A stretch of 37,376 nucleotides of DNA. Source: a virus. A model generated the notes under the pieces. That model saw only the letters and a list, made by a program, of their open reading frames with translations. It searched no databases and was not told where the DNA came from. The stretch is taken from the UHGV virus genome UHGV-0029172; one strand, 5' to 3'. Made by a program: the position numbers and the translations under genes. How positions within the stretch are numbered: the first letter of the stretch is position 1; each line of letters opens with the position of its first letter. Shown piece after piece: positions 1 to 37,376 of the stretch.

Positions 1-15
1 TCCTGTTTTCAAAGG

Positions 16-1284
16 TTATTGATTAAATGCGGCGTGTAAGGCATCCACACTACGTGCCGCTCGCAGCGTGCGTCCGGGGTTACTCTGGCTTGCCAACAGC
101 GTTTGTACCTTGCTGACAATATGCGCACCAATAGGAATTGCTGATGTCGCTGCCGGGGAGGGCGCATTGCAGGTGTGGATCGTGCGCGGGGTGGTGACAA
201 ACAGAAAATCGTCAATCAGCTTGCCGTCCGGCGATACCGCCTGCGCCCGCACACCGGCGGGCCAGGGCTGGAGATCGCTTAACGAAAGCCGGGGACAATA
301 CTTTTGCACCAGCCGCAGATAGCCGCTTTTGCACAGCGAGTTTTTCATCTCGCCCAGTCCTGAGCGTAGATGGTTTTGCAGCACCCGGCGAATCCCCGAC
401 GAGCCCAAAATTTCCAGCGTGTCGCTAAACGAGAAGTCGCGCTTGTGGTAGCCTTCGCGTTTAAAAGCCAGCACCGCGTTTGGCCCGACGGTCACGCTGC
501 CATCGATCATTCGGGTGAGATGCACGCCCAAAAATGGCATCGCGGGGTCGGGAATGGGGTAAATCAGGTGGTTAACAATCTGGTTATGCTCCGGCGCAAG
601 GCGGAAATACTCACCACGGAACGGGCAGATGATAAAGCCCGGTTCGAGTCCGAGCATTTTCACCAGCCGGTCAGCCATCAGCCCGGAACAGCTAATCAGC
701 GTCGATGCTTCATATTCGCCGCCCTGGCGGGTACGTATCACCACGCCGTTTTTATGCTCACTGAGGCCGCTGACTTCGGCGTTATAGATAATCTCGCCGC
801 CTCTGGCCTGGAAAATTTTTGCCATCGCCGCCGTTACTTCGCGGTAGCTGACAATGCCGCTGGACGGCACAAAAATACCGCCAAGCCCGGTGATATTCGG
901 TTCGCGCTCGCGCAGTTCATCGGCGTTTAACCACTCGCGCTCGATACCGTTTGCCGCCGTGCGTTCCCACAACGCGCGCATCCGTTCCATTTCGAGTTCA
1001 GAGGTGGCGACCAGCATCTTGCCGCAGTTGTCATAGCGAATGCCGTTTTGATCGCAAAAGGCTTTAGTGGCGCGGTTTCCCGCCAGGCAAAACTGTGCCT
1101 TCAGGCTACCGGGCGTGTAATAAACCCCGGCATGGATCACGCCGCTGTTGTGGCCCGTCTGGTGACAGGCCGGGCCGGACTCTTTTTCCAGCAACGCAAT
1201 GCGGGCGTCCGGATAGACATCAATCAGTTGCATGGCGGTCGACATGCCGATGATGCCGCCGCCAATAATCACAAAATCATACAT
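16..1284 (-). CDS. lhgO: L-2-hydroxyglutarate oxidase/dehydrogenase (FAD-dependent), LhgO/YgaF-like
   Basis: ORF 16..1350; start moved to in-frame ATG (1282-1284) giving MYDFVIIGGGIIG (FAD-binding GxGxxG motif), preceded by AAGGA RBS; 422 aa; directly downstream of csiD as in the E. coli csiD-lhgO-gabDTP operon (recalled). Confidence 0.85.
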   Translation of the reverse strand: MYDFVIIGGGIIGMSTAMQLIDVYPDARIALLEKESGPACHQTGHNSGVIHAGVYYTPGSLKAQFCLAGNRATKAFCDQNGIRYDNCGKMLVATSELEMERMRALWERTAANGIEREWLNADELREREPNITGLGGIFVPSSGIVSYREVTAAMAKIFQARGGEIIYNAEVSGLSEHKNGVVIRTRQGGEYEASTLISCSGLMADRLVKMLGLEPGFIICPFRGEYFRLAPEHNQIVNHLIYPIPDPAMPFLGVHLTRMIDGSVTVGPNAVLAFKREGYHKRDFSFSDTLEILGSSGIRRVLQNHLRSGLGEMKNSLCKSGYLRLVQKYCPRLSLSDLQPWPAGVRAQAVSPDGKLIDDFLFVTTPRTIHTCNAPSPAATSAIPIGAHIVSKVQTLLASQSNPGRTLRAARSVDALHAAFNQ

Positions 1285-1303
1285 CCGCTCAATTCCTTTG
1301 CGC

Positions 1304-2460
<1,157 letters not shown>

Positions 2461-2616
2461 GAAATGAATAACTAAAGCAACAGGTTAGGGGGAGTTAACA
2501 TTAGAGAACAGATTATCTGGTCGATAAAAAACAGTAAATGGCTTCACTGCAAAATGACCGTTAGTAAACTAAACATATTATCTGCCCCGTTTTATCGGGG
2601 CAGATATAACATTAAA

Positions 2617-4869
2617 TTATAAATAGAGATAGTTCGGCGGTTCTCCTGTTTTCCCTAAAAGAAGAGCGCTACGCCCAGGAATATTGATATTTAGAGTTCC
2701 GCCTCTAAGCGTAAATACTTTACCAGGGGGGATAATTTTTCGGGTATTATTAATAATAATGTTAACGCTATTACTCCCCATGTTTTTGTATATTCCAGGT
2801 TGCAATTTGTTAGGCCAGGTACCTTCAACTTCTTCGTTTCCTTTATTTATTATAACTAGTCCATCATGAGGAGAGTGATTAATGTTCACAGAATCCCCAC
2901 GACTAAAGGCCAGAACGTTTTTAGTTGCAGATACACCCTCAAATGCGCTCCATATTCCTGCTTTATCTATATATAATGCGTGGAATTCATTGTAGAGCTG
3001 CTGATAGGTAGAGCAACCTTTATTAAGCTACGCCTCACCGCCGACACGCGTGGACCCATCATAATTTTTAATTTCAGTCGTTGATTTTAATACTTGGCCA
3101 TCCCAGTAAACTAAAGGCCTGCTGAACGGCAGAGCGGCTATATATGCCATTGCTAATTGTTCATCTTGTTGATGGTTAAATAGAAAGTCATTGAAAAGAT
3201 TACCATTGTTAGGAAAATCGTGGTTAATGTTAATCAATATCCGTCTTTCTGATGGGATACTTGAGATTGTGGAACCCGGTTTTGATGCAAGGGTTTGAAG
3301 ATCTCCACCAAATGAAAAGGCTTTTATCGTTTTCATGAGCAATGAAAAATCAATGGCGCTTAAATCATCTCTTTCATAAAGCAGTGATGACATTTGTTGT
3401 TCATCCAACTGACAAGTTACCAGATATTCCATGTAATTCATAACGGCTTTTTTATGATATTTTGGGTTAAATAAGTTAGTATTGTGTAACCGCTCATTAT
3501 AATTTTTAAGCGGTGGGGTTATTGATCTTTCTATTTGTTCATGTTTTGAGTGTTTTGCCGCATCATAACGTAAACCTCGTACGCCATATTTTCGCATTTC
3601 ACGAACGTATTGATTTTGCAACATAATAACCTGGTCACTTTTGGGTGTTGTTTTAGGCATTCCATTTAAACGCTTTTCTTTTAATGCATGGAGGTTTTCC
3701 CATTCATCCTTAGAGATGTTATCTTTACTTGCTTCGAAGTCTTTTGCAGTGAGATGTATATCTTCTGGATGGATTTGTTTACGTTCTTTTGTTACTGGAT
3801 CTTTAATGAATGGAATCAAAACCTGACCTTGCTAATAGCCAGGGATACCACCTTCTATATCTTTACTGATCTTCGCTCGTATATCAGCAGAGGGATAATC
3901 CAGGTCATTTTTACCACTACCCCCAATTCCCATAAAGTTAAAGGTATAATCAGGAATGATATCGATACCAAATTTTTTAGCATCTTTAACCAATGCAATA
4001 AAATCCTGCAAATCTCCCATTGGATTATGGATGGTACAAAGATCTTCGGGTTGATAAGCATGAAACCAGTAACCCTTTTCTTCTTCGGGAGTTTCTGGTC
4101 CGTCGGCGCGGAAAGTTGTCACTGGAGGGATTTGTATATACCCATAATGGCAACGTGCAAATTCAGACATATTTTCTCTGATCTGCTGGTAGGTGGCATT
4201 AAAAGCATGAAGAATCGCTTCGCCAGGTTTTTTGGGGGTGATGATTTCACATTGTGATTTCTGAACAGCAGTAAGAGATTTACGCTCAAGTGTTTGCCGT
4301 AGATGTTCTAGATTGATTAATATTTTAAATGTTTCTTGCTGTCCGGAAGGTGACGTCACGTTAATATTATATACATCGGCTGCCAGCTCATAGTCAGGAA
4401 TGTTAATAGCATATGCAACATATTTATCTTTTGGGGAAGGTTTGTCAGATATAATGTGGGTGAAATGTTCAGCACGACCATACTGATAAACACCGCTGTT
4501 ATCACCTCTTTCAATCATTGTATCTCGTTGATAAACCTATGTTTTTCTTTCTCCTATCCTGTCTGGCGCTGTAATGCTACGCTGTGCTGCTTTATTCAAC
4601 TCTCGGTAAGTTGTATCTGGAGAAAGGGAAATTTTATAATCGTTTTTTAACAGATCATTAATAACTTTTTCTGCGTGAAAAGTTGATATAATTTCTCTGT
4701 CTTTTAATCCTTGAGGGTAAACTCCACAAGAATTAATAATATTTGTTATACAGTTTAGATATTCTAATGTATTTAATTTGGAATTTAGATCCCCGTCAGT
4801 AATGTTCCATGATAACAATGTGGGGTTGTCGATAGGTAAATTTCTGGATCCTGGTTTTATAGAAAACAT
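2617..4869 (-). pseudogene. ygaQ: ygaQ-like gene disrupted by three in-frame amber (TAG) codons (at 3028-3030, 3832-3834, 4537-4539)
   Basis: Four track ORFs (4537..4869, 3832..4518, 3028..3819, 2617..2889) all lie in the same minus-strand frame (coordinates congruent mod 3); no other stop seen between 2890 and 3027; E. coli K-12 ygaQ is a multi-fragment pseudogene at this position next to csiD (recalled). Confidence 0.7.
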
Positions 4870-5428
4870 AATAAAGTTCCTCTAATGGTAGAGTAATATG
4901 ATGTATACGGAAGCATAAAAATGTTTAATTGTTGTGAAAGTAATTGCAAACAGATGTCCTACTTTTATCCAATATTTATATGGAAAAGGATAATGCTTAA
5001 ATCTGTTTTATTAATTATCGATGTGGTCTGGAGAGGCAACTGTCAAAAATCGCTCATACGAAACTAATGATTAGCAGAATAAGATCTATGAAAGAATATA
5101 TTGCTATACGAAGTTTATTTTTATGGAGTGAAAAGTAACAGATATCATAATGATGCGAAAACTCTTCAGCTAATGTAATAAAGTTATATTATTAGATACA
5201 AAATCATTACAAAGTATCATTGAATCGATGATAACTATAGATAGTGCTAATTATTAACATTTGCTTGTTGACTGCGAGTATCGACTTTGCGAATGGAGGC
5301 GGTGTCGGGTTTTATGTCGCGTGTAATCACGACCCAAGGTGAATGGGAACGCATAAAAATCTGTTATTTACATCATATGATCATCATGTTTATTGCGTGG
5401 TTTATAAGTATTGTTATTGCACACTCAA

Positions 5429-5507
5429 GGCCCTTTAGCTCAGTGGTTAGAGCAGGCGACTCATAATCGCTTGGTCGCTGGTTCAAGTCCAGCAGGGGGG
5501 GGCACCA
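5429..5507 (+). tRNA. tRNA-Ile(CAU) (ileX/ileY-type) copy at the attL junction; 5' 65 nt canonical, 3' acceptor strand replaced by prophage-derived AGGGGGGGGCACCA
   Basis: GGCCCTTTAGCTCAGTGGTTAGAGCAGGCGACTCATAATCGCTTGGTCGCTGGTTCAAGTCCAGC read directly; D-, anticodon- (CAT at 5462-5464) and T-arms intact and near-identical to recalled E. coli tRNA-Ile2; 3' end does not pair with 5' GGCCCTT. Confidence 0.7.
5459..5494. repeat. attL core (36-bp direct repeat ACTCATAATCGCTTGGTCGCTGGTTCAAGTCCAGCA)
   Basis: Identical 36-mer at 5459-5494 and 36696-36731; sequence diverges on both sides. Confidence 0.85.
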
Positions 5508-5534
5508 AATTTAAGCAGTAAATACATACAGTTA

Positions 5535-5559
5535 GGCCACTCTCGCGAGTGGCCTTTTT
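5535..5559 (+). terminator. intrinsic terminator (8-bp perfect stem GGCCACTC/GAGTGGCC, 4-nt loop, TTTTT)
   Basis: Read directly: ggccactctcgcgagtggccttttt downstream of the tRNA copy. Confidence 0.6.
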
Positions 5560-5625
5560 GTTACCTCGCTTTCGAGTGGCGATAGAATGGCGGTGGATTT
5601 TTTACCGCCACTTTGCTGAGGGCAT

Positions 5626-5647
5626 AAAAAAACCCGCACGCAGCGGG
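5626..5647 (-). terminator. intrinsic terminator downstream of B/ogr (stem CCCGC/GCGGG followed by T7 on minus strand)
   Basis: Plus strand aaaaaaacccgcacgcagcggg; on minus strand hairpin then UUUUUUU, 18 nt past the B stop. Confidence 0.55.
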
Positions 5648-5664
5648 CATTTAGCGGAAATTTA

Positions 5665-5883
5665 TCAGAGCCACAATGGCCGCTGACCACCGACAGTCGG
5701 GTGCGGCGGTGCCGGGTCAATGACTCCCGGAGTAACAATAAAGCGCTCTATCGTTTCCATTGTCATAAACGTGCAACTACAGTTGATATTCTGGCACTGG
5801 TGGTAGCGCACTTTCGTATTTTCTGTTAGATAGCGGCTTGTTCTCGCATGTGCGGCATGATGGCACTTCGGACAATGAAACAT
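5665..5883 (-). CDS. B: late gene transcriptional activator, Ogr/B zinc-finger family
   Basis: ORF 5665..5916 begins with TTG; start moved to ATG giving MFHCPKCHHAAHARTSRY...CQNINCSCTF (C4 zinc finger), 72 aa like P2 Ogr/186 B (recalled). Confidence 0.85.
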   Translation of the reverse strand: MFHCPKCHHAAHARTSRYLTENTKVRYHQCQNINCSCTFMTMETIERFIVTPGVIDPAPPHPTVGGQRPLWL

Positions 5884-5950
5884 AACCCACCCCATTATTC
5901 TCAATTCGTGAAACAATGATAATCATCAATTCACTTTTTGTGAATGCATT

Positions 5951-7120
5951 TTATTCATCATCCGATTCCGCGCTGTACTCAACATCAGAGAGTTTAACCT
6001 CAAGCTCTAAGCCCGTCGTGAAGCCGCCACCGTTCAGATTGTGAGTCACCTTACTGATTAACCATGATTGCTCGTCTATGACGCGCTTAAAGCCTGACAC
6101 GCGCACCGGTACCTCAGGGAATAAATCAGCCCTGCCAAGCGCCAGCGTAATTGAAAACTCCGCAACGCCTCGCTGCAGCTTATCCCACTTAGCCTGAGCG
6201 GCGCGCATCGCCTGCGCCTTAGAAGCGTAGACAGTCGTCAGCGCCAGCACGTTATCGGCCTCGCCGGCCATATACTCACCCTCGCGCGCCTCCGGCTCTT
6301 TTTTGGCCTTTGTCTTTTTGCTGACCGGCTTTGCTTTCGGGTGCTCCAGTGCGCGCAGGTGTTTCTCTTTTGGCTTACGTTTCAGCGTTACTTTCTGCTT
6401 TTGCGGTTTCGGGTCTTTGGTGTGCAACCATTTTGCCGTTACGCCGGTATAAGCCCCACGGTCAGCAATGGCAAACTGGTGACGGTCGCCATCGCTGCGG
6501 GTCAGCGTCATTTGCGGGACGGGTTTACCGCTGGCCGTCATCGCACTACCGGCTTTCAGAAACAGGAGTTTCCCCGCTTTCACTGACACCGCTGCCCCAT
6601 TGCGGTCAGCCAGCCGGGTCAGAAATACGGCGTCGGACTCCTGCGACTGGTCGATATGCGGCACCGGTATTTTTTTCAGTGAATCCGCGACACTGGCCGT
6701 CAGTTTATTGCGCTTTGCAATGGTGCTGACCAGCTCACCGAGGGTGGTGTCGTGCCACGATTCTTCACGCCGTGAATTGAGCGTTCCGCGAAAGTCTGCA
6801 CTACGCGCCCGGATGGTCAGGGTATCAGGCGCGCCCCGATGCTCAATCTCATCGACCGTGAAATCGCCCTTATTCAGAAGCGCGGAACCCTGCCACCCAA
6901 GCCACAGCGTGAGCACCGCCCCGCGCAGGGGTAACTCGACTTTGCCGTCAGTGTCGTCGAGCTCAATGTCGAGCTGGTCAGCCTCAAAACCCCGATTGTC
7001 GGTCATGGTAAGAGAAATCAGCCGGTCGCTAAAATTGCTGGTAATGTCCTGGCTGTTCAGTGTCAGCATAAACGCCGGTGCAAGGCTGGTACCGGCATCA
7101 ATAGTCATACCCGTAATCAT
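5951..7120 (-). CDS. D: tail protein D (late control D family)
   Basis: 389-aa ORF, position and size as P2 gpD; ATGA overlap with U stop. Confidence 0.85.
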   Translation of the reverse strand: MITGMTIDAGTSLAPAFMLTLNSQDITSNFSDRLISLTMTDNRGFEADQLDIELDDTDGKVELPLRGAVLTLWLGWQGSALLNKGDFTVDEIEHRGAPDTLTIRARSADFRGTLNSRREESWHDTTLGELVSTIAKRNKLTASVADSLKKIPVPHIDQSQESDAVFLTRLADRNGAAVSVKAGKLLFLKAGSAMTASGKPVPQMTLTRSDGDRHQFAIADRGAYTGVTAKWLHTKDPKPQKQKVTLKRKPKEKHLRALEHPKAKPVSKKTKAKKEPEAREGEYMAGEADNVLALTTVYASKAQAMRAAQAKWDKLQRGVAEFSITLALGRADLFPEVPVRVSGFKRVIDEQSWLISKVTHNLNGGGFTTGLELEVKLSDVEYSAESDDE

Positions 7121-7602
7121 GCTGTCAGCCCTCCGAGCGCACCCTGCAGCTTATCAGTGAGATTACCGGCAGAGCCGAGAAGCTCGCTGGCCTGCTTATT
7201 CAGGTCGCCAAACATTGCCGTCAGTGATTCGTCGACCCGTTTCAGCGAAAGGGTGAAATCAATCTTTCTGGCCGCGCCGTCGCTGAAAAACTCAGCATGC
7301 GTGGTCGACACCTTATCGACGATATACATCCCGAAGATATTGCCGGTTCCCTCAATAAGCGGCCATGCTCTGCCCTCGTCGGCCATCAGCTCAACAGCCA
7401 GCAGGGATATTCGACCGCCGGTAATAGCAGGGTAAAGCGTACCGGCAAGCTGGATCGAGTTCTCCCCCTCGCCGAGAAATTGATATGCAGGAGGTTTACC
7501 GACCCGGTCATTAGACGCCCAGCGATAATCTTTCGAGTGTTGCATCGACTGATAAGGCAGGGTGCGGCGTTCAAACACAAACATTCCAAGCGCAAGCATC
7601 AT
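7117..7602 (-). CDS. U: tail protein U
   Basis: 161-aa ORF between T and D as in P2. Confidence 0.85.
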   Translation of the reverse strand: MMLALGMFVFERRTLPYQSMQHSKDYRWASNDRVGKPPAYQFLGEGENSIQLAGTLYPAITGGRISLLAVELMADEGRAWPLIEGTGNIFGMYIVDKVSTTHAEFFSDGAARKIDFTLSLKRVDESLTAMFGDLNKQASELLGSAGNLTDKLQGALGGLTA

Positions 7603-7614
7603 CGTTTATTCCTC

Positions 7615-10056
7615 TCAGTCATGGCCCATACTGGCACGCTGACGCGCACGCTTTTCGCGCTCAATCTGTTCGAGCGTGTCGCGTAGCTGTCTGTCAAGCT
7701 GATGCCCCGGCGCAACACCTCCCGGCAGAGTGATGTTGTATTCGCTTTTGCTCTGGTCAATGTAAGAGCGCCCCGCCGGTGCGGTAACTGGCTGATAAGC
7801 CTGATAGCCGCCATATGTGTTGGTTGCCGGGATGTAGGAATTACCCTGCGTGGCGGCGTTGGTTTTGGCGGCAGTCTGGTCGAGGCTGTCCGATTCTTTG
7901 TTGATGATGCCGAGTTTTTCGAGAAGCCAGTCGACACCGCTGCGCAGCTTGTTAAAAACATTGAGCGGAGCCATCAAGGCAGAGGCCAGTGCCTGACCAA
8001 AAATAACGCCGACATTTTTGCAGCTATCAAGCGTCTCCTGCGTGGCCTTGACCGGTGCAATCAGGTCTTTAAACCATTGCCAGACGCCGCGCAGCTTCTC
8101 ACCGATGCCGTCAAAAATGGGTGCCAGTGGAGCGAACATTTCCCCGACCGGTGCAAAGGCGCTCATGATGCCCTCAATCACCCCCGAGAAAAATGCGCTG
8201 ATGGGCTCCCAATATTTGCGGATGAGTAGAGCCCCGGCCACAATCGCCGCACCGACGGCCACAATCGGCCAGGTAATCGCACCGAGCGCTGTCACAATGG
8301 CACTACCAGCGACAGTAAATACCGTACCCAACACGCCAGCAGCGGCGATAATGGCGTTAATCCCCATGACAACCGGCCACGCAACGAGACCAATGCCGCC
8401 GATGATACCAATCAGCGCCAGCGCGCCACCGGCGATGATGCCGATAGTTGTCGCCAGCCCTTTGTTTTTCTGGATCCAGCCGTTGAGCTTTAACACATAC
8501 TGCGTGGCGGTTTGGGTGAGTTTGCGCAGCGAGCCCTCTTGCTGGTCAAAAAGGTCGGTACCGACCGCCTCATATGCAGACTGAAACTCTTTAAAATCAC
8601 CGCCGAGGTTATCCTGCATAACCTTAACCAGTTCCTCGGTTTTGCCGTCTGACGCTTTCAGCGCGGCGGTTAGCTGGTCGAGCTTGCCGCTGGCCGCTGC
8701 AGCCATCAGCACATTAGCCGATGAGCTGGCTTCCTCGCCGAATATCGTTTTCATGTATTCGGCTTGCTGCCCCGTACCGAGATTGTTGCGCTTAAAGCTG
8801 GCCTGCATTTCTTTCAGGATGGTAAATATCGGGCGCGTATTGCCTTTGTTGTCTGAGGTTTTGACGCCCAGCTCTTTGAGGGCATCCCATGCCTTGCCGG
8901 TCGGAGCCTGTAGGCGACTTAATACTGCACGGCTCCCGGTACCGGCCATCGAGCCTGTGATTTTTGCATCATGCAGAGCACCCACTATTGCGGCGGTTTC
9001 TTCAATGCTGACACCTGCATTTTTTGCCACCGGCGCGGCATAGGTCATCGCATCACTGAGGCCGTCAAAGTCGGCGGCTGTTTTGTTCATCACCGTAGAC
9101 AGTACATCGCCAATATGCGAAACCTTGTCATTGGAAAGCTGGAACGCAGAGCGCATTCCCATCAGTAACGCGGCGTTTTCCTCCATTGTGCGACGGTTAG
9201 CAAGCGCCATATTCAGAGTGACTGGCGTTGTTGCCTGAATCGCAGCGGCATCACCACCACCTTTTGCGATAATAATCTGCGCACTGGCAGCATCGTCGGC
9301 AGAGGCGGCAGTATTGTCGCCGAGCTGGCGCGCCTGTTTGCGTAGCGCCTGCATTTCTGGCGACTGCTTATCGACTCCGAGCACAGCCTGCAGTTCGGAA
9401 TTTTTCTGCGCAAAGTCATAACCGGGCATCAGTAATTTAACCCCGGCCATCGTTCCCGCTGTCGCGATACCGACCCCGGCAGCACCGGCTGCGGCCATGT
9501 TACCGGCAAGCTCTTTACCTGATTTATATCGCTCTTTCACCCGGCTTAATTTCGCCTGCTGCGCACTGACGCGCGCCAGTGCCTCGCGCTGTCGATTAAG
9601 CTGCGCCGTCGTTTCGCTGATAGAGGTTTTGAGCCGACGCTCATCGGCAGACAGGGTGCGGGTATTAATACCGGCCTGCATCAGCTCGGAGCGCTGGCGC
9701 TGTACCGACGTTCTTAGGCTGTTGTATTTAGTCTGCAGCTCAGAGGCAGCACGCTTTGCCGCTTCGAGTGCCTGCGCCTGCGCGCGGGTCGGACTGGTGG
9801 TGTTTTTAAACTGCACGGCCAGTTCACCGGCCTCGCGTTTCGCTTTCTCAAGCGACTGACTGGTTACGGCCAGTTGCGCGCTTGCCTTACGAAAGCCATC
9901 GATTTTCGATGCCTGACCATTCAGGTCACGCAGCCCCTTTTGTGTGTCGCGAATATCCCCCGACAGGGATTTACTCGCGGTCTGGATAGATTTAAGCGGT
10001 CGGGTTGCCTGGTCTACCGCTTTCAGCAATACCTCAAGCCTCAAGTTATTACTCAT
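7615..10056 (-). CDS. T: tail tape measure protein
   Basis: 813-aa ORF, Ala/Gly-rich with coiled-coil and hydrophobic segments; ATG at 10054-10056 overlapped by E' stop. Confidence 0.9.
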   Translation of the reverse strand: MSNNLRLEVLLKAVDQATRPLKSIQTASKSLSGDIRDTQKGLRDLNGQASKIDGFRKASAQLAVTSQSLEKAKREAGELAVQFKNTTSPTRAQAQALEAAKRAASELQTKYNSLRTSVQRQRSELMQAGINTRTLSADERRLKTSISETTAQLNRQREALARVSAQQAKLSRVKERYKSGKELAGNMAAAGAAGVGIATAGTMAGVKLLMPGYDFAQKNSELQAVLGVDKQSPEMQALRKQARQLGDNTAASADDAASAQIIIAKGGGDAAAIQATTPVTLNMALANRRTMEENAALLMGMRSAFQLSNDKVSHIGDVLSTVMNKTAADFDGLSDAMTYAAPVAKNAGVSIEETAAIVGALHDAKITGSMAGTGSRAVLSRLQAPTGKAWDALKELGVKTSDNKGNTRPIFTILKEMQASFKRNNLGTGQQAEYMKTIFGEEASSSANVLMAAAASGKLDQLTAALKASDGKTEELVKVMQDNLGGDFKEFQSAYEAVGTDLFDQQEGSLRKLTQTATQYVLKLNGWIQKNKGLATTIGIIAGGALALIGIIGGIGLVAWPVVMGINAIIAAAGVLGTVFTVAGSAIVTALGAITWPIVAVGAAIVAGALLIRKYWEPISAFFSGVIEGIMSAFAPVGEMFAPLAPIFDGIGEKLRGVWQWFKDLIAPVKATQETLDSCKNVGVIFGQALASALMAPLNVFNKLRSGVDWLLEKLGIINKESDSLDQTAAKTNAATQGNSYIPATNTYGGYQAYQPVTAPAGRSYIDQSKSEYNITLPGGVAPGHQLDRQLRDTLEQIEREKRARQRASMGHD

Positions 10057-10536
10057 TGTGGTTTCCGCTACGCTGTAGCGCCTTTTTGCGCCATGTGATG
10101 AGCTCGGTCAGGCTCAGGGAGTACAGCTCTGATGGCGGCCAGTGGAATATCACTGCGATATCCGCCATCAGGTCATCGGTCGACAGGTCGGGCGGAAAAT
10201 CTACTCCACCGAAGCCGGTGACAAAAAACCAATCACCTTAGCGGCCAGCGATAACATGTCGGGCAGGTTCATCGCGGTTAGTTCCTGCGTGGTGAGCGCG
10301 GGATAGGTCATGCGGGGCAGTACTTTAATCAGCGCATCGACTTCGGACTGCGCCACCGCCGCCAGACTGACACCGCGCAGGGTACCGGCGTTCGGCTCAA
10401 TCAGGGTAACTTTATCAATCGTCTGACCGGCACGCTTAATCGGCTTGTCGAGGGTCACGACGTTCGGGTTTACAGTGTCAATTTGATTGCCATCCGTATC
10501 AACAAATTCAGCGGTTTTACGTGGTGCTTTTGCCAT
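10049..10536 (-). CDS. E': tail assembly chaperone E+E' (programmed -1 frameshift fusion)
   Basis: Slippery heptamer T_TTT_TTG on minus strand (plus 10222-10228); -1 frame stays open for 53 codons to TAA at 10049-10051, overlapping the T start. Confidence 0.65.
10201..10536 (-). CDS. E: tail assembly chaperone E
   Basis: 111-aa ORF upstream of T; ends ...GFLSPASVE; contains slippery TTTTTTG near 3' end. Confidence 0.8.
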   Translation of the reverse strand: MAKAPRKTAEFVDTDGNQIDTVNPNVVTLDKPIKRAGQTIDKVTLIEPNAGTLRGVSLAAVAQSEVDALIKVLPRMTYPALTTQELTAMNLPDMLSLAAKVIGFLSPASVE

Positions 10537-10598
10537 GATGTTTTTCTCTGCTCTAAAAGGAGTTAATAACCGGCCAGCAGTGCTGACCGGTCAGGGAA

Positions 10599-11117
10599 TT
10601 ACAGCCCGATTGCGCGGCGGTGCTGTTCCAGACGGTCAACACCGTTCACCTTCTCGACCATGTTGACGGTGTCGATTTCGATGACATCGCTACCATCAAT
10701 CGTGAGGCGATAATAGGTGCAAACGGTCGACAGTTTAGTCGAGGTGTTTTCACCCTGTTTATTTTCGCCGCCGTCGATTTCTTTGTGACGGCCACGCATG
10801 ACCACCTCGACCGCGATGATTTCGCCGGTGTCGTCGCGCTGGTAGGATCCAGCAAAACGCAGCGGCACGGCGTCAGCTCCCGGCGCGGCGTACTGCGCCC
10901 ACAGCGCCACATCGGGCAGACCACCGACAGACCACTCGACGGTGAGCGCATCGTCGTCGAGACCGAGGTCACTCGCCGCAGCACCATTCATGCCGCCGCC
11001 GCGATAGTTTTCGAGCTTGCGGGTCAGCTTCGGCAGCGTCACGGATTCAACAACGCCCATGTAGCTAAGGCCGTCGTTAAACATGTTCAAATATTTGAGT
11101 TTGCGGGGTAGTGCCAT
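10599..11117 (-). CDS. FII: tail tube protein FII
   Basis: 172-aa ORF, size/position as P2 FII. Confidence 0.85.
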   Translation of the reverse strand: MALPRKLKYLNMFNDGLSYMGVVESVTLPKLTRKLENYRGGGMNGAAASDLGLDDDALTVEWSVGGLPDVALWAQYAAPGADAVPLRFAGSYQRDDTGEIIAVEVVMRGRHKEIDGGENKQGENTSTKLSTVCTYYRLTIDGSDVIEIDTVNMVEKVNGVDRLEQHRRAIGL

Positions 11118-11132
11118 GTTGTTTCAGGCTCC

Positions 11133-12311
11133 TTAGCTGTTGACCGATTCGGCCAGATTCACCAGATATTTATCGGTGATACGCTGGCGCAGGGTCAGGC
11201 TTTCCAGTGGTGGAACCGGCGTATAGTCGTAGTCGATATACAGTTTCCCGGCCTTGAGGGTTTCCTTATCGTTCGATTCCTCGTCGAACCAGCATTCACC
11301 GTCCACGATGTAGCCATTTGATTTCAGCTCGCGGAATTTGGCGTTAATACCGTCGACAATGTCACGGATAAGCGATGCGGTGATGGGCTTATCGACCGCC
11401 CACATATGCGCCTCGGCCATCGTGTCGGCCAGCACCTGCGCGGTGCGGGTGTAATTCTCAAACAGGAAAAGCGGGTCATCAGAGCAGGTGCGGTTACCCC
11501 AAAAGCGGAAACCATCCTTACGCACCAGCGTCGTGACCCCGGCCTCGTTAAGCAGGTCAGCATCGGTACCGGATGCCTGCAAATCCCAAAAGACTGATGC
11601 GCTGATGCCGGTGACACCCTGCACGCCAACGTTAGACAGGGTTTTGTGCCAGCCGACAGTCTGGTCGATATAGGCACGCAGGCCGAGCGCGCGGGCGGTG
11701 GCGTAGGCTGATGCGGTGGCGTTCGTGGTGGTGTCCCATGCGAGGAAATCAGGCCAAATAAGCATCAGCTCGCGCTGGCTGAAATTATCGCGATAGGTCA
11801 TCGCCTCGGAAATGGTCTTACAGCCCCATGCGCTGACATAACCAAACGCGCGCAGACTGATACAGACCGACGCGAGCGCGGTGGCGACCTCCTGCGTATC
11901 GAGACCCGGCACGCCGAGAATGCGCGGCTTAACGCCGGTGACCGCTTCGGCGGTCAACAACGCCTTGATACCGGTGTATTTACCGTTCTCATCCGTGCCG
12001 CCGATGATGTTAGAAATGGTCTGCGCTTCGGCGTCTTCTCCGGTACCTTCTGCAACACGCACGACAACGGTGACGGGTTTTGACTGGTCGGCGATGGCCT
12101 GCAGGGAAGCAGACAACGTGCCTTTTTTACCGGCTTTCGCAATGGCGCTCTGCGCATTGGTAATCAGTACCGGCTCATTGAGGGGAAATGTCGCGGCATC
12201 CGCATCGCTGGCCGTACAGACCATGCCGACGATTGCAGTCGCGACCGTAGAAATAACACGCGTTCCGTCATTGATTTCGATGACCTGCGTGCCGTGGTGA
12301 AAATCACTCAT
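11133..12311 (-). CDS. FI: contractile tail sheath protein FI
   Basis: 392-aa ORF, GGAG RBS upstream of ATG 12309-12311. Confidence 0.9.
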   Translation of the reverse strand: MSDFHHGTQVIEINDGTRVISTVATAIVGMVCTASDADAATFPLNEPVLITNAQSAIAKAGKKGTLSASLQAIADQSKPVTVVVRVAEGTGEDAEAQTISNIIGGTDENGKYTGIKALLTAEAVTGVKPRILGVPGLDTQEVATALASVCISLRAFGYVSAWGCKTISEAMTYRDNFSQRELMLIWPDFLAWDTTTNATASAYATARALGLRAYIDQTVGWHKTLSNVGVQGVTGISASVFWDLQASGTDADLLNEAGVTTLVRKDGFRFWGNRTCSDDPLFLFENYTRTAQVLADTMAEAHMWAVDKPITASLIRDIVDGINAKFRELKSNGYIVDGECWFDEESNDKETLKAGKLYIDYDYTPVPPLESLTLRQRITDKYLVNLAESVNS

Positions 12312-12411
12312 CCGGTTAACTCCGTGGTTAGTGGGCGAGTGTTATTGTCCCGACTGGTCTGGTGAGGGGCTATTTGTCGGCGATGGGTAGGGGATGGTAC
12401 ATAAACAAATT

Positions 12412-12437
12412 AAAAAAAAGACGGGCATCAGCCCGCC
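12412..12437 (-). terminator. intrinsic terminator after tail-fibre assembly gene (7-bp stem with one G-U, then T8)
   Basis: Plus strand aaaaaaaagacgggcatcagcccgcc; minus-strand RNA forms hairpin followed by UUUUUUUU. Confidence 0.5.
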
Positions 12438-12442
12438 TTGCT

Positions 12443-13039
12443 TTACTCCGGTTTAACCGGCCACTCGATATCCGGTGCCGTGGAGGTGTCGACCGCGTTC
12501 AGCGCCTGAATGTATTTCATCCATGTAATCAGGCTGGCTTTGTCATCGTCGCTGATGATGCCGAGCTGCAGCTCGGTTTGCCACAGGCTGACAGTTCTTT
12601 GCGCCTCGGCCAGCAATGAGGTTTTTTTCTGTTGAGCTGCTGCAACCTGGCCGCTTTTCTGCGCATCCGCATCTGTAACCCATTCGTTACCATTCCAGCG
12701 GTCATAAGGCGTCAGCGGCTCGATGGTGGTCACATTATCAGGATAATCACCAAGCCCGGTCATCTCGACAGGCTGGCCGGTTTCGGTGTCATACACAGTT
12801 TCGCCCCGGTGGTCGACAACATAATCCCACCCATCAAGGCTGGCCGTGCGGCAAATGGCAAAACCTCCTTTCTCCTCGACCGGCGCATCGGTACAGGCGT
12901 TGGCAGGAATCCCTACGCCCACCGCCAGAAACTCGGTGGAAGTTGACAGAAACTCGCGCGTTTCCCCATCGAAGTTATAAACAGTCATATCACCGGCTTT
13001 TGTGGCAATGCCATTTTTGTTCAGTGTTGCTTTCGCCAT
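12443..13039 (-). CDS. G: tail fibre assembly protein (gpG/Tfa family)
   Basis: 198-aa ORF directly downstream of tail fibre gene with TAATG overlap. Confidence 0.75.
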   Translation of the reverse strand: MAKATLNKNGIATKAGDMTVYNFDGETREFLSTSTEFLAVGVGIPANACTDAPVEEKGGFAICRTASLDGWDYVVDHRGETVYDTETGQPVEMTGLGDYPDNVTTIEPLTPYDRWNGNEWVTDADAQKSGQVAAAQQKKTSLLAEAQRTVSLWQTELQLGIISDDDKASLITWMKYIQALNAVDTSTAPDIEWPVKPE

Positions 13040-14061
13040 TATGCCGCCCTCACGATGTAATTAAATGCGATGCTGCGCGGTCGTGTTTCAGCGCCGCCGG
13101 TATTACCGATTCGCCCCCGCGTATGCAGAGTGGGCGATGCAATGAGACTGCCGGGTGAACCAGCATCCAGCCCTCGCCCCTGAGCATATGTAGATTTTAC
13201 AATCACCCCAAGTTCCCACTCATCTGACGATTCATAATCAGTATTTGAGACTACATAGTGACGGTGCTTTTCCAGCATGCCCGCCGCCCACCCAAGCAAC
13301 GCCTGAGAAGAATTAATCCCGCGTCCGTCATCCCAGCCACGGATAAACTCACCACGTAAATCAGGTAAATTTCCCGACGGAAATACTGCAGCCAGCCCCG
13401 GATATTTCACCTTATCAAATGCCGCGCCGTTGCATTTCAGCCAGCCTGTCGGCGGTGTTGCTGACGGGAAAGGAAGTGGCACACCTACTGGCGTATATTT
13501 CGCAATATCGGCAATTTGCAGGTACTGCGGGTGCGGGTTAGCAGCGGCGAGGTGTGCGGCCAGCAGACTATCGGCATAGGCTTTCACCTCGATAATCTTA
13601 TCGTCAACATACTGACGCGTTGCCAGTACGACCGACGGGTCAATTTTCAGGGTGATAGCCGACGTGCTCGACACAATCAGAATCATGCGGATGGTCTGCG
13701 TGCGGCCGCTGCCCTCCTGCAGTTGCGGCTTGTACGTTTCCGGGCAGTTCGCCACGGCAATAAGTACACCGGCATCGTCATAAAGACCAATCTCGCGGAT
13801 CCAGAATCCACCCTCATTCTCGGGAATAATCTGTTCCGCGATAATCTGGCTGGTATTGGCCGGGTCAACGGTCAGCAGGTTCAGCGACGCGATGCGCTTC
13901 TGGTTAATGAGCTTAGTCTGCGCCGGGTCAGGGGTCGGCAGCGTACCATTTGCATCACCGACGGCCATCTGCGTCAGGTTGAGTTTGGTACCGAGTGCCG
14001 CCGCGTTCGCCAGCCGCGCCGCGCCCTGATTGGTCAGAATGGCAAAATATTTTGCGGTCAT
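13039..14061 (-). CDS. H: tail fibre protein (short; conserved N-terminal baseplate-attachment region, C-terminal collar-like motif LPDLRGEFIRGWDDGRG)
   Basis: 340-aa ORF; N-terminus MTAKYFAILTNQGAARLANAA...MAVGDANG resembles P2 gpH N-terminus (recalled). Confidence 0.75.
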   Translation of the reverse strand: MTAKYFAILTNQGAARLANAAALGTKLNLTQMAVGDANGTLPTPDPAQTKLINQKRIASLNLLTVDPANTSQIIAEQIIPENEGGFWIREIGLYDDAGVLIAVANCPETYKPQLQEGSGRTQTIRMILIVSSTSAITLKIDPSVVLATRQYVDDKIIEVKAYADSLLAAHLAAANPHPQYLQIADIAKYTPVGVPLPFPSATPPTGWLKCNGAAFDKVKYPGLAAVFPSGNLPDLRGEFIRGWDDGRGINSSQALLGWAAGMLEKHRHYVVSNTDYESSDEWELGVIVKSTYAQGRGLDAGSPGSLIASPTLHTRGRIGNTGGAETRPRSIAFNYIVRAA

Positions 14062-14666
14062 GCGTTCACTCTCAGGTTATCAATCAAATGGATGGCCGAG
14101 GCCGGGTAATATTCACCGCCGACGATAATTTCCTCGGGGGTGTAGGGGTAAACGGTCAGCGCGTCGCCGTCGTAACATCCCGCGCCGACATACAGCTCGC
14201 CGGTCGCACTCAGGCTGATAGCCAGCCCCGTCAAATGACGGCTTGCCGGTTTGGCGTCTTCAATCAGGCGCTCAAGCTCCTGATACATTTCGTCAGTGAT
14301 GCCGCTGTCGAGCACACCGACAACGAGGCGGAATGTGCCTGGCTCCTCGTCGAGCTGCCACCACTCGCGCACCTCAATCAGAAAGCCGAGCGGCTCAACC
14401 ACCCGACGCAATGCGCTGATGGTGCCTTTGTGCTGATGGACGAAAAACGAGGAAGCACAGACGCTGCGCTTTGTCGCCTCCGGCCACTTCTCATCCCACC
14501 TGTCGACCGACAGCGCCCACGCCAGATACGGCAGCAGGTTTACCGGGCAGGTGCGCCAGTTCCACAGGGCGCGCAGCGGTACCGGCACGCGCTGAATCTC
14601 AGAGAGCGCGACAGCGGCGGCAACCTCCAGCGGCGACGAGCCAACGGGTAACAGTCGGTCACTCAT
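14058..14666 (-). CDS. I: baseplate/tail protein I
   Basis: 202-aa ORF, position as P2 gpI; ATGA overlaps neighbours. Confidence 0.8.
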   Translation of the reverse strand: MSDRLLPVGSSPLEVAAAVALSEIQRVPVPLRALWNWRTCPVNLLPYLAWALSVDRWDEKWPEATKRSVCASSFFVHQHKGTISALRRVVEPLGFLIEVREWWQLDEEPGTFRLVVGVLDSGITDEMYQELERLIEDAKPASRHLTGLAISLSATGELYVGAGCYDGDALTVYPYTPEEIIVGGEYYPASAIHLIDNLRVNA

Positions 14667-15567
14667 CCGAGCCCCCGATAGTTATCTGGTACTCGGTGCA
14701 GTTCGACGCCTGCGACTTACTCAGCACAATGTCAGCCTGCGGTGATGCCAGCTCGACACGCTGCACCCCCTCAACATGCAGCGCCGCGTAAATGGCCGAC
14801 AGACGGATATCGCGCCCGAGGCGGTGCTGCGCGCTGATGTAGCTCTGCAGCTTCTGCTCTGATGCCTGCCTGATAGGTTCAGATTCGGGGCCGGGGTAAA
14901 CGTAGAGCGTCGCGTCAATCTGGTACGGCACAATCTCGGCTGACTGGACGGTCACCCGGTCAGCCACCGGGCGCACATCTTCGGCGTTCAGCGCCTTATC
15001 AACAATCGCCAGTAAATCAGGACTGGCGGTGCCGTCACCCTCCCGGGATAACACTGTAATCGTCACGCAGGCTGGCGACGGGCTTGCGACCGACACGTCA
15101 GCGACCCGCCCGTCGGCACTGCGACAGTGATACTCATATGCGCCGACAGGACCCGCCACGCTCAAGCCTTCAAACGCCTGTTGCGTACGCAAACGCAGAT
15201 CGGTATCGGATTCCATAACGGCAGGTGTCGGCGGAATGGTGGTGTCATCCGCCGGGGTGATGGTCAGGCGTTCGGTATTGTTGTTCCCTGCCACGACGTC
15301 GAGGTCGTTACCGGCGGAATAGGCCAGCGTCACCGCCTGCGCGGCTTCGTTCACCCGCTGACGCCAGATAACTTCACGGTAGGCGTTTTCCTGCAGCAGC
15401 TTAACAATCGGCTCCGACTCAAGCGCGAGCGTCCGGGCAATGGCCTCCTGCTGGTCTTCTGGATAAAGCGAAATCAGCGTCGCGATGCGTTCCGCAAGGA
15501 TGGTTTCATAGTCCAGTTCCTCAACCACATCGGGAACGGGTAACTGACTCAAGTCAACGGTTGCCAT
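14659..15567 (-). CDS. J: baseplate assembly protein J
   Basis: 302-aa ORF, position as P2 gpJ. Confidence 0.85.
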   Translation of the reverse strand: MATVDLSQLPVPDVVEELDYETILAERIATLISLYPEDQQEAIARTLALESEPIVKLLQENAYREVIWRQRVNEAAQAVTLAYSAGNDLDVVAGNNNTERLTITPADDTTIPPTPAVMESDTDLRLRTQQAFEGLSVAGPVGAYEYHCRSADGRVADVSVASPSPACVTITVLSREGDGTASPDLLAIVDKALNAEDVRPVADRVTVQSAEIVPYQIDATLYVYPGPESEPIRQASEQKLQSYISAQHRLGRDIRLSAIYAALHVEGVQRVELASPQADIVLSKSQASNCTEYQITIGGSDE

Positions 15568-15573
15568 AGTGAT

Positions 15574-15921
15574 TTAACTCAGTGAAACAGTGGTTGAAAC
15601 TGACGCACCGGTATCGGTACGCATCCCGGTAATATCGACATACATTTCGCCAGCGCCGCCGGTCTCAAAGCTGATGGCGGTAAGCCTGATGCGCGGTTCC
15701 CACTTCTGAATTGCCGAATAGCACGCCACCATGATTTGCAACCTGAGTGCCGGGTTTTGCGGCATATCAATCAGCGCCGACAAGAGCGAGCCATATTCAC
15801 GACGCATAACCCGCGAGCCGACCGGCGTCAGCAGTATGTCGCGCATGCTCTGGCTGATGTGCTCAGTATCGCTGATGCCAAGGCCGGTATTTCGGTTCAT
15901 CCCCTGATAGCGCGCCGTCAT
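15574..15921 (-). CDS. W: baseplate wedge protein W (GPW/gp25 family)
   Basis: 115-aa ORF, same size as P2 gpW. Confidence 0.85.
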   Translation of the reverse strand: MTARYQGMNRNTGLGISDTEHISQSMRDILLTPVGSRVMRREYGSLLSALIDMPQNPALRLQIMVACYSAIQKWEPRIRLTAISFETGGAGEMYVDITGMRTDTGASVSTTVSLS

Positions 15922-16553
15922 AACGGAGCCCCCGTTTGCCCGCCGCTGTCGCCTGGGTGTTTATGGGTGTGGAGCACCTTGCCATTAGACGACAGTGACC
16001 CGCCGGAATGTTCGATATTGCCTTTCATCGTGCCGCCCTTTTGCACCTCAAGCGTCGCCGTCGTCAGCTTGTTGGTGCAAATCACCTCCGGGGTGTCGAG
16101 TGTGATACTGGTCGAGGCTTTCACCAGTACCAGCGGCACGGTTGCGGTGATGGACTCCGATGCCGTCACGTCGGCAGTTTTGATGCCGCTGACCGTCAGC
16201 GCGCCCGTCTCGGGTTCGTACTCAATGACCGCACCATCAGGGAAAGCCACATGCCACGCATCCGCCGAGGCAGACGGGGCGGGGTTATCGTCGGAAAAAA
16301 TCCCCGGCAGCACGAAAGCGGTATCGAGCTCGCCACCGATTGCCAGCAGCAGAACCTGCTCACCGACCGAGGGAGCCCACCAAGTCCGCGAGCGACCGGC
16401 GCGGGTGGTCAGCCAGTTCAGCCATGTAGTCTGGATTCCGCCACTTTGTACGCGGCACAGCCCCTGCACGGTATCGACCTCAGTCACCACGCCTGAGCGG
16501 ATGAGGTTGCGAATCGCGCGCGCGAGCTCCTGTATCGTGGATAACGTATTCAT
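15918..16553 (-). CDS. V: baseplate assembly protein V (spike)
   Basis: 211-aa ORF, same size as P2 gpV. Confidence 0.85.
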   Translation of the reverse strand: MNTLSTIQELARAIRNLIRSGVVTEVDTVQGLCRVQSGGIQTTWLNWLTTRAGRSRTWWAPSVGEQVLLLAIGGELDTAFVLPGIFSDDNPAPSASADAWHVAFPDGAVIEYEPETGALTVSGIKTADVTASESITATVPLVLVKASTSITLDTPEVICTNKLTTATLEVQKGGTMKGNIEHSGGSLSSNGKVLHTHKHPGDSGGQTGAPL

Positions 16554-16621
16554 AGTGCAAGGATGCCTCTGGTCTGGAGTCGTGCCAATTCGCGCGGCTC
16601 CGGTGGTGATTCACACAATAT

Positions 16622-17071
16622 TTATTTGCCGAGGCGCCTGATAATGACGTCTTCAATCATCTGCTCATCGTCGTGGGTGAAACCGAGCAACGGGCGCGCC
16701 TCGTACTGCACATCCCGGCTGTTGCGGTTTGGCCGGTCTTTGAGCCCGTACTGATGCACCCGCGCCATGCGCTGCACCTTGCCGGTAAACTCCACCACCG
16801 CCGCACTGTCGCTGCCTTTGGCTTTCATAAAGCGACTGGTGCGCAGTTTGGCGAACATTTCACGTTTAATGCGGCCTTTCTTGCTCCGCACCGGCTGGCG
16901 CTTTCGTGCCGCATATGGGGTGCCGTCTGGAGCCTGCTGGCGCTTGATACGCTGTTGCTGACTGGTACGCAGCTTTTTCGCAATCTCAGCCGCCATTTGC
17001 CGACGTGCCGCCGGTGACAGCCTGGCAATCAGACCGGCAAGACGTTCCTGCAGCGCGGTTAACTCACTCAT
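16622..17071 (-). CDS. S: tail completion / virion morphogenesis protein S
   Basis: 149-aa ORF, position as P2 gpS. Confidence 0.8.
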   Translation of the reverse strand: MSELTALQERLAGLIARLSPAARRQMAAEIAKKLRTSQQQRIKRQQAPDGTPYAARKRQPVRSKKGRIKREMFAKLRTSRFMKAKGSDSAAVVEFTGKVQRMARVHQYGLKDRPNRNSRDVQYEARPLLGFTHDDEQMIEDVIIRRLGK

Positions 17072-17540
17072 CCCACTTACTCACCAGTTCGCCGTTAACG
17101 TACAGCTCGACCGGGCGCGTCACCGGCTCAGGCAGCGTCGGCTCAGGGGCATAGCTGACATGCAGCGCACCGTCGACCTCTTTGACGAGCGTGCGCTCGG
17201 TGAGCCTCAGACTGATACTGATATCGAGCGAATCATCGTTATTGATATCAATAATCCAGGTGAATCCTTTTTCCCGCCCGTCGTCGGTGGTCATAATATC
17301 CGGCTGATGTTCACGCAGCCACGCCTGCACCGGCACGAATATCAAATCGAGGTCGCCGGTGAAGTCGGTCACCACCACGTTAAGCACGTACACCTTTTCA
17401 AACGACAGCGAGCTCGCCAGTCGGGAATCGGTATGGCCGTTGTCGGCAAACAGGCGCAGCATATCGGGGTTATTTCGGAGCTGCGGCACGGCATTAATCA
17501 GCGCTTTGCGCAGGCTTTTGTGCTTCTGCATCGAGTTCAT
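17064..17540 (-). CDS. R: tail completion protein R
   Basis: 158-aa ORF, position as P2 gpR. Confidence 0.8.
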   Translation of the reverse strand: MNSMQKHKSLRKALINAVPQLRNNPDMLRLFADNGHTDSRLASSLSFEKVYVLNVVVTDFTGDLDLIFVPVQAWLREHQPDIMTTDDGREKGFTWIIDINNDDSLDISISLRLTERTLVKEVDGALHVSYAPEPTLPEPVTRPVELYVNGELVSKWDE

Positions 17541-17784
17541 CCTGACAGTGTTTGACGGTTTTGACCTGTAGCGCGCAGGCAGTCAGCACGCCCTCAAGAC
17601 GGCGGATATCTGCGCTCAGGTCACCATTGGTTTTCGGGTCACTTCCCGGCATCGGGCAGAGGCTCACCCTCGGGCATCCGCTGACCACAATCACCGGCGC
17701 TGGCGCAGGCGGTGCGGGTGTGCAGCCGACGCACAACGTCAGGCAGAGCAGCGTTATACCAGCGGCGAAAGGCTTCATTTTCAT
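17494..17784 (-). CDS. lysC: o-spanin (Rz1/LysC-like outer-membrane lipoprotein), overlapping lysB and R in another frame
   Basis: Signal peptide ending in LCVGC, followed by Pro-rich TPAPPAPAP; starts inside lysB in a different frame. Confidence 0.7.
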   Translation of the reverse strand: MKMKPFAAGITLLCLTLCVGCTPAPPAPAPVIVVSGCPRVSLCPMPGSDPKTNGDLSADIRRLEGVLTACALQVKTVKHCQDELDAEAQKPAQSAD

Positions 17785-18052
17785 TAAGTAACCTCGTTAT
17801 CGTCTGCTCGCGGCGGCTGGCTTCCTCGCTGGCCTTTGCGAGCTGTTCGCGCAGCACCACCTGCGCGGATTCATTACGTCGGGCGAGCGTACCGGCAACA
17901 CTGAGCTGATTTTTCAGCATGCCAATCGTCGTCTTTTGTTCGCTCGCGACACGGTTTGCCGTCTCAAAGGAGCGGGATAAATTGCCGTTCTCATGGCGCA
18001 GCCACAGCAGGCCGAGCACGGCCAGCACTAACAGCACGGCTAATACTTTCAT
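17639..18052 (-). CDS. lysB: i-spanin (Rz/LysB-like)
   Basis: 137-aa ORF with N-terminal TM helix (VLAVLLVLAVLGLLWL) and coiled-coil-like remainder; ATGA overlap with endolysin stop. Confidence 0.8.
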   Translation of the reverse strand: MKVLAVLLVLAVLGLLWLRHENGNLSRSFETANRVASEQKTTIGMLKNQLSVAGTLARRNESAQVVLREQLAKASEEASRREQTITRLLNENEAFRRWYNAALPDVVRRLHTRTACASAGDCGQRMPEGEPLPDAGK

Positions 18053-18558
18053 TTCACCCCCTGCAGGCAGTAAGCACGCTCACGTTGACGGCGATTTTCG
18101 AGGCCGGTACTACGCTCCCCGTTGACGAACACCCAGCGGGTAAGCTGGTCGCATGCCTGCCACCACTGCTGGCGCTTGAGATACGAGACCAGCGTCGAGC
18201 GACAGGCCGCGCCGGTGCCGACGTTAAAAGAGAAACTGACCAGTGCGTCGTAAACCTGTTGCGGCATGGTGACCGGCACACAGACCGCGAGACGTCGCTC
18301 GGTATTCAGCACGTCGGCGACCAGATTTGCCGCCGCTTCGCGCTCGGTGATATCGCGTTTCGGTACCACCCCGGCAGTGTGGCCGATGCCTGACGTCCAC
18401 ACGCCCGCGCTGCACTGGTAAGGTGTCAGGCGACACCCTTCGAGGTCGGCAATCAGTGCCAGACCATCAGGCGAGGTATTCAGCAGACGAAAATCAGGCA
18501 TCAGTGCCGCCAGCGCCAACACTGCGGCCACACTGCAATGTTTAACGATTGAGCTCAC
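18049..18558 (-). CDS. SAR endolysin (T4-lysozyme-like muramidase with N-terminal signal-anchor-release segment)
   Basis: N-terminal hydrophobic CSVAAVLALAALM then E...D...T motif (LEGCRLTPYQCSAGVWTSGIGHT) like phage 21 R (recalled); apparent GTG start with AAGGGG RBS. Confidence 0.8.
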   Translation of the reverse strand: MSSIVKHCSVAAVLALAALMPDFRLLNTSPDGLALIADLEGCRLTPYQCSAGVWTSGIGHTAGVVPKRDITEREAAANLVADVLNTERRLAVCVPVTMPQQVYDALVSFSFNVGTGAACRSTLVSYLKRQQWWQACDQLTRWVFVNGERSTGLENRRQRERAYCLQGVK

Positions 18559-18763
18559 GGGTCACCCCTTTGTCGATTCCCATTTCGGTCAGATAGCGAA
18601 AGGTTTTGCGTCGGTACCAGAAATTCACCGCCGCCGTAAAAATGGCGCACAGACTACCCACATACAGCGCCAGTTTTTCGGGCGACATTGCCCCGAAATA
18701 GGCAAGCGCCACGGCCAGCCAGTAAGCGATAAACGTGGTGATTTTTTCCATACTCAGTCCCAT
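18542..18763 (-). CDS. holin, two-TMD (pinholin-like)
   Basis: 73-aa ORF with two hydrophobic segments and basic C-terminus, immediately upstream of the SAR endolysin. Confidence 0.75.
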   Translation of the reverse strand: MGLSMEKITTFIAYWLAVALAYFGAMSPEKLALYVGSLCAIFTAAVNFWYRRKTFRYLTEMGIDKGVTRELNR

Positions 18764-18957
18764 AGGTTCAGGGTCTCCGCCGTGGGTGATGTTTCAACGT
18801 CGGGCAGGTCAATCGCCGTGCCATGCGGCAGAATGACGCCCAGCTCAGACAGACCGGGATTAGCCTGCAGCACCACCTCGACCACACCCTCAGTGCGCCC
18901 GTAATACCGGGCGCAAAGCGCGTCAAGGGTGTCGCCCTGCATCGCGTAGACTTTCAT
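18754..18957 (-). CDS. X: tail protein X
   Basis: 67-aa ORF, same size/position as P2 gpX. Confidence 0.8.
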   Translation of the reverse strand: MKVYAMQGDTLDALCARYYGRTEGVVEVVLQANPGLSELGVILPHGTAIDLPDVETSPTAETLNLWD

Positions 18958-19466
18958 CAGAGCTGACCCACGATGCAGCGCGGCTTATCCTGCAGGCGCG
19001 AGACCGACCAGCGCATATCCCGCCACAGGTCATCAATGGTGGTTTCGACGCTGTCGGCTTTTTTGTCACCCTTGCCGGTGGCCTCAACCCCGCGATAACG
19101 CTCATACAGGGTGGCGGTCGCCATCGCCGTCACGGCGCTGAGGTAGTGGAAAACGCGCACATTCTCGCCGTCGATTTCCTCGGCGTCAGGCACGTCGGCC
19201 AGTTGCTTAAACCCTGCAGCAATCTGACGCAGCCGATAGTCGTAAAGCTCCGCATTGGTTTCCGCCATACCGGTCTTGATGGCGTTGCGCAGGCGCGCAT
19301 CGGAAACCGTCTGCTCAAGGCGCATCAGCTCGCGCACGCGCTTCGGATCCACATCAGGGAAAAAGAACGTGTTTTTAATCACTGCGTCGCCCGTCTCCGG
19401 TGCGGGAATCACCACACCCGGTACGTCCTGCGGTTCGTCGGGCTGATTCAGTATTACTGTCGTCAT
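18957..19466 (-). CDS. L: head completion protein L
   Basis: 169-aa ORF, same size as P2 gpL. Confidence 0.85.
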   Translation of the reverse strand: MTTVILNQPDEPQDVPGVVIPAPETGDAVIKNTFFFPDVDPKRVRELMRLEQTVSDARLRNAIKTGMAETNAELYDYRLRQIAAGFKQLADVPDAEEIDGENVRVFHYLSAVTAMATATLYERYRGVEATGKGDKKADSVETTIDDLWRDMRWSVSRLQDKPRCIVGQL

Positions 19467-19558
19467 GACAACCTCATTAGGTTGGGCGGTGGACGCCGGT
19501 CGCCGTCAGGTCTTTGCCTGCTTTGACCGACGTGCCGCCCGGCTCGGGGAGCGTTCAG

Positions 19559-20308
19559 TTAACCGGCGGTTTTTACCGCCTTTGGTGGACGCCCGCGCTT
19601 TACTGCCGGTTTGGTGGCAGGTTTGCGCGTGCGCGGTTTAGTCGTTTTGCGGGGTGCCGTCTCAGGTTTTGGCTTCAATGCGCGATCCAGTCGCTCAATC
19701 TCTTTGCGCACACCGGCATTGCGGTCGAGCTGCATCGCGCGCTGAAACTGCGCCAGCGCCTCGGCATTCTGACCGGCATCGCGCAGGGTCAGGCCAGTCA
19801 CCTTATGCAGACGGGCGCGCACCATATCGGGAACGTCAGCGCCATCGGTCAGGCTGAGGGTGGTCAGCAGGAATGCGAGGTCGACAGGCTCACCGGCATC
19901 GCGCAGGCGCAGCGCGGCAAGTGCCACCTCCTCAACCAGCATGTAAGGCGTGGTGCGACGATGGTCAGAGGTGAGGCCGTATTTCAGCGCGTAGGGCGCA
20001 ATTTCCAGCGCGCCAGCCACGTCACCAGCATCGAGACGCCACAGCATGACAGTCATAACAATGTCATCCTGCGCGCCACGGCCATCAGCCAGCACACCGG
20101 CGACCCACGGCGCATAGAAAGGCAGCAGCTCGCGCTTTTTCTCGGCCTTGCGTTCGTTTGAACGGATGTTTTTTAACGTGCGGCGGTCTTCGGCCAGCTT
20201 TACCAGCATCTGTTCGTAGGCGGATGCATGGCGCAGCGGGGCTTTTTCCCGCTGCGCGGCTTGAGAGGCCGAGACCCGCATCATGTGACGCTGTGCGGGG
20301 CTCGTCAT
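19559..20308 (-). CDS. M: terminase small (endonuclease) subunit M
   Basis: ORF 19559..20404; start moved to ATG giving MTSPAQRHMMRVSA... as in P2 gpM (recalled); basic Pro/Lys-rich C-terminus. Confidence 0.85.
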   Translation of the reverse strand: MTSPAQRHMMRVSASQAAQREKAPLRHASAYEQMLVKLAEDRRTLKNIRSNERKAEKKRELLPFYAPWVAGVLADGRGAQDDIVMTVMLWRLDAGDVAGALEIAPYALKYGLTSDHRRTTPYMLVEEVALAALRLRDAGEPVDLAFLLTTLSLTDGADVPDMVRARLHKVTGLTLRDAGQNAEALAQFQRAMQLDRNAGVRKEIERLDRALKPKPETAPRKTTKPRTRKPATKPAVKRGRPPKAVKTAG

Positions 20309-20312
20309 GGGC

Positions 20313-21380
20313 TTACTCTCCGCTTTCCGGTGCTGCAGGCGCAGTGAAATCACCCAGGGTAATGTTTTCCAGCAGGCACCCGGCGGCATACGCCTCGACC
20401 ACATAGTCGATGTTCATCGACTCGTAGTTTTCCACGCGGTCTTTTTTCGGGTTCTCATCAATGCTGCGGCGGTGGCTCTCATCCATGAAGTAGATAGAGA
20501 GGTTTTCCAGCGTGGTCACGAATACTGCATTCGCCGGGAAGTACGGCACGCGCACGGCAGGCAGGTTACCGATTCGCTTCTGACTGATGATGATATCGGC
20601 CGCGAGCGACTCGCTGTTTTCTTGCGATTTATTCACCAGCGGGAAATATTTGTCGGCCAGCAACTTACGGCCAACGATGGCAACGAGTTTCGGGTCATCC
20701 TGATAAATCTCGTCAATCAGGGTGTTGGTACCGTCCATCACCAGCGCGTCGATATTCGCATAGTCGCCGTTTTTACCGACGCGAATCACCGCCGAAACGA
20801 CCTTACCGTCAGCGTCGGTGATATTACTCATCACGCGCGCCGGGGCTTCGTTGCGGTACTTCTGCAGCCAGCCGACGGCCACGTCCTGCAGCATCGGGTT
20901 TTTACTGCGGTCTGAGGTATCAGCGCGGGTGGTACCGTTGAACCCGGCCATGATGAAATCGAGCGCCTGACGCTGGACAATGGCGTCGCGAATGCGGCGC
21001 TGAAAGTCCTGAAAACGCGCCCACAGGTCAAGGCGCTTATAGGTCAGATGGAAATCAAAGTTAATCTGATTGCACTCGTATTTATTGGACTCAAGCGCGG
21101 TGAAATCAGCGGTCTGGCGCTCTTTATCGCCCGAGGTGTCGGTCGTGCTGGCGATGGTATCGGTCACGCCTACGCCGATTTTCTCACCCTTCATTTCTGC
21201 GACCGGCAGAATGTTAATCGTCTGCAAAAACGCGGATGACGCCTGCACGGTGTTCATCAGCGTTTGCGTGACGGACGGCTCGACAGAGAATTTTTTGTCG
21301 ACGTCATCAGCGCTGATGCCGTTCAGCTCGGCAACGCGGGTCAGATAGGCATTGAACTTAAAACGGGTTTCCTGACGCAT
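20313..21380 (-). CDS. N: major capsid protein N
   Basis: ORF 20313..21413; start moved to MRQETRFKFNAYL... matching P2 gpN (recalled). Confidence 0.9.
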   Translation of the reverse strand: MRQETRFKFNAYLTRVAELNGISADDVDKKFSVEPSVTQTLMNTVQASSAFLQTINILPVAEMKGEKIGVGVTDTIASTTDTSGDKERQTADFTALESNKYECNQINFDFHLTYKRLDLWARFQDFQRRIRDAIVQRQALDFIMAGFNGTTRADTSDRSKNPMLQDVAVGWLQKYRNEAPARVMSNITDADGKVVSAVIRVGKNGDYANIDALVMDGTNTLIDEIYQDDPKLVAIVGRKLLADKYFPLVNKSQENSESLAADIIISQKRIGNLPAVRVPYFPANAVFVTTLENLSIYFMDESHRRSIDENPKKDRVENYESMNIDYVVEAYAAGCLLENITLGDFTAPAAPESGE

Positions 21381-21455
21381 AGTATTTCCTGTTTGAATTA
21401 ATCGGTTAGTCACAGCACCGGGCGGGCTTGCCGCCCGGTTTCGGTCTGCGGTTTA

Positions 21456-22310
21456 TCAGCAGTCAGTCAGCAGCTCATCGCCACCACCGCCACTGGCTTT
21501 CGTGCGTCGCGGCTGGCTGAAACTTTCGGTTTTGTCGAGGGTGGTTTTCAGGGTGGAAAATGCCTGGCTGGTTTCTTCAACCTTGCCGGTCATCTCCTGT
21601 TTGAAGGTGGCAAGCGCGGTTTCCATTGCGGAAAGGCGCTCATCCTGTTTGGTCAGGTTGGTCTGCACATGCTCGCTGACGGTGGTCACCGCCTCATGCA
21701 CATCATTCAGGCGCGCATCGTCGCTGACCTGCTTACGGCTGAAAATGGCTTTCACCTTATCAGCCAGGCTGTTGAGCACCGTGTCGGGAACGTCTTCAAA
21801 CTCCAGTTCGGCCAGCGTGGCAGCGGAAAAGACGTTTTCAGGGTTGGCTTTAAAGCGCTGCAGCGGGTTGTGCTTCGCGTTGCGGCAGAATTCGAGGTAT
21901 TCCGTGCCGAGGCTCGCCGGGTCATCGGTGACCGCAAGGCCGACGAGGTAGCATTTACCTGTATTGGCAAAATTCGGCTGAATTTCCATTGAGGTGTAGA
22001 CCTTCTGCAATTTTTTATTCATCGCAATCAGGTCATCGGTCGGGGTGATTCTGGCGAACAACGCCCATTTGCCGTTAATCGCAGAATCGTCGTCAATCTT
22101 TTCGGCTTTCAGCTCAACCACATCGCCTAAGCGTTTAAAGTCGCCATCGGGGAAGAGGCCGCGAATATGCTCAAGGTTAATGCGGCAACCGTAGACGCGA
22201 GGGTCAAACGATTCGGCCATTTCCTGAATATCGTTACCGCTGATAATGCGGCCGTCGCAGGTGTCACCCTCGACGCCGATGCGAAAGAATTTTGAGACTT
22301 TTTTTGTCAT
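21456..22310 (-). CDS. O: capsid scaffolding protein O
   Basis: 284-aa ORF MTKKVSKFFRIGVEGDTCDGR... matches P2 gpO (recalled). Confidence 0.9.
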   Translation of the reverse strand: MTKKVSKFFRIGVEGDTCDGRIISGNDIQEMAESFDPRVYGCRINLEHIRGLFPDGDFKRLGDVVELKAEKIDDDSAINGKWALFARITPTDDLIAMNKKLQKVYTSMEIQPNFANTGKCYLVGLAVTDDPASLGTEYLEFCRNAKHNPLQRFKANPENVFSAATLAELEFEDVPDTVLNSLADKVKAIFSRKQVSDDARLNDVHEAVTTVSEHVQTNLTKQDERLSAMETALATFKQEMTGKVEETSQAFSTLKTTLDKTESFSQPRRTKASGGGGDELLTDC

Positions 22311-22475
22311 TGTCAGGAGTCCTGAGGTTGGGGTTACTGGTCACCGCCAGTTTCCAGACTCAGGACACACCAGACCACCAATGACGACTGGACAACCGCC
22401 CACACAACAGCACATTAGCGAATCACTGACGGCCATTAAGTAGCCTTGCCCTGAATCCACTACGGCGAGGCATCA
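22311..22475. promoter_or_regulatory. divergent late-promoter region between O and P operons
   Basis: 165-bp non-coding gap between divergent late genes, as in P2 (Ogr/B-dependent promoters); individual elements not resolved by eye. Confidence 0.4.
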
Positions 22476-24245
22476 ATGACCATTTCCACCGATACCACCT
22501 TGTTGCATGACCCGCGACGGCAGGCATCACTGCTTTACTGGCAGGGCTTTTCCGTGCCACAGATTGCCGAAATGCTGCAGGTCAAGCGCCCGACCGTGCA
22601 GAGCTGGAAGCAGCGCGACGGCTGGGACGGCATCGCGCCGATTTCCCGCGTCGAAAGCAGCCTTGAGGCGCGTCTGATTCAGCTCATCGCCAAGCCGCAA
22701 AAATCAGGCGGCGACTTCAAAGAAATTGACCTGCTCGGGCGGCAGATTGAGCGGCTGGCGCGCGTTAACCGCTACAGCCAGACCGGCAACGAGGTCGACC
22801 TAAACCCCAATGTCGCCAACCGCAATAAAGGTGAGCGCAAGAAGCCGAAAAAGAATTTTTTCAGTGACGAGGCTATCGATAAACTGGAGGAACTATTTTT
22901 CGACCAGTCTTTCGAGTACCAGTTGCAGTGGTACCGCGCAGGGCTGGCGCACCGTATTCGCGACATCCTCAAATCCCGCCAGATTGGCGCGACGTTCTAT
23001 TTCTCCCGCGAGGCGCTGCTGCGCGCGCTCAAGACCGGCCATAACCAAATCTTTCTGTCGGCCAGTAAAACGCAGGCTTACGTGTTCCGCGAGTACATAA
23101 TCCAGTTTGCGCGGCTGGTCGACGTCGACCTGACCGGCGACCCGATTGTCATCGGCAACAACGGCGCAAAGCTGATTTTTCTCGGTACCAATTCCAACAC
23201 CGCGCAGAGCCATAACGGCGACCTGTATGTCGATGAAATATTCTGGATCCCGAATTTTCAGAAGCTGCGCAAAGTCGCGTCGGGCATGGCCTCGCAGAAG
23301 CACCTGCGCTCGACCTACTTTTCGACACCTTCCACGCTGGCGCACGGCGCTTACCCCTTCTGGTCTGGCGAACTGTTCAACAAGGGGCGCAGCCGTATTG
23401 CCGACCGCATCGAAATCGACATCAGTCACAGCGCGCTCGCCGGTGGCCAGCTCTGCGACGATGGCCAGTGGCGGCAGATTGTCACTATTGAGGATGCGCT
23501 TGCCGGTGGCTGCACCCTGTTCGACCTCGACCAACTCAAACGCGAAAACAGTGATGATGATTTTAAGAACCTGTTTCTTTGCGAGTTTGTCGACGATAAA
23601 GCGTCGGTATTCCCGTTCGAGGAGCTGCAGCGCTGCATGGTCGATGTGATGGAAGAATGGGAGGACTTTGCTCCGTTCGCCGACCATCCTTTCGGCTCGC
23701 GCCCGGTCTGGATTGGATACGACCCGTCACACACCGGCGACAGCGCCGGGTGCGTCGTGCTTGCACCGCCGGTCGTCTCGGGTGGCAAGTTCCGCATGCT
23801 GGAGCGCCAGCAGTGGAAAGGCATGGACTTTGCCGCTCAGGCCGAGGGCATCCGCAAGCTGACCGAGAAATACAACGTCGAATATATCGGCATTGACGCA
23901 ACCGGCCTCGGTCTCGGCGTCTTCCAGTTGGTGCGCTCATTCTACCCGGCGGCACGCGGCATTCGTTACACGCCTGAAATGAAAACCGCGATGGTACTCA
24001 AGGCAAAAGATACCATTCGCCGCGGTTGTCTGGAGTACGACGCCGGGGCGACCGACGTCACACAGTCGTTTATGTCCATCCGCAAAACCATGACCAGCAG
24101 CGGGCGCAGCGCCACCTACGAGGCCAGCCGCACCGAGGAAGCCAGTCACGCCGATATCGCATGGGCGACCATGCACGCCCTGTTAAACGAACCGCTTTCC
24201 GCCGGTAGCGGCATGCAGCCTAAATCTATTCTGGAGTTCAACTAA
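22476..24245 (+). CDS. P: terminase large (ATPase) subunit P
   Basis: 589-aa ORF; N-terminus MTISTDTTLLHDPRRQASLLYWQGFSVPQIAEM like P2 gpP (recalled); Walker-A-like KSRQIGAT. Confidence 0.9.
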   Translation: MTISTDTTLLHDPRRQASLLYWQGFSVPQIAEMLQVKRPTVQSWKQRDGWDGIAPISRVESSLEARLIQLIAKPQKSGGDFKEIDLLGRQIERLARVNRYSQTGNEVDLNPNVANRNKGERKKPKKNFFSDEAIDKLEELFFDQSFEYQLQWYRAGLAHRIRDILKSRQIGATFYFSREALLRALKTGHNQIFLSASKTQAYVFREYIIQFARLVDVDLTGDPIVIGNNGAKLIFLGTNSNTAQSHNGDLYVDEIFWIPNFQKLRKVASGMASQKHLRSTYFSTPSTLAHGAYPFWSGELFNKGRSRIADRIEIDISHSALAGGQLCDDGQWRQIVTIEDALAGGCTLFDLDQLKRENSDDDFKNLFLCEFVDDKASVFPFEELQRCMVDVMEEWEDFAPFADHPFGSRPVWIGYDPSHTGDSAGCVVLAPPVVSGGKFRMLERQQWKGMDFAAQAEGIRKLTEKYNVEYIGIDATGLGLGVFQLVRSFYPAARGIRYTPEMKTAMVLKAKDTIRRGCLEYDAGATDVTQSFMSIRKTMTSSGRSATYEASRTEEASHADIAWATMHALLNEPLSAGSGMQPKSILEFN

Positions 24246-24246
24246 A

Positions 24247-25293
24247 ATGGGTAAGCAAAAATCCCGTAAAGCCGCTGCGCAGAAGGCCAGCAAGCCACAA
24301 CACCTGACCGCCAGCGCACCGCCAAAAACGACAGCGTTCACCTTCGGCGAGCCGGTGCCGGTGCTGGATAAACGCGACATTCTGGATTACGTCGAGTGCA
24401 TCAGCAACGGCAAATGGTACGAGCCGCCGGTCAGCTTCTCCGGGCTGGCAAAGAGCCTGCGCTCTGCTGTACATCACAGTTCACCGATTTACGTTAAGCG
24501 CAACGTGCTCGCGAGCACCTACATTCCGCACCCGTTGTTGTCCCGTCAGGATTTCAGCCGCTTTGCACTCGACTATCTGGTATTCGGCAACGCCTTTCTT
24601 GAGCAGCGCCACAGCGTCACCGGCCAGTTAATCAAACTACTTGCCTCACCGGCTAAATACACCCGACGTGGGGTCGACGATTCGATTTTCTGGTTTGTGG
24701 AAAACTTCACTCTACCGCACGAGTTCGCGCCTGATACCGTGTTTCACCTGCTGGAGCCCGATATCAATCAGGAGATTTACGGCCTGCCCGAATATCTCAG
24801 CGCACTTAACTCCGCCTGGCTAAATGAAGCCGCGACGCTGTTCCGACGCAAGTATTACCAGAACGGCGCACACGCAGGTTACATCATGTATGTGACCGAC
24901 CCGGCGCAGAGTGCGACCGACGTCGAATCGCTGCGCGAGGCGATGCGCAACTCGAAAGGGCTCGGCAACTTTAAGAACCTGTTTTTCTATGCCCCCGGCG
25001 GAAAACCGGACGGCATCAAAATCGTGCCACTGAGCGAGGTCGCCACAAAGGATGACTTTTTCAACATCAAGAAAGCCAGCGCTGCCGACCTGATGGACGC
25101 GCACCGCGTTCCGTTCCAGCTCATGGGCGGCAAGCCCGAGAATATCGGCTCACTCGGTGACGTTGAGAAGGTGGCAAGGGTCTTTGTGCGTAACGAGCTG
25201 TCGCCCCTGCAGGACAGGTTCAGGGAGGTAAACGACTGGCTCGGCATGGAGGTCATCAGATTCAAAGAGTACAGCCTTGATAATCCTGAGTAA
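24247..25293 (+). CDS. Q: portal vertex protein Q
   Basis: 348-aa ORF downstream of P, reading toward cos as in P2. Confidence 0.85.
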   Translation: MGKQKSRKAAAQKASKPQHLTASAPPKTTAFTFGEPVPVLDKRDILDYVECISNGKWYEPPVSFSGLAKSLRSAVHHSSPIYVKRNVLASTYIPHPLLSRQDFSRFALDYLVFGNAFLEQRHSVTGQLIKLLASPAKYTRRGVDDSIFWFVENFTLPHEFAPDTVFHLLEPDINQEIYGLPEYLSALNSAWLNEAATLFRRKYYQNGAHAGYIMYVTDPAQSATDVESLREAMRNSKGLGNFKNLFFYAPGGKPDGIKIVPLSEVATKDDFFNIKKASAADLMDAHRVPFQLMGGKPENIGSLGDVEKVARVFVRNELSPLQDRFREVNDWLGMEVIRFKEYSLDNPE

Positions 25294-25299
25294 TCCAAT

Positions 25300-25322
25300 A
25301 AAGCCGCCATTTTGGCGGCTTT
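25300..25322. terminator. bidirectional intrinsic terminator between convergent Q and the 74-aa gene
   Basis: aaagccgcca-ttt-tggcggcttt, 10-bp stem flanked by A/T runs, sits between stops at 25291-25293 and 25330-25332. Confidence 0.6.
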
Positions 25323-25329
25323 ATTGCCA

Positions 25330-25554
25330 TCAGCCTTTAGATTTTTTGGGGTCATCTTTTCGCTGGTAAGTACGCTCTTCCTGAATCTTTCCGTCCTCAG
25401 TATGAATTTTTACTGAGCCAGTCTTAGTAGACATGTAATCCTGCATCTCTTTGATGACTTCAGCCTTAGTCGCTGCTGTCTTGCTTGGCCGTTCATTTCC
25501 TACCTTTTGAAACTTCCACTTATCACCATCTTTTGTAATGTGGTAGTTATCCAT
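25330..25554 (-). CDS. small basic hydrophilic protein of unknown function (possibly DUF2188-like)
   Basis: 74-aa ORF with strong GGAGG RBS 7 nt upstream of ATG; lies between cos and Q, a position with no gene in P2 (recalled); lower G+C than neighbours by eye. Confidence 0.6.
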   Translation of the reverse strand: MDNYHITKDGDKWKFQKVGNERPSKTAATKAEVIKEMQDYMSTKTGSVKIHTEDGKIQEERTYQRKDDPKKSKG

Positions 25555-25780
25555 TAAAGCCTCCAGCTGTTGGTGGGGAACATGACATACCGATGAAGAT
25601 AATAACGAAAGCGCAGCCGTAGAATTGTGCGACTGATCTCACCCTAACGCATCGCTCCATAGACAAGCCATAGCCTCACGATCGCGCCAGACCACCAACG
25701 AGCCAGTAACTATCTCTTTAGCTCCACCACGACGCACTTAGACGGTATTTTTCAATAATCAGCACCAACGCTGGCGCGCA

Positions 25781-25799
25781 ATGCTTTCCCCGCCACGCC
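25781..25799. other. cos site (cohesive end), reverse complement GGCGTGGCGGGGAAAGCAT
   Basis: 19-mer atgctttccccgccacgcc read directly; matches recalled P2/186 cos cohesive-end sequence; located between Q and the A-side variable region as expected. Confidence 0.7.
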
Positions 25800-25971
25800 T
25801 GCCCGCTTTATGGGTCGAAATTAATGCAGTTGCATGACCACCAGGGATCCGCGCCAGCTCTGGTGGCACACTGCCAGAACGAGCAACCATGACGCATGCA
25901 AAACCATGCATCTGTTGCATGCATCGTTAATGAGTCGAGTTATAAGAATTAAATGTTAGAGAAATTTAAAC

Positions 25972-26850
25972 CTAATTATCTATCTCCGAACGAAGCAAAC
26001 TTACGTGTTTAGTATCGACAGGTAACGGCTTCGGAGCATGGTTTAATCCTTGATAAGATACATACGCGCTTGCTATTGATGCGACTGCGCTTGCCACCGC
26101 GACGATTACAGAAAGGATAGTAGCTATGCGCATTGTTCTCTGACCGGATTTGTCATCACTATAGCGCTGTTCATCTTTGTTAAAATGGCTAAGGGTATTC
26201 ATCGCTTTCCCTACAGGTTTGTATCCAGCTTGTGATTCCGAAATATCACCATTTTCCACAAGTGAATCTAGACAAAGACGTAATTCTTTTTTCATTCTTT
26301 CATTATCATCATGGTGAATCCATAGCTTACCAGCCACATCATCCATAATTAAATATTGACTAAAAGGTGCCTCACCTTCTTGCTCGCGATAAATTCTAAC
26401 TATAGAGGCTAAGACCGCCATTGTATCTGTGATTTCTTTTTTCTGTTGACGATACAAATAACTTTCACGACTAAACTTATTATTTTGATAATCTGAATCT
26501 CGCCTAAATCTAAACTCTCGCAGCCACGTCAAATCATTGAGAGACTGAAACTTTAGCTCATGTGCGTGGTAATAATAAATACCTGAGAAAGATTCAGGAA
26601 CTAGTTCATCAGGAACAAGCTCTGAATCTATATTAAATCGACTTTCCTCAGAATCCCATCTCCTTGCGCGAATCACCCCATTAACAAATCTATCAAAAAG
26701 ATACTCACCACCATCACCAGCCTTGATATAAACAGAATACATATCATAATGGATTGCATTTTCATACATTAAACTAATGCGTCCGTTATCTGGAGTTCTT
26801 TTCTTTTCGAACTTTTTTAAATGCTTAATAATACTATTGCCTGCTAACAT
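25972..26850 (-). CDS. tail-anchored membrane protein of unknown function (C-terminal TM helix), cargo gene 2 of variable-region module
   Basis: ORF 25972..26952 (GTG start, no RBS); start placed at ATG 26848-26850 with AGGTGG RBS; C-terminal hydrophobic MRIATILSVIVAVASAVASIASAYVSY; AT-rich by eye. Confidence 0.6.
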   Translation of the reverse strand: MLAGNSIIKHLKKFEKKRTPDNGRISLMYENAIHYDMYSVYIKAGDGGEYLFDRFVNGVIRARRWDSEESRFNIDSELVPDELVPESFSGIYYYHAHELKFQSLNDLTWLREFRFRRDSDYQNNKFSRESYLYRQQKKEITDTMAVLASIVRIYREQEGEAPFSQYLIMDDVAGKLWIHHDDNERMKKELRLCLDSLVENGDISESQAGYKPVGKAMNTLSHFNKDEQRYSDDKSGQRTMRIATILSVIVAVASAVASIASAYVSYQGLNHAPKPLPVDTKHVSLLRSEIDN

Positions 26851-26969
26851 TAGAACCACCTGAATGTATTTAGCATTAAATAAAATCTTGCCTTTACTAG
26901 CGCCTCGCATTGCTCGTTGTTCAACCCTGCCAGCACTGAAAACAAGTTTCACCGCTGGCAGCGTTTATA

Positions 26970-27701
26970 TTAATTATCGAGTATTGAAACGACCTCACCC
27001 GTTCGCACATCTACACGCGCCGCTACGGTCTGTTTGACCACCGCACCATAAGCATTTGTGCCGCGAAACGTAGTTTTTACAATGGCATGTGGGTCTTTAT
27101 TCAAAATCAGATGATAGACCGTTGAGACGTGCTTATAAGAGGAATCATCATTCATGCTGGCTTTTATCTGCTTTTCTAACGGGCGATAAGAACCATCCCA
27201 ACCGCTAAAATTATCCTTAAATGCATCGAGATTGATTTTATCATTCAGCGATTTTGGATCCTTCTCGAAGTCGTTGAAACACCAACCCAACACATCACCG
27301 AGCTTTAACGCATCATCTTTAGTAAAAGTGTACTCACTCATACAGGCATAAAAAGCGTCAGCAGAGCTGGCCGGTACACTTTTGAAATCAACATAATCTT
27401 TAACGATATCGTGCCGGGTTTCTTTCGGCTCATTGCGATATTCTTTAAGAGTTTTATCAGCATACTCAAACGTTGGTGTAACCGGTGCCGCTTCAACCGC
27501 CGGTATGTCAGTTTTTGCTACAGGCTGACTTTTTTCAGTCGGCCATAAGATTGACCCAAGGACGCTCAGCGCCAGACAACCGCCGAAATAAACTGCACTG
27601 GAGCGTTTACGATTCGGCATCCGAACCAGCGACGGCTTGATGAGACCAACGATAAAAGCAATAAAGAGCGCCAGAGATAAAAATGCAATTACGGTATCCA
27701 T
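26970..27701 (-). CDS. membrane protein of unknown function (two N-terminal TM helices, about 190-aa C-terminal domain), cargo gene 1
   Basis: 243-aa ORF, ATG at 27699-27701 with AAGGA RBS; TM1 VIAFLSLALFIAFIVGLI, basic loop, TM2 VYFGGCLALSVLGSILW; AT-rich by eye. Confidence 0.65.
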   Translation of the reverse strand: MDTVIAFLSLALFIAFIVGLIKPSLVRMPNRKRSSAVYFGGCLALSVLGSILWPTEKSQPVAKTDIPAVEAAPVTPTFEYADKTLKEYRNEPKETRHDIVKDYVDFKSVPASSADAFYACMSEYTFTKDDALKLGDVLGWCFNDFEKDPKSLNDKINLDAFKDNFSGWDGSYRPLEKQIKASMNDDSSYKHVSTVYHLILNKDPHAIVKTTFRGTNAYGAVVKQTVAARVDVRTGEVVSILDN

Positions 27702-27783
27702 GATTTTCCTTTGTGTGTAATCCCCATAAAAAACAACCCCATGCTATCAAACATGAGGTCAAGGTTTGTACATTTTTCAGGAA

Positions 27784-28197
27784 CTAACGCCAGCTCTCAT
27801 CTTCCCATACTTCCTGAAGGATACTATCAAGCGCTTCGCGGTCTGAATCCTTATCGAACCCCATCAGCTCGACGCCGGTCATGGACCCCTTTTTAACAGT
27901 AACCCGCGTTGACGGGAAAACAGACTGTATTCTCCTAGTCAATTCGCATTGAAAAGCTTCAATTACCGGCTGGCCTATTTTTTGGTCTTTATCTAACGTG
28001 ATATTTACTTTCACATTGCCAACCTTTGCAAAAGTTTCATCTACAGGCGGCGCGGAAAAAACAACAGAAAAATTATTGTTTTTCATCAGGTTGCCCTGTG
28101 CTATCTCCGCTATAAGATTCAATGCGATTTCACGGTCTCTTTCCTGGCAAGCACCTTCAGCCGTAAGGCGCGCAATCATTTCGACCCGTTCAATCAT
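27784..28197 (-). CDS. tum: Tum-like SOS-inducible antirepressor with DinI-like C-terminal domain
   Basis: C-terminal ...ELTRRIQSVFPSTRVTVKKGSMTGVELMGF...ILQEVWEDESW resembles DinI (recalled); start set to first ATG downstream of the LexA box (ORF track start is GTG at 28266, which would contain the operator); start uncertain. Confidence 0.65.
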   Translation of the reverse strand: MIERVEMIARLTAEGACQERDREIALNLIAEIAQGNLMKNNNFSVVFSAPPVDETFAKVGNVKVNITLDKDQKIGQPVIEAFQCELTRRIQSVFPSTRVTVKKGSMTGVELMGFDKDSDREALDSILQEVWEDESWR

Positions 28198-28244
28198 AAC
28201 GTGCTCGTTTAGTTCTCTATCCACACAACCCCCACTACGAGATA

Positions 28245-28260
28245 CTGTATAAATACACAG
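28245..28260. promoter_or_regulatory. LexA (SOS) box CTGTATAAATACACAG
   Basis: Perfect CTGT-N8-ACAG palindrome read directly, about 50 bp upstream of the tum-like ATG. Confidence 0.75.
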
Positions 28261-28341
28261 TATCACGTATCGGTAAAAGGTGTGAAGAAAAAATCACGGT
28301 TAAATACACTGTATGTACATGATAAGGATGAATATTAACGA

Positions 28342-30570
28342 CTATATTTTCGTTGCCAGCTCCGCTAAAGCCGCGACACGACTGAGGATTTTCCTAGCTT
28401 TAGCCTGATGCGATGGCGCTGCGGAAAATAATTCGCCTTTTGCCGTTCCTCGCAGCCATTTGCCGTCAAAACAGCTTTTACCACCTGCCATCAGATGCAG
28501 GGCTTCTCCACGGCTGATGGTTACGCCGGTTGTCAGGTGTATCTCGTCGATGGTTTTCTCTATCGCGCCGTTTTGCTCATCCCTTCCGTGGATGAATTTT
28601 CTCCGTATCCCCAGCCTTTTCTTCCTTAGTCGATTTGTCAGCTCACGCCTTTCGCGTCGACTTAGAGGTTTTGATAAATCGTGTTCCGGTGGATCGCTTT
28701 CGCTTCCCGTACAGTTATTGACAGAACTCCGAGAGGGCGCAGGAGCGCCCTTAACGTCAACGGCCAAATCAACGGCACGCTTCGGCACAATTTTCCACTG
28801 CGTTAGCCGGGTTAAAATCGGGGTACCAGCACCGACAGCAGAATCGTACACGCCACGGATGCAGACGGTTTCCTCACCATACTGGTTAAACTCGGCGCGC
28901 GGTTCATACAGCGTGCGCACCTGCAAATCTTCGCGACGGACAAACGGGCCACCCTGCGCATTAACGTAACCAGCCCAGTCACCGGCGTCAGCGGCATCAT
29001 GGACGGCAGCAAATTCAACGCTCAGACCGTGCGCGGTCTCGGTATCGGCGAGACGACGCAATTCACGGTAGACCGTCACCGGCGCACCGCCGATAAACTG
29101 GAATTGACGGATGTGCCAGCGCGCCGCCCATGCTGATACAGCGGGGGCTGTCTCTTTCAGCAGCTCACCGCTTTCGTCATCGGTTTCACCATCAAGAGCA
29201 TAGCCGTCGATATTTTTCGAAATGTATTTAGCAACATAGCCGGTAGCGCTGCCTTTTTCCGGGTCAATGGCCTCGGCATGAAAGCGCGCTTTTTTGGCTT
29301 TATCGCTTCTCAGTTCGTGGCGGTCTTCCTCCCACGCATAATCACGGATGATGAGGCGCACGCGCTCGACGTCTTCCGGCAACATGAACATAAGCATGTG
29401 CCAGTGAGGCGTTCCGTCGTGATGAGGCTCGGCAACACGGATGCCGAAAATGCGGATTTCTTCCCGATGTAACTTGGCACGAATGCGCGCCCAAAGGCCG
29501 GTGAGATAACTCTGTGTGTCCGACGGGCTGGCTCCTTTCCATTTGGTGTTACGGTAACCCGCCTTAGTTGTGGCGTGATATTTTGACGGCGCGGTCAGGG
29601 TATAAAACTCACCGACATAACCGAGCTCATTGCAGATATTTTCAAACCCACGGATGCGGGTCATCAGCTCGCAGCGACGTATCGCAGGGTTAGCGACCGA
29701 GCCATCGTATTTTTCAATCAGGCTGATGCGGTTGCCGTCTTCGTCTTCGAGATCCAGCCCCTTGAGAAATTCACGCGTGCGGCGCTTCTGCTCGCGCCAG
29801 TCGGTCACGCAGTTTTTACTCGCGTAGACATGTCTTTTCTTGCTGACGTTTCCAGCGGCAATGTGCAGGTGTTCGCGCCATGCAGCCGCAATGCGACGCA
29901 GACGACCACGCCACCACACCTCGTTAAACATGCGGGTGATAGCCGGGGCAATTTCATCCTCGCCGACATATTTCTTTGTCACCCGCTCCCAATGTGGCGG
30001 GGTAACATTGAATTGCAGGGAGATAATACCTGCGCGCATATACCAGGTGTACAGCGTTTTAAGCTCGCTAAATCCGGTGTCATCAATGTCAGCCAGTTCA
30101 GCCAGTTCAGCACGAATGAAATTAGCGATATCAGCAGCCAGCAAGTCAATATCGGCGCGCGACATATCAGGGAGGCGGTTATATCTGGCAACCATATTAA
30201 CCATGCGTGACGCCAGATATTGCATAAGCTGGGTATCAAAATGACCACCAAAAACAGCGGTTGATACATTGCTGTTGATACCCGTGCACTCGTATTTTTT
30301 TGCGACCAGTTCAAGACGTGGCAATGCCTTTTTGCAGAAGCTGATTAAAAAGGCATTGGCTCGTTGACTGCCCTGATTTTGCTCCAGCACAGCAGCGGTG
30401 CGATAAACGTCAAAACGCACGCACTCGGGCTGGAGAGAAAGCACTTTTCTCGCATGTAGCAAAGCCGCAAACATACGGTCGCGGCGATGCTGTTGGTCAT
30501 AAGTAAGATATGGGCTGGCTATTGCCGACCGTGGAGCATTCCATGGGTATGCAAACGTATATTTCGTCAT
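28342..30570 (-). CDS. A: replication initiation protein A (rolling-circle nickase)
   Basis: 742-aa ORF at P2/186 gene A position; ATG 30568-30570 overlaps stop of upstream gene (ATGA). Confidence 0.85.
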   Translation of the reverse strand: MTKYTFAYPWNAPRSAIASPYLTYDQQHRRDRMFAALLHARKVLSLQPECVRFDVYRTAAVLEQNQGSQRANAFLISFCKKALPRLELVAKKYECTGINSNVSTAVFGGHFDTQLMQYLASRMVNMVARYNRLPDMSRADIDLLAADIANFIRAELAELADIDDTGFSELKTLYTWYMRAGIISLQFNVTPPHWERVTKKYVGEDEIAPAITRMFNEVWWRGRLRRIAAAWREHLHIAAGNVSKKRHVYASKNCVTDWREQKRRTREFLKGLDLEDEDGNRISLIEKYDGSVANPAIRRCELMTRIRGFENICNELGYVGEFYTLTAPSKYHATTKAGYRNTKWKGASPSDTQSYLTGLWARIRAKLHREEIRIFGIRVAEPHHDGTPHWHMLMFMLPEDVERVRLIIRDYAWEEDRHELRSDKAKKARFHAEAIDPEKGSATGYVAKYISKNIDGYALDGETDDESGELLKETAPAVSAWAARWHIRQFQFIGGAPVTVYRELRRLADTETAHGLSVEFAAVHDAADAGDWAGYVNAQGGPFVRREDLQVRTLYEPRAEFNQYGEETVCIRGVYDSAVGAGTPILTRLTQWKIVPKRAVDLAVDVKGAPAPSRSSVNNCTGSESDPPEHDLSKPLSRRERRELTNRLRKKRLGIRRKFIHGRDEQNGAIEKTIDEIHLTTGVTISRGEALHLMAGGKSCFDGKWLRGTAKGELFSAAPSHQAKARKILSRVAALAELATKI

Positions 30571-31397
30571 GCGATAGCCAACTCCAGTTGAAGCGGAGCC
30601 AACCCTTTTGATAGCCAGTTTTCAATCGATGGAGGGGATACGGCCTCAATAGTATTTTTCAGAATGGCGCAACGGCGTTTGAGAATGACGGCTTTAAGTT
30701 CATCTTCAGAAAGGTTTTTCGCATAATCGGCTTCGCGAATTGCTTTTGTGAGCTCCGGGTATTTGACTTCGAATTTCGGCACATTACAGGCAAGGTTTGT
30801 GCTGTCGGCAGTCGCCAAAGGATAGTTACCCAAAACCCTACCATCGAGCATGCGGAGCCCGTGCACCTGCGTTGAGAAACTATGTTTGCAGTAAATGGTT
30901 TCAAACGCTTCTGACATCCTGCGATGCCAGAGCTGGGTTCTGATAGTTGCGTACTCACCTGACGACCCAAAGCACACGCGCGGCCACTCCCGGCAAAGCT
31001 CAACCAGACGGTGCAATGATTCATGCAAATGCCAGACTGGCGCAGCTTTGTCTTTGAAACAGCGTGGTAATTTGGCGATAAGTGCGTCATTGTCAGCTTC
31101 GCCACCTTCAACCACATCAGGGATAACAAAAAATGACAGCTTGGGATGGTGATAATAAGGAATCAGCCATTGATAGAATTGCTGCCAGTCAATAACAAGG
31201 CCACGCTTCCACGCTGAAAAAGCTCCATTATCTATAGCAACAGAGAGGGCGTATTTAATTGATGCAGCTAATTGGTCAGGACGTGCATACGATACAAATG
31301 CGCCAGCACCGGTGACCGCAATACGGTGAACGTTACCGGCGTCACCCCATACAGGTGTTCCGTGGTAATGAGTAACGTCTGCCACGCCCTTAACCAT
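30567..31397 (-). CDS. early-operon protein of unknown function, translationally coupled to A
   Basis: 276-aa ORF, ATG at 31395-31397; no motif I can assign confidently. Confidence 0.6.
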   Translation of the reverse strand: MVKGVADVTHYHGTPVWGDAGNVHRIAVTGAGAFVSYARPDQLAASIKYALSVAIDNGAFSAWKRGLVIDWQQFYQWLIPYYHHPKLSFFVIPDVVEGGEADNDALIAKLPRCFKDKAAPVWHLHESLHRLVELCREWPRVCFGSSGEYATIRTQLWHRRMSEAFETIYCKHSFSTQVHGLRMLDGRVLGNYPLATADSTNLACNVPKFEVKYPELTKAIREADYAKNLSEDELKAVILKRRCAILKNTIEAVSPPSIENWLSKGLAPLQLELAIA

Positions 31398-31400
31398 ATG

Positions 31401-31679
31401 TTATTTCGCAATCCCAGTATGAAAGGCTGACTCACATAACATCCCCAACCTCTCAATTTCTGAGGCAATGTCATTCAGAGTTTGAAGCTCCGAGTTATGG
31501 ATGTAGTGATGTGCCAGACCGGAAATAAGCTGGTTAATCTTCGGGTAATAGCCGATGGTGTCGAGCCATTCCTCGCCAGCTTTCTTCCCTGATTTAGCGA
31601 TTTTCTTTTCATTCAGGATAAATTGATATTGGTCGCTGGTAATGACCCATTTGTCGCCAACTTCGATACGAATACTCAT
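31401..31679 (-). CDS. early-operon hypothetical protein
   Basis: 92-aa ORF, ATG start, tightly packed in operon. Confidence 0.55.
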   Translation of the reverse strand: MSIRIEVGDKWVITSDQYQFILNEKKIAKSGKKAGEEWLDTIGYYPKINQLISGLAHHYIHNSELQTLNDIASEIERLGMLCESAFHTGIAK

Positions 31680-31901
31680 TTAAACTCCCCTGTAATGTTT
31701 AGATTTGAGCTCTGCTATTTGCTGACAGGTCACGCAAAAGGCCACGCCCGGTATCGCAATGCGGCGAGCTTCCGGGATTGGTGCGTCGCATTCTTCGCAG
31801 AGGAAACGAGAGGGCGCAGCTATGCGGGTGCGTGCGGTGTTGATATGGCGCTCGCGGTCTTCCTGCTCACGCTGTTGTGCTAAATCCATTGCGTCGGCCA
31901 T
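31680..31901 (-). CDS. TraR/DksA-family C4 zinc-finger protein
   Basis: 73-aa ORF with CEEC...CVTC motif; ATG overlaps upstream stop (TAATG). Confidence 0.7.
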   Translation of the reverse strand: MADAMDLAQQREQEDRERHINTARTRIAAPSRFLCEECDAPIPEARRIAIPGVAFCVTCQQIAELKSKHYRGV

Positions 31902-32128
31902 TAGTGCAGCTCCTGTGATTCATTCTCAAAGCGGGTTGCTTCACGGCGTAGCAGTTCGGCAGCTTCGGTGCCGCTCATACCTTCTTTGGTGATATGGATA
32001 GCCAGCGCCTCAAGGCGGATGGAAACAGCGAGCGCGCGCTCTTTACGCTCCTCTTTTTTTGCATCGGTCAGCAATACGGCCAGCGCATCACTATCAGTGT
32101 TAAAACTACGGATTTCGGTATTACGCAT
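31901..32128 (-). CDS. early-operon hypothetical protein
   Basis: 75-aa ORF with AGGAG RBS. Confidence 0.55.
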   Translation of the reverse strand: MRNTEIRSFNTDSDALAVLLTDAKKEERKERALAVSIRLEALAIHITKEGMSGTEAAELLRREATRFENESQELH

Positions 32129-32195
32129 AATTAACTCTCCTGATTTCGGGCAATAAGAAGCCCGGCGGGTTTACGCCATTAAATTTGTGTTTGGA

Positions 32196-32534
32196 TTAAT
32201 TCGGCATAGTTAGCCGTTTGGGAAATAAACTCACCACTGCACGAAAATGATTCATCGCTGTAATAAGCGCCTTTTTCTCGTCAGTAGTCAGCTCACTTAA
32301 TTCGAGCTCATGACGAGCCGCCGGTATTTTTGCCAGAAAGAAAATAGCGGCCAGCGCCCGATTATTTTCTTCAAATTGTGGGTCACGTTTATCGCGCATA
32401 TCATCGACAAAACGCTCAACCTCTTTCCAGCTATCGCCCCAATATCTCGCGCGCAATTCAGCTACATGATTGAGACCGGCCAGACGTTCACCCGCTTTTA
32501 GCGGAACAGTCGCGGAAACAGCTTCGATAGCCAT
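32196..32534 (-). CDS. early-operon hypothetical protein
   Basis: 112-aa ORF with AGGGGGA RBS 4 nt upstream of ATG. Confidence 0.6.
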   Translation of the reverse strand: MAIEAVSATVPLKAGERLAGLNHVAELRARYWGDSWKEVERFVDDMRDKRDPQFEENNRALAAIFFLAKIPAARHELELSELTTDEKKALITAMNHFRAVVSLFPKRLTMPN

Positions 32535-32698
32535 GATTCCCCCTGCTTTTGAGTAGAGAGGCCAGCCAGCAAATCAGCCTGTGAGCGGCTCGGGTGCCAG
32601 CGATTGCCGTCCTTACCTGCGATCCAGCCGTGGCCGTAGTGCATGCCGGGGCTTTGCTTAACGAGTAGAGACGCGAATGAAGGTCCACTTTTCAGCAT
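32498..32698 (-). CDS. possible small early protein immediately after cII (fil/dhr position in 186)
   Basis: 66 codons from first ATG; overlaps the next gene by 37 nt; alternative frame 32488..32688 also open; weak. Confidence 0.3.
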   Translation of the reverse strand: MLKSGPSFASLLVKQSPGMHYGHGWIAGKDGNRWHPSRSQADLLAGLSTQKQGESWLSKLFPRLFR

Positions 32699-32705
32699 AC
32701 GCACC

Positions 32706-33215
32706 TCAAATCAGCCCGAAGGATGCGCCAATACCGCTCATGGTATCGACCACGCTCGACATAGCGGGATTAGTCTGCAGTCGCGCATGCAACGCCAGCG
32801 CCGACAACGACAACATACGAATGCCAGCATTAACGCTTTCAATCATGTTGTGCTTACGGGCAGAGGTCAGGCGTTCATCAGATACCGCACCGCTCGCCAG
32901 CTCGCCGAGTTCACGCATTGCGCGCATGACATAAGACTGCAATTTGTCTTTAGCCAACTCATTAACCGGTACACATGGCAGGCAATGAATCTGCGCCAGA
33001 AAACCATCAACGAGGGTTGAGTCTTCGGTCAGGTCAGTCAGTAGCCACAATTCAGGTGGCGTGAACTGGTGAGGCTGTTCCGGGTTGAGCTTGTTACGTA
33101 ACGTTTGAACGTTCATACCCGCACGTTCTGCCAGCTTCGCCATGTTGTGACGCTGCGCAAAAGCCCGGCATGCTTCGTCATAGTGGGGATGTTTGGAAAC
33201 CTGAAAATCAAACAT
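32706..33215 (-). CDS. cII: CII-like lysogeny-establishment activator (186 type)
   Basis: 169-aa ORF MFDFQVSKHPHYDEACRAFAQRHNMAKLAERAGMNVQTLRNKL (HTH), same length as 186 CII (recalled). Confidence 0.8.
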   Translation of the reverse strand: MFDFQVSKHPHYDEACRAFAQRHNMAKLAERAGMNVQTLRNKLNPEQPHQFTPPELWLLTDLTEDSTLVDGFLAQIHCLPCVPVNELAKDKLQSYVMRAMRELGELASGAVSDERLTSARKHNMIESVNAGIRMLSLSALALHARLQTNPAMSSVVDTMSGIGASFGLI

Positions 33216-33245
33216 GTTGCATCCTTACAATTCACATAAAGTGAA

Positions 33246-33509
33246 TTAAGCGCCGATGACGAGTTGAAAACGGGAATGACCCAACGCCTTACGCAACTGC
33301 TCTTCTTTCCAGCGTGCGTAATAAATGCGAATCGGGCCACCTGCTTTCTTGCAGCCTTTACGGATAGTACGGGGTTCGATTGGTACGCAAGGATTGTCGC
33401 CGGTCGTCCAACGGTAAGCGGTACGTTCAGAAACACCCTCAAGCTCTGCGAATTGTTGCAGAGTGACGATAGGTGCAGGCACTTTGATGATTGCGATTTC
33501 AGAAGCCAT
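33246..33509 (-). CDS. apl: Apl-like excisionase/lytic-switch repressor (186 type)
   Basis: ORF 33246..33626; start moved to ATG giving MASEIAIIKV..., 87 aa like 186 Apl (recalled). Confidence 0.75.
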   Translation of the reverse strand: MASEIAIIKVPAPIVTLQQFAELEGVSERTAYRWTTGDNPCVPIEPRTIRKGCKKAGGPIRIYYARWKEEQLRKALGHSRFQLVIGA

Positions 33510-33630
33510 ATTGCATGATTCCTTATTTGAAAATTTCTGACAGTGATTGCCAAAGTTTTGCCGACGTTTGCCATCAACTGCCACCAACAATCGAATCCTA
33601 ATGCGATTATTCGCATTGGTCAACATGAGA
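33510..33630. promoter_or_regulatory. lysis-lysogeny switch region between divergent apl and cI
   Basis: About 120-bp gap between divergent starts; in 186 this holds face-to-face pR/pL and operators (established knowledge); hexamers not confidently resolved. Confidence 0.45.
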
Positions 33631-34212
33631 ATGCGATTTATGGACTTTGAAAGCCAAATATCAAACGAGGAAGTTTTAGACAGAATCTGTCAGGTCTACG
33701 GATTTACACAGAAAATCCAGCTCGCTAATCATTTCAATATCGCAGCCAGCACGCTGCAAAACCGCTATACGCGGGGCAACGTCTCCTATGATTTCGCTGC
33801 ATTCTGCGCCCTTGAGACTGGCGTCAATATCCAATGGATCCTGACTGGTAAAGGACCACAAAAATCAGACGAAAACTCAAAATCGTCTTACGAGCTCCAG
33901 TCGTTCACATTAAGTGAAGGCCGACTCACTAAAACTGGAGATTTGAATATCGACCCCGAGCTTTTCGAAAAGCCTTTGAAAAGTGCCATCTGCGTTAAAA
34001 GCGAGAGCAAAAGCTACATCGCTGAGAAAGATGCGCCTTTAGCTGACGGCCTCTGGATTGTTGATGTTGAGGGCGCAATCAGCCTCCGTGAGTTAACGGT
34101 TCTACCCGGTAAAAGGTTGCATGTAGCAGGTGGAAAGGTACCGTTTGAGTGCGGGATTGATGAGATAAAAACGATTGGCCGTGTAGTGGGTGTATACAGC
34201 GAGGTTAATTGA
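33631..34212 (+). CDS. cI: CI-like immunity repressor (186 type)
   Basis: ORF 33547..34212; conserved-looking N-terminus MDFESQISNEEVLDRICQVYGFTQKIQLANHF (HTH); several in-frame ATGs (33601, 33625, 33631, 33640), start uncertain; stop overlaps int ATG. Confidence 0.75.
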   Translation: MRFMDFESQISNEEVLDRICQVYGFTQKIQLANHFNIAASTLQNRYTRGNVSYDFAAFCALETGVNIQWILTGKGPQKSDENSKSSYELQSFTLSEGRLTKTGDLNIDPELFEKPLKSAICVKSESKSYIAEKDAPLADGLWIVDVEGAISLRELTVLPGKRLHVAGGKVPFECGIDEIKTIGRVVGVYSEVN

Positions 34213-35225
34213 TGACTGTCCGTAAAAATCCGGCTGGCGGTTGGATTTGTGAGCTCTACCCAAACGGTGCAAAAGGCAAACGTATCAGAAAGAAATTCGC
34301 TACTAAGGGCGAGGCTCTGGCGTTTGAACAGTACACCGTTCAAAACCCGTGGCAGGAAGAAAAGGAAGACAGGCGCACGTTAAAAGAGCTGGTTGATTCA
34401 TGGTATAGCGCTCATGGCATTACACTGAAAGACGGCTTGAAACGCCAGTTAGCCATGCACCATGCTTTTGAGTGTATGGGCGAACCACTCGCACGCGATT
34501 TCGATGCGCAGATGTTTTCCCGTTACCGAGAAAAACGGTTAAAAGGTGAGTATGCCCGTTCAAACAGAGTGAAAGAGGTATCACCTCGCACGCTTAATCT
34601 TGAACTGGCCTACTTCCGGGCAGTGTTCAATGAGCTAAACCGCCTCGGAGAATGGAAGGGCGAAAACCCACTGAAAAACATGCGCCCATTCCGCACAGAA
34701 GAAATAGAAATGGCCTGGCTAACTCACGACCAGATTTCGCAACTGCTCGGAGAGTGTAAACGGCATGACCACCCTGATTTAGAAACTGTGGTCAGAATCT
34801 GTCTCGCTACTGGCGCCCGGTGGTCTGAGGCTGAGAGTCTGAAAAAAAGCCAGCTTGCGAAATACAAAATCACCTACACCAACACAAAAGGTAAAAAAAA
34901 CCGTACTGTTCCCATCAGCAAAGAGCTCTACGAGTCACTACCTGATGATAAAAAAGGTCGATTGTTTAGTGATTGTTATGGCGCATTTCGGTCTGCACTG
35001 GAAAGAACAGGCATCGAACTACCGGCAGGACAACTTACCCACGTTTTGCGCCACACCTTTGCCAGTCACTTTATGATGAATGGTGGCAATATTTTAGTCT
35101 TGCAACGCGTACTCGGCCATACCGACATCAAAATGACGATGCGATATGCGCATTTTGCTCCTGACCATCTTGAAGATGCAGTAAGACTTAATCCATTGAA
35201 CAAGACCTCTGCGGTAATGGAGTAG
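34212..35225 (+). CDS. int: tyrosine integrase (P2/186 family)
   Basis: 337 aa from ATG at 34212; C-terminal catalytic region with HVLRHTFASHF...LGHTDIKMTMRYAHF (R-H-R-Y signature). Confidence 0.9.
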   Translation: MTVRKNPAGGWICELYPNGAKGKRIRKKFATKGEALAFEQYTVQNPWQEEKEDRRTLKELVDSWYSAHGITLKDGLKRQLAMHHAFECMGEPLARDFDAQMFSRYREKRLKGEYARSNRVKEVSPRTLNLELAYFRAVFNELNRLGEWKGENPLKNMRPFRTEEIEMAWLTHDQISQLLGECKRHDHPDLETVVRICLATGARWSEAESLKKSQLAKYKITYTNTKGKKNRTVPISKELYESLPDDKKGRLFSDCYGAFRSALERTGIELPAGQLTHVLRHTFASHFMMNGGNILVLQRVLGHTDIKMTMRYAHFAPDHLEDAVRLNPLNKTSAVME

Positions 35226-35244
35226 CGGTAATTAAAAATTATAT

Positions 35245-35263
35245 GCGCACTGATATAGTGCGC
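35245..35263. terminator. hairpin between convergent int and cargo operon (GCGCAC/GTGCGC, 7-nt loop), likely bidirectional terminator
   Basis: Read directly; A/T-rich flanks on both sides. Confidence 0.45.
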
Positions 35264-35321
35264 TTATGACCTTGAACATTTAATAAGGTTACAAAAGTGA
35301 CAATGTCTATGCTATAAAATA

Positions 35322-35645
35322 TCAAACCTCATTGTATGCACCACATCCATTACAACGAATGACAATGTTATGAATATTAACTTTTGGTACCCCAATAACA
35401 AGTTGAGATTTACACCCCCCACATAGCAACGCTAATCCGACCTCATAACCTGTTATAGCAACGGTGCCCTCTCCTTGATAAATAAAAACAGTCCTTGTAT
35501 CCGGGTCCGGCTCAGGAATAACCTCTAGAGTTATCGTCTCCTTAATCTCCGGAACTTCAGGTCTCTTAATTTTTGGTTCATGGCACTCTTTGAAAAGTAA
35601 GCCAGACTCACAGGGGCAAAGTTCATTTGGATCAATCTTAGCCAT
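35322..35645 (-). CDS. small zinc-binding protein: N-terminal SEC-C-like motif (CPCESGLLFKECH) plus C-terminal CxxC...CxxC zinc ribbon
   Basis: 107-aa ORF, ATG 2 nt after the upstream gene stop (operon); cysteine motifs read directly; AT-rich. Confidence 0.6.
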   Translation of the reverse strand: MAKIDPNELCPCESGLLFKECHEPKIKRPEVPEIKETITLEVIPEPDPDTRTVFIYQGEGTVAITGYEVGLALLCGGCKSQLVIGVPKVNIHNIVIRCNGCGAYNEV

Positions 35646-35647
35646 AT

Positions 35648-36493
35648 TTACTCTCTCACAATGGACAATGGCAAATTTGGATCAATATACCGCCCGATAT
35701 CAGGAACATTCAATTTCATTCGAGTAAGCATAATTAGTAGATAAGTAAAAAAACGGCCAAAAGATTGGTCTTCCATACCCTCTTTAACTATACGTAAAAC
35801 AATCTCATCATTTTCCTCACTATTTACCTGTCGCTTATGCGCCGTTAAAACCAAACTAACAAACTCATCTGTATCTAGGAGTAAATCTTTTTCCCCTTTT
35901 GTTAGATTAACTTTTTCATAACGAAGCACACCTTTGCCAAGAACACATATTAGATTACAAAAATAATTCACATCATGTACAGCCTTGCTGTGCGCCATCC
36001 AATTTTCTTTTAGAGAATCCAGAGAATTACCAGAAATATTAAATCCAAAAACAATACCAAATGGCCTAGATGCCCTATGAACTGTTGCGTATTCTCTAGT
36101 AGCAATCACCCCTAAATCTCTCGGCGCTAGTTTTTTGAATGAGGTTATTTTATTGGCTGCATCATCAAACTCACTTTTTGATAGAGTTGATTTAACTTCG
36201 ATAATACCATATACCCCTTCAACAGGAAGGATTGATGTTTTCCCCGCATAAAGTACTGGGCAATTAACGGCATCATAAATTATGATATCAATAGCATGGG
36301 AGCGTAAACCTTCTTTTGTAATTACCTCTCCTTTGGTCACGCCATATCTTTTTGGCAAATGAGTTTTGAGAAAATCCATTAAAAACTCCTCTCGATTCTC
36401 ACCTTTATCGCCACTATGATGTATAAAACCGGATTCTTTGAATCGAGCCAACATTGTAGCTTCTATTGAATTAAATAATTGATTTAAATCCAT
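35648..36493 (-). CDS. putative PD-(D/E)xK nuclease-like protein, unknown family
   Basis: 281-aa ORF with GGAGG RBS; candidate nuclease core HAIDIIIYD...(about 25 aa)...GIIEVK (D...ExK spacing typical of restriction-endonuclease-like fold); assignment from motif only. Confidence 0.5.
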   Translation of the reverse strand: MDLNQLFNSIEATMLARFKESGFIHHSGDKGENREEFLMDFLKTHLPKRYGVTKGEVITKEGLRSHAIDIIIYDAVNCPVLYAGKTSILPVEGVYGIIEVKSTLSKSEFDDAANKITSFKKLAPRDLGVIATREYATVHRASRPFGIVFGFNISGNSLDSLKENWMAHSKAVHDVNYFCNLICVLGKGVLRYEKVNLTKGEKDLLLDTDEFVSLVLTAHKRQVNSEENDEIVLRIVKEGMEDQSFGRFFTYLLIMLTRMKLNVPDIGRYIDPNLPLSIVRE

Positions 36494-36695
36494 ATATTAC
36501 CTCCCCTAATGCATGTCTTTGATGATACACCTTACTTACACTTTTGTAAGTTGCAAGCATCACAGCGTTGATTGATGGTAATGGCGATAAAGTGGCGGCG
36601 GAAATGGCTAAGAATGGGTAATCATTGGCAAATGATGGCAACTTATGTCAATGATAAATAACGCAAACTATTGATTCTCGGTTGTTCAAGTAGGA

Positions 36696-36741
36696 ACTCA
36701 TAATCGCTTGGTCGCTGGTTCAAGTCCAGCAAGGGCCACCA
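36696..36741 (+). repeat. attR: 36-bp core repeat plus native tRNA 3' end (T-arm, acceptor AAGGGCC, discriminator A, CCA)
   Basis: ACTCATAATCGCTTGGTCGCTGGTTCAAGTCCAGCAAGGGCCACCA; acceptor AAGGGCC is perfectly complementary to the 5' GGCCCTT at 5429-5435. Confidence 0.85.
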
Positions 36742-37376
36742 AATCATTATTTACGTATCAGGAAGAGTTAAGGGTACAAGGGGTACTCGATGGCGGTCTA
36801 TATTTCATGACTAACGCCATTTCAAGGAAGAAGTGCGGTGGGTGGTTTCGAATGAGGGCTGGTGTTTTGGTACGTGGCACGCCACTGCAATGTATTTATC
36901 CATCAGTACTCATTCAAAAGTACCTGGAAAAAATGCCTGCTATGCCAAGCGGGCAAATTGCTTACATGTGGAATTAAGTAATTAACGATAAAGCCAGAGT
37001 ATTATCATTTATTATACCCCTTCATTTAATCAGGTTAATTACTCAAATCACTGAACTATTCTCTGTTCGCTCACTGATGATAAGTGAGTACCACAACCAA
37101 TGTATGTAGAACAATGCCGTAGAGTAAGGATGAAATGTCTCTGCCACGCCTTAAACATCTACTACTGACCAGAACACCCGCCGCAGGCAGATGAGTTTTG
37201 TGAGCGTTACAGGAGCGTGGCTATGCTCATTAACCAACGCTATTGAGATATAAATTTCTAACACTTGAAAAACGATTTTCACTAATAAATTATAACGGTT
37301 TTTTGGTAATGACTCCAACTTATTGATAGTGTTTTATGTTCAGATAATGCCCGATGACTTTGTCATGCAGCTCCAC

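Follow-up and report, generated by a model that had tools for sequence, protein, structure and literature searches.

A 186-type prophage in Escherichia coli ileY whose attachment site probably supplies a defective tRNA acceptor strand

Phages that integrate into tRNA genes normally carry a 3′ end that restores the interrupted gene, and the question raised by the 37,376-nt stretch of DNA analysed here (the window; UHGV virus genome UHGV-0029172) is whether its prophage did so. The tRNA at the junction is a copy of ileY (tRNA-Ile2, anticodon CAU; 5429–5507, plus strand) with a 5′ part of host origin, a 3′ part of phage origin, and a defective acceptor stem. It reads GGCCCTT-TA-GCTC-AGTGGTTA-GAGC-A-GGCGA-CTCATAA-TCGCT-TGGTC-GCTGG-TTCAAGT-CCAGC, followed by A-GGGGGGGG-C-A-CCA. 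The canonical 5′ strand GGCCCTT noted in a preliminary description is seen at 5429–5435, the anticodon loop CTCATAA contains CAT at 5462–5464, and the 3′ strand of the T-arm, CCAGC, occupies 5489–5493. These are followed by A at 5494, eight G at 5495–5502, C at 5503, A at 5504, and CCA at 5505–5507. Positions 1 to 66 match native ileY, and the CAU anticodon as well as the D, anticodon, and T arms are intact. The aberrant 3′ acceptor strand A-G8-C (5494–5503, plus strand; A-GGGGCC in canonical phage 186) comprises 10 nt versus 7 nt in the native gene. The preliminary description had called this copy three nucleotides too long and mismatched to its 5′ strand, and both statements hold: five acceptor pairs are in register, G1 and G2 have no in-register partner, and a seven-pair acceptor stem with A73-CCA in register is not found. 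The run at 5495–5502 is the sole G8 of the window; since 27 of 100 shuffles of the window contained at least one G8, its position rather than its existence is of interest. PGAP annotates the same locus in relatives as tRNA-Ile.

The window represents E. coli ileY occupied by an intact-looking 186-type prophage at the known 186 attB. Its left flank (1–5428) was 100% identical to E. coli G5, with lhgO, glaH, and an alpha-amylase-like pseudogene preceding tRNA-Ile. The full-length 186-like (Eganvirus-type) prophage (5508–36695) was collinear with phage 186 except for mosaic replacements: blocks of 75 to 93% identity spanned the entire 186 genome in order, six mosaic segments had no DNA match to 186, and the module order late, lysis, tail, B, att, int-cI, early, replication was that of 186. 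The phage gene nearest to the tRNA-side junction is B, encoding an Ogr/Delta-type late activator (5665–5883, minus strand; by the 186 annotation). A 186-type tyrosine integrase (34212–35225, plus strand; Int_N 7e-34, Phage_integrase 3e-25) is preceded by the cI repressor gene (33547–34212; Phage_CI_repr and CI_C domains). The window B protein has a unique E25V exchange (position 5810), absent in all sister prophages and in 186, which accounts for an exact-protein look-up having returned no record for it. A single residue separates the B variant of the lineage from the B protein of 186.

An exact direct repeat of 36 nt was found at 5459–5494 and 36696–36731. The copy at 5459–5494 (plus strand) is the core common to the far junction and to attP and attB of phage 186, as judged from the repeat, the annotation, and the alignment; the 186 record (U32222.1) annotates the same 36 nt as shared with the ileY 3′ end, with CTCATAA as crossover, and the predicted crossover in the window accordingly falls at 5460–5466. 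Insertion would have proceeded by Int-mediated recombination within this core, and because the predicted crossover is the anticodon loop, all sequence of the junction tRNA 3′ of this loop should be phage-derived. At the far junction, the displaced native 3′ half of ileY (36696–36741, plus strand), consisting of core and AAGGGCC-A-CCA and then followed by host flank, was identical to the empty site of G5. The native strand reported for this end by the preliminary description is indeed there, with AAGGGCC at 36731–36737, A at 36738, and CCA at 36739–36741. The non-lysogenic G5 provided the comparison with an empty attB: its ileY equals the 5′ half in the window joined to the far-junction 3′ half and flank.

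The phage side of the window was 91 to 95% identical to phage 186. Directly 3′ of the tRNA it supplies a hairpin terminator (5534–5555, plus strand), which in 186 is predicted to terminate the lysogenic operon. Rfam matches at 5503–5565 (Phe leader, Trp leader, STnc100) scored far below the gathering scores, reflect this hairpin only, and were discarded. Three predicted Int arm-type sites follow in the junction-side phage arm (5574–5613; 186 annotation), all exact matches to the motif YAYCGCCAYTY (0.32 expected by chance), and the IHF footprint annotated in 186 falls in the same arm. Owing to the G-run, the distance between core and arm-type sites is 3 bp longer in the window.

In E. coli MG1655, ileY and ileX both serve as 186 integration sites, and the long common core keeps the tRNA gene intact after insertion (PMC3448106). 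The attP of phage 186 reads CCAGC-A-GGGGCC-ACCA; AGGGGCC is fully complementary to GGCCCCT, the 5′ strand of ileX, and its pairing with GGCCCTT of ileY involves a single U-G wobble. GGGGCC was also present in five ileY lysogens among complete E. coli genomes, in ten ileX prophages sharing the gpU of the window, and in at least 120 copies in a scan of IMG/VR. The expectation that an integrating phage restores the tRNA 3′ end is thus valid for the family, whose usual GGGGCC does regenerate the gene. The window element shows every structural feature tested for 186-type P2-like phages except this one, which is a usual property of the family and no taxonomic criterion. A T-arm variant (GTTGG...CCAAC) with an altered T-loop, likewise phage-supplied, was seen in four records (L002 from EC-1639, L017, L020, and L021) as a compensatory double change; such changes in the T stem indicate that phage-borne tRNA halves are normally kept foldable, under structural selection.

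A scan of three public collections for at least five G at the acceptor position revealed G5CC at an Enterobacter hormaechei att site and in one IMG/VR contig, and G5C at an empty ileY from JGI; G8C occurred in no other record. Within IMG/VR, this single G5CC copy was accompanied by no case of five or more G followed by a single C. A Ferruginibacter tRNA match was unrelated and due to chance. The two G5CC alleles, with one extra G, belong to 186-type att sites of E. hormaechei B56 (L009; CP170191, 3960–4013) and of IMG/VR contig 3300013025_000049 (L010); in the former, sequence of the phage type borders the site to either side, as in an attP but within a chromosome, and the loop is CTAATAA.

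The effect of the aberrant strand on the tRNA fold was evaluated with three programs. ARAGORN found no canonical 76-nt gene at the junction and called a shifted gene of 72 nt at 5430–5501; with synthetic constructs it returned the canonical 76 nt for AAGGGCC and AGGGGCC, but with G5C to G8C the called gene was either shifted or longer. The Rfam tRNA model gave a local match restricted to model positions 3–68 (55.1 bits), in which the two terminal acceptor pairs were dropped, as compared with full-length values of 73.8 bits for native ileY, 73.1 for an ileX lysogen, and 71.7 for SMS-3-5; the score of the window copy remained above the gathering threshold. In answer to a check suggested by the preliminary description, neither tool scored the junction copy as a normal tRNA. 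RNAfold yielded −30.2 kcal/mol for the window versus −34.1 kcal/mol for the native copy, and the z-score changed from −4.2 (native) to −1.8 (window). Six acceptor pairs formed in the window copy only by a slide of register, with four bulged nucleotides then separating the T stem from the acceptor stem.

A coaxial acceptor/T helix of 12 pairs that keeps A73-CCA in register is needed by RNase P, TilS, IleRS, and the enzymes that trim the 3′ end; TilS and IleRS recognize the discriminator A73 together with the acceptor pairs C4-G69 and C5-G68. In the G8C allele the two terminal acceptor pairs would remain unformed and A73-CCA would be displaced by 3 nt. Given these demands of processing and charging, the G8C product is predicted to be nonfunctional: RNase P and the 3′-processing enzymes should not act on it normally, TilS should not introduce lysidine, and IleRS should not charge it, and ileY would effectively be a pseudogene in such a lysogen. 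Some activity might persist in a G5C allele, whose length is correct and whose only mismatch is G2-G71.

Related integrations were sampled as contigs encoding a D protein identical to that of the window, with five distinct places listed for 14 such contigs; repeating the look-up with a short flank added no further places. One was an ENA metagenome scaffold with G8C (L011; sample SAMEA4766294, assembly ERZ28613895, scaffold_301), which is an exact substring of the window and hence its source or a duplicate. Three near-clonal NCBI isolate assemblies (L012, L013, and L015), GCA_012847075.2 among them, carried G5C, and a further NCBI isolate assembly (L014; GCA_004767495.1) carried G6C. C71 was missing in all five assemblies, none of which read GGGGCC. 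All lineage alleles with five or more G before a single C come from draft or metagenome assemblies, G8 and G6 from one each, and none of the complete genomes contained this phage lineage (best match 94.7%). The phages of the lineage were at least 99.8% identical, and their three host backgrounds differed by 1.5 to 2%. Compared with the window, L012 had 55 differences in approximately 2.8 kb of host flank and 8 in 4.6 kb of phage, and L014 had 37 in approximately 2.5 kb and 5 in 4.6 kb, respectively; the switch from divergent to near-identical sequence occurred at the att core. The same phage was recovered in L031, a sixth assembly, at 2 differences in 6.5 kb; the contig includes a displaced copy with GGGGCC together with the downstream flank of ileX, which places the lineage at ileX as well. 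In this assembly (ENA ERZ27237764 k111_9577, 6490–9014), the ileX prophage is immediately followed by a segment of a CP4-type island (DUF4942, CbtA/CbeA, DUF987, RadC, antirestriction).

Since nearly the same phage occurs in at least three host backgrounds and at two sites, and every visible tRNA-side junction (all at ileY) is defective, we infer from this phylogenetic pattern that the C71-to-G change is carried on the attP of this lineage and delivered at each integration. In a first step, C71 to G would have converted GGGGCC to GGGGGC and created a run of five G in attP; in a second step, replication slippage would have extended this run to G6 and G8, and the observed length series of five, six, and eight G is readily accounted for by such slippage. 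We consider it probable that the whole account applies, in which a 186-type lineage with a mutated attP strand and a slipping G tract leaves a dead ileY copy that is tolerated by virtue of ileX. The preliminary description had left the choice between inactivation of the tRNA by the prophage and an assembly artefact in the G8 run. The former is supported by the 186-type prophage at its known attB, the phage-supplied 3′ half, the GGGGCC norm of the family, and the lineage with G5C, G6C, and G8C; the latter, as a pure artefact, is very unlikely.

The best of the competing explanations, although unlikely, is that the defect is real and the number eight is not, the true allele being G5C, G6C, or a mixture of tract lengths distorted by assembly or consensus error. 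The window is identical to the short-read ENA metagenome scaffold, which is the sole source of eight G, and the sister isolates have G5C and G6C. Set against this, a series of 5, 6, and 8 fits slippage on an unselected tract, and outside the tract all differences between the phage region of the scaffold and those of its sisters are single-base substitutions, none affecting length. Over-calling a run of five or six G by two to three bases is also no typical error of a short-read consensus.

Somewhat less likely still is an origin of the defect in the chromosome after integration, with subsequent spread by vertical descent and homologous recombination, or with parallel occurrence. C71 to G did arise independently at an unoccupied ileY in E. 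coli AF14 (see below), so this position can mutate in situ. The far-side host flanks of L029 and L030 showed 0 to 2 differences in 563 nt to the window (2 in L030), and with a downstream flank this similar, import of prophage and flank as a larger segment by homologous recombination may have occurred in these strains. Host-side decay is seen in the L012-type lysogens as well, at D-stem position 5450. However, C71 to G is common to all five assemblies in three host backgrounds, the boundary of divergence lies exactly at the att core and at no arbitrary point, and the lineage is demonstrably mobile, being present also at ileX. Moreover, with the crossover in the anticodon loop, a mutation in the phage-derived segment would leave on attP at the next excision anyway.

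A more far-reaching version of the attP-borne defect appears highly unlikely. It holds that a 186-type lineage circulates with a tRNA-disabling attP, that each integration knocks out ileY or ileX, and that the hypermutable G tract alters the spacing of core and arm sites and thereby excision, so that AUA decoding falls and the prophage is progressively locked in place. If this were true, reduced AUA decoding would affect incoming phages as well as acquired genes rich in AT, and the tract, by adding 1 to 3 bp between the core and the IHF and arm-type sites, could tune or block excision. Apart from this version, altered helical phasing of core and arm sites is known to lower recombination in lambda-type systems. 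As 1 to 3 extra bp shift this phasing, the expanded G alleles might, speculatively and by analogy, excise poorly.

That the junction copy still gives a working tRNA, or that the G tract acts as a phase-variable switch of ileY, is scarcely credible. The tract does vary among close relatives (5, 6, and 8), as a phase-variable tract would, G5C has the right length with one G2-G71 mismatch, the rest of the window tRNA is unmutated, and its Rfam score exceeds the gathering threshold. G8C nevertheless shifts A73-CCA by 3 nt, and C71 is restored at none of the observed lengths, so that no state offers a full acceptor stem; the nearest to a functional ON length is G5C with its mismatch. In the L012-type alleles, moreover, the anticodon has changed from CAT to AAT and one D-stem pair is gone, marks of a pseudogene rather than of a switch that is being maintained. 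A complete artefact, in which the true sequence is AGGGGCC and the tRNA is regenerated normally, has in its favor a homopolymer in a metagenome assembly and is very unlikely, the least credible reading of all, because five independent assemblies with G5C, G6C, or G8C (three of them near-clonal with G5C) lack C71, none has GGGGCC, and GGGGCC could be turned into G8C only by combining an insertion with a substitution.

In the preferred account, an attP-borne defect with a dead ileY copy, the loss of this gene is probably tolerated. Both ileX and ileY have been treated as AUA decoders (PMC2408971), and complete E. coli genomes, for the species at large, have a median of two matching tRNA-Ile2 places. 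As ileX encodes the same AUA-decoding tRNA, it probably compensates for the loss of ileY. The acceptor strand lies outside the recombination core, and therefore nothing else selects for it. In L012, L013, and L015, the junction tRNA carries a G-to-T exchange in the D-stem (5450) and the anticodon change CAT to AAT, position 5462 being within the predicted crossover region; these additional changes are consistent with continued decay of a pseudogene.

An unoccupied ileY with C4 to A and C71 to G (thus G5C) was found in E. coli AF14 (L027; NZ_OZ546925, 332–407) and in a JGI contig (L026; OIEU01004924, approximately 1531–1610). Their background is phylogroup-F-like, where the normal allele, as in SMS-3-5, is AGGGGCC, and PGAP annotates a truncated tRNA of only 71 nt in AF14. 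The AF14-type allele is an independent, prophage-free case of decay. Together with the L012-type changes, it gives signs of relaxed selection on ileY. It resembles the junction copy in the gene affected, the C71-to-G exchange, and the damaged acceptor stem, and differs by the absence of a prophage and of tract expansion and by the additional C4 to A.

Among known systems, coliphage 186 (Eganvirus ev186) at ileY or ileX is the closest: att core, Int type, arm-type sites, gene order, and integration site are the same, and it likewise supplies a tRNA 3′ half followed by a phage terminator. It differs in that it supplies AGGGGCC and regenerates the tRNA, whereas the window lineage supplies A-G5-8-C and fails to do so, and in the cargo between int and att. 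A similar outcome was described for the Mycobacterium abscessus prophage prophiT36-2a at tRNA-Thr, where the junction tRNA has acceptor-stem mismatches and was considered "likely impaired" by the authors (PMC9934374). That case involves two substitutions in tandem prophages, with the tRNA-Thr of the partner prophage as proposed back-up; the window combines a substitution with expansion of a homopolymer, with chromosomal ileX as its presumed back-up. The arrangement also follows the Islander rule, by which the two parts of a split tDNA, a regenerated copy and, at the opposite end, a displaced fragment, mark an element precisely (PMC4383910); according to this rule the element sequences restore the gene, but in the window restoration fails at the acceptor stem. 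A limited literature search gave no account of such a defect for 186-type phages at ileY.

The case is a minor, lineage-specific event of ordinary pseudogene decay that involves no new mechanism. It provides a natural exception to the rule that tRNA-integrating phages regenerate their target, with tolerance explained by a redundant, two-gene tRNA. The tRNA counts of annotated lysogens may overstate the functional gene dosage of this rare AUA decoder, and software that maps islands from a displaced fragment and a regenerated tRNA should accept that the regenerated copy may be damaged. Should attP indeed carry the defect, a strain lacking a good ileY would pay a cost for integration at ileX, which would constrain the host range.

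Several further features of the window stand out. Between int and the far att site (35322–36493, minus strand), it carries two cargo ORFs where 186 has orf69. One encodes a 281-aa protein of the DUF6602/NucC-like PD-(D/E)xK nuclease type (Pfam 4e-30; PADLOC PD_DExK 1.6e-40, NucC 7e-25), the other a SEC-C-motif protein of 107 aa. Conservation of both extends from the sister prophages to two IMG/VR contigs, and neither had a match in the phage record collection; they may constitute a defence module at the hotspot that P2-like phages have between int and att. A second non-186 segment near the cos end (25323–26896) harbors an ORF of 326 aa (25972–26952, minus strand) without a significant Pfam or PADLOC family, and searches of the remaining non-186 ORFs against Pfam and PADLOC gave nothing significant. 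Upstream of ileY, the gene with an alpha-amylase C-domain (3028–4869, minus strand) is split into three ORFs (263, 228, and 110 aa); most relatives have it annotated as a pseudogene with an internal stop, and in EC-1639 it is intact.

Follow-up and report, generated by a model that had tools for sequence, protein, structure and literature searches.

The interval between tum and cos in the prophage described here, a phage-186-like (Eganvirus) element contained in a stretch of 37,376 nucleotides that was analysed as a whole and is referred to as the window, is on the evidence of sequence comparisons two independent single-gene units and not one two-gene system. The best explanation overall, which we regard as reasonably probable, is that an Orf97 exclusion gene of the kind found in phage 186 stands beside a separate 292-aa cargo gene, called X292 here, of possible anti-phage function. 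The orthology of Orf97 and the mutual independence of Orf97 and X292 can be asserted with high confidence. An earlier note made from the sequence alone had described a module of two membrane-protein genes in the variable region between tum and cos, and much of that description was borne out. Two co-directional genes are present at 25972-27701, both on the minus strand and with 119 bp between their coding regions, and they do lie between tum (DinI family) and the cohesive-end sequence of cos. The G+C content is visibly below that of the backbone, with values of 0.378 for X292 and 0.443 for orf97 against 0.572 for the structural genes. Hydropathy also gives the membrane topologies that had been claimed, namely two N-terminal transmembrane (TM) segments (residues 1-29 and 34-53) in the 243-aa protein and one C-terminal TM segment (238-266) in the 292-aa protein. 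What has to be given up is the idea of a two-gene module, together with the statement that no named family is recognisable in either protein.

Both orf97 and X292 are real genes under purifying selection, with dN/dS of 0.03-0.13 for orf97 and of about 0.13-0.15 for X292 where dS was computable, dS being saturated elsewhere. The open reading frame that contains X292 (25972-26952, minus strand) encodes 326 aa if counted from a GTG, but this start was dropped in favour of the ATG at 26850, because homologues begin there, because a ribosome-binding site (GGTGG) lies 5 nt ahead of it, and because the 34 added codons would fall on conserved non-coding DNA, which is kept even in phage 186 where there is no gene. 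The features of the interval and of its surroundings are collected in Table 1.

Table 1. Positions in the window of the features discussed, in ascending order
Feature	Position	Strand	Description and basis
Portal gene (Q)	24247-25293		Other limit of the gpA-gpQ interval
cos cohesive-end sequence, 19 nt	25781-25799		GGCGTGGCGGGGAAAGCAT on the minus strand; direct reading
cos-proximal hairpin	25905-25921	(-)	CATGCAACAGATGCATG then GTTTTGCATGCG; right slot border; terminator scan
Cargo cassette, 973 bp	25924-26896	(-)	Megablast breakpoints 25923 and 26897; aligned with the right end of 186
X292	25972-26850	(-)	292 aa; phrog_7611; predicted tail-anchored membrane protein with cytoplasmic residues 1 to ~237, TM 238-266 and a 26-aa C-terminal tail
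Conserved non-coding segment 3' of orf97	26897-26965	(-)	Left slot border; 11-locus alignment
orf97 orthologue	26970-27701	(-)	243 aa, ATG start
t95a-like partial terminator	27724-27761	(-)	Between tum and orf97; 12-pair stem then TTTTTT; terminator scan, hit at 27761-27734
tum	27784-28224	(-)	DinI-family antirepressor; first gene of the SOS operon
LexA box	28262-28243	(-)	TACTGTGTATTTATACAGTA; overlaps the p95-like promoter
p95-like SOS promoter	28243-28286	(-)	-35 TTCACA 28286-28281, -10 GATACT 28264-28259; promoter scan and direct reading
Replication gene A	28342-30570		One limit of the gpA-gpQ interval

The 243-aa gene is, by sequence, the orthologue of phage 186 orf97. Its product is of the same length as 186 Orf97 (NP_052294.1) and identical to it at 216 of 243 residues (89%; BLASTP E = 1e-169), and it falls within phrog_3403 over positions 1-243 of 243 (E = 9.6e-141). 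The genomic surroundings agree with this assignment, the DNA of tum and orf97 together being 89% identical to that of phage 186 by megablast. The tum gene, called as a 146-aa gene, is recognised by a Pfam DinI match (2.2e-17), by membership of phrog_189 and by synteny with 186 tum. The 186 GenBank record (NC_001317.1) annotates p95, a LexA site, t95a and t95b; the p95-like promoter and LexA box of the window sit within an 89%-identical alignment to the annotated p95/LexA site, and the t95a-like terminator matches t95a as annotated there. Read in this way, orf97 is the second gene of a LexA-repressed operon with the order p95 - tum - t95a - orf97. The claim of no named family thus fails for this protein, although Pfam, NCBIfam and PADLOC returned no significant match for it and PADLOC-DB v2.0.0 yielded no families. 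The earlier note had itself named strong homology of both proteins to P2/186 core genes, such as an orf97-type gene, as evidence that would count against its proposal; such homology was found for the 243-aa gene and not for the 292-aa gene.

The 186 record carries a note on Orf97 stating that "expression from plasmid blocks 186 infection". An exclusion phenotype is therefore documented for the 186 protein by this GenBank note, and it is because the plasmid-expressed 186 protein blocks 186 infection that a role in superinfection exclusion is proposed for its orthologue here, which would be induced by the SOS response and would presumably act at or before DNA entry. The function suggested for the interval as a whole, exclusion or abortive infection, gained support in this way for Orf97 only, and there as exclusion. 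As to its topology, the loop between the two TM helices (KPSLVRMPNRKRSS) has a charge of +5/0, and because it bears five positive charges the C-terminal domain is predicted to be periplasmic. Orf97 would then be a bitopic inner-membrane protein whose C-terminal domain of ~190 aa, in which C120 and C141 are invariant in 40 homologues, faces the periplasm. The 186 SOS operon tum-orf97 is reportedly the subject of a paper by Brumby et al. 1996 (Virology 219:105). Literature searches on orf97, on protein accessions and on PHROG identifiers gave nothing past a passing mention.

Behind orf97 the window and phage 186 part company. The cassette, which is found neither in phage 186 nor in Yersinia Eganvirus phages, stands in place of ~85 bp of 186 that hold the terminator t95b. 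On its left is the conserved non-coding segment, from which an RNA hairpin is predicted (26965-26923; fold energy -30.7 kcal/mol, z = -3.4) and in which a motif, GGTTGAACAACGAGC..GCGAGGCGYTAG, ends at 26897. On its right is the cos-proximal hairpin, which is kept in 186 and in relatives that lack cargo and is possibly a weak terminator for X292; further on, the linear record of phage 186 stops, in alignment, exactly at the cohesive end. An Rfam search over 25200-28400 gave no match. In this window no terminator with a U-run was found by the terminator scan between orf97 and X292, and the promoter scan found no promoter-like site upstream of X292. Because t95b has been replaced and no promoter-like site lies ahead of the gene, transcription from p95 probably continues into X292 and makes it the third gene of the SOS operon.

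The cos-proximal region between gpA and gpQ is a hotspot of P2-like phages (Rousset et al. 2022, PMC9122126), and the location that had been proposed for the interval, a variable hotspot of the P2 type, was confirmed since the interval of the window is the gpA-gpQ hotspot of that study. The suspicion that the slot between tum and cos is a swap site was likewise upheld by a survey of 80 loci, in which the distance between orf97 and the portal gene ranged from ~490 to ~2800 bp and at least 12 alternative cargo families were present, the borders of the slot being conserved while the cargo varies. The alternative cargos that were scanned include AbiP2, an NsnA-like DUF262 protein, PDC-S31 and PDC-S64; several others matched no PADLOC model. 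It is thus very probable that X292 is hotspot cargo, and the alignments identify it as the swap-in gene of a sub-slot bounded by the post-orf97 hairpin and junction motif on one side and by the cos-proximal hairpin on the other. Within the hotspot X292 adjoined cos in all the surveyed loci. The cos site is the sole region common to P2-like helpers and P4-like satellites, and phage accessory hotspots are known from the literature to mix defence and counter-defence genes, both of which would be in keeping with X292 being aimed at P4-like satellites or being a counter-defence gene. We consider this very improbable; relatives of X292 occur on conjugative plasmids and on chromosomes that offer no helper or satellite context, and the recombination borders of the slot account for the closeness of X292 to cos.

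The distribution of the two genes bears on whether they could together form one obligate system for defence or exclusion, in which, for example, a sensor in the periplasm would work with a cytoplasmic, membrane-anchored effector. Left neighbours of X292 were surveyed in 36 IMG/VR loci, of which 32 were informative and four were not. Orf97 lies directly upstream in 19 of the informative loci, and the pair is present on at least three backbones, those of the window, of 186-like loci and of P2-like loci (e.g. E. coli IHE3034); these observations, with the close and co-directional arrangement of the genes and the lack of a U-run terminator between them in the window, are what speaks for a single system. 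However, the left neighbour is Tum directly in five loci, the gene-A region in four and a complete type VI retron in four, so that an intact X292 without Orf97 is seen in no fewer than 13 of the 32, beside left neighbours of three kinds. These loci include precise deletions of orf97 which leave X292 directly behind t95a (L022, L023 and L043). Conversely, X292 was present in 17 of 80 surveyed Orf97 loci and absent from 63, where the slot behind orf97 is either empty, with a gap of ~490 bp as in 186, or holds some other single gene. Phage 186 itself has no X292, yet Orf97 alone gives exclusion there according to the GenBank note, and a strong intrinsic terminator stands between orf97 and X292 in the P2-like lineage.

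The two genes also differ in their history. When the window is compared with its close backbone relatives L019 and L020, A, Tum, portal and terminase are 92-97% identical and Orf97 89%, but X292 only 62%. Furthermore, they were curated as two separate unnamed single-protein systems in Table S5B of Rousset et al. 2022 (PMC9122126), where the Orf97-like protein is system no. 12 (210 occurrences, 2 TM) and the X292 family is system no. 68 (62 occurrences, 1 TM); neither sequence is in that study's table of tested systems. Adjacency would be expected in any case, because nearly all 186-like phages have Orf97 and the slot lies directly behind it. The co-occurrence and co-inheritance expected of an obligate pair are thus not seen in Orf97 and X292, and a single two-gene system, which we rate as extremely improbable, is already largely refuted by these distribution data, although a facultative functional interaction may exist given the 19 loci in which the genes are neighbours.

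X292 belongs to phrog_7611 (E = 7.7e-125). Its homologues form 27 clusters at 90% identity and the wider superfamily 304 clusters at 50% identity, all of ~250-290 aa and with one common architecture, a soluble region of ~235 aa with a single C-terminal TM segment. In X292 itself the cytoplasmic region leads into a charged linker and a TM helix rich in the small residues A/S/G. Enterobacterial prophages, plasmids and chromosomes carry members of the superfamily, and a Firmicute carries one. For this protein the earlier statement that no family could be recognised withstood the searches for defence families, and there was no match in Pfam, NCBIfam, PADLOC or the PDB. PADLOC-DB v2.0.0 returned only DruD, which was not significant (E = 0.0045, 14 bits), and when 77 superfamily members were run against Pfam, NCBIfam and PADLOC nothing significant was obtained; profiles from three alignments found no match among PDB sequences, nor did tblastn of X292 find any among GenBank phage genomes. 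No catalytic motif was found in X292, and YYYHAHE, considered as a catalytic or metal-binding motif, was rejected because it is lost in relatives at 25-40% identity. There is a winged-helix signal below threshold at residues ~140-225, consisting of HTH_45 in 4 of 77 members (best E = 0.002), with further sub-threshold matches to HVO_A0261_N and, in one relative, to WH_III-A (E = 0.0034). Alignment of the family profile by hhalign with Rrf2 and LysR proteins, used as stand-ins for winged helices, was not significant, the Rrf2 alignment placing helix 3 and the wing in register at a probability of 0.08%. It is possible that the cytoplasmic region ends in a winged-helix-like segment. Single-sequence structure predictions had mean pLDDT values of 34.8 and 51.8 and gave unusable models.

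The location of X292, its architecture and its conservation are suggestive of a role in exclusion or abortive infection. That it is anti-phage at all we put slightly short of an even chance. If it is, X292 would be a single-gene exclusion or abortive-infection factor whose cytoplasmic domain recognises, at the membrane, a component of a phage that is entering or replicating, and whose TM helix either holds the target there (exclusion) or oligomerises and so compromises the membrane (abortive infection); a specific membrane mechanism of this sort is, as it stands, decidedly doubtful. We are somewhat less sceptical, whilst still considering it unlikely, of the wider notion that the X292 superfamily is a new and widespread class of single-gene anti-phage systems in which a tail-anchored inner-membrane protein uses its cytoplasmic, possibly winged-helix, domain to capture phage DNA or protein at the membrane, whereby infection is blocked or aborted. 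If the proposal is true, X292 would in 186-like phages be part of the SOS operon next to Orf97, and induced cells would put up two different barriers at the membrane, on its periplasmic and on its cytoplasmic side. If X292 were expressed in the SOS response only, it would give no protection to the uninduced lysogen, which is a poorer fit to classical prophage-encoded defence.

Another view is that X292 is instead a moron or regulator that serves the prophage or host, in the form either of a DNA-binding (winged-helix?) protein tethered to the membrane, where it would hold DNA or a regulator captive during the SOS response, or of a lysogenic-conversion factor that alters envelope physiology. The probable expression of X292 from the SOS operon in the window, as opposed to constitutive expression, would suit such a role, as would the weak winged-helix-like signature beside its TM helix and the fact that in two loci (L022 and L023) it stands behind t95a just where orf97 would otherwise be. 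X292 matches no PADLOC defence model, and the P2 hotspot is also host to cargo unrelated to defence, among it partition systems and a cytolethal distending toxin (PMC9122126). Against this, the classifiable alternative occupants of the sub-slot include established or candidate defence genes, namely AbiP2, an NsnA-like gene, PDC-S31 and PDC-S64, and distant relatives of X292 on plasmids and chromosomes are neighboured by HEPN, DUF2971, restriction-endonuclease, toxin-antitoxin, HNH and DUF4145 genes, surroundings that resemble defence islands and are away from any prophage regulatory context. The X292 alleles diverge deeply and have been exchanged between backbones that are almost identical, a pattern typical of genes involved in conflict. 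Taking both of its forms together, the moron or regulator reading is rather unlikely, and an anti-phage function is the one preferred here.

Much of this was already known, Orf97 as a gene and the X292 family as a catalogued hotspot entry in Rousset et al., so that the result mainly re-identifies both and opens no question beyond those visible in that catalogue. Should X292 prove to be anti-phage, a very compact (<1 kb), single-gene, membrane-anchored system without a known domain would join the defence repertoire, and it would be evident that 186-like phages take up such genes as cassettes in a slot that follows orf97 and lies downstream of an SOS promoter. Orf97 is the documented exclusion gene of the pair, and its predicted periplasmic domain with two invariant cysteines offers a topology that can be tested.

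Among known systems the nearest is the SOS operon of phage 186, with which the window shares the order of p95 with its LexA box, tum, t95a and orf97, as well as phrog_3403; the difference is that in 186 orf97 is followed by t95b and then cos, whereas in the window the X292 cassette takes the place of t95b. A homologue of X292 is found directly downstream of a type VI retron (RT_VI + HTH_VI) in 4 IMG/VR loci and in ~10 E. coli genomes. X292 was nevertheless rejected as a retron effector, since an RT gene is adjacent in only 4 of 36 loci and the RT + HTH pair is already a complete type VI retron; as most loci are without a retron, and the left-border junction motif is also present between the RT gene and X292, it is better regarded as a hotspot neighbour. 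T4 Imm and P22 SieA are membrane superinfection-exclusion proteins. X292 resembles membrane proteins of exclusion and abortive infection in being small, predicted to lie in the inner membrane, encoded by mobile elements and located in defence hotspots, but is unlike them in standing alone, in its large cytoplasmic domain and single C-terminal anchor, and in the absence of homology. The TM proteins of P4-hotspot systems, such as the 1-TM partner of an RT-nitrilase and the 3-TM partner of a HAD hydrolase, are regarded by Rousset et al. as likely suicide effectors. Finally, X292 is like the old/tin hotspot cargo of P2 (Rousset et al. 2022, PMC9122126) in being a cos-adjacent single gene of low G+C with many alternatives, but it has no sequence relationship to P2 Old, to Tin or to the validated systems, and it differs from that cargo in occupying a defined sub-slot behind orf97 in which it is probably read through from an SOS promoter.

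The window is a complete phage-186-like prophage (Peduoviridae, Eganvirus-type), and the same sequence is carried by NCBI contig SRMV01000042.1 (GCA_004767495.1). On its minus strand gene A is followed by a DinI-family tum gene and then by orf97 and X292 (so called after its 292-aa tail-anchored product), which an earlier note had taken for a two-gene membrane-protein cargo module. The description of the genes themselves was borne out: both ORFs are present, G+C is 0.443 in orf97 and 0.378 in X292 vs 0.572 in the structural genes, and hydropathy places two TM helices at the N-terminus of the 243-aa protein and a single one at the C-terminus of X292 (238-266). Both genes are under purifying selection. 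The proposal of a single module has to be abandoned, as orf97 and X292 are two separate units on the evidence of neighbour distribution, discordant identity and separate cataloguing. A longer reading of X292 from an upstream GTG was rejected because homologues begin at the ATG; a GGTGG ribosome-binding site lies upstream of this ATG, and the 34 codons before it overlap non-coding DNA that relatives retain even if there is no gene behind it, phage 186 being an example.

Coordinates of features in and around the cos-proximal cargo slot
Feature	Position	Strand	Remark
Large terminase gene	22476-24245	+	
Portal gene	24247-25293	+	
cos cohesive-end sequence GGCGTGGCGGGGAAAGCAT	25781-25799		sequence read; linear phage 186 record stops exactly there in alignment
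Right border of cargo slot			cos-proximal hairpin CATGCA..TGCATG then GTTTTGCATGCG
X292 ORF	25972-26952	-	from GTG, 326 aa; from ATG 26850, 292 aa
Left border of cargo slot	26897-26965	-	conserved ~70 bp after orf97
243-aa ORF	26970-27701	-	
t95a-like terminator	27761-27734	-	kept in window
Consensus LexA box	28262-28243	-	kept in window
p95-like promoter site	28286-28259	-	kept in window
Replication gene A	28342-30570	-	

Sequence comparison identifies the 243-aa gene as phage 186 orf97: in megablast, orf97 and tum (window 26897-28300) align with 186 at 89% identity, and 216 of the 243 residues are identical to those of 186 Orf97. The 186 record lists the promoter p95, a LexA site, tum, the partial terminator t95a, orf97 and the terminator t95b, and remarks of Orf97 that "expression from plasmid blocks 186 infection". 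The family comprises >160 clusters at 90% identity across Enterobacterales, and in 80 of 80 IMG/VR loci the gene upstream is tum or, in the P2-like lineage, a small hypothetical gene, so orf97 is a conserved accessory gene of 186-like phages and not the variable cargo that had been supposed. The case named beforehand as telling against that view, a conserved gene of the orf97 type, was found for the 243-aa gene only. An N-out, C-out topology is predicted for Orf97 because its inter-helix loop KPSLVRMPNRKRSS has five positive charges and no negative, and the invariant cysteines C120 and C141 of the C-terminal domain would fit a periplasmic, disulphide-bonded domain. The predicted topology and the phenotype in the 186 record point to a putative SOS-induced superinfection exclusion, with the envelope as its presumed stage of action.

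An obligate two-gene system of orf97 and X292 is largely excluded, being contradicted by the neighbour and co-occurrence distributions. X292 is the last gene before cos and the portal gene in all 36 IMG/VR loci with an X292 homologue, and its left neighbour is Orf97 in 19, Tum directly in five, the gene-A region in four, and a retron reverse transcriptase in four, with four truncated or unresolved loci making up the rest. The reverse transcriptase and HTH pair forms a complete type VI retron (RT_VI 9e-106, HTH_VI 2e-31), and this arrangement with X292 is seen in E. coli chromosomes too. Only 17 of the 80 loci with Orf97 have X292, and the two genes are kept apart by a strong intrinsic terminator in the P2-like lineage (E. 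coli IHE3034). Three loci have lost orf97 by precise deletion (L022, ~6890-7000; L023, ~3970-4080; L043, ~6890-7000), which leaves its ribosome-binding site and ATG joined to the DNA a few bases ahead of X292's own ribosome-binding site; here X292 uses the orf97 start region, comes straight after t95a and so takes second place in the SOS operon. Between the window and the loci nearest to it in backbone (L019, L020), identity is 92-97% for A, Tum, portal and terminase, 89% for Orf97 and only 62% for X292, with X292 synonymous sites saturated, which argues that the history of this allele differs from that of its flanks. Rousset et al. 2022 (PMC9122126) analysed 18,150 gpA-gpQ loci in E. coli and entered the two separately in their Table S5B: system #12 (210 occurrences, "2 TM") is a protein like Orf97, and system #68 (62 occurrences, "1 TM") is one like X292. 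Both entries are single-protein and without Pfam assignment, and both sequences are missing from their table of tested systems.

X292 is a cassette. Megablast homology with 186 and Yersinia Eganvirus phages breaks off at 26897 and picks up again at 25923, and in alignment with the 186 right end the window has 973 bp in place of ~85 bp bearing t95b. The stable left-border hairpin (-30.7 kcal/mol, z = -3.4), which includes G-U pairs and shows compensatory changes, precedes the motif GGTTGAACAACGAGC..GCGAGGCGYTAG; right after this motif the sequences diverge and the cargo starts. Rfam gave no match for the hairpin region. Hairpin and motif also lie upstream of X292 in seven other loci (L012, L013, L015, L016, L024, L039, L041), and may serve as a border for recombination, in mRNA processing or in stabilising the mRNA 3' end. 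They are present after orf97 in 186-like phages; where phages lack orf97, a diverged copy separates the type VI retron from X292. With t95b displaced and no promoter-like site found upstream of X292 in a promoter scan of the window, X292 is probably expressed from transcripts that start at LexA-controlled p95, cover tum and orf97 and read through into it. If so, it would not be a constitutive lysogen defence in this prophage, and an induced cell would have two membrane proteins, one directed to the periplasm and the other to the cytoplasm. Behind a strong terminator or a retron, X292 would have to have its own promoter.

The gpA-gpQ region is a validated defence hotspot (Rousset et al. 2022, PMC9122126), and the earlier note's idea of a hotspot holds for X292, which sits in a swap site with alternative occupants, and fails for orf97, an already described gene. 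A survey of the tum-cos slot, as that note had suggested, showed an orf97-to-portal distance of ~490 bp (empty, as in 186) to ~2800 bp over 80 loci, with occupants including AbiP2 (E = 3e-162), an NsnA-like DUF262 protein, the candidates PDC-S31 and PDC-S64 and two proteins resembling HNH nucleases by eye only; several of the alternative cargo proteins matched no PADLOC model. The commonest alternative (L087 and 15 other loci) is another uncharacterised membrane protein, of ~206 aa with two N-terminal TM helices (phrog_16957, no PADLOC match), encoded directly after the orf97 junction motif; thus membrane proteins recur in the orf97-cos slot. A 74-aa DUF2188 gene (25330-25554, minus strand) occupies the space separating cos from the portal gene and converges with the latter; it hits phrog_3220 and PDC-S16 (E = 2.4e-12), a PADLOC candidate family of single-gene defences. 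Since it is missing from 186 and most relatives and some E. coli prophages have it, it appears to be a third accessory gene with its own sub-slot, across cos from X292. Directly upstream of gene A, a 276-aa gene (30567-31397, minus strand) has no hit in the precomputed Pfam results and matches positions 10-310 of the 509-position profile phrog_887 (annotated 'queuine tRNA-ribosyltransferase', E = 8e-95). It may be an accessory gene of the TGT/DpdA-like kind, for DNA modification or anti-restriction.

X292 belongs to phrog_7611 (E = 7.7e-125) and had no match in Pfam, NCBIfam or PADLOC. Its close family consists of 27 clusters at 90% identity, all from Enterobacteriaceae and all "hypothetical", and an exhaustive HMMER search gave 304 representatives at 50% identity, all ~250-290 aa and aligned end to end including the C-terminal TM helix; relatives occur in Klebsiella, Enterobacter, Cronobacter and Buttiauxella, with one in Lactovum. 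No Pfam domain reached threshold in 77 diverse members, and the family had no match among PDB sequences. The best-conserved part is the juxtamembrane LxLxSLVxSGDLxxxxxxYxxTGKAxxTL...EERRH...Q, followed by the TM helix, and this region could be read as a winged helix's recognition helix and wing, all matches being sub-threshold (HTH_45 in 4/77 members; WH_III-A, E = 0.003, in one relative) and the hhalign alignment in the right register and insignificant. A YYYHAHE motif was discarded as a functional site, not being conserved in distant relatives. The window allele has a longer TM region and, after the helix, a 26-aa tail QGLNHAPKPLPVDTKHVSLLRSEIDN (25972-26049) common only to the near-identical P0001, L008 and a Citrobacter braakii protein (P0002, 80% identity), other members ending 3-5 residues past the helix. 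Some phages have a disrupted X292: the L105 copy is in two pieces, ORFs of 126 and 121 aa, and the L043 copy (6971-7351) is cut to 126 aa, suggesting occasional pseudogenisation.

As X292 has no signal peptide and a C-terminal anchor, residues 1-237 are predicted to be cytoplasmic, and the TM helix, in which A/S/G abound at i and i+4 spacing, could form oligomers. At the membrane, X292 would counter phages that are entering or replicating, through exclusion or abortive infection. We infer this antiphage role from the hotspot location, the slot shared with known and candidate defence genes, the defence-island-like neighbours of distant relatives (HEPN, DUF2971, restriction endonuclease, toxin-antitoxin, HNH, DUF4145), the tail-anchored architecture, and purifying selection with deep allelic diversity. 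A role outside defence, such as that of a membrane-tethered regulator or conversion factor, is a less likely possibility, and an anti-satellite or counter-defence function finds no specific support. The features in the sequence are real; orf97 is an already described gene, and X292 is catalogued at candidate level.

Follow-up and report, generated by a model that had tools for sequence, protein, structure and literature searches.

The DNA analysed here, referred to below as the window, is the 37,376-nucleotide sequence of UHGV virus genome UHGV-0029172. On its minus strand lies tum (27784-28224, including the stop codon), which begins at a GTG codon and encodes a 146-aa protein assigned as the Tum antirepressor by homology to that of coliphage 186. 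Read along this strand, the upstream region has the layout TTCACA(28286-28281)-N18-TACTGTGTATTTATACAGTA(28262-28243)-TCTCGTAGTGGGGGTTGT-GTG(28224), that is, a -35 hexamer, a predicted LexA operator (SOS box) 18 nt upstream of tum, and the start codon, with a Shine–Dalgarno sequence visible in the alignments, GGGGG (28229-28233), placed 4 nt ahead of the GTG. Beyond tum on the same strand are a hairpin with a U-run (27725-27761), found by a terminator scan and aligning with the annotated partial terminator t95a of 186, and an orf97 homologue (26970-27701) encoding 243 aa, assigned by homology as the second gene of the SOS operon. The hairpin folds at -19 kcal/mol (z=-3.15), and the Orf97 product is 89% identical to that of 186 and matches phrog_3403 over its full length.

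The SOS box is the 20-mer TACTGTATAAATACACAGTA at 28243-28262, which reads TACTGTGTATTTATACAGTA on the coding strand and may also be written CTGTGTATTTATACAG; its core, CTGT-N8-ACAG, occupies 28245-28260. A preliminary description of this DNA had placed a LexA operator at that core, upstream of a DinI-like gene, and both the pattern search and a scan of shuffled sequences agree. One should be aware that the sole CTGT-N8-ACAG match in the 37-kb window, CTGTATAAATACACAG, carries no significance as a 16-mer alone, since 0.46 matches are expected and at least one was seen in 37 of 100 shuffles. The 20-mer agrees with the Escherichia coli LexA consensus TACTGTATATATATACAGTA at 18 of 20 positions; none of 100 shuffles came within three mismatches of this consensus, and by our own arithmetic approximately 6e-5 matches with two mismatches or fewer are expected per 37 kb. 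A search of the entire window for further SOS boxes, allowing up to three mismatches to the consensus, returned none. The operator had been called perfect, which holds for the invariant CTGT and ACAG tetranucleotides but not for the AT-rich spacer, where two positions depart from the consensus.

The promoter in front of tum resembles p95 of phage 186. Its -35 hexamer, TTCACA (28281-28286, minus strand), was picked up by a scan for sigma-70-like promoters, aligns with the annotated p95 -35, and is unchanged in all nine sequences compared. The -10 hexamer, TACTGT (28257-28262, minus strand), follows after an 18-nt spacer and was assigned by homology, the -10 signal of 186 (186 positions 29044-29049) aligning with this stretch; the promoter scan offered GATACT at 28259-28264 as an alternative, with a 16-nt spacer. 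Either choice overlaps the LexA box, and transcription would be expected to start near 28250, within the box. Judged from the sequence alone, therefore, the promoter directly in front of tum has its start site inside the box and a -10 that overlaps it. A promoter-like match on the plus strand (28319-28348) and an antisense ORF of 84 aa (27998-28252, plus strand) were rejected as unsupported and at chance level.

The reading frame called mechanically, 27784-28266, begins at GTG 28266, would encode 160 aa, and contains the operator; it had been argued on this ground that the true start must lie downstream, and indeed GTG 28224 aligns with the annotated start of 186 tum. Were the 160-aa protein the real product, the "LexA box" would simply be coding sequence. 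The frame is open from 28266, as is the equivalent frame upstream of tum in 186, but GTG 28266 sits between the -35 and the -10 without a Shine–Dalgarno sequence, at approximately 16 nt before the point where, going by the 186 annotation, the p95 transcript would begin. Because the 186 promoter feature ends at the equivalent of window position 28250, a p95 transcript would exclude 28266 altogether. The annotated start in 186 is the GTG equivalent to 28224, and when a collection of 15 billion proteins was searched, the 146-aa form was present and the 160-aa form was missing. We therefore consider a 160-aa product extremely improbable, and the longer ORF is best regarded as merely an upstream in-frame extension of tum.

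The arrangement was compared with that in eight relatives, namely phages 186, BIS20 (Salmonella), EtG (Erwinia), MDG94-186 (Yersinia), and PHB48 (Salmonella), and three E. coli prophages. The -35 hexamer, LexA box, and GTG are found in identical register in all eight, with CTGT and ACAG invariant. The window departs from its relatives in two minor respects: its box reads TACTGTGTATTT, in place of TACTGTATGTTT in the eight relatives, giving two substitutions in the box spacer relative to 186 and a half-site of CTGTGT rather than CTGTAT, and its Shine–Dalgarno sequence is GGGGG, as opposed to GGAGG in 186 and all other relatives. These changes in the half-site and the Shine–Dalgarno sequence could shift the level of expression, the affinity for LexA, or the threshold of induction. 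The same variant box and Shine–Dalgarno sequence occur, with identical DNA, in a genome of Scandinavium hiltneri, so the variant is inherited and not a sequencing error.

The Scandinavium sequence deserves a remark of its own. Locus 922-969 of S. hiltneri H11S7 corresponds to window 28222-28262, with the box, Shine–Dalgarno sequence, and start all exact, and it encodes an identical 146-aa Tum, whereas the surrounding 6 kb are only ~88% identical. This points to recent exchange of the tum module among 186-like prophages of different Enterobacteriaceae.

A further conserved element was noticed in the same alignments. A 31-bp block at 28302-28332, TTCATCC(T/A)TATCATG(T/C)ACATACAGTGTATTT, follows closely on the gene A stop codon, at 50-80 bp ahead of the p95 start. 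It hardly varies among the nine phages and prophages compared, while its flanks do, and it contains the short palindromes ATGTACAT and ATACAGTGTAT. Two explanations for this block were rejected: as a terminator of the gene A transcript, it folds no better than shuffled sequences (z=-1.06), and as a second LexA box, it is without the CTGT-N8-ACAG spacing.

When positions 27400-28700 were searched by megablast against 50,697 phage records, coliphage 186 was the top match, with 100% coverage and 88% identity. The collinear alignment of 1301 bp spans the end of gene A, p95, the LexA site, tum, t95a, and orf97. In the 186 record (GenBank U32222), p95 is annotated with "SOS-dependent transcription of SOS operon" and a "protein_bind LexA" feature overlaps the -10; tum carries the remark "expression repressed by LexA; inhibits CI DNA binding," and three products from internal start codons of tum are listed, which "modulate SOS induction." According to PMC7708051, induction of phage 186 runs through p95, which LexA controls, and Tum, the anti-CI factor, and PMC3121763 describes Tum as binding the repressor and blocking operator binding; for the SOS operon itself, these papers cite Lamont 1989, Brumby 1996, and Shearwin 1998.

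The window and 186 share the order gene A, p95 with its LexA box, tum, partial terminator, orf97, and cos, so that tum stands between replication gene A and orf97/cos of a 186-like genome; they also share the GTG start, the internal start codons, the tRNA used as attB, and a 19-mer of cos. They differ in the immunity class of CI and in the pR operators, in the box and Shine–Dalgarno positions given above, in the replacement of terminator t95b by a 973-bp insertion, and in the non-essential early genes and the lysis genes. The locus is an ordinary, intact copy of the textbook 186 SOS operon and, as such, is already known; tum and orf97 are routinely annotated in P2-like prophages.

The tum product is identical to 186 Tum at 139 of 146 residues (95%) and matches PHROG 189 over aa 1-146 (E=1.6e-79). 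Since the identity to the founding member of the family is this high, membership can be regarded as settled, and the term "Tum-like" used in the preliminary description was an understatement: at 88% DNA and 95% protein identity, the locus is orthologous to 186 p95-tum. Annotation pipelines present it differently. The exact 146-aa sequence is found at NCBI as WP_135562434.1, "MULTISPECIES: DinI family protein [Enterobacteriaceae]."

This name reflects one of two modules fused in a single full-length Tum homologue. The N-terminal module (aa 1-~66; 28027-28224, minus strand) matches phrog_1993 (aa 1-63), phrog_37919, and phrog_8554, whose profiles are 61-66 positions long and so represent stand-alone N-domain proteins. 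These stand-alone matches, from which the antirepressor part is placed here, fit the published view of an antirepressor module fused to a DinI module; in that account, the antirepressor activity resides in the N-half of Tum, and in Fels-2 and PSP3 the two halves are separated by a stop codon (PMC3121763). The C-terminal module (aa 71-146; 27787-28014, minus strand) is DinI-like, as had been proposed from its sequence. It matches the Pfam DinI family (PF06183) at aa 87-145 with E=2.2e-17 and 63.5 bits against a cutoff of 24.2, and the structure of E. coli DinI (PDB 1ghh) aligns to aa 72-142 with E=2.7e-6, which together establish a DinI-like domain. The module coincides with the internal 186 product Tum95.5, which starts at a GTG at codon 71, and the internal starts M10 (28197), M47 (28086), and V71 (28014) are all conserved with 186. 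An AlphaFold2 model built from the single Tum sequence had a mean pLDDT of 48.6, too poor for a fold search; its two N-terminal helices, linker, and beta-alpha-beta-beta-alpha arrangement are loosely consistent with two modules. PADLOC returned no match for either Tum or Orf97.

Could the protein be mainly a DinI-type modulator of RecA filaments, with no antirepressor role? The Pfam and 1ghh matches, the PGAP and PHROG names ("DinI family protein," "RecA filament binding protein DinI"), and the SOS-modulating role that the 186 record gives to truncated Tum products all lean that way. The DinI similarity, however, is confined to aa 71-146, and the NCBIfam DinI equivalog NF007893 scores 44.3 bits at aa 72-142, far under its cutoff of 111 bits. 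Conservation with 186 Tum, a protein for which antirepressor activity has been established experimentally, reaches 95% in the 70-aa N-terminal extension, and the stand-alone N-half in PSP3 is reported to carry this activity (PMC3121763). The two roles are, moreover, not exclusive. We regard a purely DinI-type function as very unlikely and continue to treat the protein as an antirepressor with a DinI-like domain.

There are several known systems against which this locus can be set. Fels-2 (Salmonella) and PSP3 are LexA-controlled relatives of 186 with the identical two modules, separated there by the stop codon, whereas the window Tum is fused like that of 186. E. coli DinI is homologous to the C-terminal 75 aa of Tum, and both genes are LexA-regulated; DinI differs in being a stand-alone protein of 81 aa that acts on RecA filaments and lacks the N-terminal antirepressor module. 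The Gifsy antirepressors GfoA and GftA and AntC of N15 follow the same logic, a small antirepressor kept off by LexA acting through binding to a phage repressor that is non-cleavable (PMC3121763), but these proteins and their repressor families are unrelated to Tum and CI. A natural P2-like prophage of E. coli HS, DuoHS, behaves on induction as is predicted for the window prophage: in-frame deletion of its tum, or a lexA(Ind-) background, abolishes mitomycin C induction and lysis, and the activity of an SOS reporter is not altered by the tum deletion (PMC12055606).

Full-length tum of the 186 type is uncommon in E. coli, being found in five of 5,426 complete genomes, with ~37 more holding the N-terminal half only, and is widespread in phages of Klebsiella, Enterobacter, Salmonella, and Yersinia. 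In these ~37 genomes and in the E. coli SCEC020023 prophage (locus 7997-8197), the N-terminal half of tum stands behind an intact LexA box, and an acyltransferase gene takes the place of the DinI half and orf97. The researcher should note that PGAP flags such genes as an incomplete "DinI family protein"; they resemble the split tum of Fels-2 and PSP3.

The presumed target of Tum is encoded by cI, a 186-family immunity repressor gene at 33640-34212 on the plus strand (its start is uncertain, with ATG 33625 as an alternative). The product contains the Pfam domains Phage_CI_repr (PF07022) and Phage_CI_C (PF16452), which places it among the CI repressors of this type. It is 63% identical to 186 CI, and no relationship to 186 is seen in the pR operator region; from these two observations, we assign the window CI to a different immunity class. 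The same CI is found in the E. coli G47-1 prophage (100% identical) and in Erwinia phage EtG (95%), and in both, this CI class is paired with a Tum that is 95% identical. EtG is a viable phage, free virions of which were obtained from a plant infected by its lysogenic host (PMC5824000). Across the panel, three CI classes with a mutual identity of ~63% each occur alongside Tums that share at least 90% identity, and within CI the N-domain scaffold and the last ~60 residues account for most of the conservation. We infer from these pairings and this pattern of conservation that Tum contacts conserved surfaces of CI and that the Tum-CI pair of the window would work.

The surroundings of cI are themselves of note. 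Between 33246 and 35225, there are sharp mosaic boundaries, the 63% identical cI being found between Int, Apl, and CII at 98-100%, a pattern that suggests exchange of nothing but the immunity repressor and the pR operators. Identity to 186 is 92% in the pB region (5880-5960), where both annotated 186 CI sites are located, and the pR region (33560-33640) is unrelated, as fits a CI at 63%; either the window CI still recognizes pB-type sites of 186, or pB is not repressed by CI.

On the left, the flank of the prophage (1-5400) matches E. coli chromosomes with 100% identity and includes glaH/csiD, lhgO, and a ygaQ-like gene; a canonical LexA is therefore to be expected in the host. A tRNA with a CAT anticodon (5430-5501), beyond which an Rfam scan of the window found nothing, contains a 36-bp direct repeat at 5459-5494 that is shared with 36696-36731. 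Because it stands beside glaH/csiD-lhgO, this tRNA was taken as ileY, the attB named in the 186 record, and the geometry of the att sites matches the 186 attP/attB annotation.

When the proteins of 186 were searched by tblastn, most structural genes were found to be full-length and 80-98% identical, with B at 97%. Identity falls to 66% in tail protein Orf38, and in the tail fibre K only the N-terminal third can be matched (52%). For the 186 holin, endolysin, and tail-fibre C-terminus, the window has non-186 replacements, and it lacks the 248-aa W gene. Those non-essential early genes with a homologue are 74-84% identical to 186, and no homologue of 186 dhr, orf81, orf84, or orf69 was detected in the window. 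Int (98%), Apl (100%), and CII (98%) are close to identical, and the 19-mer of 186 cos is present unchanged at 25799-25781. By this gene content, the window holds a structurally complete 186-like (Eganvirus) prophage of E. coli, ~31 kb in length.

We consider it very probable that the locus is the SOS operon of this prophage, integrated at the tRNA gene that serves 186 as attB and induced along the route LexA-p95-Tum-CI. The box, the promoter geometry, the orthology to 186, the start codon, the 186-family CI, and the complete prophage with its att repeats are read from the DNA. In a lysogen, LexA of the host, seated on the box at 28243-28262, would block transcription of tum-orf97, as the box extends over the start site of the p95-type promoter and into its -10. 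Upon DNA damage, activated RecA would bring about self-cleavage of LexA and p95 would fire, with translation from GTG 28224 expected to yield the 146-aa Tum. The N-terminal module of Tum would then bind CI reversibly and keep it off its operators, so that pR would be derepressed for apl, cII, and replication gene A, followed by the late genes through B, and the prophage would be expected to excise and grow lytically. The DinI-like C-terminal module may modulate the response, as would, probably, the shorter products of the conserved internal starts. For LexA binding, SOS-dependent transcription, Tum-CI binding, and inducibility, this scheme draws on knowledge of phage 186.

P2-type non-inducible immunity is not what the window encodes; it has a repressor of the 186 CI type and a LexA-boxed tum. 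That the prophage should, unlike P2, be SOS-inducible can be soundly predicted from its homology to 186, and the prediction is reasonable because CI is of the 186 family and not a P2-type C, and because the structural genes, int, apl, and att repeats are intact.

Caution is advised in equating an intact module with the release of phage. Salmonella ST313 prophage BTP5 possesses homologues of tum and orf97 and no obvious defect, yet gave no plaques after mitomycin C (PMC5322425), so the tum module alone is no guarantee of productive induction. The window prophage might similarly carry an intact, SOS-regulated module without being productively inducible, either because Tum fails on the divergent CI, only 63% identical to that of 186, or because of another defect in lysis, the tail fibre, or an unseen point defect; the SOS-induced gene would then be expressed without phage release. 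The replacement of the lysis genes and fibre tip relative to 186 and the weakened Shine–Dalgarno sequence would be in keeping with this outcome. Against it, the pairing of Tums that are at least 90% identical with three CI classes argues for conserved contact surfaces on CI, and EtG, with the same CI class and a 95% identical Tum, was recovered as free virions from an infected plant. The structural homologues, furthermore, are full-length except for the tail fibre, and int, apl, cos, and the att repeats are intact. We consider a non-productive prophage unlikely, and productive induction by way of Tum remains the reading that we prefer.

For annotation purposes, we recommend that this gene be recorded as tum (146 aa, LexA-controlled, starting at GTG 28224), and neither as a "DinI family protein" nor as a 160-aa ORF. 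The prophage is best marked as probably inducible by the SOS response, including by antibiotics that damage DNA, which matters for the release of phage and for horizontal transfer out of this E. coli strain. The locus adds no biology beyond the paradigm of phage 186.

The region between orf97 and cos differs from that of 186. A 973-bp insertion (26896-25924) replaces 88 bp of 186 that hold terminator t95b, and within it lies a cargo ORF (25972-26952) on the same minus strand as tum and orf97, with a probable ATG near 26850. The ORF matches phrog_7611, a family of unknown function, with E=1e-124, and the PHROG match suggests a product of ~290 aa. In our reading, there is a hydrophobic stretch near its C-terminus, which may be a membrane anchor. 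A tblastn search against the 50,697 phage records gave no match to this ORF, and PADLOC gave nothing of note. The gap between orf97 and the cargo ORF contains only a weak hairpin; the cargo ORF may for this reason be co-transcribed from LexA-controlled p95.

Two modest proposals are put forward, tentatively and with slightly less than even confidence, namely that Tum is an antirepressor acting independently of CI class and that the cargo ORF of the insertion has been recruited into the LexA-controlled operon. Such a Tum may recognize the conserved scaffold of CI or its C-terminal 60 aa. If it is class-independent, Tum could cross-induce heteroimmune 186-like prophages in trans, in the manner of the Gifsy antirepressors.

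Other cargo is seen at the same and neighbouring positions. In relatives, the slot between orf97 and cos is occupied by an acyltransferase gene (E. coli SCEC020023) or by a pair of genes encoding an HTH protein and a reverse transcriptase (QEC11-421). Between cos and the portal gene of the window there is an ORF of 74 aa (25330-25554, minus strand), absent from 186 and followed by a terminator-like hairpin. Elsewhere in the prophage, two cargo genes (35322-36493, minus strand) lie between int and the att repeat, replacing 186 orf69. The first encodes a 281-aa DUF6602 protein with a PD-(D/E)xK/NucC-like nuclease domain (PADLOC PD_DExK, E=1.6e-40; NucC-type effector, E=7e-32), and the second, a 107-aa SEC-C-motif protein. 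The same pair is found at this position in the E. coli G47-1 prophage and is a candidate for anti-phage defence cargo.

Follow-up and report, generated by a model that had tools for sequence, protein, structure and literature searches.

NucC is the textbook example of a nuclease that is kept silent until a cyclic-nucleotide alarm is raised. It is the effector of type III CBASS and of some type III CRISPR-Cas systems, and the canonical enzyme is activated by cyclic tri-AMP (cA3) from a CD-NTase or from Cas10. It forms a homotrimer which hexamerises on ligand binding. Among the residues associated with the cA3-bound state are Thr226/Val227, which contact the ligand, and the gate-loop latch His136/Tyr141. 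By itself canonical NucC is inactive and needs its activator, and its catalytic motif has the form ID-x30-EAK (Asp73, Glu104, Lys106) (bioRxiv 10.1101/694703). A further precedent is Damona, an anti-phage system which consists of one DUF6602 gene and comes from the chromosomal integron of Vibrio cholerae (Darracq et al., bioRxiv 10.1101/2024.07.02.601686). SEC-C metal-binding motifs are found in SecA, where the metal-binding domain takes up Zn or Fe and mediates docking to SecB and to ribosomes (bioRxiv 10.1101/613315), and also in Rugutis, an Abi-like protein of lactococcal plasmids with an N-terminal SEC-C, validated anti-phage activity and an otherwise novel fold (PMC11381338; PMC13064643). 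Defence by single-gene DUF6602 proteins is thus already known from Damona; what is new here is a two-gene variant in which the nuclease (A) is accompanied by a small metal-binding partner (B). It raises the question of how a NucC-type nuclease is controlled where there is no nucleotide signal and a small metalloprotein stands in place of the cyclase.

The window, that is, the whole stretch of 37,376 nucleotides of UHGV virus genome UHGV-0029172, carries a phage-186-like prophage, and the cassette sits in its integrase-to-attachment-site slot. Since int stops at position 35225 and homology to the attP arm of phage 186 (arm sites plus a tRNA fragment) begins near 36583 and runs to about 36745, the intervening cargo lies within the prophage. 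The partner attL is the tRNA(CAT)/ileY gene at 5430–5501, and attR is the prophage boundary and lies outside the module. The original prediction of an AT-rich insert of some 1.4 kb between int and attR agrees well with the approximately 1.36 kb found here, the G+C content of which is 0.35–0.39, against about 0.45–0.50 in the adjoining early and int region and 0.55–0.61 in the late genes. It was mistaken in placing attP of 186-type phages immediately beyond the 3' end of int, for phage 186 has the small Orf69 (252 bp) between the two. Orf69 is all that occupies this slot in phage 186, and the cargo replaces it in this prophage. The int–att interval has been published as a minor defence hotspot of P2-like phages, and the present finding adds evidence that it is a genuine cargo site in P2/186-like phages. 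An Rfam scan of the cargo region gave no match.

Table 1. Features of the cargo region and its boundary (window coordinates).
Feature	Position	Strand	Basis or remark
Intrinsic-terminator-like GC hairpin GCGCACTATATCAGTGCGC followed by T-tract ATATAATTTT	35245..35263	-	separates B and int, whose 3' ends converge
Gene B, 107 aa	35322..35645	-	ORF; SEC-C motif and C4 ribbon
A/B junction TAAatATG	35643..35650	-	stop of A and start of B 2 nt apart
Gene A, 281 aa	35648..36493	-	ORF; predicted NucC-fold PD-(D/E)xK endonuclease (DUF6602)
Shine-Dalgarno GGGGAGG, 6 nt 5' of the A ATG	36500..36506	-	read from sequence
Promoter-like site CTTACA, 17-nt spacer, TATCAT, within the cargo upstream of A	36522..36550	-	consensus match only
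Whole AT-rich cargo segment	35226..36582	.	composition, 186 attP alignment, 186 annotation
attR: 186-type attP left arm (Int arm sites, Apl/IHF region) and truncated tRNA-Ile(CAU) 3' fragment	36583..36745	+	

Genes A and B are both transcribed on the strand opposite int, and the two ORFs and their junction are exactly as first described. The spacing of the junction is consistent with translational coupling; a GAGAG lies 5' of the B start, and a similarly close junction recurs in distant homologues (L004, L007, L009 and L012). The promoter-like site upstream of A must be taken as weak evidence, because the region has no more such sites than would be expected from shuffled sequence. Terminator-like hairpins number two, against 0.7 expected in shuffles. 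That neither gene is a chance ORF follows from the conservation of their lengths (281–282 aa for A; 105–113 aa for B) across several phyla.

Gp A was suspected from its sequence to possess a PD-(D/E)xK core, with the Asp in HAIDIIIYD and the Glu and Lys in GIIEVK, and the profile and structure searches suggested at the time have borne this out. It scores 104.2 bits against Pfam DUF6602 [PF20247; gathering cut-off 27; E = 4.2e-30] over residues 21–122, and matches the PADLOC profiles for PD_DExK [1.6e-40] and for the CBASS NucC effector [6.6e-32 and 6.9e-25]. The only sequence matches in the PDB are to NucC, at 19–24% identity. An AlphaFold2 model (pLDDT 83.7) was compared with the PDB using Foldseek, and the best 14 matches were all NucC [E = 1e-16 to 6e-14; target-normalised TM 0.75–0.79], with structural alignments spanning 274–285 columns; the next PDB match had an E value of 0.04. 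As judged from the model, A is a full-length NucC-fold PD-(D/E)xK nuclease and a member of the NucC/DUF6602 superfamily. Its D69, E99 and K101 align to NucC D73, E104 and K106 and are invariant in 38 homologues, so that the motif common to A and NucC reads ID-x(29-30)-E(A/V)K; DNase activity may be predicted from this kinship. Further features of A are a family-specific C-terminal region of about 90 residues and a conserved Arg-rich hairpin (residues 128–139, TREYxTVHRxSRPFG) which has low pLDDT and is located where the NucC gate loop would be expected. The single-gene DUF6602 relatives recovered were only 25–38% identical to A and lacked its C-terminal region, and the extra domains of long DUF6602 proteins gave no match in Pfam. 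Certain proteins of 240–260 aa from the deep search were considered as canonical NucC and rejected; they carry the YDAxNCP motif of A and not DRQYSP.

Does A respond to cA3? The adenine-stacking Tyr81 of NucC aligns to N77 of A, a position occupied by N, D, H, K or S within the family. The phosphate-binding Arg53 aligns to R49, in an LPKRY motif identical to that of E. coli NucC; the residue is Arg in most members, and the position varies (R/K/Q) and falls outside the invariant columns. The sequence alignment of A with NucC ends at about residue 130–190, short of the Thr226/Val227 contacts. Neither CD-NTase nor Cas10 is encoded in the window, and no cyclase or Cas10 was seen in the Pfam-annotated flanks (6–8 kb per side) of about a dozen distinct contexts. 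Based upon the replacement of the stacking tyrosine, the variability at R49 and the lack of a linked cyclase or Cas10, A probably does not depend upon cA3, as far as its sequence and neighbours indicate. A counterweight is that R49 in LPKRY is mostly kept and that an Arg-rich hairpin stands at the gate-loop position. Membership in CBASS was rejected, there being no CD-NTase in the window or in related contexts; gp B does match the PADLOC CBASS E2 models, weakly (E ~6e-4) and only within its SEC-C motif.

The partner had been described as combining an N-terminal SEC-C-like motif with a C-terminal CxxC...CxxC ribbon, and both features are evident. Residues 7–24 match SEC-C [PF02810; 31.4 bits, gathering cut-off 20.4; E = 1.7e-7], and 25 diverse sequences all keep the ligands C10, C12, C21 and H22. 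The linker motif IPEPDP (I43 to P48) is invariant, as is R51, while the cysteines of the C4 ribbon (C75, C78, C98 and C101) are invariant or nearly so. No HTH, RHH or AbrB domain and no recognisable DNA- or modified-base-binding domain was found in B with Pfam, and fold comparison gave neither a structural match nor a known inhibitor fold. Since the protein is acidic (pI 4.96) and some variants are longer by a C-terminal domain of about 110–130 aa (these extensions having no match in Pfam), the sequence of B suggests a modular protein partner more than a DNA-binding protein. An Ogr/Delta-like zinc-finger regulator was also considered and rejected on the lack of a Pfam hit and the acidity of the protein.

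In the close family B is found directly downstream of A on the same strand at every one of 29 loci (20 distinct pairs from at least six phyla), as against none of 13 loci of distant DUF6602 proteins. The identities of A and B co-vary (Pearson r = 0.85), B diverging 1.36 times faster. No A-only locus occurs among the 29; a B-only remnant is present in E. coli LR-71-1, where A has been replaced by IS1. The apparent loss of B at L011 proved to be an artefact of gene calling, its DNA being identical to that of L012. No natural A–B fusion was seen among 282 A hits, 167 B hits and the best 150 representatives. The module, of about 1.3 kb, retains an identity of at least 60% among several phyla. It is nevertheless rare, with a single occurrence among 5,426 complete genomes of E. 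coli and 17 loci among some 100,000 species genomes, and conclusions drawn from guilt by association therefore rest upon some 15 independent contexts. Phage 186 lacks the pair, and none of the 50,697 deposited phage genomes carries it. The initial statement that it could not be matched to a named system holds for the pair, for which PADLOC v2 has no model, and fails for A, which falls in the NucC/DUF6602 superfamily and has a precedent in Damona. Such a gap in PADLOC is what one would expect for a novel system; it also means that there is no curated support.

These contexts are defence-like, and in them the pair moves as one unit. A search for synteny of the int–attR cargo, as originally proposed, placed the pair in the int–att slot of further 186-like phages, so that this slot is now represented, in both orientations, by the window, L032 and Providencia. 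In a Pseudomonas P2/HP1-like prophage the cassette occupies a slot adjacent to the tail fibre, and in Citrobacter koseri it has been kept beside a decayed prophage. In Vibrio vulnificus one integron cassette, with attC-type repeats at its ends, holds both genes. On an Acinetobacter baumannii plasmid the cassette directly follows an Abi-family gene near VapBC, in Vibrio it adjoins AbiJ or HEPN genes, and in one island it is accompanied by PIN, DpnII/MboI, GmrSD and HNH genes between copies of IS110. The suggestion that a nuclease and zinc-binding protein at a prophage end form a moron or defence arrangement thus receives support from context (the int–att hotspot, other prophage slots, the integron, the Abi plasmid and the defence island). 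What had been named as counting against the original prediction was the lack of a nuclease fold, homology to a restriction-modification or toxin-antitoxin component with a different mechanism, or conservation as phage structural or regulatory genes, and none of the three was seen.

We consider it probable that A and B constitute a mobile, self-contained and cA3-independent immunity cassette of the NucC family, acting by abortive infection or superinfection exclusion, regulated by B and carried by the prophage as lysogenic-conversion cargo. A would be the effector, a NucC-family PD-(D/E)xK DNA endonuclease, and B its dedicated regulatory subunit, presumably in physical contact with it and standing in for the nucleotide signal. 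Once active, A would degrade DNA non-specifically, as NucC does; phage replication would stop and the infected cell would be lost, which is the sense in which we suppose the pair to be anti-phage. The regulation by B might run in either of two directions. B may sense a cue of infection and license the assembly or activation of A, a role as sensor or activator which we favour, if at something short of even chances. Somewhat less likely, B may act as an antitoxin-like inhibitor, silencing A up to the point at which B is removed or titrated by infection. That B does something else again we think unlikely.

A more specific version of the sensor role may be put forward, although as a whole it is hardly likely. 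Here a protein would replace the cyclic-oligonucleotide messenger: B, by way of its acidic IPEPDP motif and/or the SEC-C knuckle, would attach to A at the Arg-rich gate-loop and three-fold pocket region (the cA3 site in NucC) and so set the assembly of trimers into hexamers, and a zinc/redox- or phage-protein-dependent switch in B would drive the DNase with no enzymatic signalling step. If this is true, A would be the first effector of the NucC type to take a protein as its allosteric ligand, and the SEC-C motifs of several defence proteins would gain a function as sensors.

Several other explanations have to be set against a B-regulated immunity cassette. One might regard the pair as a toxin-immunity (addiction) module which stabilises the mobile element, A being a constitutive DNase toxin and B its acidic, co-translated inhibitor. 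Colicin DNases with their Im proteins, barnase/barstar and toxin-first type II TA pairs would be the analogues. The nuclease-first order and tight coupling would ensure that B is present whenever A is made; A has never been found alone at the 29 loci, yet B survives alone in LR-71-1; and both the small plasmid and the integron array which carry the cassette are TA-rich settings. Canonical NucC, however, needs an activator, and A retains a gate-loop-like element; B has none of the DNA-binding or autoregulatory domains usual in antitoxins; and the C. koseri copy has outlasted the decay of its prophage, which suggests benefit to the host over addiction to the element. TA and Abi are, moreover, not mutually exclusive, and this reading overlaps with that in which B holds A inactive until infection. 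As a distinct explanation we judge it rather unlikely. More improbable is a restriction-type nuclease, either type II-like without a methylase or modification-dependent and type IV-like, which would act upon incoming DNA with B as specificity or control subunit. One homologue is indeed flanked by GmrSD and DpnII/MboI-type genes and an HNH gene, but neither the window nor the related contexts show a linked methyltransferase, B is acidic and without a recognisable domain for binding DNA or modified bases, and the fold of A matches restriction enzymes some 15 orders of magnitude less well than it does NucC. Type II restriction-modification proper was rejected for want of an adjacent methyltransferase in the same contexts.

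The full-length NucC fold, the LPKRY motif with its phosphate-binding Arg identical to E. coli NucC and the conserved Arg-rich hairpin at the gate-loop position would also fit an orphan effector which eavesdrops upon cA3 signals from the CBASS or type III CRISPR systems of host or invader, with B as an accessory. We find this very doubtful: Asn or a variable residue stands at the Tyr81 position and R49 is not kept throughout the family, the cassette moves by itself among hosts from at least six phyla with no linked cyclase, and the strict co-inheritance and co-divergence with B would be left unexplained. The location of the cassette in a prophage, and of homologues in other P2-like prophages, might lastly suggest a function in the phage life cycle, such as the breakdown of host DNA, or recombination, while the 186-like phage grows lytically. 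This is extremely unlikely, given that the pair is missing from phage 186 and the deposited phage genomes, is equipped with a promoter-like site and a terminator-like hairpin of its own on the opposite strand to int, occurs also in non-phage settings (plasmid, integron and chromosomal islands), and differs in slot and orientation from phage to phage. For the first of these reasons, and for its presence on plasmids and integrons, the assignment of A and B to phage structural or regulatory genes was rejected.

Only about 1.3 kb in length, conserved, and mobile by way of prophage hotspots, integron cassettes and plasmids, the cassette makes a compact candidate for a new defence system. It adds to the evidence that SEC-C motifs recur in immune proteins and that the DUF6602 superfamily (about 7,300 clusters at 50% identity) consists mostly of cyclase-independent forms. 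A and B together might also prove to be a protein-triggered DNase of use as a tool.

Of the systems to which the cassette may be compared, the colicin DNase/Im, barnase/barstar and HigBA-type pairs resemble it by general analogy, in that a nuclease gene is followed by one for a small acidic protein and the two are strictly co-inherited; they show no kinship in sequence or fold to A and B, and B has two metal sites. Residues 7–24 of B match the SEC-C of SecA, YecA and YchJ with the CxC...CH ligands invariant. The motif is N-terminal in a protein of 107 aa and is followed by an unrelated ribbon, and no link to secretion is evident. Rugutis shares with B the N-terminal SEC-C metal-binding motif, a likeness over about 20 residues; unlike B it is a single protein of 359 aa without a nuclease partner. 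NucC [PDB 6p7o, 6p7p, 6q1h, 6uxf and 7zgv] is the sole significant PDB match to A and resembles it over the full length of the fold, with an N-terminal helix and the LPKRY motif in common and, in A, a hairpin where the gate loop would be expected. A differs in some 40 extra residues, a family-specific C-terminal third and an Asn for Tyr81; it has no CD-NTase/HORMA/TRIP13 or Cas10 partner, and has instead an obligate SEC-C/zinc-ribbon partner gene which NucC operons lack. Damona, like A, belongs to DUF6602; it has matches to the profiles for Cas PD_DExK and for CBASS small endonucleases, and acts with no cyclase. Damona is found in integron cassettes and prophages, and the A–B pair too occurs as an integron cassette in V. 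vulnificus. By its description Damona is nonetheless set apart as a single gene, whereas A is always accompanied by B (29/29 loci) and co-evolves with it.

The prophage in the window is phage-186-like (Eganvirus-type), integrated at the Escherichia coli ileY tRNA and adjoining glaH(csiD)-lhgO. Since int ends at 35225 and attR begins at 36583, positions 35226–36582 are cargo within the prophage. The original prediction of an extra insert, of about 1.1–1.4 kb, beyond int is correct, but its premise that attP "immediately" follows int in such phages is slightly too strong because the 252-bp Orf69 fills this slot, alone, in the 186 annotation. The two predicted ORFs, gene A (nuclease) and gene B (SEC-C motif and zinc ribbon), were recovered exactly where they had been placed. 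Only two bases separate the TAA of A from the ATG of B (TAAatATG); GAGAG lies directly upstream of the B start, and a strong Shine-Dalgarno sequence (GGGGAGG) 6 nt ahead of the ATG of A. The segment is AT-rich, with a GC content of 0.35–0.39 versus about 0.45–0.50 in the adjoining phage DNA and 0.55–0.61 in the late genes.

Features of the A-B cassette and of the prophage that carries it (window positions)
Feature	Position	Strand	Description
Gene A	35648–36493	−	281-aa ORF
Gene B	35322–35645	−	107-aa ORF
Sigma-70-like site	36550→36522		CTTACA, 17 nt, TATCAT upstream of A; consensus match, such matches near the cassette being no more numerous than chance
GC hairpin and T-tract	35263→35245		Between convergent ends of B and int; terminator-like sites 2 versus 0.7 expected, a modest excess over chance
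attL	5430–5501		tRNA(CAT), then 186-type right-arm DNA
attR	36583–36745		Near base-for-base alignment with 186 attP left arm plus tRNA fragment
AT-rich patch in prophage	25972–27701	−	GC about 0.38; ORFs of 326 and 243 aa
DinI-like gene	27784–28266
AT-rich trio	3028–4869	−	GC about 0.36; ORFs of 263, 228 and 110 aa

At the attL tRNA(CAT)/ileY (5430–5510) the 3′ acceptor strand is irregular, reading CAGCAGGGGGGGGCACCA with a run of eight G versus the 186-type CAGCAGGGGCCACCA, and the tRNA fragment at attR ends in AAGGGCCACCA, complementary to the tRNA 5′ GGCCCTT. This is either a defective hybrid tRNA or a homopolymer sequencing error. The second AT-rich patch of the prophage, flanked by the portal/terminase block and by the DinI-like gene and replication gene A, sits at the counterpart of the old/tin locus, the main defence hotspot in P2; the two ORFs of the patch gave no Pfam or PADLOC family match and are a candidate second cargo or defence pair. 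The trio is not part of the prophage and sits in the interval from glaH(csiD) to the ileY tRNA. Its ORFs have no significant family matches, and the trio may represent an earlier islet that used this tRNA hotspot too.

On sequence and modelled structure, protein A is a NucC-family nuclease. Residues 21–122 constitute a DUF6602 domain (Pfam, E = 4e-30), and PADLOC matched the protein to a CRISPR-associated PD_DExK model (1.6e-40) and to two CBASS NucC effector models (6.6e-32 and 6.9e-25). A sequence search of the PDB returned NucC proteins only (Serratia 7zgv, 1.8e-17; also V. metoecus, E. coli and P. aeruginosa). An AlphaFold2 model built from an alignment of 38 homologues was confident (pLDDT 83.7, pTM 0.84), and in Foldseek searches of the PDB its top 14 matches were all NucC (E 1e-16 to 6e-14; target-normalised TM 0.75–0.79, 17–24% identity). 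As these extend over about 275 aligned columns, the likeness involves the whole protein, beyond the nuclease core.

In NucC, the catalytic motif ID-x30-EAK comprises D73/E104/K106; cA3 (cyclic tri-AMP) is contacted by R53, Y81, which stacks on each adenine, and T226/V227; a gate loop is latched by H136/Y141; and ligand binding converts trimers to hexamers (Lau et al., bioRxiv 10.1101/694703). In HMM alignments the D, E and K guessed earlier to be catalytic, D69/E99/K101, are the exact equivalents of the NucC triad, and all three are invariant among the 38 homologues. R53 corresponds to R49 of A within an LPKRY motif identical in both, but this position varies across the A family (R/K/Q), and Y81 corresponds to N77 (N/D/H/K/S across the family). 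The cA3 pocket appears to be partly lost. At the gate-loop position is a strongly conserved Arg-rich hairpin of low pLDDT (residues 128–139, TREYxTVHRxSRPFG).

For protein B, the predicted SEC-C-like N-terminus and C-terminal CxxC...CxxC ribbon both held. Residues 7–24 match the SEC-C motif over the Pfam threshold, and among 25 diverse homologues its C10, C12, C21 and H22 are invariant, as are ribbon residues C75, C78, C98 and C101, likewise N105, and L40, I43, E45, P46, P48 and R51 of an IPEPDP segment in which P44 and D47 are kept in most. B is acidic (computed pI 4.96). Its matches to CBASS E2 models are weak (PADLOC, E about 6e-4) and confined to the SEC-C motif. The SEC-C domain of SecA is a Zn- or Fe-binding module that docks onto SecB and ribosomes (bioRxiv 10.1101/613315). 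A few variants of B (homologues P0378, P0381 and P0391, and 8001–8651 of locus L047) carry an extra C-terminal domain of 110–130 aa, rich in Cys, Phe and Gly, without a Pfam match, which may be repeat-like.

A and B form one evolutionary unit, obligately linked and co-diverging. More than 280 A homologues (281–282 aa, at least 59% identity) occur in Enterobacteria, Vibrio, Pseudomonas, Comamonas, Acidobacteria, Methylobacter and Thermodesulfobacteriota; nearly all of 167 B homologues have 105–113 aa. B lies immediately downstream of close-family A on the same strand at 29/29 fetched loci (20 distinct pairs), which also cover Fusobacteriaceae, the actinobacterium Serinicoccus, Chloroflexi, Gallionella and Acidovorax, and is absent at 13/13 fetched loci whose DUF6602 protein is more distant (25–38% identity). 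Over 190 comparisons the pairwise identities of A and B correlate (Pearson 0.85, Spearman 0.72), B diverging about 1.36 times faster and being the less conserved partner in 98%. The chromosomal integron of V. vulnificus has attC-type repeats at 5839–5988 and 7157–7302 of the locus and none between, so that A and B constitute a single integron cassette. Among 1.84 billion representatives, profile searching identified 7,312 clusters of DUF6602 proteins, of which just about a dozen match A at full length; the others have in common with it only the N-terminal ~190 residues and possess other, unannotated C-termini. The C-terminal ~90 residues of A thus belong to the B-linked clade alone.

The pair travels on mobile elements and lies in defence-related surroundings. 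Where it occupies the int-att slot of a 186-like prophage, it is convergent with int in the window, E. coli G47-1 and a viral contig, and co-oriented in a diverged phage (Int 87%, A 81%, B 62%) and in Providencia; the two orientations point to independent insertions. Elsewhere it adjoins the tail-fibre genes in a P2/HP1-like prophage of Pseudomonas. On a mobilisable 15-kb plasmid of Acinetobacter baumannii it immediately follows an Abi-family gene, with VapBC nearby, and in Vibrio its neighbour is either AbiJ or a HEPN protein. It is also present in an element with D5 primase, RadC and ResIII helicase and, with B in its long form, in the IS110-flanked L047 island with PIN, DpnII/MboI-type, GmrSD and HNH genes. 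Many Citrobacter koseri assemblies (at least 23 contigs, 97% identical to the window) have it beside a heavily decayed P2-like remnant (truncated int, portal fragment, Ogr/Delta), which suggests cargo retained after phage loss. The Providencia prophage has an added bPH_3/SHOCT-domain gene between cI and int (4656–5238 of its locus), found neither in the window nor in 186, which looks like one more small insertion of cargo, here into the lysogeny operon. In a P2-like IMG/VR contig, a single-gene DUF6602 protein (9992–10849; 286 aa, 26% identity, without B) is inserted among tail and baseplate genes; different DUF6602 clades thus occupy different P2 moron slots.

The full pair was found in 1/5,426 complete E. 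coli genomes (G47-1, same site as the window) and in 0/50,697 deposited phage genomes. In a second strain, LR-71-1, part of this prophage end survives (4094–6283 of its locus): int is truncated, B is intact (97.7% DNA identity), and A has given way to IS1, copies of which lie on both sides.

The most economical reading is that A-B is a compact immunity module. A would be its effector, a NucC-type DNase, and B, a small metalloprotein dedicated to it, would have taken over its control from a cyclic-trinucleotide signal. We infer the activity of A, an anti-phage phenotype, a physical A-B interaction and the direction of control. B may well be a sensor/activator, at a little under even chances, because NucC scaffolds are inactive by default and because B evolves faster than A and accepts extra domains. 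More tentatively, it could be an inhibitor or antitoxin-like partner, since the gene for the acidic partner follows that for the nuclease, and since no A-only locus was seen, yet a B-only remnant is present.

A pure addiction module is less well supported than the immunity module. The same applies to A as an orphan cA3 effector; neither CD-NTase nor Cas10, the makers of cA3, was found in the window or in the Pfam-annotated flanks of the cassette contexts. It applies also to A as a restriction-type enzyme, the first non-NucC Foldseek match being BbvCI (E = 0.04), and as a phage life-cycle nuclease.

PADLOC v2 contains neither the obligate SEC-C/zinc-ribbon partner, nor the A-specific C-terminal region, nor the two-gene architecture, and none of the three was found in the literature searched. 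There, DUF6602 is named in a single paper, and no paper connects NucC to a protein bearing a SEC-C motif in the setting of defence. Rugutis, a validated Abi-like protein of a lactococcal plasmid, has an N-terminal SEC-C motif, as does B. The nuclease family of A is already known, and a single-gene relative, Damona, from the Vibrio cholerae chromosomal integron, is a validated defence system and a precedent for a cyclase-less DUF6602 protein which protects against phage. The general logic of A-B is already explained by the NucC/Damona precedent.
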